Shown here piece after piece: positions 1-43,275 of a stretch of 43,275 bases of DNA (positions are counted from its first letter, which is position 1; the number at the start of each line of letters is the position of its first letter). The notes under the pieces were generated by a model. The model saw only the letters and a list, made by a program, of their open reading frames with translations, was not told where the DNA came from and made no database searches. The DNA comes from an uncultured Bacilli bacterium (lineage in GTDB: Bacteria > Bacillota_I > Bacilli_A > RF39 > UBA660). A program made the translations under genes and the position numbers. The stretch spans positions 1 to 43,275 of the forward strand of contig CALVUY010000003.1 in assembly GCA_944363705.1 (NCBI GenBank). The letters run 5' to 3'.

Positions 1-105
1 ACTAGTTACCCATACTTTCTTTTGTTTCTTTTTATAACCTAAGATAAATAAAGCGATTAAAGCAATATAAAGAATCGCAAATAAAACTATCATACCAATT
101 CTCAT
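1..105 (-). CDS. Partial membrane protein running off the left edge (MRIGMIVLFAILYIALIALFILGYKKKQKKVWVTS...)
   Basis: Manual translation. ATG at 105 preceded by an AGAAGGTG RBS, a hydrophobic helix then a Lys cluster, no stop before position 1. Confidence 0.6.
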   Translation of the reverse strand, partial: MRIGMIVLFAILYIALIALFILGYKKKQKKVWVTS

Positions 106-210
106 AAATAACACCTTCTATTCTATAAGTATTATATCAATGTTTTTATAGAGATACAATTGCTAAAATTCATTTAAAACAATTTTGTTTTTTTAATGTA
201 CCTAAAGATA

Positions 211-687
211 TTACATAATTTTCTTTTGATAATAAACTGAATATTCTAATAAATTATGCTTATTATAAAAAGAAACTGCTGGTGTATTTTTGGGAAAAGC
301 CAATACTCTAATATATTTAGCATTTTGCTTTGCTACTTCATCTTGAAATGCTAAAAACAACAAATCTCCGATACCTTTTCTGCGATATTTTTTATCAACA
401 CAAATATGATTAAGAAAAGCAACTTTATCATAATATACTATGGAAGGTTCCATTACTTCTCCATCAATAAAACCCACTACTTGATTATTATTTTCTTCAC
501 AAACTAACAAGATATAGTTTTCATCCTTAATTTGTTTTTTTATTTTTTCCTTGCCTTCATCAGTATCAAAGGCATGAGGTTTTAAATTAGAATCAAAAGA
601 TATTTCAGTATCTTCAATTTGTAGATGCAAATCCAAAAGGTCTTCAAAATCATTAATATTTGCTTTTCTAATAATCATAATTTTCAT
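211..687 (-). CDS. GNAT family N-acetyltransferase
   Basis: Motif A (ICVDKKYRRKGIG) and motif B (NTPAVSFYNKH). Confidence 0.9.
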   Translation of the reverse strand: MKIMIIRKANINDFEDLLDLHLQIEDTEISFDSNLKPHAFDTDEGKEKIKKQIKDENYILLVCEENNNQVVGFIDGEVMEPSIVYYDKVAFLNHICVDKKYRRKGIGDLLFLAFQDEVAKQNAKYIRVLAFPKNTPAVSFYNKHNLLEYSVYYQKKIM

Positions 688-722
688 CTCCTTATTATAT
701 TAATGTTATAGTTTGTGCATTT

Positions 723-761
723 ATTTTACATTTTGGCTCATTTTCATTTTACATTTTGGCT
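723..761. repeat. 16-bp direct repeat ATTTTACATTTTGGCT x2, period 23 bp
   Basis: Exact copies at 723-738 and 746-761 between the VOC and GNAT genes. Confidence 0.8.
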
Positions 762-798
762 GGTTTTTATTTTTTATATTTTAATTGTATTTTTCTTT

Positions 799-1185
799 CT
801 AATTATTAAATCGTAATAAATAACCATCAGGGTCCTTTACTAAAAACTCTTTATCTAAATAAGTTTTACCATTAACATCATATTCATTTATCATTATATC
901 TTTAAAGAAGATTATATTTTTATTAACTAAATCTTGATAATAGTTATCTATATCACTTACAGTCATACTTATATTAATGCCTCTACCAAAAGGATACTCT
1001 AACTTACCTGTATTCCAGTTATCATTAATTTCTTCTATCATTAATTGATTACCTTCTAGTTCTAGAAAGGCAAACTTATCTTCTTTTCTTTCATACATTA
1101 TTTTAAATCCTAGATTAAGGTAAAACTCTTTACTTTTATCTATATTAGTTACACTTAATTCTGGTATTAATTTGTTAAATTTCAT
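799..1185 (-). CDS. VOC/glyoxalase/bleomycin-resistance family protein
   Basis: LIPELSV..S..FY..LGF N-terminus and EFLVKDPDGYLLRF C-terminus. Confidence 0.9.
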   Translation of the reverse strand: MKFNKLIPELSVTNIDKSKEFYLNLGFKIMYERKEDKFAFLELEGNQLMIEEINDNWNTGKLEYPFGRGINISMTVSDIDNYYQDLVNKNIIFFKDIMINEYDVNGKTYLDKEFLVKDPDGYLLRFNN

Positions 1186-1284
1186 AATAATTTCCTTTCT
1201 TTGTTACAATTATATCATTTCCTAGACTATAATAATAACTTATTTTCTTATTAAGAATAAACTATATTGGAAAGGAGAATTGCT

Positions 1285-1795
<511 letters not shown>

Positions 1796-1801
1796 ACTAT
1801 A

Positions 1802-3091
1802 TTATTTGTTTTCTAATTGTTCAAGTATTTCAAAAGTGTTTTCTTGTTTATACTTAATAAATTTATCATCATTTTTAATATTTTCAATTAAAAGCTTTAT
1901 TTCCTCACTATTAGTCCTATATAAATAATAGTATTTTTTATCTCCGATTTTCAAGTTACCATATTTATCAATAGTATAACAATCTTTATAATTTTTTATA
2001 TTATTAAATTCTTCTTCTGTATAAATATACTGATAATTATTTTTCCCTTTATTTATATTTTCTAAATCTTTATATGTAACCTTGTAATCTTTAATTATTT
2101 TTTTAAATACTTGATAAATATATTCAGAATTATTGTATCTTTTGTTATCTATTCTATTTATTTCATTTCCTCTTTTTACATAATTATTAATAAAACTTGT
2201 ATCTTTGTCCTTAAAAAACGAATCATTTTTACTATTTAAATATTTAATATTAGAAAAAAATACTCTTATAATTTCTTTATGCCATTCATTATTACTAGAA
2301 CTATTATATATTTCTTGTATATAATAATTTAAATCATCTTTTAAATTATCTTCTATTTTTTTAAATAAATTACGAGTTAACTTAGCACTTTCTTCTGTAA
2401 CTGGAATATTATATATACCATCACGATATAAAATATTAAAAGTTATTAGATAATCTTCTATTTTAAGAGGAACTTTTCTTGTATTTTTAGATGAAAGTTC
2501 TGAATATAAGTTATCTATTAAATCTTGATATGAATAAAGTTCATATGTATTCTTACAACTACAGTCTTTACCTTTTTTTCCATCAAGAGTTAAATATATG
2601 TATATTTTTCTATATTTTTTTAATTCTTTATTACCTTCTAATTTTTCATAATATGTTTTCGTTTGGTTAGAATGTTCAGGGCTTTCAAGTTTCGCTTCTA
2701 TAAGAATAATAAAATATTTTTTTATATTTCCTTGTTTTATACCAAAAGTAATATATAAATCTGGAATATATTTGCCTATTTTTTTCCTAATATCTGGTTC
2801 TGAAAAATCAATAATATCATAATCTTCAGATAAATTAATACCTTCAAAATAATCTTCATTATTTTTTTTATCTTGCCTTTGATTTTCTTTTATAAACTTT
2901 AATAATTGTTTCATTGATTTAAGACCATATCCATAAATGTTATCTTTCTTTAATAGGGATGCCAAAAAGTTAGTATGAATATCTTCATAACGAAACAATC
3001 CTATCTGTTCTATAATACCAATGTCTAAATAGTAATTATAAAAGTCTTTCCATTCTTTGCTTTCTAATATTTCTAATACTTTATTATCCAT
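1802..3091 (-). CDS. PD-(D/E)XK nuclease family protein (PDDEXK_4-like)
   Basis: EDIHTNFLASLL, PDLYI and IILIEAK..E...Q...Y motifs. Confidence 0.75.
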   Translation of the reverse strand: MDNKVLEILESKEWKDFYNYYLDIGIIEQIGLFRYEDIHTNFLASLLKKDNIYGYGLKSMKQLLKFIKENQRQDKKNNEDYFEGINLSEDYDIIDFSEPDIRKKIGKYIPDLYITFGIKQGNIKKYFIILIEAKLESPEHSNQTKTYYEKLEGNKELKKYRKIYIYLTLDGKKGKDCSCKNTYELYSYQDLIDNLYSELSSKNTRKVPLKIEDYLITFNILYRDGIYNIPVTEESAKLTRNLFKKIEDNLKDDLNYYIQEIYNSSSNNEWHKEIIRVFFSNIKYLNSKNDSFFKDKDTSFINNYVKRGNEINRIDNKRYNNSEYIYQVFKKIIKDYKVTYKDLENINKGKNNYQYIYTEEEFNNIKNYKDCYTIDKYGNLKIGDKKYYYLYRTNSEEIKLLIENIKNDDKFIKYKQENTFEILEQLENK

Positions 3092-3165
3092 ATCTATACC
3101 TCCGCCAATATTATAAGATATTTTGTTTTTTTTAACAATATAGAAAAAGAACAGCTTAAGCTGTA

Positions 3166-3612
3166 CTAATTGAGAAGAAATATACCAATATTAAGGTAAG
3201 TTGCAAATAATAACCATATTAGATAAGGGATTTGTAAACAACCACTAATCTTATTATTTTTCAATAATTCTTTAATCATAATTATAACTAATATTATTAA
3301 TAAAATTATCCAAAAGAAAGCGGTAAAGTACATTTTTAAAACAAAGAATATTATAGGCCAAAATAAATTTACAAAGAGTTGTAATAAATAGATTTGATTT
3401 AAGTCTTTATCATTTTCTTTGTCTTTGGTCGCAATAAAGTAAGATACTCCCATTAAAATATAAAGTATTGTCCAAACAATAGGAAATATATATGATGGAG
3501 GGCTAAGTGGAGGCTTTACCATATCCCCGTAATTCATATAACCTGATATAATTAAACCTACTAATGATCCTCCTACTATTGGTAATAAACTATAAATTAT
3601 TCTTTTTATCAT
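3166..3612 (-). CDS. tspO: TspO/MBR tryptophan-rich sensory protein
   Basis: KPPLSPP..IFPIVWTILY.LMG and PYLIWL.FATYLN motifs with five hydrophobic segments. Confidence 0.92.
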   Translation of the reverse strand: MIKRIIYSLLPIVGGSLVGLIISGYMNYGDMVKPPLSPPSYIFPIVWTILYILMGVSYFIATKDKENDKDLNQIYLLQLFVNLFWPIIFFVLKMYFTAFFWIILLIILVIIMIKELLKNNKISGCLQIPYLIWLLFATYLNIGIFLLN

Positions 3613-3646
3613 AAAGTCCTCCTTAATATATTTATATGCAACTATT

Positions 3647-3673
3647 ACTTTTTAATAAGTTTTTCATAAAATA
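3647..3673 (+). promoter_or_regulatory. Candidate sigK-type promoter of the glycosyltransferase
   Basis: AC-N16-CATAaaaTA just upstream of a GAGGTG RBS. The AT-rich context weakens the match. Confidence 0.4.
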
Positions 3674-3688
3674 TATAGAGGTGTATTT

Positions 3689-4780
3689 ATGAGTAAATAT
3701 AAAGTATGTGTTTATACTATATGTCTAAATGAAGAGAAATTTGTTGATAGATGGTATGAATCTATGAAGGAAGCTGATGAGATTTATGTTCTTGATACAG
3801 GTTCTACTGATAATACGGTAGAAAAACTAAAAGAAAAAGGGGTTCATGTAGAGGTTAAAAAAATAGAGCCTTGGAGATTTGATGTAGCAAGGAACGAGTC
3901 TTTAAAATTAGTGCCAGTTGATACTGATATTTGTGTATGTACTGATTTAGATGAAGTATTTTTACCCGGTTGGAGAGATGAGTTAGAGAAAGCTTGGCAT
4001 GATAATACTACAAGACTTAGATATATTTATAACTGGTATTTAGATGAAAACAATAATCCTATAATAAGTTTTTATTATGAGAAGATTCATAAAAGATTAG
4101 GTTATTCTTGGTATCATCCAGTTCATGAAATATTAAAGTATGATGGTGTTGAAACTTTTAATGTTACTGAAAATATTATTTTAAATCATTATCCTGATAG
4201 AACTAAGTCTAGAAGTAGTTATCTTCCTTTACTTGAAATCTCCGTTAAAGAAGATCCTAATGATGATAGAAATATGCATTACTTAGGTCGTGAATATATG
4301 TATTATGGTAAATATAACGAAGCGATTGATACTTTGATTAAGCATTTAAATTTAGAAAATGCTACTTGGAAAGATGAGCGATGTGCTTCTATGAGATTTA
4401 TTGGTAGATGTTATAAGTACTTAAAAAGATATGATGAAGCGAAAATGTGGCTAGAGAAAGCAATTAAAGAAGCGCCATACTTAAGAGATCCTTATATGGA
4501 AATGGCTTTACTTTATTATGAATTAGATGATTATGATAATACCATTCATTATGTTAATCTTGCTTTAAATATTAAAAGTCATACTAAGAGCTATATAAAT
4601 GAGACATTTAGTTTTGGTTATACTCCATATGATTTATTAAGTATTTCATACTATAATAAAGGAGAAATAGAGGCTAGTAAAGTATTCTTAGAGAAAGCAA
4701 TAAAGATAGAGCCAAATGATGAGAGGCTTAATAATAACTTAAAGATAATTAATGAGAAATTAAAAGAAACTACTGAGTAA
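3689..4780 (+). CDS. GT2 glycosyltransferase with C-terminal TPR repeats
   Basis: ICLNEE, DTGSTD, FDVARN, DxD (DLDE) and VHE motifs, followed by helical TPR-like repeats. Confidence 0.9.
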   Translation: MSKYKVCVYTICLNEEKFVDRWYESMKEADEIYVLDTGSTDNTVEKLKEKGVHVEVKKIEPWRFDVARNESLKLVPVDTDICVCTDLDEVFLPGWRDELEKAWHDNTTRLRYIYNWYLDENNNPIISFYYEKIHKRLGYSWYHPVHEILKYDGVETFNVTENIILNHYPDRTKSRSSYLPLLEISVKEDPNDDRNMHYLGREYMYYGKYNEAIDTLIKHLNLENATWKDERCASMRFIGRCYKYLKRYDEAKMWLEKAIKEAPYLRDPYMEMALLYYELDDYDNTIHYVNLALNIKSHTKSYINETFSFGYTPYDLLSISYYNKGEIEASKVFLEKAIKIEPNDERLNNNLKIINEKLKETTE

Positions 4781-4793
4781 ATTTTCAGTAGTT

Positions 4794-5558
4794 TTAATCT
4801 ATGAAGTCAAAACCTTTTATTTTTACCTTACTTCTTCTATATTTATCACGTTTTTCTAAAGGTACAGTTTTACAGATTGACTCAAGTTCCATTTTTAATC
4901 TTAATTCTTTATCAGAAATCATATAATCTGGTAAAGACCAATTAACATACTTACCTTGTTTTTCATCATAGACTTGTTTAGGAATTTGATATATCTTATA
5001 GTCATGTAAAATATAATCATAGAAGGTCTCATAGATATTAAATTTTGATGTAGTAATCGTTCTATAAAGTGTACTTTCAACAGAATCATAATTACAAGCC
5101 ATTACTAAAATATCTTTTAAAAATCTATCTCTTCCTATAAAGTTTTCTGTTTCTTTTTTTATGCCTGTAGCATAAGACAAATCAACATATTCATTTATGT
5201 CATCCCAAATAGTATATTTACTTTTATAAACATTGATTAAATATTTTACTAAAGCTAAACGCATTTTTTGTTCTTTGGGATTAACATCATATTCTCTTGT
5301 ACATAAAACATGTTCCCAATCTATTAAATTTTGTAATATCTCATCTTTAGTAAAGTATCTTAATTCATCTTCATCTGGATTAGTATAACTCATGAAAAAT
5401 GGAAGAACGAATCCACCTGCGTGAGCAACTCTTGCATAACCATCGACATCAAAAAGTGTTCCTTCAGGGGTAATATAAGTTCCATCATTCCACCACTTTT
5501 TATCATTTTTATCTCTTTTTCCAAATCTTTCAACATAGTTATCATAATAATAAGTCAT
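4794..5558 (-). CDS. Hypothetical protein
   Basis: 254-aa ORF with a GGAGG RBS. No family recognised. Confidence 0.75.
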   Translation of the reverse strand: MTYYYDNYVERFGKRDKNDKKWWNDGTYITPEGTLFDVDGYARVAHAGGFVLPFFMSYTNPDEDELRYFTKDEILQNLIDWEHVLCTREYDVNPKEQKMRLALVKYLINVYKSKYTIWDDINEYVDLSYATGIKKETENFIGRDRFLKDILVMACNYDSVESTLYRTITTSKFNIYETFYDYILHDYKIYQIPKQVYDEKQGKYVNWSLPDYMISDKELRLKMELESICKTVPLEKRDKYRRSKVKIKGFDFID

Positions 5559-5675
5559 AGATATTCCTCCAATTAATAAATTAGTTTTATAATATCACAT
5601 TTTTATATGTTTCACACTAATTTATTTGCTATTTCCCCATCTTTTCATTATAATAACTAGCATGGAGGAAAGAAT

Positions 5676-6467
5676 ATGAAAGAAAAAGAAGCTTTAGGTA
5701 TTAATGATTATGACTTTATTTATTATGAACTTAGTCCAGAACAGCAACCTATTGAAGAGGTAATTAAAACAAGTGAATTTATTGAAAATGACTTTGCTAA
5801 TTATCTAAAGGAAAATTATCCTAATTATTATAGTAAAAACATAAGAATTAAGTTTATAAACTGGGGACATATGGAAGTTGTTTATGTCTTAGATAATGGG
5901 CATAAAAAATATACTTTATTAATGGGACAACCTAATTTAGAATATGGTAAAGTAAAGAGTGAATATGACAACTTAAAAATCCTTAGTAAAAATAATGATG
6001 ATGTAGTTAGTCCCCTACTTTATTATGGTAGTCCTAAGTATAATAGAGAAATTTATATGACTCCTTACTATTATCAAGCTAGATGTATAAGTTATTTAGA
6101 TGAAAAGTTAGGTATTTATGTACCTGAACCTGATTATCACTTTGAAGAGTTTAAGGAAGATGATAAAGATGTTATTGAAGAAGTTATTACTGCTAAGATA
6201 ATATCTTTATATAATCAAAATACTCATATTGGGCTTGATGAATTTAATGTTAGTAGTGGTGACTTTATTTTAGAAAAAGGATTTGAAGATAGTAAAAATA
6301 ATGCTAGTAAGCTCTTTGAAGAAATGAAAGTAATTGCAGCAAGAAAACTAGTTAATATGTCATTAGATGATTATATAGATTTAATTTATAAAAGACTTGA
6401 GATGTTTAATAGTAAAAACATTGATAAAGGTATAGATTTAGGTTTTAGCAAAGTAAAAAATAAATAA
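5676..6467 (+). CDS. Hypothetical protein, possibly a degenerate kinase-like (APH/PKL) fold
   Basis: GGAGG RBS. INWG....VY.L, EYDNLKIL and NVSSGDFIL resemble kinase-like motifs. Confidence 0.6.
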   Translation: MKEKEALGINDYDFIYYELSPEQQPIEEVIKTSEFIENDFANYLKENYPNYYSKNIRIKFINWGHMEVVYVLDNGHKKYTLLMGQPNLEYGKVKSEYDNLKILSKNNDDVVSPLLYYGSPKYNREIYMTPYYYQARCISYLDEKLGIYVPEPDYHFEEFKEDDKDVIEEVITAKIISLYNQNTHIGLDEFNVSSGDFILEKGFEDSKNNASKLFEEMKVIAARKLVNMSLDDYIDLIYKRLEMFNSKNIDKGIDLGFSKVKNK

Positions 6468-6519
6468 ATATTATGAGATTTAACGTTATAATAAGTTGCT
6501 TATAAAGTACGACATAAAT

Positions 6520-6548
6520 TTGACAAAATAATGTAGATATGTTATAAT
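6520..6548 (+). promoter_or_regulatory. Consensus sigA promoter with extended -10
   Basis: TTGACA(6520-6525)-N17-TATAAT(6543-6548) with TGn. Confidence 0.9.
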
Positions 6549-6581
6549 ATGGCTACATTAAATTTAAAGGGGGGTAATATT

Positions 6582-7457
6582 ATGGCTCATATAACTAATG
6601 TTAATATTAATACCGATAAAATAGATAGAGATAGGAGAATACTTTCTCTTAGTGATTTTCATTTAACAGAGGATAAAGGATTTGAACACTTAAAAGAAAT
6701 AAAAAGTAAAACTGATATGACAAAAATATCACATATTGTAATGCCTGGGGATATTATCAATGATGTTAATGAACTAAAAGATAATAAATTTAGAAATAAA
6801 GTGTTACAAGCATTATCAGATTTTGCTGATGATAAACACGTATTTTTAAGTGCTGGTAATCACGATCAAATGACACTTAATAATAAAGAATGGCAAAGAG
6901 GAGATTATTCTTTGCTACAAGAAACTATTGAAGAATTGCCTAAGTTTCATTTATTGGAAAATGGTGAAAGAATAACAGTTAATGATATTACATATAGTGC
7001 TTTTTCTCCTGATTATTCATATTATGAAGATGAAGATAAAGAAAGAAAAGATTTAGAGGCTGAAAGTGATTATGAAGAAGCATTTATGAAAAATTATAAT
7101 GCTAATCTATTTGATAATAATACATTTAATATTTTATTAACACATGAACCTCAATCTATTATTAAGCTTAGTACAAAAAAAGGTAGCTGTATCCAAGATA
7201 ATACTGATTTAGTTTTATCTGGACACATGCATGATGGAATGTTACCACACTTTTTTAAGAGATTCTGTGGTAACATAGGTATTATTTCACCTCAGATGCA
7301 ATTGTTACCAAAATATGCACATGGAACTGTAGAGGTTGGTGATACAACTTTCGTTATTAATGGTCCTGTTAATGCTAGAGTTGAAAGTGCTTTAATTAAT
7401 GAAATTTATGGTTCTAATGCAACTGTTGTAGATTTAGTAAAGACTAAAAGACGATAG
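6582..7457 (+). CDS. Calcineurin-like metallophosphoesterase
   Basis: SDFH, GD, GNHD, THEP and SGHMH motifs. Start moved to ATG 6582 (AAGGGGGGT RBS) because the track start 6549 abuts the -10 box. Confidence 0.9.
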   Translation: MAHITNVNINTDKIDRDRRILSLSDFHLTEDKGFEHLKEIKSKTDMTKISHIVMPGDIINDVNELKDNKFRNKVLQALSDFADDKHVFLSAGNHDQMTLNNKEWQRGDYSLLQETIEELPKFHLLENGERITVNDITYSAFSPDYSYYEDEDKERKDLEAESDYEEAFMKNYNANLFDNNTFNILLTHEPQSIIKLSTKKGSCIQDNTDLVLSGHMHDGMLPHFFKRFCGNIGIISPQMQLLPKYAHGTVEVGDTTFVINGPVNARVESALINEIYGSNATVVDLVKTKRR

Positions 7458-7461
7458 AACT

Positions 7462-7497
7462 AAAAGACTATTGCAAAACTTTTACAATAGTCTTTTT
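7462..7497. terminator. Bidirectional intrinsic terminator
   Basis: AAAAGACTATTG...CAATAGTCTTTT between convergent genes. Confidence 0.85.
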
Positions 7498-7498
7498 A

Positions 7499-8362
7499 TT
7501 ATGCTTTAGTTCTTTCTACGCTTTTTAAATAATAAAATCCATCTTCATTAAGAGTATAAGTATATGTGTATTGCTCTAATTTATCTTTATTATCTTCTAT
7601 ATACTTATTATAAGTATTTTCTCTTTCTTCACTGTTATTAGTTGTATTTTCATTAATAAGTAGTTCTCCTAAAGAAGTAGTTTTATTATAATCTTTATAC
7701 ATCTGTTGACTCATACCATCTAAATAGACTGTAGCACTTACTATTTCTATTCTATCATTATATTTCGTAGCACTTATTATTTTTTCATGTACACTAAAAG
7801 CAGTAGTACCTCCACAACCTGTTTCACCTGTGTAAGAATATCTTTTATTAGCAGTATCATAAGTTAAAGTCATACATAATCCATCTGTTATTTGATTAAC
7901 TTGATGATAAGTATTTGGTCCAAATGTTCTTTCATAAATATCTTTTAAAGTATCCTCATCTAAATAGTAAGTAGTTGTAAGATTAGGACTCGTACCTGTA
8001 GAATAATGTTCTACTAAAGGTGACCATTGTCTTGCTAATAAAATCATTTTATCTTCTTCACTCATATCACTTACTTTATAACCACCATCTCTATAAATTT
8101 GGGCTTCTGGTCCAATAGATAGACGATGGGCATTATTAAATAAGTATTTAATGTTTGAATTTTCAGGGTCAAGCTCTACTCCTGTATTTTTTTCTTCAGT
8201 ATCATCACTAGGATTATTTTCTTCTACTTGTTCATTTTCTACAGTAGTGTTATTTAGTTTAATGATATCTTTATCAACTAGGATATAAAATACTAAGCCT
8301 ATAATACATAATATTAATAAGACTATTAAAACTATTACCCCTTTGTTTTTCTTTTTCTCCAT
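7499..8362 (-). CDS. N-terminally membrane-anchored extracellular hypothetical protein
   Basis: Basic N-terminus, one TM helix, acidic linker, Cys pair (GLC...GCGG). Confidence 0.8.
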   Translation of the reverse strand: MEKKKNKGVIVLIVLLILCIIGLVFYILVDKDIIKLNNTTVENEQVEENNPSDDTEEKNTGVELDPENSNIKYLFNNAHRLSIGPEAQIYRDGGYKVSDMSEEDKMILLARQWSPLVEHYSTGTSPNLTTTYYLDEDTLKDIYERTFGPNTYHQVNQITDGLCMTLTYDTANKRYSYTGETGCGGTTAFSVHEKIISATKYNDRIEIVSATVYLDGMSQQMYKDYNKTTSLGELLINENTTNNSEERENTYNKYIEDNKDKLEQYTYTYTLNEDGFYYLKSVERTKA

Positions 8363-8446
8363 AATTAATTCACTCTCCTACTTTTATATTAACACAATTT
8401 TTATAATAACAGTTATATAAACAAGTATTTTTATGTAAATAAATGT

Positions 8447-8477
8447 AAAAAACTGCACTAGGAGTCTAGCACAGTTT
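8447..8477 (-). terminator. Intrinsic terminator after the ddl-like gene
   Basis: AAACTGTGCTAG-actc-CTAGTGCAGTTT followed by a U-tract on the minus strand. Confidence 0.8.
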
Positions 8478-8481
8478 ATTT

Positions 8482-9702
8482 TTATTTGTTTTGTAGTTTA
8501 CCTTTCATTCCTTTTAAACCATTATGAGCGAATCCTTGTAAAATATTTGTATTAAAGGAATGAGTTTTACTCTCGCGTTTTTTATAATCTTTAATAGCAA
8601 TACTAACCATATCATCTAATAGTTCAGTATAATCTTTTCCTTTAGGATCCCATAAATAGAAGGCAAGGGAACCTGGTATTGAGTTAATCTCATTAACATA
8701 AACTTTTTTAGCTTTACTATCAATTAACATATCAATACGGGCATCTCCACTACTTCCTAAAGCTCTAAATACTTTGACAGCAAGTTCTTCTACTTCTTTA
8801 GTCATTTTATCGGTAAGGTCTGCAGGTATTTTTCTATCGGCAGAAGCCATTCCTTTAGAACCTTTTAGTGGAGTTACTTTAGCACCAAGTTTTCCTTTAA
8901 CTTTACCACTACCAACATATTTTTCATCATATGTTAAGAAAGCACTCTTTGATAATACTTCTTCTATAACACTTGTCTCTTGGTTTTCATAATTACCTAA
9001 AACAGAAATATTTACTTCCATTAAATTTTTAACTACTTCTTCTACTACTATCTTACTATCATAGTTAATAGCTTCTTCAATGGCTTTAACTAACTCATCT
9101 TTATTATTTGCAACACCTATTCCTACACTACTACCAGTTGTAGCAGGTTTTACAATAACTGGATATTTAATTTTCTCTACCTTTTTAATTACTTCATCAG
9201 GATCATTTTTATAATCTGTATCATAGAACCATGTATATGCTGGAACTGGAATATCATTAGCTTTAAAGATATCTCTCATATATGCTTTATCTTGTGATAC
9301 AACTGCTGAGTAAACATTAGGTCCAACATATGGAATACCTACTGTTTGGAAATATCCTTGTAGTACACCATCTTCTACATTAGTACCATGGGTAATTGGA
9401 AATATTACATCTAAATCTGTAACTATCTTTTTAAATAGTCCCTTACTTTGTAATACAAAGGCTCCATCTTTTTTATATAATACGACATTACTTGCATATT
9501 TCTTAATTAAGTCTAAATCCTGATATACTTCAACATCCATTAACATGTTACCAGTATACCACTCACCATCTTTAGTTATATAGATTGGAATAATATCATA
9601 TTTTTCTTGATTTATTTTATTCATGGCTTGAACTGCTGAAATAATACTTACTTCATGTTCAACGGATTCACCACCGAATACAACTCCTAATTTAATTTTC
9701 AT
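8482..9702 (-). CDS. ddl: D-alanine--D-alanine ligase family ATP-grasp protein
   Basis: FGGESVEHEVS, HG..EDG, VKP...GSSVG, Y..KY and NEINSIPG motifs. Confidence 0.85.
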   Translation of the reverse strand: MKIKLGVVFGGESVEHEVSIISAVQAMNKINQEKYDIIPIYITKDGEWYTGNMLMDVEVYQDLDLIKKYASNVVLYKKDGAFVLQSKGLFKKIVTDLDVIFPITHGTNVEDGVLQGYFQTVGIPYVGPNVYSAVVSQDKAYMRDIFKANDIPVPAYTWFYDTDYKNDPDEVIKKVEKIKYPVIVKPATTGSSVGIGVANNKDELVKAIEEAINYDSKIVVEEVVKNLMEVNISVLGNYENQETSVIEEVLSKSAFLTYDEKYVGSGKVKGKLGAKVTPLKGSKGMASADRKIPADLTDKMTKEVEELAVKVFRALGSSGDARIDMLIDSKAKKVYVNEINSIPGSLAFYLWDPKGKDYTELLDDMVSIAIKDYKKRESKTHSFNTNILQGFAHNGLKGMKGKLQNK

Positions 9703-9714
9703 TTTTTCATCCTC

Positions 9715-11334
9715 CTACTTTTCATTATATGTATCAGGTAAATCATTTTCAAATAAGGCATAGATTTCTTTCTTTGTTTTTATACCTCTTATAAAATTAT
9801 ATGCTTCTTTAACATCATTGTAAACAATTAAATTATCCATATTATATTTAGCTTCCCTTAATCCCTCTTTAATAGGTTTAGTCCTCTTTTCACCAATTAG
9901 AACTACATAGTCTGCTTTAGAAATAGTAGCGATTTGTTTTCCAAACTCTTTATTAAGTTCTTCTTCTTTATCTCCTAACTCTATCATACCTGGTGTTACT
10001 ACTACTTTTAGCCCTGGCATCATAGATAAAACTTCTAAAGCACTCTTAGCACCTACTGGATTTGAGTTATAAGCATCATCTATTTGATAGAAGTAACCCA
10101 TTTTCTTAAGTTCTAGTCTATGTTCAACTTGTTTAACATTTCTAACGGCTTGTTGTAGTTTAGAAATTGATATACCAAATTCACGTCCTAAAGCAAGTCC
10201 TGCTAGAATATTATAAACATTATGATTTCCTAATAGTTTAGTTTCAAACGCATATTTTTTCTTATCTCCTTTAAATGTTACATCAAAGGTAGTTCCAACA
10301 CTAGAACATTTTATATTGCTAGCATGAACATCTACATCTTTCTCATCGATACCAATCCATAATATTTTACATTTATTTTTTAAATCATAACTTACTTGTT
10401 TAGGATCATCTTTATTAAGTACTCCTACTCCATCAAGAGGTAATGATTCAATAAGTTCAAATTTAGTCTTCCTTATATTTTCTTCACTACCAAAACTTTC
10501 TAAGTGAGCAGTTCCAATTCTTGTTAAGATACCATATTTAGGATGAACTAAATTACATAAATCTTTAATTTCTCCTCTAATATAGGCACCCATTTCGGCG
10601 ATAAATACTTCTGTAAATTTATCTAAGTGATTATTAATAGTAATTATTAATCCATAAGGAGTATTTAAGTTACGAGGCGAAGGTAGCGTTGCATATTTAA
10701 TATTTAATATGTCTGCTAGAATATTCTTACTACTTGTTTTACCATAACTACCTGTTACACCGATAACTTTTAAGTTAGGCATACTCTTTAACTTCTTAAC
10801 AGCCATACTCTTGAAATGATGATATACATATTTTTCTAAAGTATATTTGTTAATAAAGTTTGCTAGTAAGATTATAAAAGTATTTAAATAGGCAAAAAGT
10901 ATAAAGATAAAGATTAAGAAATGACTAATTAATAGATTATCTCTATATATAATAATAAATACTATTGGTATTAAATGTAATATTGTTGTAGTTGCAATTA
11001 ATCTTTTTACTCTTGCAGTTATTACTAAAGGTTTCTTTACTTGTTCATTCTTTAAGTCTTTTCTAAATTTATAGATATAAATAATATATAAAAGTATAAC
11101 AATAATATTTAAGATTAAACTTATAGTATCATCATTAATTAAGAAGACATTTGCAACTGCTACTATAAGCACTGCTAAAAGTTCTAGTGAAAAGAAATTA
11201 GAACTATTATTAACAACCCATTTAACATAACGGTTGTTTTCATTATATAAATTTTGTTGTAACATATGTAAACTTTTTTTAGATTTGATGATAATTGCTA
11301 TGATAGCAACTAAAATTAAAAGTATTTCAATCAT
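9715..11334 (-). CDS. murF: MurF-like Mur ligase with N-terminal transmembrane segments
   Basis: GVTGSYGKTSSK P-loop, EMGA, DDAYNSNP and PGMIELG. The first ~160 aa are hydrophobic. Confidence 0.8.
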   Translation of the reverse strand: MIEILLILVAIIAIIIKSKKSLHMLQQNLYNENNRYVKWVVNNSSNFFSLELLAVLIVAVANVFLINDDTISLILNIIVILLYIIYIYKFRKDLKNEQVKKPLVITARVKRLIATTTILHLIPIVFIIIYRDNLLISHFLIFIFILFAYLNTFIILLANFINKYTLEKYVYHHFKSMAVKKLKSMPNLKVIGVTGSYGKTSSKNILADILNIKYATLPSPRNLNTPYGLIITINNHLDKFTEVFIAEMGAYIRGEIKDLCNLVHPKYGILTRIGTAHLESFGSEENIRKTKFELIESLPLDGVGVLNKDDPKQVSYDLKNKCKILWIGIDEKDVDVHASNIKCSSVGTTFDVTFKGDKKKYAFETKLLGNHNVYNILAGLALGREFGISISKLQQAVRNVKQVEHRLELKKMGYFYQIDDAYNSNPVGAKSALEVLSMMPGLKVVVTPGMIELGDKEEELNKEFGKQIATISKADYVVLIGEKRTKPIKEGLREAKYNMDNLIVYNDVKEAYNFIRGIKTKKEIYALFENDLPDTYNEK

Positions 11335-11335
11335 A

Positions 11336-12064
11336 TTATCCCTCCATGAAATTATTTATAATATTTATTACCTGGTTTAAATTCTCAAGATAAGCATAAT
11401 GCGTTCCAGGTAGAACAATTAAGGCTCCATCAGTAAGTAACTCTTCTAAGAGCTTCGCTTCTTCAAGTGGAGCTGCTTCATCCATTTCTCCCCATACTAG
11501 AAGAGTTGGAGCAGTTATCTTTTTAGCATAATCAGATAAATCCTCATTAACTGTTTTAACTAAGATTTCTCTCATTTTAGGTGTGGCACTTTTATAATCT
11601 TCAGAGCCTATATAGTTTTTAGCAATCTCTGCAATTTTACCCATACCTGGTAATGTTTTTGCTTTCTTTAACATTTTCTCTTTTAGAGTTAAGCCTTTTT
11701 TAGTTCTAACACAAGGAGCCCCAAATAAGACTACTCTATCTACTTCATACTTTGAAGCATAGACTATAGCAACTCTACCTCCAAAAGAGTGTCCTATTAA
11801 TGTAGGTTTCTTAATCTTTAACTTTTTCACTAGCTCATGGACTAGTTCGGCATAATCAGATACTGTCCAAACTTCATCTGGTTCAGCACTTTTACCATAG
11901 CCAGGAAAATCTAATATTGTAATATGATATTTACAAGATAGCGGATTACCAAGTGGTTCCATCATTTCAATATTTTGTCCCCATCCGTGCAAAAGAATAA
12001 TATCTTTACCTTTAGCATTACCATATTGTATGTAATTTACTTTATCTAGGTTAATCTTTTCCAT
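11336..12064 (-). CDS. Alpha/beta fold hydrolase
   Basis: LHGWG, D.PGYG.S, GHSFGG nucleophile elbow, catalytic Asp (WGEMD) and His (GTHY). Confidence 0.92.
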   Translation of the reverse strand: MEKINLDKVNYIQYGNAKGKDIILLHGWGQNIEMMEPLGNPLSCKYHITILDFPGYGKSAEPDEVWTVSDYAELVHELVKKLKIKKPTLIGHSFGGRVAIVYASKYEVDRVVLFGAPCVRTKKGLTLKEKMLKKAKTLPGMGKIAEIAKNYIGSEDYKSATPKMREILVKTVNEDLSDYAKKITAPTLLVWGEMDEAAPLEEAKLLEELLTDGALIVLPGTHYAYLENLNQVINIINNFMEG

Positions 12065-12130
12065 ACTTCCTCCTATTAGAAGTATATCATAAAAATAAAA
12101 AAGAGTCTTTATATTTTAACTCTTTTTTAT

Positions 12131-12571
12131 TTATTTTGACTTTGATTTTACCAAATCTTTTAAAAAGCTATGTACTTCTTCGGCAGTAAGTTCTCTATCT
12201 TTTTCTTCACTTACACTACTAAACATATCATCATGATAATATAATCCTAAAAAAGGAGCATCTTTATCTAAATAGTTTTCTTCATAATAGTTTAATTGAG
12301 CATCGCTTAAATTTTCTGGAATTGTACAAACAACACTATCAATAGATGCTTCATCATTATCTACTTCTAAATAAAGCATCATATCTAGATATTTTGTAAC
12401 AAGCCCTGCATTTGGCCAAATCTTAATATAACCATCACCTTTTAGTTCTTCATCTTGCAATGGTTCTAGAAACTCTTCAAACAGTTCATAGACAAGCTCA
12501 TTATGTCCTATCCTCTCGTTTTCAATTTGTAAAACTTTTCCATCACTATCAACTGCAGTTACTCTTCTCAT
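12131..12571 (-). CDS. Hypothetical acidic protein, tandem paralog A
   Basis: Aligns with 12588..13019 (HN.LVYE.F.E.LEP, W.NAGL.TKYL, SVVC.IP). Confidence 0.8.
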   Translation of the reverse strand: MRRVTAVDSDGKVLQIENERIGHNELVYELFEEFLEPLQDEELKGDGYIKIWPNAGLVTKYLDMMLYLEVDNDEASIDSVVCTIPENLSDAQLNYYEENYLDKDAPFLGLYYHDDMFSSVSEEKDRELTAEEVHSFLKDLVKSKSK

Positions 12572-12587
12572 ATAATAACTTCCTTTC

Positions 12588-13019
12588 TTAACTTTTAGTT
12601 TTATGATTCATTTTATCTTTTAAAACATTATATATACCAGTGCTATCAAGTGACTTATCACTAGATAAAGAGAATTTATCTCCATCAAATGAAACTCCAA
12701 TAAAAGTATCAATACTATTTAAGTAATTATTTTCAAAATATTCAAGTTGGCTAGTAGTAATATCTTTAGGAATAATGCAAACAACGCTATTAACCATTTC
12801 ATCTTCTTTAATATCTTCTAAATAAAACATAGTCCCTAAATATTTAGTGATAAGGCCTGCATTATTCCAAAATTGAATTATATCTCCTTCGACTTTTTCT
12901 TCTTTTATAGGTTCTAATACTTCTTTAAACATTTCATAAACCAAATCATTATGTAATTTAACTACATCTTCAGCTGATGTAATGTTACCATAACTACCTA
13001 CTGCTATTACTTTTTTCAT
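12588..13019 (-). CDS. Hypothetical acidic protein, tandem paralog B
   Basis: AGGAGG RBS. Paralog of 12131..12571. Confidence 0.8.
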   Translation of the reverse strand: MKKVIAVGSYGNITSAEDVVKLHNDLVYEMFKEVLEPIKEEKVEGDIIQFWNNAGLITKYLGTMFYLEDIKEDEMVNSVVCIIPKDITTSQLEYFENNYLNSIDTFIGVSFDGDKFSLSSDKSLDSTGIYNVLKDKMNHKTKS

Positions 13020-13053
13020 GCTTATCCTCCTAGTTCTATGTTAACACAAAAAG

Positions 13054-13078
13054 AAAAAAGAGTCTATTTCGACTCTTT
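13054..13078 (-). terminator. Intrinsic terminator downstream of polC
   Basis: AAAGAGTC-N6-GACTCTTT with a U-tract on the minus strand. Confidence 0.75.
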
Positions 13079-13127
13079 CAACTCTATCTTCTTCTAGCAG
13101 AACCATAACTATAAACTTTAATGTCAA

Positions 13128-16100
13128 CTAAAATAAACTTAACTGATTAGAATCAGGTAATTCGTTAAGGATTCCCATCTCTGACATCTTATCAGTTAGA
13201 GTCTTTGACACTTTACCACGTTTTTGTAAATCTTCTTTACTTAGGAAAGGTCCCTTTTCTCTAGCTTCCACGATGGTTTTTGCAACGGTTTCTCCTAGTC
13301 CATCGATAGTTTTAAATGGTGGTATTAAAGTATTTTCATGTTCAGTATCAACAACAAATCTTGTCGCATCACTTTTCTCTAAAGAAATAGGGGCAAATTT
13401 AATTCCACGTGCAGTTGCTTCTAGGGCAACATGAAGGGAATCTATGATATTAGACTCTTTATTAGTAACTTCGAAGCCTTTAGCCATTAAATCTTCATAT
13501 CTAGTTTTAATAGCATTATAACCTTTTATCATAGTCTCGATATCATAATCATCTACTCTAATTGAGAAGAAGGCTGCATAGTAGAATAATGGTTTATAGA
13601 CTTTAAACCAAGCGATTCTAATGGCACTCATAACATAGGCACAAGCATGGGCTTTTGGGAACATGTATTTTATTTTATGACATGACTCTATATACCATTC
13701 TGGAACGTTAGCAGCTTTCATTTCTTCGACCATACCTTTCCATGTTTCAGGGTCTTTAGTCGCCTTACCTTTTCTAACATGCTCCATTATTTTAAAGGCT
13801 CTAATAGGTTTCATGCCCCAGTTCATTAAGTTAACCATGATATCATCACGACAACCTATAACGTCTTTAAAAGGTACAATATTATTTCTAATTAATTCAC
13901 TAGCATTTCCTGCCCAAACATCAGTACCGTGTGATAGTCCTGATATTTTAACAAGCTCAGCGAAAGTACTTGGTTTTGTCTCAACTAACATTTGAATAAC
14001 AAAACGAGTTCCAAGCTCAGGTAGTCCTAATGTTCCAGTAGGACATAAGATATCCTCTTCTGTTACTCCTAAGGCTTCAGGACTAGAAAGAATTGAGAAT
14101 ATCTTTTTATCATCCATTGGTAGTGTTGTAATATCTATACCTGATAAGTCTTGTAACATTCTTAAAACTGTAGGATCATCGTGACCTAGTATATCTAGTT
14201 TTAAAACGTCTTGGTCAATGGCATGGTAATCAAAGTGAGTTGTTCGCCAAAGCGATGTATTATCATCGGCAGGATACTGGAATGGTGTAAAATCAAAGAC
14301 ATCCATGTATCCTGGTATTACAACGATACCTCCAGGGTGTTGTCCTGTTGTTCTTTTAACACCAGTACATCCTTTGGCAAGACGTTCAATCTCAGTACTT
14401 CTTTTACCAACAATTCCATGTTCTTCAAAGTAACCTCTAACATAACCGTAAGCAGTTTTTTCTGCTACTGTACCGATTGTTCCTGCTCTATAAACATTAT
14501 CAACTCCGAATAGTACTTTAGTATATTCATGAGCTTTCCATTGATATTCTCCTGAGAAGTTAAGGTCGATATCGGGAACTTTATCGGCATTGAAACCTAA
14601 GAAGGTTGCAAATGGCATATCTTGTCCTTCTTTACCTAGAGGCTCGCCACATTTAGGGCAAGTCTTATCTGGCAAGTCATAACCTGATGGATAATCTTTT
14701 CCATAAGGTATTCCCTCTTCATTAATAAATTCTGAGTACTTACAGTCTTTATTACGACATAGATAGTGGGCTGGAAGAGGATTTACTTCAGTTATTCCCA
14801 TCATTGTTGCCACGAAAGATGAACCAACAGAACCACGGGAACCAACGATATAACCATCATCATTAGAATGTTTAACTAACTTTTGAGCGATTAGGTAAAT
14901 AACATCGAAACCTCCACCTATTACACCACCTAAGTTCTTTTTAAGAGTTTTCTCTAAGTCTTCATCTGTTATATCAGGATCAGTTATTTTAAGATTTTCT
15001 TTTATTACTTTCTTTACTTCATCAAAGCCTTTTAAAAGAGTATTATGTAAATTAAAGAATAATTTCTTCTTAAACTCATCTTCACTTAGATTAGCCTCTT
15101 CTCTTTTTAATTTAGCTTCTACGGCTTTAAAAACTCCATCTCCATATAACTCTGTACTAATTCTCTCTTCAATATTATAAGGAAGTGGTTCTCCATACAT
15201 ATCACTTGCTTTTGTAAAGACTAAGTCAGTAACTGTTTCTACACTTTTATCAATTTTAGGAGAGAAAGGTATTCCTCCTGTTTCAATAATAACTTCTATA
15301 ATTTCTGTCATATCAGCGATTTTATTAGGATTATCTATAACTATTAGTTTTCTTGTTTCTTCATCTAAGAATGAGAAGTCTTCTAACATCTCTGTTGTTG
15401 TTCTAAAGTGATTAGATGGAATATTTTTAATACCCCCTCTTGCTAGAGGATGACGTCCTCCTCCTGGTACTTTTTGATTAACAATGATTTCTCTATATAT
15501 TTTATCTTCTCTTGTTAGGTGATGAACATCTCCTGTTGCAACAATTAACTTACCAGCATCAATAGTTGTATTAATGATTTTATTGATATTACTAATTACT
15601 TCTCCCTCATTGGCAAAGTCACCTGTTTCTACTAAGTGAGAATAACATTCAGGTGGTTGTACTTCAACATAGTCATAGAATCTAATGATATTAGATAGTT
15701 CTTCTTCACTCTTACTAGTCGCTTGTTTAAAGACTTCACTTTCATAACAACCACTACCAATTAAAAGCCCTTCTCTATATTCATTAATAACACTTCTTGG
15801 GATTCTTGGAGTCTTATATAGATAGGTTGTATTGGCAAAAGATACTATTTTAAATAGATTCTTTAGTCCTTTTTTATTTAGAGCGATGATATTGATATGA
15901 TTAGTATTACCATATTTATACATCTCTTTAGAATCTACTATATTTGAAAGTTGTTCCATTGTCTCTATATTTCTACTATCTAGTTTCTCTAACATTTTGT
16001 ATAGGACTAATGCAGTACCTTCAGCATCGTAATCTCCTCTATGATGGCTCTCTTCATCCCATGGAACATTATATCTTTTAACTAAGGCAGATAGACCATG

Positions 16101-17741
16101 ACGGGCATAGTTATTATCTAGGGTTCTTGATAGTTCTAGGGTATCGATAACAGGATTCTTAAACTCACCTAGATTATATTTTTTATAAGCCATCTCTAAG
16201 AAAGAAACATCGAACTTAGCATTATGAGCGACCATAGGTAAGTCACCAAACCACTCTATAAACCTTTTAACAGCATTTTCTTCATTATCTTTATCTTCTA
16301 GCATTAAATCTGTTATATTAGTTATTTCTGTTATTTTAGCAGGTAAAGGTCTTCCTGGATTAATTAGTTCATCATAACGTTCTAATATCTCTCCACCTTT
16401 CATCTTAACTGCACCAATTTCAATAATAGAGTCAGCACCACCGGCATTAAAACCAGTTGTTTCAAAGTCAAAAACAACATAAGTTTGGTCTAATAGTTTA
16501 CCATCATTAGGTCTAATAACGATATCTACATTATCATCTACCATAACAAGTTCTGTTCCATATAAGGCTTTAAACTTATCTTTTTCTTCTTTACCTTTAT
16601 TATAATCTCTTACTAAGTTATAAACATGAGGGAAAGCTTGAACACCATTATGGTCTGTAATTGCAATTGCTTTATGTCCCCATTTCATCGCTTGTTTTAC
16701 TAGTTTTACTTCATCTGCTACTCCATCCATCTGACTCATCATCGTATGAGCATGTAGTTCTACTCTTTTTTCTTCTGCATCATCAGTAATTTCTTCTTCC
16801 TCATGCTCTACTGGCATAATATCTCTAGCATTAAGTACTAACTCATCTTTAGAAAAATTATCTATTTTCGTATATCCTCTAATCTTAAGCCATGTACCTA
16901 CTTTTAAAGCTTTACAAAGTCTAGCATACTCTTCATCTTCATTACAAAATACTTTACAAGCGATACTATCTGTTTCATCTGTTATTTTTAAAGTAATAAT
17001 CTTAAAATTAGTCTTACTAGACTCAAAATAATCAGTACCAAAGATATATCCTTCTACTGTTACATCATTATCTTCTCCTAATAATAAACTCATCTTAATA
17101 GGATCACTATCTATAGTCTTACCTAGAATACATCCTTCATCAGTACTTTTTCTTCTTCTAGGAGTTCCACTATTATTATAACGTTTAGGTTCTTCTTTAA
17201 TAACATCCCTCTTAATAGGTTCAGGAATAGTAACATTAGATAATTCATTACTTATCTCTTCTTCTATTAAATTATCTTCTCTTAAAATAATAGGTATATA
17301 GTCATGAAAGCCTATATTATGATAGAAATTATTTATATCATTACTTATTTCTTTTAGTCTATCTTCTTCTTTTTTATTATAAGCGATAAGTCTTAGAGTA
17401 TCACTTTCATAAACTAGTGAATCTTTATAAACATCTATTAGTTTTATTTTATCTTTAGATTTTAAGATATCTAAAAAGTAAGGATAATAATCTAGTAGCA
17501 TATTATTATCAGGGTTTCTAACTGTAAAGTTATAGGTTAAATCATCTGAAAATAAAGACTTATTCTCTACTAAATTAGATAATATGTCTTTAGGTAAATA
17601 TTTATCAATAGTTATTTTAACTAAAAAACTTTTATTATTTTTATTAATTACTATTTTATCTAAGGTTGAACTTTTAAAAAAGTCAAAGTACTCACTATTT
17701 AAATTAATCTTTTTCAAAAATAAATTTAGTTTACTATCCAT
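13128..17741 (-). CDS. polC: DNA polymerase III PolC
   Basis: OB fold, PHP (ELHAHT.MS.MDG, AITDH), DEDDh exonuclease (VFDFETTG), GSRGSVGSS, KVPDIDLNFSG, KLDILGH and a C-terminal QLSLF clamp motif. Confidence 0.99.
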   Translation of the reverse strand: MDSKLNLFLKKINLNSEYFDFFKSSTLDKIVINKNNKSFLVKITIDKYLPKDILSNLVENKSLFSDDLTYNFTVRNPDNNMLLDYYPYFLDILKSKDKIKLIDVYKDSLVYESDTLRLIAYNKKEEDRLKEISNDINNFYHNIGFHDYIPIILREDNLIEEEISNELSNVTIPEPIKRDVIKEEPKRYNNSGTPRRRKSTDEGCILGKTIDSDPIKMSLLLGEDNDVTVEGYIFGTDYFESSKTNFKIITLKITDETDSIACKVFCNEDEEYARLCKALKVGTWLKIRGYTKIDNFSKDELVLNARDIMPVEHEEEEITDDAEEKRVELHAHTMMSQMDGVADEVKLVKQAMKWGHKAIAITDHNGVQAFPHVYNLVRDYNKGKEEKDKFKALYGTELVMVDDNVDIVIRPNDGKLLDQTYVVFDFETTGFNAGGADSIIEIGAVKMKGGEILERYDELINPGRPLPAKITEITNITDLMLEDKDNEENAVKRFIEWFGDLPMVAHNAKFDVSFLEMAYKKYNLGEFKNPVIDTLELSRTLDNNYARHGLSALVKRYNVPWDEESHHRGDYDAEGTALVLYKMLEKLDSRNIETMEQLSNIVDSKEMYKYGNTNHINIIALNKKGLKNLFKIVSFANTTYLYKTPRIPRSVINEYREGLLIGSGCYESEVFKQATSKSEEELSNIIRFYDYVEVQPPECYSHLVETGDFANEGEVISNINKIINTTIDAGKLIVATGDVHHLTREDKIYREIIVNQKVPGGGRHPLARGGIKNIPSNHFRTTTEMLEDFSFLDEETRKLIVIDNPNKIADMTEIIEVIIETGGIPFSPKIDKSVETVTDLVFTKASDMYGEPLPYNIEERISTELYGDGVFKAVEAKLKREEANLSEDEFKKKLFFNLHNTLLKGFDEVKKVIKENLKITDPDITDEDLEKTLKKNLGGVIGGGFDVIYLIAQKLVKHSNDDGYIVGSRGSVGSSFVATMMGITEVNPLPAHYLCRNKDCKYSEFINEEGIPYGKDYPSGYDLPDKTCPKCGEPLGKEGQDMPFATFLGFNADKVPDIDLNFSGEYQWKAHEYTKVLFGVDNVYRAGTIGTVAEKTAYGYVRGYFEEHGIVGKRSTEIERLAKGCTGVKRTTGQHPGGIVVIPGYMDVFDFTPFQYPADDNTSLWRTTHFDYHAIDQDVLKLDILGHDDPTVLRMLQDLSGIDITTLPMDDKKIFSILSSPEALGVTEEDILCPTGTLGLPELGTRFVIQMLVETKPSTFAELVKISGLSHGTDVWAGNASELIRNNIVPFKDVIGCRDDIMVNLMNWGMKPIRAFKIMEHVRKGKATKDPETWKGMVEEMKAANVPEWYIESCHKIKYMFPKAHACAYVMSAIRIAWFKVYKPLFYYAAFFSIRVDDYDIETMIKGYNAIKTRYEDLMAKGFEVTNKESNIIDSLHVALEATARGIKFAPISLEKSDATRFVVDTEHENTLIPPFKTIDGLGETVAKTIVEAREKGPFLSKEDLQKRGKVSKTLTDKMSEMGILNELPDSNQLSLF

Positions 17742-17755
17742 ACCGCACCACTATC

Positions 17756-18595
17756 CTATATTATTTCTAATTCTTTAATCTTTAATATATGTTTTTGATT
17801 CTTAATACAAAAGTTAATAAAAGTCTTTAAATCAACAGTTGCTAATCCTCTTTCAAAAGTATATTTATCTAGTTCAAAGATAATCTTATCTTCCATCATT
17901 CTATTTAATATCTCTTCTTTAGAATATCCTAAGTACATAAGAAAGTAAGGATATAGTTGTCTTTTAAGATATTTTAGAGAACTATCTCCTCTTAAATAAA
18001 CACTTTTATTTAATGTTCTTGATGTTAGTTCATTATCAATAGCAAGTTCTATGATAGCATCTACTATATCTTTATATTCGCTCTTGTATGTTGCTAGTTC
18101 TTTTCTTACAATATGTTCAATGATATTGATAATGGCAAGAGTATAATTATCACTATCTTTCCTATTACCCCAAGTAATAGTATTTACTCTTCTACTCTTA
18201 GGTATTTTCATTCCTATAACATCTAATTTTTTATCAACAACTAAAACATGATATAGTTTAATATCAAATCTAAGTATATCTTTTAAGTTTTTATTTAAGT
18301 CTTTTTTTATTTTATCCCAAGTATGTAATAATTCTAGGCGATATTTTTCAGTATCTTCTCTTATTTCTTTATATATATCACTAGCTTTTACCATATCAAA
18401 GATAGTATCATCATCTGGTATATAGTTTTTAGGATCTTTTAAAATATGTTCTTCTTCTTTATATAAATCGTTATAACTATGACGATAGTTTTTCCACAAC
18501 TTCTGTTTAAAACCTTGGATATTAGAAGAAATAGAGGCACCAAATAAAAGATTCCATATTAAAACGTAATCATTTAAGACGAAGTTTAAATTCAT
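17756..18595 (-). CDS. Hypothetical protein, probably co-transcribed with polC
   Basis: 279-aa ORF with an AAGGGGG RBS, ending 14 bp before the polC start. Confidence 0.8.
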   Translation of the reverse strand: MNLNFVLNDYVLIWNLLFGASISSNIQGFKQKLWKNYRHSYNDLYKEEEHILKDPKNYIPDDDTIFDMVKASDIYKEIREDTEKYRLELLHTWDKIKKDLNKNLKDILRFDIKLYHVLVVDKKLDVIGMKIPKSRRVNTITWGNRKDSDNYTLAIINIIEHIVRKELATYKSEYKDIVDAIIELAIDNELTSRTLNKSVYLRGDSSLKYLKRQLYPYFLMYLGYSKEEILNRMMEDKIIFELDKYTFERGLATVDLKTFINFCIKNQKHILKIKELEII

Positions 18596-18638
18596 TTTCT
18601 ATTCCCCCTTATCGATATTGTTATTTACATCTAAAAGT

Positions 18639-18659
18639 TTATCATAAAACTTATGATAA
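18639..18659. promoter_or_regulatory. 9-3-9 palindrome TTATCATAA-aac-TTATGATAA over the putative promoter of the hypothetical-polC unit
   Basis: Perfect inverted repeat overlapping a TGa-TAAACT extended -10 on the minus strand. Confidence 0.45.
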
Positions 18660-18699
18660 TTAAAGTGGTAAAAGAAAAGAATATCGTTTAAAGATACTC

Positions 18700-20547
18700 T
18701 TAACTTGCTAGTTCAATTTGAAATGGATTTTGTAAGGTTCCGTCACCTGATGATATTATGATATTTGACTTTAGATTAAAGGTAGGTTTGATTGCATGAG
18801 AAGCCCAAACTCCTACATTAGCAGAAACTCCTATATCACCAGTTGCTATTGCATATGTTGAATTATATGGGTTTAATAGCCAAAAGTAACTATTATTTTC
18901 ATATTTATCAAATTGTCCTGACATTAACTCACCTAATCTTAATAAACCTACTTTTGCAATGGTATTTGTTGTTGTGTTCGTCATATCTATATCTGTATAT
19001 TTTGCAAGTTTATATGAAGAACCGCTACCTACAGTTCCTAAATACCAAATAGTATTATCTTCTACCATATTATTATAAGTATCCCCTAGGTAATTTGTTA
19101 AAAATTCTCCATTTAGAAATCTTCCTACAGTATTAGTATTTGAAAAAATATTATTACTTCCAAAAGTCGTGGTGAGAAAATCTCCGGAATTTTTCAATGG
19201 TTCGGCACTGGTTATTTTGGTTAATCCTTCAGTTTCATGACTTACTATTCGATATAAATTATTTTCATCATTTCCAAAACTTATATATTCTCCACTGTAT
19301 CTCGTATTTAATTTTGTTCCTGATAAATTAGTGTCATTGTCTCCCTCTAATCTGTATGGATTTTCTTTTGTTCCATTACCACTCGCGATTTTTACACTAG
19401 ACTTTAAAACTACAGAAGGTCGTATTCCATTATTGCCATAATAATTACCATTAGTTGGGCTACCATTTCTGTAAATATATTGTATAGATGACGAAGACGG
19501 TGTTAAAGTCCACCATGAAAGGCCATTATTTAAATAGCCATTACTTAATGATGTTCCTCTATAACTTGTTTGATATTCATACATATTAAGTAAACCTACT
19601 GCAGATGTAGTTATCGTTCCTTCATTTGAAGGTCTTGTTATATTTCCTATATTTGTGTCATTTTCTGTAGCATTCCATTTTGCATCCATTACTATAAACT
19701 TATCTGGTTCTCTTAAATTATATAAAAAGCCATCTACTGAGGTATCATTTAACCACCCTTCCATATAACTACCTTCAAAGGCACTGCTATCATTATCATA
19801 AGAAATTGCACTTATATTCCATTGTGTTACTAACTTTACCGTCTTCTCTTCATTATTAACAAGCACCGCTCTCCATAACTTTCCTGAATACCAAATATAG
19901 TTATCAGGTTCCTCTCCCGTTATAAATGTATCCGTTCCATCATCATAAAGATTCTCTTCTGGTATATTTTCAAGTAATACAGTTGATATACTCTTATCTC
20001 TTTCTTGACTTACCTCTACTCTTAACTTACCACTAAATACTTGTCCTGAATAGTTTCCATCCACCTCATCTGTTATCCATAAACTTAAACTATATTCATT
20101 TGTACTTTTACCTTCTATTGTTCCAGAGTCTAGTATTCTATTAGGATTTGAACCAATTCGTGTAAGTAGTGTCGCTCCACTGTCACTACCATTTTTATTT
20201 AGATTGTATTTTAAATACTTATCATCTATTCTAGTATCAGTTTCTTCTATAGTATTATCATCTAAATAAATTGTGTAATCTACCGATTTACTACCATTAT
20301 TTATTAGTTTGAAAGTTGAACCATCTAACGATAGTCCCTCACTATCACTTATACCTATGGCATTATCTATACTTATTCCCTCACTTGTTTCATCTAATAC
20401 TAACTCTAATTCTCCTACTTTGACTATCCCTTCTGTTCCATTTAACTCTGTAGTAAAATAAGCATAACTTATTAGTATTGTAAGTATTAATACTATAAAT
20501 ATACTTATAATTATTACTGTTGCTTTCTTATTTTTCTTTTTCTCCAT
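18700..20547 (-). CDS. Surface protein with a SipW/TasA-like N-terminal domain and two tandem DUF6273-like (lectin-fold-like) domains
   Basis: TM/signal ending SYAYFT...VGELEL. Two internal repeats: WRAV/YRIV, VGLL/VGLL, WWTLTP/FWLLNP, GIRP..LKS...SGNGT..NPY / AIKP..LKS...SGDGT..NPF. Family names come from motif recall. Confidence 0.75.
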   Translation of the reverse strand: MEKKKNKKATVIIISIFIVLILTILISYAYFTTELNGTEGIVKVGELELVLDETSEGISIDNAIGISDSEGLSLDGSTFKLINNGSKSVDYTIYLDDNTIEETDTRIDDKYLKYNLNKNGSDSGATLLTRIGSNPNRILDSGTIEGKSTNEYSLSLWITDEVDGNYSGQVFSGKLRVEVSQERDKSISTVLLENIPEENLYDDGTDTFITGEEPDNYIWYSGKLWRAVLVNNEEKTVKLVTQWNISAISYDNDSSAFEGSYMEGWLNDTSVDGFLYNLREPDKFIVMDAKWNATENDTNIGNITRPSNEGTITTSAVGLLNMYEYQTSYRGTSLSNGYLNNGLSWWTLTPSSSSIQYIYRNGSPTNGNYYGNNGIRPSVVLKSSVKIASGNGTKENPYRLEGDNDTNLSGTKLNTRYSGEYISFGNDENNLYRIVSHETEGLTKITSAEPLKNSGDFLTTTFGSNNIFSNTNTVGRFLNGEFLTNYLGDTYNNMVEDNTIWYLGTVGSGSSYKLAKYTDIDMTNTTTNTIAKVGLLRLGELMSGQFDKYENNSYFWLLNPYNSTYAIATGDIGVSANVGVWASHAIKPTFNLKSNIIISSGDGTLQNPFQIELAS

Positions 20548-20577
20548 AAATATCTTACTCCTTCCATTATTACACGT

Positions 20578-20611
20578 AAAAAAGAATAGAATAATCTCTT
20601 ACTCTATTCTT
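20578..20611 (-). terminator. Intrinsic terminator/attenuator in the 5' leader of the 615-aa gene
   Basis: AAGAATAGAGTAA-GAGA-TTATTCTATTCTT: 13-bp stem with one G:U, a GNRA loop, and a U6 run. Confidence 0.8.
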
Positions 20612-20638
20612 CTTACACTATGAAAGAAAGTAATTTTA

Positions 20639-20734
20639 TTACTTAATCTGCAAGTAAACTGCCCCCCCCCCGTTAACAAGTTGTAAACGGGCGCTAGTTT
20701 TTGTAGATGTAGATTGACGAATTATTTTATCCAT
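20639..20734 (-). CDS. Unannotated 31-aa leader peptide containing a G10 tract (MDKIIRQSTSTKTSARLQLVNGGGAVYLQIK)
   Basis: ATG at 20734 after an AAAGAAGGT RBS, downstream of a sigA-type promoter. TAA at 20639-20641. Confidence 0.7.
   Translation of the reverse strand: MDKIIRQSTSTKTSARLQLVNGGGAVYLQIK
20662..20671 (-). repeat. G10 homopolymer (C10 on the plus strand), a slippage-prone simple sequence repeat
   Basis: Directly visible, and the longest G/C run I saw in this AT-rich window. Confidence 0.95.
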
Positions 20735-20767
20735 AATCAAAACCTTCTTTCTATTTTTGTTATACTA

Positions 20768-20797
20768 ATTTTAACACAAACATTAATTAATTTACAA
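20768..20797 (-). promoter_or_regulatory. sigA-type promoter driving the leader
   Basis: TTGTAA-N18-TAAAAT with a TGn extension on the minus strand. Confidence 0.7.
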
Positions 20798-20808
20798 GTA
20801 CTATCATT

Positions 20809-22083
20809 TTATGGTCTTAATGCTGTTATAGGAACAATATATATACCAGTCTCTTTATCTTTTACAACAGATGTAAAATTTCCTGTTATTATACACATGA
20901 ATTTAGGTTTAGTTATCATGTTATCATAAAATTTTAGTAAATCTTTTTTTGCAGTTTCAATAGCATTATATCCTAGTTTTATTTCGACCGCTGCATAATC
21001 GCCATTAGAAAACTCTAAAATAGAATCAACTTCTAAACCTGTTACATTGTCTCTAAAATGATATAAGTGTCCACCTAAATATTCTATATATATTCTAAGG
21101 TCCCTTTCTACTAACGATTCAAATAGAAAACCAAATGTTTTTAAGTCTTTAAGAAGTTTATCAGCATTCATATTCAAAGAGGCACAAGCAAGTGATGGAT
21201 CTGTTAAATGTCTTTTAGGAGATTTACCAATTCTCTCTTTAGAACGATAATTCTCACTATAGGCTTCTTGATTTTCTATTATATGTAATCTATCTAGTAC
21301 ATCTAAATAGTCTTTTAAAGTTATTCTACTTTCAATTAATTCAGACTCATTTTCATAATTCTTTATATCTTTTATAAGTGTTTCATTACTAACAACAGTA
21401 GATTCATTTCTTGATAATGATTTAAGTAACATTCTCATTTTATTTTTGTCTCTTTTTTTATCATCATTCATATCTTTATCAAGAATAGATTCTATATAAC
21501 TTTTAGGTATTAATCCTACTTTGTCAGCATCTACTTTTATATTACTTGGCCAGCCACCTCTTACTATTAGATTAGCAAGTTCCTTTAGAGAAGGTATTTT
21601 AACATTAATATTTTTCTGATTATCTTCTAGCATTGCTGTTAGGGAGGCATCTCCAGTAGAATCTCCTGATTCATAAAGTGACATAGTATACATTTTTATT
21701 TTACCAATTCTACCTGCTCCCAAATGGAATACTTCTTTTTTTCTCTCATCATTTAATTCTGTTGAGCATGTTAATATATATTTACCTTTTTTAGAATCTT
21801 CATCACATTTTCTTCTTACTTTATCCCATATTTTAGGTACTAAGTGCCATTCATCTATTAATTCTGGCTGTTCTTCATTTAATATTAATTCTAAATCAAG
21901 TAATGCTCTTTCTTTTGTTTCATCATCATCAAGATAGACAGCACTTTTAGCATGCTTAGAAGATGTCCATGTTTTTCCACACCATTTAGGTCCTTCAACA
22001 GATAAGGCTCCAAAAACTTTTAAATAGTCATCTAAGTTTTTATCAATTAATCGTGGCATATATTCATCATTATTAAAGTTCAT
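20809..22083 (-). CDS. AAA+ ATPase with DUF4143 and a C-terminal PD-(D/E)XK-like domain
   Basis: Walker A GPKWCGKT, Walker B LIDE, GGWP, DPSLA, G.LFE and EVD...VEIK. Start moved to ATG 22083 (GAGGTG RBS). Confidence 0.88.
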   Translation of the reverse strand: MNFNNDEYMPRLIDKNLDDYLKVFGALSVEGPKWCGKTWTSSKHAKSAVYLDDDETKERALLDLELILNEEQPELIDEWHLVPKIWDKVRRKCDEDSKKGKYILTCSTELNDERKKEVFHLGAGRIGKIKMYTMSLYESGDSTGDASLTAMLEDNQKNINVKIPSLKELANLIVRGGWPSNIKVDADKVGLIPKSYIESILDKDMNDDKKRDKNKMRMLLKSLSRNESTVVSNETLIKDIKNYENESELIESRITLKDYLDVLDRLHIIENQEAYSENYRSKERIGKSPKRHLTDPSLACASLNMNADKLLKDLKTFGFLFESLVERDLRIYIEYLGGHLYHFRDNVTGLEVDSILEFSNGDYAAVEIKLGYNAIETAKKDLLKFYDNMITKPKFMCIITGNFTSVVKDKETGIYIVPITALRP

Positions 22084-22198
22084 AAAGAAATCACCTCTAT
22101 ATAGAGATGATAACATATTTTTATAGTTTATTCAATATTTGATATACATTTTTTAAGGAATTTGATATATAAATTTTAAGACTTTTGTTATGCAATTT

Positions 22199-23389
<1,191 letters not shown>

Positions 23390-23411
23390 TAAAAAAGAGT
23401 GACTATTGCTC

Positions 23412-24128
23412 TTATTTTTTTGCCAAACTATAGACAACTGCTACTTCTTTAGGTGTTAGTTTTCTATATTCCCCACTCTTTAATCCTTTTAAATCAAAGA
23501 TAAATTCTCTATCTCTTCTAAGCTTTAAGACAGGAAAACCAACTGCTTCAAACATCTTCTTAACTTCATGATTACGACCTTCATGTATTGTTACTGTAAG
23601 CATAGAAGTATTTGTTTTATAATCAGTTTTTCTTAACTTAACTTTAGCTTTCTCATAAGAAACACCATCTACTGTTACACCATTTTTAATAGTATTAATA
23701 GCATCTCCTTTAATAATACCTTTTACTTTAACTATATATACTTTCTCTACCAAATCACTTGGATGCATAAGTATATTTGCAAACTCTCCATCATTAGTAA
23801 GTAATAATACTCCTGTTGTATCATAATCAAGTCTACCTACGGGATAGATTCTCTCATTACATGGTATTAAGTCAACTACAGTCTTCCTTTCCTTATCATC
23901 AGTAACACTAGTAATAATACCTCTTGGTTTATTAAGTAGATAATAAACCTTTTTTTCTTTTTCTATCTCTTTACCATCTACTTTAATTATATCTTTATTA
24001 GTTACTTTAGTACCAAGTTCAGTTACTATTACACCATTTACTGTTACTCTACCTTCTTTAATTAATTCTTCAGCTTTACGTCTTGATGTAACTCCTGCAT
24101 TTGCAATTACTTTTTGTAATCTTTCCAT
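23412..24128 (-). CDS. rluB: rRNA pseudouridine synthase (RluB/RsuA family)
   Basis: S4 domain ERLQK..SRRKAE, NKPRG, VGRLD and EGRN motifs. Confidence 0.92.
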   Translation of the reverse strand: MERLQKVIANAGVTSRRKAEELIKEGRVTVNGVIVTELGTKVTNKDIIKVDGKEIEKEKKVYYLLNKPRGIITSVTDDKERKTVVDLIPCNERIYPVGRLDYDTTGVLLLTNDGEFANILMHPSDLVEKVYIVKVKGIIKGDAINTIKNGVTVDGVSYEKAKVKLRKTDYKTNTSMLTVTIHEGRNHEVKKMFEAVGFPVLKLRRDREFIFDLKGLKSGEYRKLTPKEVAVVYSLAKK

Positions 24129-24146
24129 TATTCATCACTACCTTTT

Positions 24147-25874
24147 TTAAAGTTTTTCATACTCATTTAATAATTCATTAAAATAGTTCATTGTTTCTAT
24201 ATAGATCTCTTTATTGTCTAAGTTTATTTCTAATACTTCTAAGGCATCTAACGTTTTCATACTTCCACCAATTGTTAAAAAATGTAAATACTTTTCTAAC
24301 ATATTATTATTTGAATTTATTATATCATTAGATATTTTTAATGCTACTATTGTACCAGTTGCATACTGGAAATTATAATATCTATATTGATGAAAAAATA
24401 AATGTAGTCTTGTTTGCCATAAGTATTTAACATTATCAGTACTTTCTATAGAAGGATGATATTTTTTATATAAGTTATAATAAATATTATTAATTGTATC
24501 TGCAGTCAGAGCTTTATTTTTAGATACTATATTGTATAAATTCTCTTCAAATTCTAAATACATTGTTGAAAAGAAAAGATCTTTTACTAATCCTGACAGT
24601 TTTTGTTCTATTAAATATCTTTTCAATGCTTTTGTACTAGCATTTCTTATTAGATAATTAAATAGAATATTTTCATTGACTTTAGATGCTATCTCAGATA
24701 GAAAGACAGAAAAATGAAAATCTTGATAACTTTGTTTTTCTTTTACCATAATACCATTAACGGCATGTCCTAGTTCATGTGCTAATACATAAGTACTTTT
24801 ATAATCATTATTATAATTCATTAGTATCATAGGTTTAACATAGTTACGCCAATGATAACTTCCTGTAAATTTATACTTTTTAGGAAAAGCATCTAGAATA
24901 CCACTTTCTAAGGCTTTTGATAATTTATTAGAATAGTCTCTTCCCATAATAGATAAAGCATCTTTAACAATATTAATACTTTTTTCAAATGATATTTCTT
25001 TATCATAACTATTACTTATATCTAAATCATAGGGATATAGTTTAGATAAATTTAAACTTTTTCTTCTTAATTTAAAGTATCTTTCTAATAGATTAATATT
25101 ACTATTTATTACTTTTTCTAGGTTATTTATAATATTTATGTTTAAATCACTTTCTGTTAAAACTTGGTCTAGGACAGAAGTATATTTTTTTGACTTAGAT
25201 ATATCTTGACATAATTTTAATCTAAGTTCTAAAAGTCCTGAAATACTTTTATTAACCATAGATAAACTATCTGTATAAGCATAAAATGCTAGTTTTCTAT
25301 CTTCTTTCTTTTTACTAGTTAAAATTTTACTAAAGTTTTGATACGTTACTTTAATCTTTTTATTGTTAATATCTATTTCTTTGTAGTTTAATTCAACATT
25401 TTTAATAGTTGCATATAAATCATTTATTTTAGATATCATTAAAGTAGCATTTTGAATATATTCTTCATTATTGCAATGTTTCTTTAATCTTAATACTTCA
25501 TATAGATGCATCTTGTAAGCTTTTAATTCTTTATTTTTTTCTAAATATTTATCTAATGGTTCATCTATTTCATATATCTTTTCATCGATTATATTTAATA
25601 TTTTATTTAATTTACTATTTTCCTCATAAACTATATTTTTATATTCTAAATATTTCTGATTAGACATATCAACATCGTATTTTAAAGTAGTATATGTCTG
25701 TAACTTTTCATATCTAAAACTATATTTATAATATTCTTCTAACATAGTACTTAAAGATAGAGACGTTAAATTATCATTAAATTTATCTAAATCCTTTTTT
25801 AATATTTCTAGCTCTTTACAAAAATCATTATCATTTTTAAAAAAATCATCAAAATTCCAACTATATTTTTCCAT
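24147..25874 (-). CDS. pepF: Oligoendopeptidase F (M3B)
   Basis: LAHELGH zinc motif, downstream SEIAS..NE, and YYNFQYATG. Confidence 0.88.
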   Translation of the reverse strand: MEKYSWNFDDFFKNDNDFCKELEILKKDLDKFNDNLTSLSLSTMLEEYYKYSFRYEKLQTYTTLKYDVDMSNQKYLEYKNIVYEENSKLNKILNIIDEKIYEIDEPLDKYLEKNKELKAYKMHLYEVLRLKKHCNNEEYIQNATLMISKINDLYATIKNVELNYKEIDINNKKIKVTYQNFSKILTSKKKEDRKLAFYAYTDSLSMVNKSISGLLELRLKLCQDISKSKKYTSVLDQVLTESDLNINIINNLEKVINSNINLLERYFKLRRKSLNLSKLYPYDLDISNSYDKEISFEKSINIVKDALSIMGRDYSNKLSKALESGILDAFPKKYKFTGSYHWRNYVKPMILMNYNNDYKSTYVLAHELGHAVNGIMVKEKQSYQDFHFSVFLSEIASKVNENILFNYLIRNASTKALKRYLIEQKLSGLVKDLFFSTMYLEFEENLYNIVSKNKALTADTINNIYYNLYKKYHPSIESTDNVKYLWQTRLHLFFHQYRYYNFQYATGTIVALKISNDIINSNNNMLEKYLHFLTIGGSMKTLDALEVLEINLDNKEIYIETMNYFNELLNEYEKL

Positions 25875-25909
25875 AAATACTTTCTCCTTTAAATAGAAAA
25901 AGGATTAAC

Positions 25910-26527
25910 CTATTCTACTTCAACTAATGATAGTTTATTATCTTCATGTACAAAGATAAGTGTAGCTTTAGTAGGATAATCCATATCTTCTTTATATTTT
26001 AAGGAAACTTCTACCTGATAAGCATTATCATCCGTAAAATCTGTTCCTATAGTATACTCTATATTCTCAACCTTTTCAACAGTTACTTCAGTAACTTCTG
26101 GTAATTGTTGTTCTCTATTACCATAAATATCATTTTCTACATACTTATAAACTGTATCTTCTGCCTTTTCTAAGAAGTTTGTTTTAGCATTAGTATGAAC
26201 AAAATCAATACCACCTACATCTGTATTAGCAAGTTTATCATTTAAAGTATAGAAATCCATTATAAACATTTTACTAATCTGTTCAACATAAGCTTCTTCA
26301 TCAACTTCTTTCTTACTTAAAATGTCTTTTAGTTCTTGAAATGCCTCTTTATATCTATCATTTCTTGTAGATTTAAGGGTATATCCATACTCTTCTATTT
26401 CATTTTCAACAGTTGCTGTTTTAACGGCTTTAGGTTTTACACTTTCATAAGCAAGGAATCCTAAACCTGCTACTATTAGGATAATTGCTATTATTAATAT
26501 TACTTTTACTTTTTTCTTAAGTTTCAT
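25910..26527 (-). CDS. Membrane-anchored hypothetical protein
   Basis: N-terminal TM helix, acidic extracellular domain, GAGGGGAG RBS. Confidence 0.8.
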   Translation of the reverse strand: MKLKKKVKVILIIAIILIVAGLGFLAYESVKPKAVKTATVENEIEEYGYTLKSTRNDRYKEAFQELKDILSKKEVDEEAYVEQISKMFIMDFYTLNDKLANTDVGGIDFVHTNAKTNFLEKAEDTVYKYVENDIYGNREQQLPEVTEVTVEKVENIEYTIGTDFTDDNAYQVEVSLKYKEDMDYPTKATLIFVHEDNKLSLVEVE

Positions 26528-26542
26528 AGTTTACTCCCCTCT

Positions 26543-28603
26543 CTAATTCTCTTTAGATACGGCTTCTTCTTCACTATTTGGATTAAACAAATCAAAGACA
26601 ATAGCTTTATTTGAAACATCTAATAGTTTTTCAGCATATTCATTATTTTCTGTTATATAATTTTCATCTATTATAGCATCTTTAAGAAGTTTATACTCTC
26701 CTTTTTGACTATTATAATACATTAAATTAGTTACCCAATTACCATTAGGAAAGACAACAATATTATCATCTTTAGTTTCAAATATATCATGACCTAGAGC
26801 ATATTTATTATAAAATCCTAACATGTTTCCTAAAGTAGGCATAGCATCATACATACCCATAGTATAATCAACTTGTCCTTTAACAGCACCATCTTTAGTC
26901 CAAATTAGTAATGGTACTTTTCGATCTAGTTCATAATCAAAGCTATCGTATTCTACATAGGTTGGATTTTCTTCATCTTTAATATCATCAGTTGCAGGAT
27001 CATAATTATACATTAAATTAAAATCACTTCTTGGAAGTCTAGCATCATGATCTCCATAAAGTACTACAACGGTATTTTCTAGTAATCCAGCTTCATCCAT
27101 TTCATTAAAGAACTCTCCTAAAGCTGCATCTGCATAATGAACTGATTTGAAGTAATTACCAAGTTTTGTTCCTTCTAAGTATGGAGATTCTATTTCTTCT
27201 TCTGTTCCATCTTCATTAGTTATAGTTGTTTTCATTGTAACAGCGAATTCTCCATATTTATCAGTATCAGAGAATGGTGTATGATTTGTTAGTGTTATTA
27301 ATAATCCATAATATTTATCATGTTCTTCACTTATCTTTTTAATTTTTTCTACTGACTGAGCAAAGAACTCTTTATCTGATAAACCTAGACCAATTACATT
27401 TTCATCATCTACATCATATGTCTCTTTACTATAGAACTTATCATAACCAAGTGATTCATGCATAGCACGTCTATTCCAAAAGTCTGCATTATTAGCATGC
27501 ATACTAAATGTATAATAGCCTTTTTCTTTCATTAAGGAAGGTGTTGCAATATAAGTTCTATCGAAATAACTTACAAAGGCAGTACCATTTTGAGTTGGCA
27601 TTAAACTAGTATTGAAAGTAAGTTCTGTATCACTACTTGTTCCAACACTTACTTGAGAATAGAAATTACTAAAGTATAACCCCTCTTTAATTAATCTATT
27701 TAAATTTGGTGTTACTTCTTCTCCATTAAAAGTTCTATTCAAGGCAATTCCTTGCATACTTTCAGCATGGATTACAATAACGTTACGTCCTTCAAGAACA
27801 TTGGTATATTCATTTGTATAATCTTGTTCATCAGGTCTATCTTTGTAGTACTCAGTAAATTCTTTTTTAGCATCATCATATCCAAACATAGCAGAAATTT
27901 TAGGTTGAATACTTGCAATTATATCATTACCTTGATACATGTAAATACCAAATCTCATAACTATATATTCTCTATTCCATTGTTTAACAAATCTACTTAT
28001 TTCAAGACTTGATAAAGATACTATGAATAAAAGAAGAACAATACCACCTGCTATAATGGTGTTTTTAAACTTTCTAATTCTCTTATCTTTAGTATAAATT
28101 TTGTATTTATCTTTCTTTGTAAGACGATGATAATAATATATAAAGAAAATAAGTGGGAAAATATAAACTAAATCTTTTATTTGTAAGACATTTTCAACTA
28201 CAGCATCTCCTACTTCTCCTATGTACTGAGTAAGTGATAACATAGAGACACTAGCGAATGATGTATAGAATGTATAATAAGCTGAATTTATTGTACATAT
28301 TGCAGTAAATATGATAGCCCATACTAATAGATAGACATATCTTTTCTTTCCTTTAAATAAATATGAGAAAGATCCTATAATAGTAACAACGGCAATATCT
28401 GCTATAATTGGTTTAAATGATAAATAGTTTTCCATTGTAGGCATAGTAAAAAATCTAAGTAATGTAGAGTTTAATACACAGACTAAAACATAGACAAGGA
28501 AAAGTCTATTATCTTTAAAGAAATTACTTATCATTTTTTCTTCTTTTATCTTTTTAATTTTTTTTATAATTTTATCTTTCAATTTAATTAGTTTTTTCTT
28601 CAT
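26543..28603 (-). CDS. ltaS: LTA synthase family protein (LtaS)
   Basis: N-terminal TM helices plus a sulfatase-like domain with HAES, TPNLN, G.SSD.E, FWNR, NHTPF and YGDH. Start probably ATG 28603. Confidence 0.9.
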   Translation of the reverse strand: MKKKLIKLKDKIIKKIKKIKEEKMISNFFKDNRLFLVYVLVCVLNSTLLRFFTMPTMENYLSFKPIIADIAVVTIIGSFSYLFKGKKRYVYLLVWAIIFTAICTINSAYYTFYTSFASVSMLSLTQYIGEVGDAVVENVLQIKDLVYIFPLIFFIYYYHRLTKKDKYKIYTKDKRIRKFKNTIIAGGIVLLLFIVSLSSLEISRFVKQWNREYIVMRFGIYMYQGNDIIASIQPKISAMFGYDDAKKEFTEYYKDRPDEQDYTNEYTNVLEGRNVIVIHAESMQGIALNRTFNGEEVTPNLNRLIKEGLYFSNFYSQVSVGTSSDTELTFNTSLMPTQNGTAFVSYFDRTYIATPSLMKEKGYYTFSMHANNADFWNRRAMHESLGYDKFYSKETYDVDDENVIGLGLSDKEFFAQSVEKIKKISEEHDKYYGLLITLTNHTPFSDTDKYGEFAVTMKTTITNEDGTEEEIESPYLEGTKLGNYFKSVHYADAALGEFFNEMDEAGLLENTVVVLYGDHDARLPRSDFNLMYNYDPATDDIKDEENPTYVEYDSFDYELDRKVPLLIWTKDGAVKGQVDYTMGMYDAMPTLGNMLGFYNKYALGHDIFETKDDNIVVFPNGNWVTNLMYYNSQKGEYKLLKDAIIDENYITENNEYAEKLLDVSNKAIVFDLFNPNSEEEAVSKEN

Positions 28604-28633
28604 AATTACCTCACTCCTAGACATTATATCATT

Positions 28634-29215
28634 TTACTTTGTATTTTTCAATTTTCTATACTTAATATAACAAAAATGATAGATTACTTTGTAAATTATT
28701 AGAAGTATAAAGATAATTTGGCTAAATAAAACTATTACAAACATATCATCATGCTGATAGATGTTAGCAGTATCTGTTAAAGAGATATTATTGATAATTG
28801 CTAAAGAGATAAAGTTTGTGAATAGATAAAGATGTATGATGGTAAATATATAAGTAATAATTTTATTTAGTTTAGTTAAGTTGTTTTTTAAAGAAGTATA
28901 TATTAATAAGATTAAAGAGATAACTGCTGTTAATATATAGAAGATAATATTAGGAAAATAGAAACATCTCATTAATGTTTTAATTATTTCACTTAGTACT
29001 GTTATTATATCTTCTGAGAAATAAAAGACTAATAATGAGAAAAAGAATATAATGAGGGCGGTAAATACTATTTTTACTTTTTTACTATTTCTCTTTTCAT
29101 TATATAACAAAAATATAAGAAGAATAATAAAGATTAAAAGTATTTCAATCGTTAAAAATGATTGAAATGGAAGCGTTATAAATGTCATTAATTGTTCTAG
29201 TATACTTAAGTCCAT
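28634..29215 (-). CDS. Integral membrane hypothetical protein
   Basis: About five hydrophobic helices, AAGGGG RBS. Confidence 0.75.
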   Translation of the reverse strand: MDLSILEQLMTFITLPFQSFLTIEILLIFIILLIFLLYNEKRNSKKVKIVFTALIIFFFSLLVFYFSEDIITVLSEIIKTLMRCFYFPNIIFYILTAVISLILLIYTSLKNNLTKLNKIITYIFTIIHLYLFTNFISLAIINNISLTDTANIYQHDDMFVIVLFSQIIFILLIIYKVIYHFCYIKYRKLKNTK

Positions 29216-29236
29216 AAATATTTCCCCTTTTTATTC

Positions 29237-29887
29237 TTATATTTCTTCGAAAATGTAAATAGTTTGATTATAATCATCATTATGTGTACATGTAATTAAA
29301 GTTAGTGTCTTTTTTGCAAGATCTCTATATATTGCAACAGTTCCTGTTTTAGCTTGATTATATATATTAGTTAATCTGTAGTTATAGGTATTAGCATTAT
29401 AACTGACACTAGCTTCATCCCCTACTTCTAGTTTATATAATTTATCAAAAAATGATATATAAGCATTACCAGAATGAGCCATAAGAATAAAATTTCCCAT
29501 AGGCACATCAGGATAATCTGATTCATTAGCGATAGTTACATTATATTCTATATTATTATATCTTGATTCTTTAGATACAAAGCCTCTTCTTAGTTTGATT
29601 TTAGGTATTGATAATTCTCCTATATAAAAATAATTAGCTTTCTTATCATTTTCTTCTGCTACTTCAGTATTTTCAGTAGTCATTTCTAAATTTTCGGTAT
29701 TTATATCACTAATAGTTGTGTTTTCTTTATTAATATTTAACTGAAAAATAGCGAGTCTCATTTCTTCAAAGACTTCACCTTTTAGTTTTGCTAAAGGATT
29801 GCTAATAAATACGAAAATTCCTACTATAAGGAAGAAAAAGCCAACTTTAAAGAGCTGGCTTTTTATGTTCTTATTTTTTCTTTGCAT
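29237..29887 (-). CDS. Sortase family protein
   Basis: L.IPKI, MAHSG, F..L..L..GD and LTLITC. Probable ATG at 29887 overlapping the end of the upstream gene. Confidence 0.88.
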   Translation of the reverse strand: MQRKNKNIKSQLFKVGFFFLIVGIFVFISNPLAKLKGEVFEEMRLAIFQLNINKENTTISDINTENLEMTTENTEVAEENDKKANYFYIGELSIPKIKLRRGFVSKESRYNNIEYNVTIANESDYPDVPMGNFILMAHSGNAYISFFDKLYKLEVGDEASVSYNANTYNYRLTNIYNQAKTGTVAIYRDLAKKTLTLITCTHNDDYNQTIYIFEEI

Positions 29888-31226
29888 TGTTTGGTCTTTT
29901 AGCCACAACTATTAGGACAATACCTGCTATTATAACTAGTGCTCCTATTCCATATACTAAGTATGATGTACTTGCTGTATCTGGAGCTGGAATTGTTGGT
30001 GCTTCTAAATTAAGAGATGTAGATGCAGATTGTTTTTCTATTTGACCTAGTAAAGCCCTTTGTGCATTTATGTTATCTGTCTTATATATATAAGCATCAT
30101 AATAGTCCTTATAGTAAGCATTTATAGTTATATTAGCTTTGAACGTTTCATTATTTAATTCTGAAATAGGCACTCTAAGTTTAAATCCTTGATCAGCACT
30201 AATTGAAGAAGAGTCTAAAACATTATTATTTTCATCAACAATTTCAATATTTCCAACAGAATTATTTATGCTAACTGAATATGATTCAAAAGTAGAATTT
30301 GAACTAGTTGGTCTTATTAAACTTGTTTCAACATAGTCATTATTCATTGTATATGTTATATTGCTTTCATCAATATTAATATCAATATTACCTTTATCGC
30401 CAGCATAGTCACTCTCATGATTTATAGCTTCAGTTACTAGTTGTTTTATTCTTAATCCTATTGGCTGATTAGCTTTTGACAATGTTTCTTTATCCAATCT
30501 AGTTAAGTTATTTAAAAATCTATATTCCCCTTCATTATACCTATCATCATAGTTATCTTCTACAACATCTGAAACCTTGTAGTTGTTATTACATCCTTCA
30601 GTACCTGTAGTACAATATTCATAATTATTTTCGTCCGAATATCCATTTGCTAAATCTACATACCACCATACTGCAAGTTGAGTATAATAATAATTTTCAT
30701 CTTCAGTACCACCTAGTGTTTCATGATTTTCCAAAATATAAATCAAACCTGGATAATCAGCAGTAACTGAAATTGGTTCTGTTTCTTCAGAGTATTCTGG
30801 TGCTATGTTTATAAAATCTTTTACAGAACTGCTTTTTACATAAATTTTACCAGAATTTGGCAATCCTAATCTACCATCAATACAATAAATATCACTTATA
30901 CCATTTTCAAATAGAGGAGAACTTCCTTCAAATACACTTCGAAAAGGAATGTAATGTCCGTTTTCTGTGTCAGTAATCATTATTTCATTACCATTTTCAA
31001 CTTGGCGTATACTTGAAGTAAATTGTTCAGGAACTGTTACAAGAAAATCAGCAGCATAACTTTCTTCATTACTAATAAATATTCCCACTACTAGTAATAC
31101 TGCTAATAAACAGCAAGAAATAATACCTATTTTTTTCACATCGTTCATTGCTTTGTCCATTTTATCTTGGTTTCTTTTTTCTTTACTTCTTTTTATTTGT
31201 CTTTTTGAACTCATTTTAGAACTCAT
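29871..31226 (-). CDS. Thioester-domain (TQXA/TED) surface protein with a sortase-type C-terminal signal
   Basis: Signal peptide, YCID, TQLAVW, late AQRALL, then APDTA + TM helix + basic tail. Confidence 0.78.
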   Translation of the reverse strand: MSSKMSSKRQIKRSKEKRNQDKMDKAMNDVKKIGIISCCLLAVLLVVGIFISNEESYAADFLVTVPEQFTSSIRQVENGNEIMITDTENGHYIPFRSVFEGSSPLFENGISDIYCIDGRLGLPNSGKIYVKSSSVKDFINIAPEYSEETEPISVTADYPGLIYILENHETLGGTEDENYYYTQLAVWWYVDLANGYSDENNYEYCTTGTEGCNNNYKVSDVVEDNYDDRYNEGEYRFLNNLTRLDKETLSKANQPIGLRIKQLVTEAINHESDYAGDKGNIDINIDESNITYTMNNDYVETSLIRPTSSNSTFESYSVSINNSVGNIEIVDENNNVLDSSSISADQGFKLRVPISELNNETFKANITINAYYKDYYDAYIYKTDNINAQRALLGQIEKQSASTSLNLEAPTIPAPDTASTSYLVYGIGALVIIAGIVLIVVAKRPNNAKKK

Positions 31227-31273
31227 ATAATCACCTTACCTTATTTAGAGTATAGCAAAAGGAAATAGTTTTT

Positions 31274-32497
31274 TCAAGAAATTTCAAATATTCTTTCAAG
31301 ATTAAATTTTTTATTGTCAACATTTGTATAAATAGTTGCTAGTATATCTCCTTCTTTTATCTCATCACCTATATCTTTTTTTATAATGATTCCTGCATTA
31401 TAATCAATTTTATCTTCTTTACTTTTTCTTCCTGCTCCTAAGCTTTCACTAAGTTTAGCAATGGATAGAGCATTTATATCTTTTAAAATACCTGTTTTAT
31501 TAGCTTTAATATTATAGACTTTTGCATCTATATTAAGGCTATCAATATCACCATATTGATATTTAACAAATTCTATAAATTTCTTTAAGGCTTTGCCATT
31601 TTCTAAGTTTTCTTTTACTTCTTTTTTTGCCTCTTCTTCACTTATTCCTTTTCCCATTGATACCATCTTAGTAGCAAGTTCAAGTGATAAATTTAAAAGT
31701 TCTCCTTTTACATTACCTTTTAACACATCAATAGCTTCTAATACCTCTAATTTATTGCCTATATTATGTCCTAGAGGTCTATCCATATTAGATATAACTG
31801 TTCTAACTTCTTTTTGATAGTATGAACCTATCTTAATTAATAAGCTTGATAGTCTTTCTGCTTCTTCTTTTGTTTTAATTAAGGCACCATTACCAACTTT
31901 AATATCAATAACTATTTTATCGGCACCACCTGCTATTTTTTTGCTCATAATACTACTTGCTATTAAAGGAATGGAATTAGTTGTTGCAGTTACGTCACGT
32001 AGAGCATAAACTTTTTTATCTAAAGGGGCAAGGTCTTTAGTTTGGCTTGTTATAACAATTCCTATATCTTCAGCTTGTTTTTTTATTTCATCTTCTGTTA
32101 GGTCAACTTTAAAACCTGGAATTGATTCTAATTTGTCTATAGTTCCTCCTGTATAACCTAGGCCTCTACCACTCATTTTAATAACTGGAACATTACAACT
32201 AGCGACAAGAGGAGCGGCTATTAAAGTAGTTTTATCTCCTACTCCACCAGTTGAGTGTTTATCTACTTTTATTTCATCTATAAAACTCAAGTCTAGAACA
32301 TCACCACTTTTAATAAAAATATCAGTTAATGCAAATATTTCACTATCACTCATATCATTAATACAAATTGCCATTAAAAAAGCACTCATTTGATAGTCTT
32401 TTACTTCATCATTTAAATACCCTAAAAGAATCGTTTCTAGCTCTTCTTTAGTTAATTCATATTTATTTGCTTTCTTATTTATTATATCTAATATCAT
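31274..32497 (-). CDS. pdp: Pyrimidine-nucleoside/thymidine phosphorylase
   Basis: DKHSTGGVGDK, KMSGRGLG.TGGT.DKLE, YALRD and SIMSKK. Confidence 0.96.
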   Translation of the reverse strand: MILDIINKKANKYELTKEELETILLGYLNDEVKDYQMSAFLMAICINDMSDSEIFALTDIFIKSGDVLDLSFIDEIKVDKHSTGGVGDKTTLIAAPLVASCNVPVIKMSGRGLGYTGGTIDKLESIPGFKVDLTEDEIKKQAEDIGIVITSQTKDLAPLDKKVYALRDVTATTNSIPLIASSIMSKKIAGGADKIVIDIKVGNGALIKTKEEAERLSSLLIKIGSYYQKEVRTVISNMDRPLGHNIGNKLEVLEAIDVLKGNVKGELLNLSLELATKMVSMGKGISEEEAKKEVKENLENGKALKKFIEFVKYQYGDIDSLNIDAKVYNIKANKTGILKDINALSIAKLSESLGAGRKSKEDKIDYNAGIIIKKDIGDEIKEGDILATIYTNVDNKKFNLERIFEIS

Positions 32498-32592
32498 CTT
32501 TTATCACCTTGATTTAATAATAAGTTAAAAAGTCTCTAATTACAAGAGAATTCACAATATTTTACATTTCCTTAATAATAGAAAAAAAGAGA

Positions 32593-32949
32593 TTAGTCAA
32601 CTAACCTCTTACTTATAAGCTCAAGAGCCTTTTTAGGATCTTCTATTATCAATTGATGAATAGATTCTATTTCTCTTAATCCTTTAACAAACTCTATTTC
32701 TTCTTCTGCCATAGTAGTAACTTTTTTATTCTTACCCTTTGACTTAACAGGATTATCATATCCTAGAAGATAATCGACATCAACATCTAATACCTTTCCT
32801 AATTTAGTTAATGTGTCTAGAGTTGGAACTCTTGTGCCATTTTCATAACAACAAATACTTACTTTTGTAACATTTACATGCTCGCCCAACTCTCGTTGCG
32901 TTAAACCTCTGTTTATTCGCAACTCTTTTAAACGTTTACTTAAAAGCAT
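32593..32949 (-). CDS. XRE-family HTH transcriptional regulator
   Basis: RLKELR...LTQ.ELG...YENG.R.P...DYLLG. Confidence 0.9.
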   Translation of the reverse strand: MLLSKRLKELRINRGLTQRELGEHVNVTKVSICCYENGTRVPTLDTLTKLGKVLDVDVDYLLGYDNPVKSKGKNKKVTTMAEEEIEFVKGLREIESIHQLIIEDPKKALELISKRLVD

Positions 32950-33050
32950 ATTTGTCTCTCCTTATTTAATTGTTTACTAAACTATAAATCCTTTTTAGGC
33001 AAAAAGTCAACCCTTATTGGCTAATTATTGAAAAATAAGACTAAAATCGA

Positions 33051-33398
33051 CTAATTATCAGTATTCTTGACATCGTTTTTCTTCTTATTTGACAGAAAAG
33101 TTACTTTGTCTGCAACTACTTCTAGAAAGTATCTAGAACCCTCATCTGTCTTAATAATGTTACTTTGTAAGCGGCCTCTAATACCAACAATATCTCCAAC
33201 TTTACAATATTCTTTAGTAAGCTTAGCTTTCTCTTCCCAAAGTGTACAATTGATAAAGTCTGTTTCATAAACACCATCCATATTTTTAAAAGAACGTGGT
33301 ACTGCTAAAGAAAGGGTTCCTACTTTCTTGCCAGATTCAGTTTCTTTAATGTCAATATCTTTAGTTAGACGGCCTACTAAAATTAAACTATTTAACAT
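33051..33398 (-). CDS. ssb: Short single-stranded DNA-binding protein (SsbB-like)
   Basis: LVGRLTKD, TDFI.C..W and G..GRLQ. 115 aa, lacking the acidic C-terminal tail. Confidence 0.9.
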   Translation of the reverse strand: MLNSLILVGRLTKDIDIKETESGKKVGTLSLAVPRSFKNMDGVYETDFINCTLWEEKAKLTKEYCKVGDIVGIRGRLQSNIIKTDEGSRYFLEVVADKVTFLSNKKKNDVKNTDN

Positions 33399-33516
33399 GC
33401 AATTCCTCCTTTCGGAAGATAAAGTAACACAGTTTTAAAATCCTTGCAAAAAGAGAAAATTGCAAATTCGAGCTGTTTTTGGAGGTGAATTTTGTAAATT
33501 CATAGGGCCAAATTAA

Positions 33517-33547
33517 TAAATTGACCCCCAAAATGAGGGTCAATTTA
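33517..33547 (-). terminator. Hairpin after sufB (probable terminator)
   Basis: TAAATTGACCC-N9-GGGTCAATTTA immediately after the sufB stop. Confidence 0.7.
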
Positions 33548-33552
33548 CAAAA

Positions 33553-34863
33553 TTACAAGTTTTTTTTCAAAATTTGATTTAGTTCAACTGCATACTCCAT
33601 TGGTAGTTCTTTTCTAAACTCTTCTAGGAAACCTAAAACGATTAATTCTTCACAAGTTTCTTTAGGTATTCCTTTACTTTCAAGATAAAATATATTAGCA
33701 TCATTTATCTTAGAAACTGTCGCTTCATGTTCAATGGTACTTGTATTATTAGAGACTATATTTGTAGGTATAGTATCACTAATACTATCTTTATCTAGTA
33801 TTAAAGTGTCGCATTTTATCATAGAGTATGAATTAGTGGCATCTTCTTTAATTTTAACATCACCTCTATAAGTGGCATTACCTCCACTTCTAGCGATACT
33901 TTTAGATATTATTTTACTGTTTGTATTCTTACCTAGATGAATCATTCTAGCCCCAGTATCTTGGATTTGATTATTGCTTGCAACAGCGATACTAATACAT
34001 GTACCTGTAGAATTATCTCCTTTTAGTATACAGCATGGATACTTCATAGTAAGTTTACTTCCAATATTACCATCGATCCATTCCATAGTACCATTTTCTT
34101 CTACTAAGGCTCTTTTAGTAACTAAGTTATAGACATTAGGAGCCCAGTTTTGAATTGTTGTATAACGACATTTACTATTTTTTCCTACGTATATTTCTAC
34201 AACTGCAGCATGAAGTGAAGAAGTAGCATAAGTAGGAGCGGTACATCCTTCTATATAGTGAAGCTCACTATCATCATCTACTATGATTAAAGTTCTTTCA
34301 AATTGTCCCATACCTTTACTATTTATTCTAAAGTAGCTTTGAAGTGGCCTATCTAATTTAGTATTAGGTGGTATATAGATAAAACTTCCTCCTGAGAAAA
34401 CAGAACTATTTAAGGCTGCATACAAATTATCAGTATTTTTAACTATCTTACCAAAATACTTTTTTACAAGAAGAGGATATTCTTTAATAGCATTATCAAT
34501 GGATGTAAAGATTACTTTTTTATCTGTAAGTTCTTTAAGCATATTATGATATATTACTTCACTTTCATATTGAACACCCATACCAGCCATATATTGTTCA
34601 CTTTCAAGTACACCTAATTTATCTAATTCACTTTTAATTGGCTTCATAACTTTAGACCAGTCATCAGTTAGTTCATCAGTGGCACTCTTATAATAGATAA
34701 TATCATCAAAGTTAAGTTTAAACTCAGGTCCAAAAGGTAATGTTTTATTCATCTTTTCAAAGTATTCATATGATTTTATTCGATAATCTTTTACCCAAGT
34801 ATCTTCTTTTTTATGAGTTGATATCTTTATTATATTATCTTTAGTTAGTCCTTTAATCTCCAC
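33553..34863 (-). CDS. sufB: Fe-S cluster assembly protein SufB
   Basis: QYESEV.YH, LQSYFRIN, GQFERTLI, YIEGCTAP, SLHAAVVE and ELPMEYAVELN. Confidence 0.97.
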   Translation of the reverse strand: MEIKGLTKDNIIKISTHKKEDTWVKDYRIKSYEYFEKMNKTLPFGPEFKLNFDDIIYYKSATDELTDDWSKVMKPIKSELDKLGVLESEQYMAGMGVQYESEVIYHNMLKELTDKKVIFTSIDNAIKEYPLLVKKYFGKIVKNTDNLYAALNSSVFSGGSFIYIPPNTKLDRPLQSYFRINSKGMGQFERTLIIVDDDSELHYIEGCTAPTYATSSLHAAVVEIYVGKNSKCRYTTIQNWAPNVYNLVTKRALVEENGTMEWIDGNIGSKLTMKYPCCILKGDNSTGTCISIAVASNNQIQDTGARMIHLGKNTNSKIISKSIARSGGNATYRGDVKIKEDATNSYSMIKCDTLILDKDSISDTIPTNIVSNNTSTIEHEATVSKINDANIFYLESKGIPKETCEELIVLGFLEEFRKELPMEYAVELNQILKKNL

Positions 34864-35284
34864 TTTCTACCTCCTTTAGAATCTTTTTAATTGTATCGAC
34901 AGGAAGTAAAGCACAGTGTTTTCTATTAGGTTGCATATAGATAGTATCATAGACCATAAGTTCACCTAATTTTTCTTCATCATATTCTTGTTCATCTATT
35001 AAATGTTCATAGTTTTCTATTAAATCTTTAACATCACTAACACTCTTTCCTATTATCTTTCTTAAGAAAATAGAGGTAGCAGAAGTTGAGATAGCACATG
35101 CTTCCCCATCAAAATTAGCATCTACTACTTTGCCATCTTCTATTTTTAGTTCAATATCGATATTATCAATACAAGATTCATTATTAGTATTCGCTTTTTT
35201 ATACCCAGCTTCTCCTTTTAATCCTTTATGATAAGGGTTATTATAATTATCTAATATTACTTCTCTTTTTAGTTCTCTATCCAT
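34853..35284 (-). CDS. sufU: SufU Fe-S assembly protein
   Basis: N.SC.D, ACAIS and R..CA.L motifs, in operon context. Confidence 0.93.
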   Translation of the reverse strand: MDRELKREVILDNYNNPYHKGLKGEAGYKKANTNNESCIDNIDIELKIEDGKVVDANFDGEACAISTSATSIFLRKIIGKSVSDVKDLIENYEHLIDEQEYDEEKLGELMVYDTIYMQPNRKHCALLPVDTIKKILKEVESGD

Positions 35285-35295
35285 AAATACTCCTC

Positions 35296-36492
35296 CTATA
35301 GTATTACTTTAAATAAATCATCTGACTTTTCTAATGCTTCAACAAGTTTATCTATTTCCTCTTTAGTATTATAAAAGTATAAACTAATTCTACAAGTATT
35401 TTTAATATTTATTTCATCTTTTAAAATTTTGGCACAGTGATTACCTGCTCTTACACAAATATTATAGTGGTCTAGATAGATAGCAGTATCTTGACTAAAT
35501 ATTCCTTCTAGGTTGAATGCTAGAATACCACTATCACTATTTTTATTATATAAAATTACTTTAGTATTACTTTCTAGTTTAGAAACAAGATACTTCTTTA
35601 GTTCCTTTTCATATTCATAAATTTTATCCATACCAATACTTTGTAAGTAATCAATGGCAGCGCCTAGTCCTATTACTTCGGCGATAGGAGGAGTTCCTGC
35701 TTCAAATCTTGTAGGAATGCTTTTATATTCTACTTCTCCTGTTACTTCAAAGTATTGATTCATGCCACCACCGTATTCTATAGGTTTCATCTTTTCTAAA
35801 TATTCTTCTTTGGCATAAAGCACTCCTACTCCTGTTGGTCCTAACATTTTATGCCCTGAAAAAACTAAAAAGTCTATATCATCTTTAATAACATCTGTTT
35901 TCATATGGGGAACACTTTGGGCACCATCTACTACTAATATTATGTTATGTTTGTGAGCGATTTTACTTATTTCATGAATATCTCTTACATCTCCTACGAC
36001 ATTAGTAATACTTGCAATAGAGATTACTTTAGTCTTTTCATTTATCGTATTAGTTAATGCTTCTAGAGTTAGTTCATGATTATCATTTAGAGGAATATAA
36101 CTTATCTTTATATTTTTTATTTTAGCTAGTTCTAACCAAGGTAAGACGTTTGAGGCATGTTCACTTTTAGTAAGTAGAACTTCATCTCCTTCATTTAAAT
36201 AATCTTTCATAAAACCGAAGACTATCTTATTAAGTGAGTCTGTTGCACCACTAGTAAAAACTATTTCTTTACTGCTTTTAGCATTTATAAAGTCTTTTAC
36301 TTTATCTCTAACCTTCTCATATTCTTCACTTGCTTTTAAAGATATTTTATAATCTCCTCTATGAATATTCGCTCCATAGTTATAGTAATAATCATTCATC
36401 GCTTCTACTACACATTTTGGTTTTAGAGTTGTCGCTCCATTATCAAAATATATTATGTTATTGTTTAAAATAGGAAAATCTTCTCTATACAT
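35296..36492 (-). CDS. sufS: Cysteine desulfurase SufS
   Basis: YFDNGATT, N.HRG, DGAQ, FSGHKM.GP.G and RAGNHCA. Start moved to ATG 36492 (AGGAGGTG RBS). Confidence 0.96.
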   Translation of the reverse strand: MYREDFPILNNNIIYFDNGATTLKPKCVVEAMNDYYYNYGANIHRGDYKISLKASEEYEKVRDKVKDFINAKSSKEIVFTSGATDSLNKIVFGFMKDYLNEGDEVLLTKSEHASNVLPWLELAKIKNIKISYIPLNDNHELTLEALTNTINEKTKVISIASITNVVGDVRDIHEISKIAHKHNIILVVDGAQSVPHMKTDVIKDDIDFLVFSGHKMLGPTGVGVLYAKEEYLEKMKPIEYGGGMNQYFEVTGEVEYKSIPTRFEAGTPPIAEVIGLGAAIDYLQSIGMDKIYEYEKELKKYLVSKLESNTKVILYNKNSDSGILAFNLEGIFSQDTAIYLDHYNICVRAGNHCAKILKDEINIKNTCRISLYFYNTKEEIDKLVEALEKSDDLFKVIL

Positions 36493-36531
36493 AATTTCAC
36501 CTCCTAGTTTTAAATCGATTCTAAAGTAATT

Positions 36532-36550
36532 TGGCAACAAGTTGTTGCCA
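36532..36550. promoter_or_regulatory. Perfect 9-1-9 palindrome TGGCAACAA-G-TTGTTGCCA upstream of sufS
   Basis: Directly visible, with no flanking U-tract. Function unknown. Confidence 0.5.
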
Positions 36551-36608
36551 TTCTTCATCAATTTAATATTATTCATTAAATATTATTTTATTTATTATTC
36601 AACACTTT

Positions 36609-37277
36609 CTATTTTCTTCCAAAAATATCTGGTGTACCACCAATAAATTCTATTTTTCCATCATTATATACGACAGCTTGACTATCTTTTATGGCATATA
36701 CTTTGAACTCATTATCTTCTAAAACTCTTTCAAAAAAGTCTTTAGTCCACTTTTTATGGTCTTCTCTCATGTAATGGGGAATTATATTGAAATCTACTAA
36801 GTTGAGTTCTTCATGAGTTTTAGCAAGTTCTTTATCTTGGGGATAACGTTCTTCCCAAAACTTCTCGCTTGTAATTTTTCTGCCAAGAACAATTGAACCT
36901 GCTGATGTACCCATTATTACTTTTGTATTACTTATATTCTTAATTATATCTATAGTATCAGTTTCTCTAAAAAGCTTTTCTAATAAATGTTGTTTGCCTC
37001 CAACTATATAAATTAAATCTGCCATGTTTAGACGTTTATTTATCTCTTCTTTGGTGTATGCTCTAAAGTTAATAAAATCTATAATACCACCAATATATTT
37101 TTCGATGTTAGATAATTCTTTTATTAACCATCTTTTATCTTTTGTACTATCAAGTCCTACATAGGCTTCATTAATTATAGCAATGTTTATTTCTTTTAGA
37201 GGCTTTCCTACTAATTTTTCTACTTCTTTAGCAATTTCGTCAGTAGTAAATCCTTGCGATGCTAAAACTAATTTCAA
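36609..37277 (-). CDS. Peptidase S51 (peptidase E)/type 1 glutamine amidotransferase-like protein
   Basis: IYIVGG, GTSAGS and IIPHY. Probable TTG start at 37277, 8 nt after GGAGG. Confidence 0.85.
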   Translation of the reverse strand: MKLVLASQGFTTDEIAKEVEKLVGKPLKEINIAIINEAYVGLDSTKDKRWLIKELSNIEKYIGGIIDFINFRAYTKEEINKRLNMADLIYIVGGKQHLLEKLFRETDTIDIIKNISNTKVIMGTSAGSIVLGRKITSEKFWEERYPQDKELAKTHEELNLVDFNIIPHYMREDHKKWTKDFFERVLEDNEFKVYAIKDSQAVVYNDGKIEFIGGTPDIFGRK

Positions 37278-37282
37278 TGTAA

Positions 37283-37954
37283 TCACCTCCTCGTTACTTT
37301 ATCTAAAATATTATCAAGTACACTTTCATAATCAATTGGTAGTTCTACCACTTTCATAAAGCCATTTAATAAGAGATTAAATGATTCTTTTTTACTTATT
37401 CCCTTTGTTTCTAAATAGAATAATAATTTTTCATCAAAAGGTCCTGTGTAAGCGGAATGATTAGCAATAGAATCAAATTCATCTATAAAAAGATTTGGTT
37501 CTATTAAACTTTTTCCCTCATCTAAATTAATTATTCTACTAGATTGATTACATACTGAACCTATCATACCTTTTTTAATATAACCATTAACACTAAACTT
37601 TAAATCTCCTTTACCATAACTAATTCCATGACATGTAACATTACTTGTTGTTTCTTTATTTTTATGATAAACATTTACTTCGTTAGTTATCTTTTTATCA
37701 GTAACAGTCATTTCATAAAAGTCTAGTTTAGCATTATTATAGATATTAATATTAACAGTAATACTTTCCGTAGTAATATTATAAATAGTTGTAGAGTTTA
37801 AAATATTGAAATCAACTTTTATATTATTTTTAGTTACAAGATATAGTTTTACATTATCACTTTCAACACTTATAGTAGTATCTTTATCTAGTTCTAATTT
37901 AAAGGTGCCTTCTTTACTAAAACTTTTAGCACTATCTAATAATATATTATTCAT
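37283..37954 (-). CDS. sufD: SufD family protein (short)
   Basis: PNLFIDE.D..ANHSA..G and LFYLETKGI. Probable ATG 37954 overlapping the end of sufC. Confidence 0.88.
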   Translation of the reverse strand: MNNILLDSAKSFSKEGTFKLELDKDTTISVESDNVKLYLVTKNNIKVDFNILNSTTIYNITTESITVNINIYNNAKLDFYEMTVTDKKITNEVNVYHKNKETTSNVTCHGISYGKGDLKFSVNGYIKKGMIGSVCNQSSRIINLDEGKSLIEPNLFIDEFDSIANHSAYTGPFDEKLLFYLETKGISKKESFNLLLNGFMKVVELPIDYESVLDNILDKVTRR

Positions 37955-38708
37955 AATTTTCACTAGGCTCCACTTCATTTACCCCGGTAAAACCTGTTTT
38001 TTCTATTTGTTTAGCAAGAGTAATATCTCCTGTTTTAACTATCTTACCATCTTTCATCTCATGAACAAAGTCTGGTTTAATTAAATCTAGAACTCTACTA
38101 TAGTGGGTAATGATTAAAACACTTGTATCTTTATTTTCTTTTAAGTAATCATTAATATTATTTGCAACTACTTTTAGACTATCTACATCTAATCCACTAT
38201 CTAATTCATCTAAAATAATAAAACTAGGTGTTAAGACTTTTAATCCTAAAACTTCATTTTTCTTTCTTTCACCACCTGATAAACCTTTATTAATAGATCT
38301 ATGCATAGCATCTTTTGGTAGATTCAACGAGTCTAATTCTTTTTTCATCTTAGTAATAAAAGAATATAGATTAGTATCACTACCTCGTTCTTTTAAAGCA
38401 GTCCTTAGGGCTTCACTATTACTTACACCATCGATAATAGATGGATCTTGCATAAGTAGGTAAATACCTAGTCTTGCTATTTCATCAGTTGTTAAATCAT
38501 TTAGAGTCTTTCCATTATAAGTAATAGAACCATCATTAATAACATAATCAGGATGATGCATTATTGCTTTTGATAAAGTACTCTTCCCTACTCCATTAGG
38601 TCCCATAATAGCATGAATTTCTCCATCATTTATAGTAAGAGAAAAATCTTTTAGAATCTCTTTATCAGTATCTTTTATTTTTACATTTAAATTATCTATT
38701 TTAAACAT
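37947..38708 (-). CDS. sufC: Fe-S cluster assembly ATPase SufC
   Basis: HAIMGPNG.GKST, SGGE.KKNE, LDE.DSGLDVD and ITHY. Confidence 0.97.
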   Translation of the reverse strand: MFKIDNLNVKIKDTDKEILKDFSLTINDGEIHAIMGPNGVGKSTLSKAIMHHPDYVINDGSITYNGKTLNDLTTDEIARLGIYLLMQDPSIIDGVSNSEALRTALKERGSDTNLYSFITKMKKELDSLNLPKDAMHRSINKGLSGGERKKNEVLGLKVLTPSFIILDELDSGLDVDSLKVVANNINDYLKENKDTSVLIITHYSRVLDLIKPDFVHEMKDGKIVKTGDITLAKQIEKTGFTGVNEVEPSENYE

Positions 38709-38850
38709 ATTATCACCCTTTCTAATTGTATGATAAATTATATTATTAAATTGTCAATATTTATGTTAAAAGACATGCTTAGTATAACACATAATTGCTT
38801 ATATTTAAAGGATTTGATAAAATAATAGATATAGAAAGATAGTGGTTTTT

Positions 38851-39510
38851 ATGTATAACAAAAAAATGAATAGATTAATGATAGGACAAGCATTGCTCTT
38901 TGGACTTATAATTGTCTTCTTTGGTATTATTATTGTTAAAGAAAAAGTACCTAGTTTAAAGTCTAAAAATGTAGAAGAAGATATCAATACTTATTTTGAA
39001 GAAAATTATAATGATTTAGATGTATCTAAAGGAGATTTAGAATATAATAAGGACGATAACAGTTATAGCATTACCTATTACGATAAAGATTATAAAGAGT
39101 TAAACTTTACTATTACATATTCAAATAATAAGACTACTGATAATTATAAAGATAACTATGTAAAAGGAAAAGATGTTCTTAAGAGGGCAAGTAAAGATGT
39201 ATTAGATAAGTATGAAGATATTTTTTCTAATACTAATTATGAAAATATAAAAGTAGAGTTTAAAGATTTAGATGAGTATAATAAAGCTGAAGTGGTGGAT
39301 ATTTTAGAAGGTAATATTTTTAATACGGGATATTACTCAGTTAGTTATTATGTTAAAGTAGATAGTTTAGATGAAGTTTATCTTAATAATTTAATTAATA
39401 GTTTTAATACTATTGCTGCTGATAATGGTTTGGTTACAAATAATTATAGTGTTACTTTTGATAATAATGGTATAATAAAGATAGTTGAAGGAGGAAATTT
39501 TAATGAATGA
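38851..39510 (+). CDS. Membrane-anchored hypothetical protein
   Basis: N-terminal TM helix. The stop overlaps the hit start. Exact start uncertain. Confidence 0.75.
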   Translation: MYNKKMNRLMIGQALLFGLIIVFFGIIIVKEKVPSLKSKNVEEDINTYFEENYNDLDVSKGDLEYNKDDNSYSITYYDKDYKELNFTITYSNNKTTDNYKDNYVKGKDVLKRASKDVLDKYEDIFSNTNYENIKVEFKDLDEYNKAEVVDILEGNIFNTGYYSVSYYVKVDSLDEVYLNNLINSFNTIAADNGLVTNNYSVTFDNNGIIKIVEGGNFNE

Positions 39511-39901
39511 TTGTTTATTCTGTAAAATAATTAAAGGAGATATTCCATCTTATAAAGTCTATGAAGATGATAAAGTATTAGCTTTCTTAGATGTTAATCC
39601 TAATAGTGATGGTCATACTTTAGTAATACCTAAAGAACATTATGAAAATTTATTTGAGACACCTAATGAGTTAATTATTTATATGATAGATACTATTAAG
39701 ACTCATATTTATCCTATATTAAAAGAGAAACTTAATATTGATGGTTTAACTATTTGTCAAAATAATTATTATGGACAAGATGTTAAACATTATCATATTC
39801 ATTTAATACCAAGATATGATAGTGATAGTTTTAAATGTACCTTTGATGAAAATAGTGTTAGTAAATTAGACGATGTGTATGATAAGTTTAAAACTGAGTA
39901 G
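39503..39901 (+). CDS. hit: HIT family protein
   Basis: CLFCKI, AFLD..P, GHTLVIPK and GQ.V.HYHIH. ATG 39503 after AGGAGG. Confidence 0.95.
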   Translation: MNDCLFCKIIKGDIPSYKVYEDDKVLAFLDVNPNSDGHTLVIPKEHYENLFETPNELIIYMIDTIKTHIYPILKEKLNIDGLTICQNNYYGQDVKHYHIHLIPRYDSDSFKCTFDENSVSKLDDVYDKFKTE

Positions 39902-39920
39902 AAATTTTTACTCAGTTTTA
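39889..39920. terminator. Terminator overlapping the hit stop
   Basis: TAAAACTGAGTA-N8-TACTCAGTTTTA. Confidence 0.8.
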
Positions 39921-40003
39921 CTGTTTAATATTTTTCTTATTTCTTAAAGTTTTACGGTTATAATCGCAAAACTTTTTATTTTTCTGTTTTTTGCGACTAC
40001 AGA

Positions 40004-40504
40004 CTATTTTAAAAAGAAACTAAAGATGAAATCAGTAATTATTAATATTAAAAGAATTATAGAAATAAATTTAGGAATTTTTTCTATAAACTTATCTGTT
40101 AGAGGCTTTACTACATATAAGAATATTAGACATGCAGTTCCCCATACTAGGCTTACTTCTAAAGATATATATTTACCAAAATTATATTTCATGTCAGTAT
40201 AATCCCAAAAACTTTTGTGAAAAATAAACTCTGTTAAATGTCCTCCTACTAGTTCTATAATTGTTAATAATGCTGTAACACTTATAAATAAGATAATTAT
40301 TTTTTGCCATCTTTTTATCTTTAAATTATTAAATATTAATCTTGTTAGAAAAATCATAATAATTACACCAAAACCATAAATAGGCATCCATGGTCCATAA
40401 AAAGGATTACTAGTAAAATCTCCTGTCAATATTAACTGTAATATATTCTCATAAATAAATCCTAAGATAGCGAAAAAAAGAAAATTATTTAAATAATAAT
40501 ACAT
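40004..40504 (-). CDS. Putative ABC transporter permease (CmpB/DUF1113-like) membrane protein
   Basis: LG..YE, GPW.PIYG.G, WDY....N..G.I.L and S..WG motifs. Confidence 0.82.
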   Translation of the reverse strand: MYYYLNNFLFFAILGFIYENILQLILTGDFTSNPFYGPWMPIYGFGVIIMIFLTRLIFNNLKIKRWQKIIILFISVTALLTIIELVGGHLTEFIFHKSFWDYTDMKYNFGKYISLEVSLVWGTACLIFLYVVKPLTDKFIEKIPKFISIILLILIITDFIFSFFLK

Positions 40505-40585
40505 AGTATCACACTCTTTTCTATATTATTATTAACAATTTTCTTTATATAATACAAAAAGAAACTCTAAAAAAGAGCTTCTTAA

Positions 40586-40714
40586 TTAATAACTCATGCA
40601 AGAACCTAAGATGATAGCTAGTAAGATATATAATACAATTATAATTAGAAAACTATTTCTTGGTCTTGATGAACAGCAGCTGGTAGTTACTGTTTGATTA
40701 TTTGAACAAGACAT
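40586..40714 (-). CDS. Unannotated 42-aa YjcZ/SscA-family sporulation microprotein
   Basis: AAAAGGAGGT RBS. MSCSNNQTVTTSCCSSRPRNSFLIIIVLYILLAIILGSCMSY carries the F..I.VL(F/Y)ILL.I.G signature. Confidence 0.85.
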   Translation of the reverse strand: MSCSNNQTVTTSCCSSRPRNSFLIIIVLYILLAIILGSCMSY

Positions 40715-40736
40715 TTTTACACCTCCTTTTTATACC

Positions 40737-40817
40737 TTAGCAGACAGCACCTATTATAATAACTAGTAAGATAAATAATACTAATATAATAGCGCTGTTT
40801 GAATTACAATTACCCAT
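40737..40817 (-). CDS. Unannotated 26-aa YjcZ/SscA-family sporulation microprotein
   Basis: AAAGGAGG RBS. MGNCNSNSAIILVLFILLVIIIGAVC. Confidence 0.87.
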   Translation of the reverse strand: MGNCNSNSAIILVLFILLVIIIGAVC

Positions 40818-40849
40818 AACTTAATCCTCCTTTTTTCTAGTGTTCACAT

Positions 40850-40878
40850 TATTCTATGGTAAATATTAAAAAAGTGTG
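40850..40878 (-). promoter_or_regulatory. sigK-type promoter of the microprotein pair
   Basis: CACA-N16-CATAgaaTA matches the B. subtilis sigK consensus mACA-N16-CATAnnnTA. Confidence 0.7.
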
Positions 40879-40898
40879 ATAAATTTGCTTTATTTTGT

Positions 40899-40927
40899 TT
40901 GCAAGTTAGGTAAGATAATGCTATGAT
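40899..40927 (+). promoter_or_regulatory. sigA promoter of prsA
   Basis: TTGCAA-N17-TATGAT with TGn. Confidence 0.75.
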
Positions 40928-40956
40928 ATTTATTGAATTGATAAGGAGGAAATTAA

Positions 40957-41961
40957 ATGAAAAAAATAGGTAAAGTAACAGCAAGTGCTCTTGCAATATG
41001 CTTACTTGTTACTGGTTGTGGAAATAATGCTGAACTTAAAGATAATAATACAGTTGTTAAAACTGATGAAGGAAAGATTACAGCAGATCAGTTATATGAA
41101 AGTTTAAGAGATAAGTATGGTATTGCATTACTTGTTGATATGATTGATCGTCAATTATTTGAGGAAAAGTATAAGACTGATGAAACTGAAGAAGAGACTA
41201 TTGATGCTCAAATTGAGCAAATGAAGAGTCAATACAGTAATGACGAAGATGCATTTAATGCTGCTATTACTCAATATTTAGGTGTAGAGAATGAAGATGA
41301 ACTTAGAGAGTTATTATCACTTGAATATAAGAGAAATTTAGCAATTGAAGAGCATGTTCAAGATAGTGTTACTGATGATGAGATAGAGAAATATTATGAC
41401 GATGAAGTTATTGGTGATATTAAGGTAAGACATATCTTAATTAAACCTGAAACTACTGATGATATGTCTACTGAAGAACAAACTGAAGCTGAAGAAAAAG
41501 CTAAGAAAGAAGCAGAAGATTTAATTAAAAAGTTAGATGATGGTGCTGACTTTGAAGAGCTTGCTAAAGAATATTCTGATGATACTGGTAGTGCTAGTGA
41601 TGGTGGTTTAATTGATTACTTTAATAAAGATGATAATATGGATGAAGCTTTCTTAAATGCATCAATTGATCTTGAAGAAGGTAAATATACAGAAGAGCCT
41701 GTTCAATCTAGTTTTGGTTATCATATTATTCTTAAGTTAGATCAAAAGAAGAAACCTAAACTAAATAAGGTTAAAAATGATATAATAGAGACTTTAGCAG
41801 AAGAAAAGTTAAATGAAGATGCAGCACTTAGATATAATGCTTTAATAGAGATTAGAGAAGAGGCTGGTATTAAGTTTAACGATGATAGCTTAAAGAAAGA
41901 TTATGATGAGTTAATGCAACAATTAATAGATAGTGTTAATAGTAGTACTACTGCTAGTTAA
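40957..41961 (+). CDS. prsA: Foldase PrsA (parvulin PPIase lipoprotein)
   Basis: Lipobox LVTGC, HILI, FEELAKEYS.D.GSA..GG and S.FGYHII. Confidence 0.95.
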   Translation: MKKIGKVTASALAICLLVTGCGNNAELKDNNTVVKTDEGKITADQLYESLRDKYGIALLVDMIDRQLFEEKYKTDETEEETIDAQIEQMKSQYSNDEDAFNAAITQYLGVENEDELRELLSLEYKRNLAIEEHVQDSVTDDEIEKYYDDEVIGDIKVRHILIKPETTDDMSTEEQTEAEEKAKKEAEDLIKKLDDGADFEELAKEYSDDTGSASDGGLIDYFNKDDNMDEAFLNASIDLEEGKYTEEPVQSSFGYHIILKLDQKKKPKLNKVKNDIIETLAEEKLNEDAALRYNALIEIREEAGIKFNDDSLKKDYDELMQQLIDSVNSSTTAS

Positions 41962-41982
41962 TAGTAATAAAATTTAATAGTT

Positions 41983-42019
41983 AAGAGAAGTACACATTTT
42001 TAGGTTACTTCTCTTTTTT
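41983..42019 (+). terminator. Terminator of prsA
   Basis: AAGAGAAGTA...TACTTCTCTT followed by TTTT. Confidence 0.8.
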
Positions 42020-42046
42020 GACAAAATAGATACTTTGTGATATAAT
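42018..42046 (+). promoter_or_regulatory. Consensus sigA promoter with extended -10
   Basis: TTGACA(42018-42023)-N17-TATAAT(42041-42046) with TGn. Confidence 0.9.
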
Positions 42047-42077
42047 ATGCGACACAAGAGACGAAAGGGATGAAATA

Positions 42078-42773
42078 ATGAGAAAAGATATAACTCTAGA
42101 AACTAAGGAAAGATTAATACCTATTTATGAACAAGTAGAAAAAGATTTTAGTAAATTTCCTGATATTAAGACTACTGAAGATTTCTTTGCTTGGAGAGAT
42201 AATATAAAAAAGGAAATAGAAGATGAATTTGTGAAAGCTCAAAAGCCATGCGATGATGCTACAAAAAAGATATTGCGTAATAAAAAAGTAGAAGAAGCTA
42301 TTCAAGGAAATGAGTCATTAGAAATGCTTTATGCTTGGACTAAATGTGATAGAATGGTTACTGGTACTAAAGCTTTAATTCGTACTGTTAATGACAGATA
42401 TGGAATTGAAGATAATGATCATGTAATTAAGGCTAGTGATGTTTTGCATAATCATCTTATAGAAAATGGTAAAGGTAATGTCAGTGATTTATTTGATCTT
42501 TTTCAAATACAAGAACTTAATTTATTAGTAAAGTATCAAAACTATGAATTTAAACCTATAACTACGCGTTTTGAATTTGAAAGATTAATATTTAAACAAG
42601 ATGAATATCCTTGGCCTGCTCCTTTTTTTATCGCTGCTTTAAAAGCTTATGGTGTAGAAACTGAAGATTTACTTGCTATAGGAAGAAAGTTCTTATTTTT
42701 AGGTAAAAATTACATAGAAGAGGTTAAAAATAATTATTCTAATACAGAAGAGAAAAAGCATACACATAAATAA
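42078..42773 (+). CDS. Hypothetical protein
   Basis: 231-aa ORF with its own promoter and an AAAGGGA RBS. No family recognised. Confidence 0.78.
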   Translation: MRKDITLETKERLIPIYEQVEKDFSKFPDIKTTEDFFAWRDNIKKEIEDEFVKAQKPCDDATKKILRNKKVEEAIQGNESLEMLYAWTKCDRMVTGTKALIRTVNDRYGIEDNDHVIKASDVLHNHLIENGKGNVSDLFDLFQIQELNLLVKYQNYEFKPITTRFEFERLIFKQDEYPWPAPFFIAALKAYGVETEDLLAIGRKFLFLGKNYIEEVKNNYSNTEEKKHTHK

Positions 42774-42796
42774 AGGAGGTAATGAACTTATCACCT

Positions 42797-43275
42797 TTAT
42801 TCTTTTGGTATATTAAAGCCTAAGCTATACATTTTTTGTTTAAGTTTATACTCTAGTTCTTTGCCAGAGTATTTTTTACTTAATTTGTTATAATATTTTT
42901 CATATTCTTTTTTAGCAATGTCATTATTTTCTTCTATATCAGTAGAGTTTAATACTTCTTTTATTATATCTTTAGAAAAGCCATTATTAATTAAATCTAC
43001 TTGTAATTTTTGTTTTAAAACTTTGGCACTTTTATTATGATTAGATTTTATTTTTTTAGAGATTAACTTCTCTATTTTTTCTTTTTCTAAAAAGCTCGTA
43101 TACTCTTCTAAAGCTTCATTATAGTCATTAGGCTCTACTCCTTTTTTCTCTAGCTCTAAAGCTATTTTTTTAGGGCCTTTATTAGTTGTAATAATACTAT
43201 TATGAACATAACTCTTAGCATAGTTTTTATCATTAATATAACCTTGTTTTTCTAAAGTAGTGATAGCAAAGTCTA
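42797..43275 (-). CDS. recX: RecX family regulator, 3' part (5' end outside the window)
   Basis: Manual translation ...LEKQGYINDKNYAKSY...KGPKKIALELEKKGV...YSLGFNIPKE*, with TAA at 42797-42799. Confidence 0.88.
   Translation of the reverse strand, partial: DFAITTLEKQGYINDKNYAKSYVHNSIITTNKGPKKIALELEKKGVEPNDYNEALEEYTSFLEKEKIEKLISKKIKSNHNKSAKVLKQKLQVDLINNGFSKDIIKEVLNSTDIEENNDIAKKEYEKYYNKLSKKYSGKELEYKLKQKMYSLGFNIPKE

Follow-up and report, generated by a model that had tools for sequence, protein, structure and literature searches.

The window, by which we mean the whole 43,275-nt stretch of DNA that was analysed, carries on its minus strand a gene for a protein of 615 aa, and upstream of that gene lies a leader containing a short ORF with a run of ten G residues and a terminator-like hairpin. 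The elements of this locus, in their order along the minus strand, are given below; the hairpin and the basal helix are taken from RNA folding.

20768..20797, minus strand: promoter-like site with −35 TTGTAA (20797-20792), an 18-nt spacer and a TG-extended −10 TGTTAAAAT (20776-20768; TAAAAT at 20773-20768)
20743..20748, minus strand: Shine-Dalgarno sequence (SD) of the leader, AGAAGG, 8 nt before its ATG
20639..20734, minus strand: leader ORF as assembled (G10), with ATG at 20734, 31 codons and stop TAA at 20641-20639; predicted OFF frame
20672..20688, minus strand: conserved motif adjoining the 5′ side of the tract, GTTTACAACTTGTTAAC in the window; the family form ends GTTACCT
20662..20671, minus strand: G10 homopolymer inside the leader ORF, the proposed slippage site
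20632..20661, minus strand: 30-nt post-tract segment, stop-free in the frame leading into the hairpin and interrupted by stops in the other two
20620..20633, minus strand: U/C-rich box (ACTTTCTTTCAT at 20631-20620), the 5′ strand of a basal helix pairing with the SD of the gene
20582..20611, minus strand: terminator-like hairpin with 5′ arm 20611-20599, GAGA loop 20598-20595 and 3′ arm 20594-20582 (fold)
20599..20601, minus strand: TAA stop of the G9/G12 frame (predicted ON), the last three bases of the 5′ arm
20578..20583, minus strand: U6 run after the stem
20555..20567, minus strand: 3′ strand of the basal helix, including the SD of the gene, GGAAGGAG at 20565-20558 (fold)
18700..20547, minus strand: downstream gene, a 615-aa ORF starting with ATG at 20547

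The positions of the promoter, leader, G10 tract, stops, hairpin, U6 run and gene start had been proposed in a first-pass annotation made from the same DNA, and all were exact on the minus strand. That annotation had read the assembled allele as OFF, and we agree: the G10 frame ends 27 nt upstream of the stem. The frame entered with G11 or G8 ends at TAA 20645-20643, and that entered with one G fewer or two more (G9 or G12) reads ...QFTCRLSNKITFFHSVRRIE and ends at TAA 20601-20599. The 231-nt leader folded better than 200 of 200 shuffled versions (z −3.18). The promoter-like site scored 9 of 12 with TG in a promoter scan that overall gave no more matches than chance (48, versus 48.3 expected from shuffles). 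A second, weak promoter had been suggested at 20566-20574; the scan lists none there, and the site falls within the helix formed by the box and the SD. The window stem, which is AU-rich, was absent from the list of a simple terminator scan based on G+C content. Searches of Rfam 15 with the whole window gave no match at the gathering score; with 20480-20830 the best match was SSRC34, at 24 bits relative to a gathering score of 64 (E 0.29).

A family of leader cassettes in the genome and the genus

The genome containing the window amounts to 1,460,389 bases in 112 contigs with 27% G+C, in an assembly that is 90% complete. Its runs of eight or more G or C number nine, relative to an expectation of 0.30, and all nine lie within a leader cassette built in the same order: a TG-extended promoter, an SD and ATG opening a leader ORF, the G tract, a short segment, the U/C-rich box, an AU-rich hairpin, a U run, and the SD of a paralogous gene. 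An alignment of the copies in the genome showed that they have in common the pre-tract motif and the tract, then a middle segment of modular composition, the box, the hairpin and its T run, and finally the gene's SD and start. Searching the genome with nhmmer gave 13 copies with box and hairpin, together with one further, weak match and three left halves, each broken off in the tract where its contig ends; a loose regex scan was too noisy and was left unused. Because several copies lie at contig ends, one of which overlaps the start of another contig by 77 identical bases, we put the number of loci at about 13. The first-pass annotation had suggested looking for the same leader, G tract and terminator before paralogous genes, and this layout was found at these loci and in 100 distinct complete copies overall. 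Among 61 family copies a regex gave 40 matches, and 39 of these have a TGnTA..T element at a distance of about 42-45 nt (range 35-56) 5′ of the leader ATG; the leader start has a conserved GAAAGAAGGTAAAAAT-ATG context across family copies.

The tract motif occurred in 12 of 41 genomes searched (the window genome and 11 of 24 congeners, with none among 16 genomes of other families), and the reversed pattern, which served as a control, gave no match in any of these genomes. Of 53 genomes of the genus, 29 have the pattern of box, hairpin and T run, and the largest number, 28 copies, is in G019; the pattern gave no match in 147 genomes representing 85 further genera of the order, or in three congeners drawn alongside. 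Fourteen loci from genomes with few or no exact motif matches all had a run of 7 to 11 G, interrupted in two of them, and before the run stands a variant motif, with GTTACC or GTTAACC retained beside the run. The sequencing runs that contain the window stretch are chicken gut metagenomes. With the general motif, metagenome contigs yielded five matches, four of them real copies and one (L213) a chance match; with a locus-specific pattern they yielded none. Related copies are not independent of one another, so that counts of copies overstate the number of independent events.

The protein encoded downstream of the window cassette has a DUF6273 domain and, at its N-terminus, a segment that is basic and hydrophobic, and it belongs to a mosaic family of paralogs; ORFs downstream of the cassettes in this genome are 465-617 aa long. 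In most family proteins the N-terminus consists of a basic stretch followed by a hydrophobic segment and then a conserved S-Y-A-x-F, in which A29 and F31 are invariant among 46 sequences. This N-terminus may resemble a SipW-type (TasA-like) signal peptide; an NCBIfam scan of the controlled protein at E up to 0.1 listed no SipW-type signal model. The mosaicism is seen in the window protein itself, which has 66% identity to the protein of copy C11 over its first 250 residues and 56-58% identity to those of C48, C30 and C18 over its last 430. DUF6273 was the only Pfam domain found, in three of the seven proteins scanned. At least 3214 relatives were retrieved by a database search (E up to 0.001), and none of the 120 listed bears a functional name; a profile of the family matched no chain among the PDB sequences. 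In models, according to the available part of one report, DUF6273 resembles a C-type lectin fold (PMC10743442).

Reading frames, RNA pairing and tract lengths among the copies

The genome and loci fetched from elsewhere together gave 105 distinct copies with full flanks, 100 of which have the box, hairpin and T run. Of these 100 copies, 94 have a leader opened by an SD and ATG in the usual frame and five have one in a different frame; in the remaining copy the leader is broken. In 99 of the 100, the frame that reads the box as ACT TTC TTT CAT, hereafter the continuing frame, meets no stop between the tract and the hairpin and ends within the hairpin; counted from the first base of the basal arm, its stop comes after 3 nt in 55 copies and after 8 nt in 42. 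Both remaining frames end 24 nt or more short of the stem in 98 of the 100, with a median of 30 nt for the nearer of them; these figures bear out the check proposed in the first-pass annotation, namely whether one frame always ends inside the stem. The same asymmetry is seen in the segment between tract and box. Among 71 distinct segments, 70 were free of stops in the continuing frame, whereas one of 71 was free of stops in each of the other frames; 2000 shuffles of the post-tract segments gave a mean of 24.8 stop-free segments and a maximum of 42. Such an asymmetry is hard to explain unless ribosomes read all three frames. As judged by assembled tract length, 19 copies would be set ON and 80 OFF. 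In the window genome the copies predicted to be ON are C11 (G8) and C9 (G5), and those predicted to be OFF include C3, C4, C25, C30 and C44; in C65, C2:18111 and C15 a stop precedes the tract.

Eight basal pairs of the hairpin, anchored on its 3′ arm, were standard pairs in 99 of the 100 distinct sequences. One basal pair was U-A in 67 sequences, C-G in 25, U.G in 7 and C-A in 1; G.U pairs are frequent, which fits a structure formed on the RNA of the cassette strand. The T runs of the family are 4-8 long, with 5 or 6 in 89 of 100. The window hairpin, whose stem is AU-rich, had a folding energy of about −18 kcal/mol with the pairs to the U run included; hairpins of other copies gave −2.4 to −13.5 kcal/mol over a narrower folded stretch, and two copies with insertions gave about −21 and −22 kcal/mol. 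Together with the U run this hairpin is terminator-like, and termination there is putative. Below it in the window, the box strand at 20633-20620 pairs with 20567-20555, with a folding energy of −25.3 kcal/mol for the whole stem. Pairing of SD and box is part of the minimum free energy structure in 59 of 79 copies. We conclude that box and SD make up a predicted SD-sequestering helix, the upstream strand of which lies within the leader ORF; the first-pass annotation had not noticed this pairing. When the window leader was folded with tracts from G5 to G13, both helices were unchanged and the expected number of pairs between the G tract and the box was 0.0.

RNAalifold, run on a MAFFT alignment of 79 copies in which the subfamilies are misaligned in the 5′ arm, gave no pairs. 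A covariance model was built from 12 ungapped copies with the structure set by hand, and it gave 75 matches, 68 of them distinct. In the alignment fitted to this model, which is biased toward the model's structure, 96.2% of cells pair versus 57-74% with slid partners, and the covariation score was 0.294 versus 0.186 in shuffles, with none of 500 shuffles reaching 0.294. Two-sided changes occur at 7 of 11 pairs of the hairpin helix, some of which may be register shifts between subfamilies. The helix of box and SD was 94.9% paired across the 68 distinct sequences with two-sided changes in two cells only; because such changes are nearly absent, the support for this helix is conserved pairing potential alone.

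Tract length varies widely in the family. In 115 distinct copies we counted G9 in 56, G10 in 19, G8 in 13, G7 in 9, G6 in 9, G11 in 4, G13 in 3, G12 in 1 and G5 in 1, with the proviso that homopolymer lengths in metagenome assemblies can be miscalled; runs of 8-10 G account for 88 of these copies, in a genome of 27% G+C. Five clusters of near-identical copies, defined by three or fewer differences per 50-nt flank, were compared. Tract length differs in three of the five clusters and in four of seven pairs, with a flank divergence of 1.1% of sites. One pair of alleles has G9 versus G11 with 0 of 100 flank differences, another has G6 versus G9, and alleles with 0-1 flank differences per 100 nt differ by 1-3 G. 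Inspection of the aligned copies by eye showed no −35/−10 pair bracketing the tract at usable spacing, and a role of the tract as promoter spacer was rejected.

At the window locus itself, no tract indel was listed across the assembled contigs of the sequencing runs, in which rare variants are dropped during assembly; the contigs that match the window are short, and many come from paralogs. The sole contig to bridge the tract (X4, 20333-20860, no gaps) has the same total length as the window. In runs X1, X2 and X4 position 20671 is T on the minus strand, which gives T followed by G9 and leaves the frame unchanged. One RNA run (X18) gave contigs over 20298-20646 and none past 20692, too little to speak for transcription or for transcript ends. 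MutS was found in all 25 congeners, which ruled out loss of mismatch repair as the cause of the variation; MutL was found in the window genome, and MutS was not found in its 90%-complete assembly. With mismatch repair present in the lineage, slippage rates need not be extreme.

A proposed slippage switch, its alternatives and its relatives

From the anatomy of the cassette and its conservation, the frame rules, the pairing, and the tract-length differences between copies and near-identical alleles, we propose the following mechanism. The promoter would drive a short leader ORF containing the G tract. Slipped-strand mispairing at replication, in living populations, would alter the length of the tract and with it the frame of the ribosomes that exit from it. 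In two of the frames the ribosome would meet a stop within about 5-20 nt of the tract and depart at least 24 nt before the hairpin, so that the RNA could fold into a long stem, its top being an intrinsic terminator and its base the box paired with the SD of the gene; transcription would presumably end at the U run, and any read-through RNA would be translated poorly. In the third frame the ribosome would cross the U/C-rich box and stop 3 or 8 nt into the 5′ arm. By analogy with the pil1 locus discussed below, we infer that leader translation would then keep both helices open, RNA polymerase would read through, and the SD would be free. The window allele, G10, would be OFF, and G9 or G12 would be ON. 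Coupling of transcription and translation is weak in some Bacilli, and this counts against attenuation there; the SD-masking helix would work without coupling. The in silico predictions of this slippage-switch reading that were tested all came out in its favor and support it. We consider it probable that the cassettes form a genus-wide family of phase-variation loci, the window locus being one copy, and that they control a hypervariable family of surface proteins.

Several other readings share part of this evidence. Long homopolymers can cause transcriptional slippage and frameshifting, and RNA polymerase or ribosomes slipping on the G run could send a fixed fraction of ribosomes to the hairpin in a non-heritable manner, the tract tuning expression with its length in DNA as the set-point. 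The frame architecture, with 70 of 71 segments and 99 of 100 copies following the rule, would serve such a device equally well. Tract length differs between near-identical alleles and copies, however, as slippage at the DNA level predicts, and known transcriptional slippage occurs mostly on A or U runs; we consider this reading improbable. A reading in which the tract, as RNA, is bound by a small RNA, a protein or a cis element, with the leader ORF incidental and tract length setting the regulation, has a precedent in a variable G-repeat targeted by the C/U-rich loop of a small RNA, as described in the accessible part of that report (PMC8295292), and every copy has a C/U-rich box 20-60 nt downstream of the tract. 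It seems highly unlikely to us, as the folds with G5 to G13 gave no pairing of tract with box and no change in the helices, and it leaves unexplained both the SD and ATG leader found in 99 of 100 copies and the segments that stay open in one frame but not in the others. Alternatively, the cassette may be a static attenuator or a relic, with a genuine leader and terminator but a tract that in practice does not vary, expression of the gene being held low or governed by something else. The equal length of the tract region in the one bridging contig, which comes from another sample, the presence of mismatch repair genes, and the copies locked by a pre-tract stop or having short or interrupted runs would all agree with this; the retention of runs of 8-10 G in most copies and nowhere else in the genome, the differences of 1-3 G between alleles with almost identical flanks, and the occurrence of both ON and OFF settings argue against it, and leave it very little probability.

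Recombination at the tract calls for a separate weighing, since here the evidence is real and the two readings can hold together. Copies C2, C43 and C83 have the tract followed by a small hairpin and a repeat of about 110 bp, which consists of three 12-nt boxes around a terminator-like hairpin; an inverted copy of the repeat opens two other contigs, C18 and C48, where it is joined to the middle segment, box, hairpin and gene. In congener G044 the same combination of G run, hairpin and repeat lies about 60 nt after a tRNA-Thr gene, and in G019 a 164-aa ORF lying inward of the repeat has a weak match to an integrase N-terminal domain (E 0.0066, below the cut-off); a tblastn search of the window genome with the 164-aa ORF of locus L050 gave no match. 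No fetched copy of the repeat is more than about 1 kb from a contig end. The complete circular genome of congener G041 has two tract motifs only and no repeat, and viral contigs gave no match to the repeat pattern. The window locus and locus L034 have 150 identical bases after the tract and different leaders before it, and the proteins, as noted above, are mosaic. The repeat-bearing insertions look like an integrative element landing at sites with a G run and CAGTTT. It might then be argued that motif and tract are mainly a recombination site, used for exchange of cassettes between paralogs or for attachment of a mobile element, and that the variation arises by recombination and not by slippage. 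The repeat, however, occurs in 4 of 53 genomes of the genus, versus 29 of 53 for the cassette, and recombination leaves the frame rules and the design of hairpin and SD unexplained; as a full account of the tract we judge it very doubtful, whereas as a second layer at the tract it has real support. A bolder form of the slippage-switch reading is that a copy-and-paste switch cassette has spread to up to 28 genes of one lectin-like surface family in a 1.5-Mb genome, giving combinatorial and independently heritable surface variation to an uncultured gut commensal, with the tract perhaps serving also as the landing site of an integrase-linked element so that slippage and site-specific recombination are layered; we offer this tentatively and think it rather unlikely as a whole.

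The slippage switch that we favor has its closest relative in Streptococcus gallolyticus. As described in the accessible part of the pil1/pil3 report, these loci have a leader ORF with GCAGA repeats and a downstream stem-loop terminator, and in pil1 a leader stop at least 28 nt upstream of the stem gives low expression and one within or close to the stem gives high expression (PMC3894217). From that account, pil1 and the cassette both have a promoter, a leader ORF that is opened by its own RBS and ATG and encloses a simple sequence repeat, and a terminator-like stem-loop before the genes for a surface structure, an operon in pil1; gain or loss of repeats shifts the leader frame, and occupancy of the stem by the ribosome means high expression in pil1. 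The first-pass annotation had named pil1 as the precedent, and this was well chosen: leader ORF, repeat, stem-loop and frame-dependent stop position all have their match here. All sequence-level features of a pil1-type switch are present in the cassette, which is known here from its sequence alone, and they support the view that it would be a leader-peptide attenuator of the pil1 type that uses a homopolymer and masks the SD as well. The two differ in several respects. The repeat unit is GCAGA in pil1 and a single G, again not a multiple of three, in the cassette; both out-of-frame lengths give high expression in pil1, to the extent of the account cited, whereas one frame in three is predicted to be ON in the cassette; and there are two loci in the streptococcus versus about 13 in the window genome and up to 28 in a congener. 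The masking of the gene's SD by the base of the stem, and the loading of both OFF frames with stops, are particular to the cassette. In the main texts of the open-access literature searched, we did not find a homopolymer version, and the pil1/pil3 paper (PMC3894217) was the sole leader-peptide case.

Other systems share single features. The cassette resembles trp-type attenuation, a mechanism treated in the pil1/pil3 report too (PMC3894217), in that the position of a ribosome on a leader ORF would decide whether a terminator hairpin forms; it differs from it in having neither charged-tRNA sensing nor an antiterminator hairpin, the input being a heritable change of frame. Translational attenuation of the erm and cat type, in which drug-induced stalling on a leader ORF opens a helix masking the downstream SD, provides a parallel for the basal helix, whereas the trigger in the cassette would be the frame set by the tract. 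Mycoplasmas also have small, AT-rich, host-associated, Bacilli-related genomes with large families of independently switched surface proteins, and poly-A promoter switches are known for their surface lipoproteins. The variable Vpma lipoproteins use the Xer1 recombinase (PMC2268961), and within the part of the literature available such switches work by site-specific inversion or by repeats in promoter spacers or coding regions, none with a leader ORF and terminator. The tlpB gene of Helicobacter pylori, in the available portion of the report, has a variable G-repeat in its leader that is targeted by the small RNA RepG and sets expression (PMC8295292). Like the cassette it thus has a variable G homopolymer in the mRNA leader of a surface-related gene; unlike the cassette, with its conserved ORF features and no pairing of tract with box in folds, it is described there as acting by small RNA pairing without a leader ORF. 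Slippage of a G tract switching a surface structure in a gut commensal has a further parallel in Bifidobacterium breve, where the tract reportedly lies inside the pilus gene cluster and not in a leader ORF before a terminator. Pilus expression in B. breve depends on replication slippage at poly-G, so far as the part of the report at hand describes it (PMC9187656).

In the literature searched, repeat-driven leader-peptide attenuation was previously represented by one studied case, the two pilus loci of one streptococcus. What the cassette would add is a homopolymer repeat, a translational lock, and a family on genome scale, controlling dozens of genes per genome, in a lineage for which metagenomes are the only source. 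If confirmed, it would represent a general route to contingency loci without frameshifting of the protein itself, it would mean that commensals of the poultry gut run large phase-variable surface repertoires, and it would provide a compact and portable stochastic switch of about 230 nt that works by rules evident from its sequence. For annotators, contig breaks and 'intergenic' poly-G in such metagenome-assembled genomes flag regulatory cassettes.

Between terminator and gene, 21 of the 100 distinct copies, that of the window not among them, have a promoter-like site together with a 12-2-12 operator-like palindrome, and in those copies the cassette switch may not be the sole control.

Genes and proteins served by the cassette

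The gene controlled in the window (18700 to 20547, minus strand, 615 aa) and its paralogs encode proteins of a very large unnamed family, for which 3214 or more relatives were counted; of the 120 relatives listed, not one carried a functional name. The proteins are mosaic in their N- and C-terminal parts, and some contain a DUF6273 domain, described in a passage of PMC10743442 as C-type-lectin-like. The cassette is not bound to this one gene family, because a copy with a short run precedes a different gene, encoding a protein of 465 aa.

Contig C9:23793-23923 of the window's own genome (G000): G5 cassette copy, ON setting; grouped with loci L068 and L123
Contig C23 of the congener G019 (loci L019-L022): tandem cassette array, copies at 2030, 6374, 8374, and 10371

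The 465-aa protein begins with MEPKEKYEQ and is without an N-terminal hydrophobic segment; in the G5 copy the motif preceding the tract is read in another frame. The tandem array comprises four genes spaced about 2 kb apart, each with its own switch. At other loci, for example C25 in G000 and L013, L045, and L070, the stop of the upstream paralog is followed directly by the leader SD, without a promoter.

Sequence changes in and after the G tract

In contigs from three other samples, the base corresponding to window position 20671 was T on the minus strand, giving T plus G9 instead of G10. The window tract gained one G by substitution at this position, with the frame unchanged. As for mismatch repair, MutL was present in G000 (C15:3237-3590), but the assembly as a whole, which is 90% complete, yielded no MutS domain V. 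Since MutS domain V was present in 25 of 25 congeners, its absence from G000 is probably due to an assembly gap.

Some leader units are broken immediately 3' of the tract by a repeat of about 110 bp, and others carry a 26-nt insert there.

C2:1-135, C43:1-180, and C83:1-140 of G000: repeat of about 110 bp, placed after the tract
C18:1-77 and C48:1-70 of G000: the same repeat, inverted copy
L050, L187, and L188: further loci with the repeat
C11:16528-16553, C15:26084-26109, C30:2703-2728 (approximate) of G000, and L049: 26-nt insert

The repeat contains a terminator-like hairpin flanked by three 12-nt boxes, two direct and one inverted, with a run of G and a small hairpin ahead of the repeat. 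It was present in 4 of 53 genus genomes, in copies at or near contig ends; an ORF lying inward of it gave a weak match to an integrase N-terminal domain, and one congener has the repeat about 60 nt past a tRNA-Thr gene. The probable identity of the repeat is an integrative element targeting G-run sites. The 26-nt insert, whose sequence is the start of the small hairpin fused to the final bases of the repeat, may be a footprint of this element. The continuing frame remains open through the insert, in two different registers.

Promoter-like sites, metatranscriptome contigs, and neighboring genes

A promoter-like site (TTGATA, 17 nt, TAATTT with TG) occurred between terminator and gene in 21 of 100 distinct copies.

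L018, L032, L041, L044, L052, L062, L069, L071, L148, L150, and others: copies with this site

In L018, L032, L069, and L148 it is overlapped by a perfect 12-2-12 palindrome; in the remaining examined copies with the site the palindrome is degenerate only. Because the palindrome looks like an operator, a second control, of the repressor type, may act on these copies.

Contigs of the metatranscriptome library X18 covered the gene start, hairpin, and box (window 20298-20646), a 123-nt contig spanning 20485-20607 with one difference, and another held a paralogous leader including the tract. These contigs may derive from DNA carry-over or from paralogs. The window ORFs 17756-18595 and 22199-23062 had no family match; the neighbors with assignments were:

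20809-22116: AAA_14/DUF4143 ATPase gene, next to the cassette on its upstream side
13128-17741: PolC, two genes downstream of the cassette
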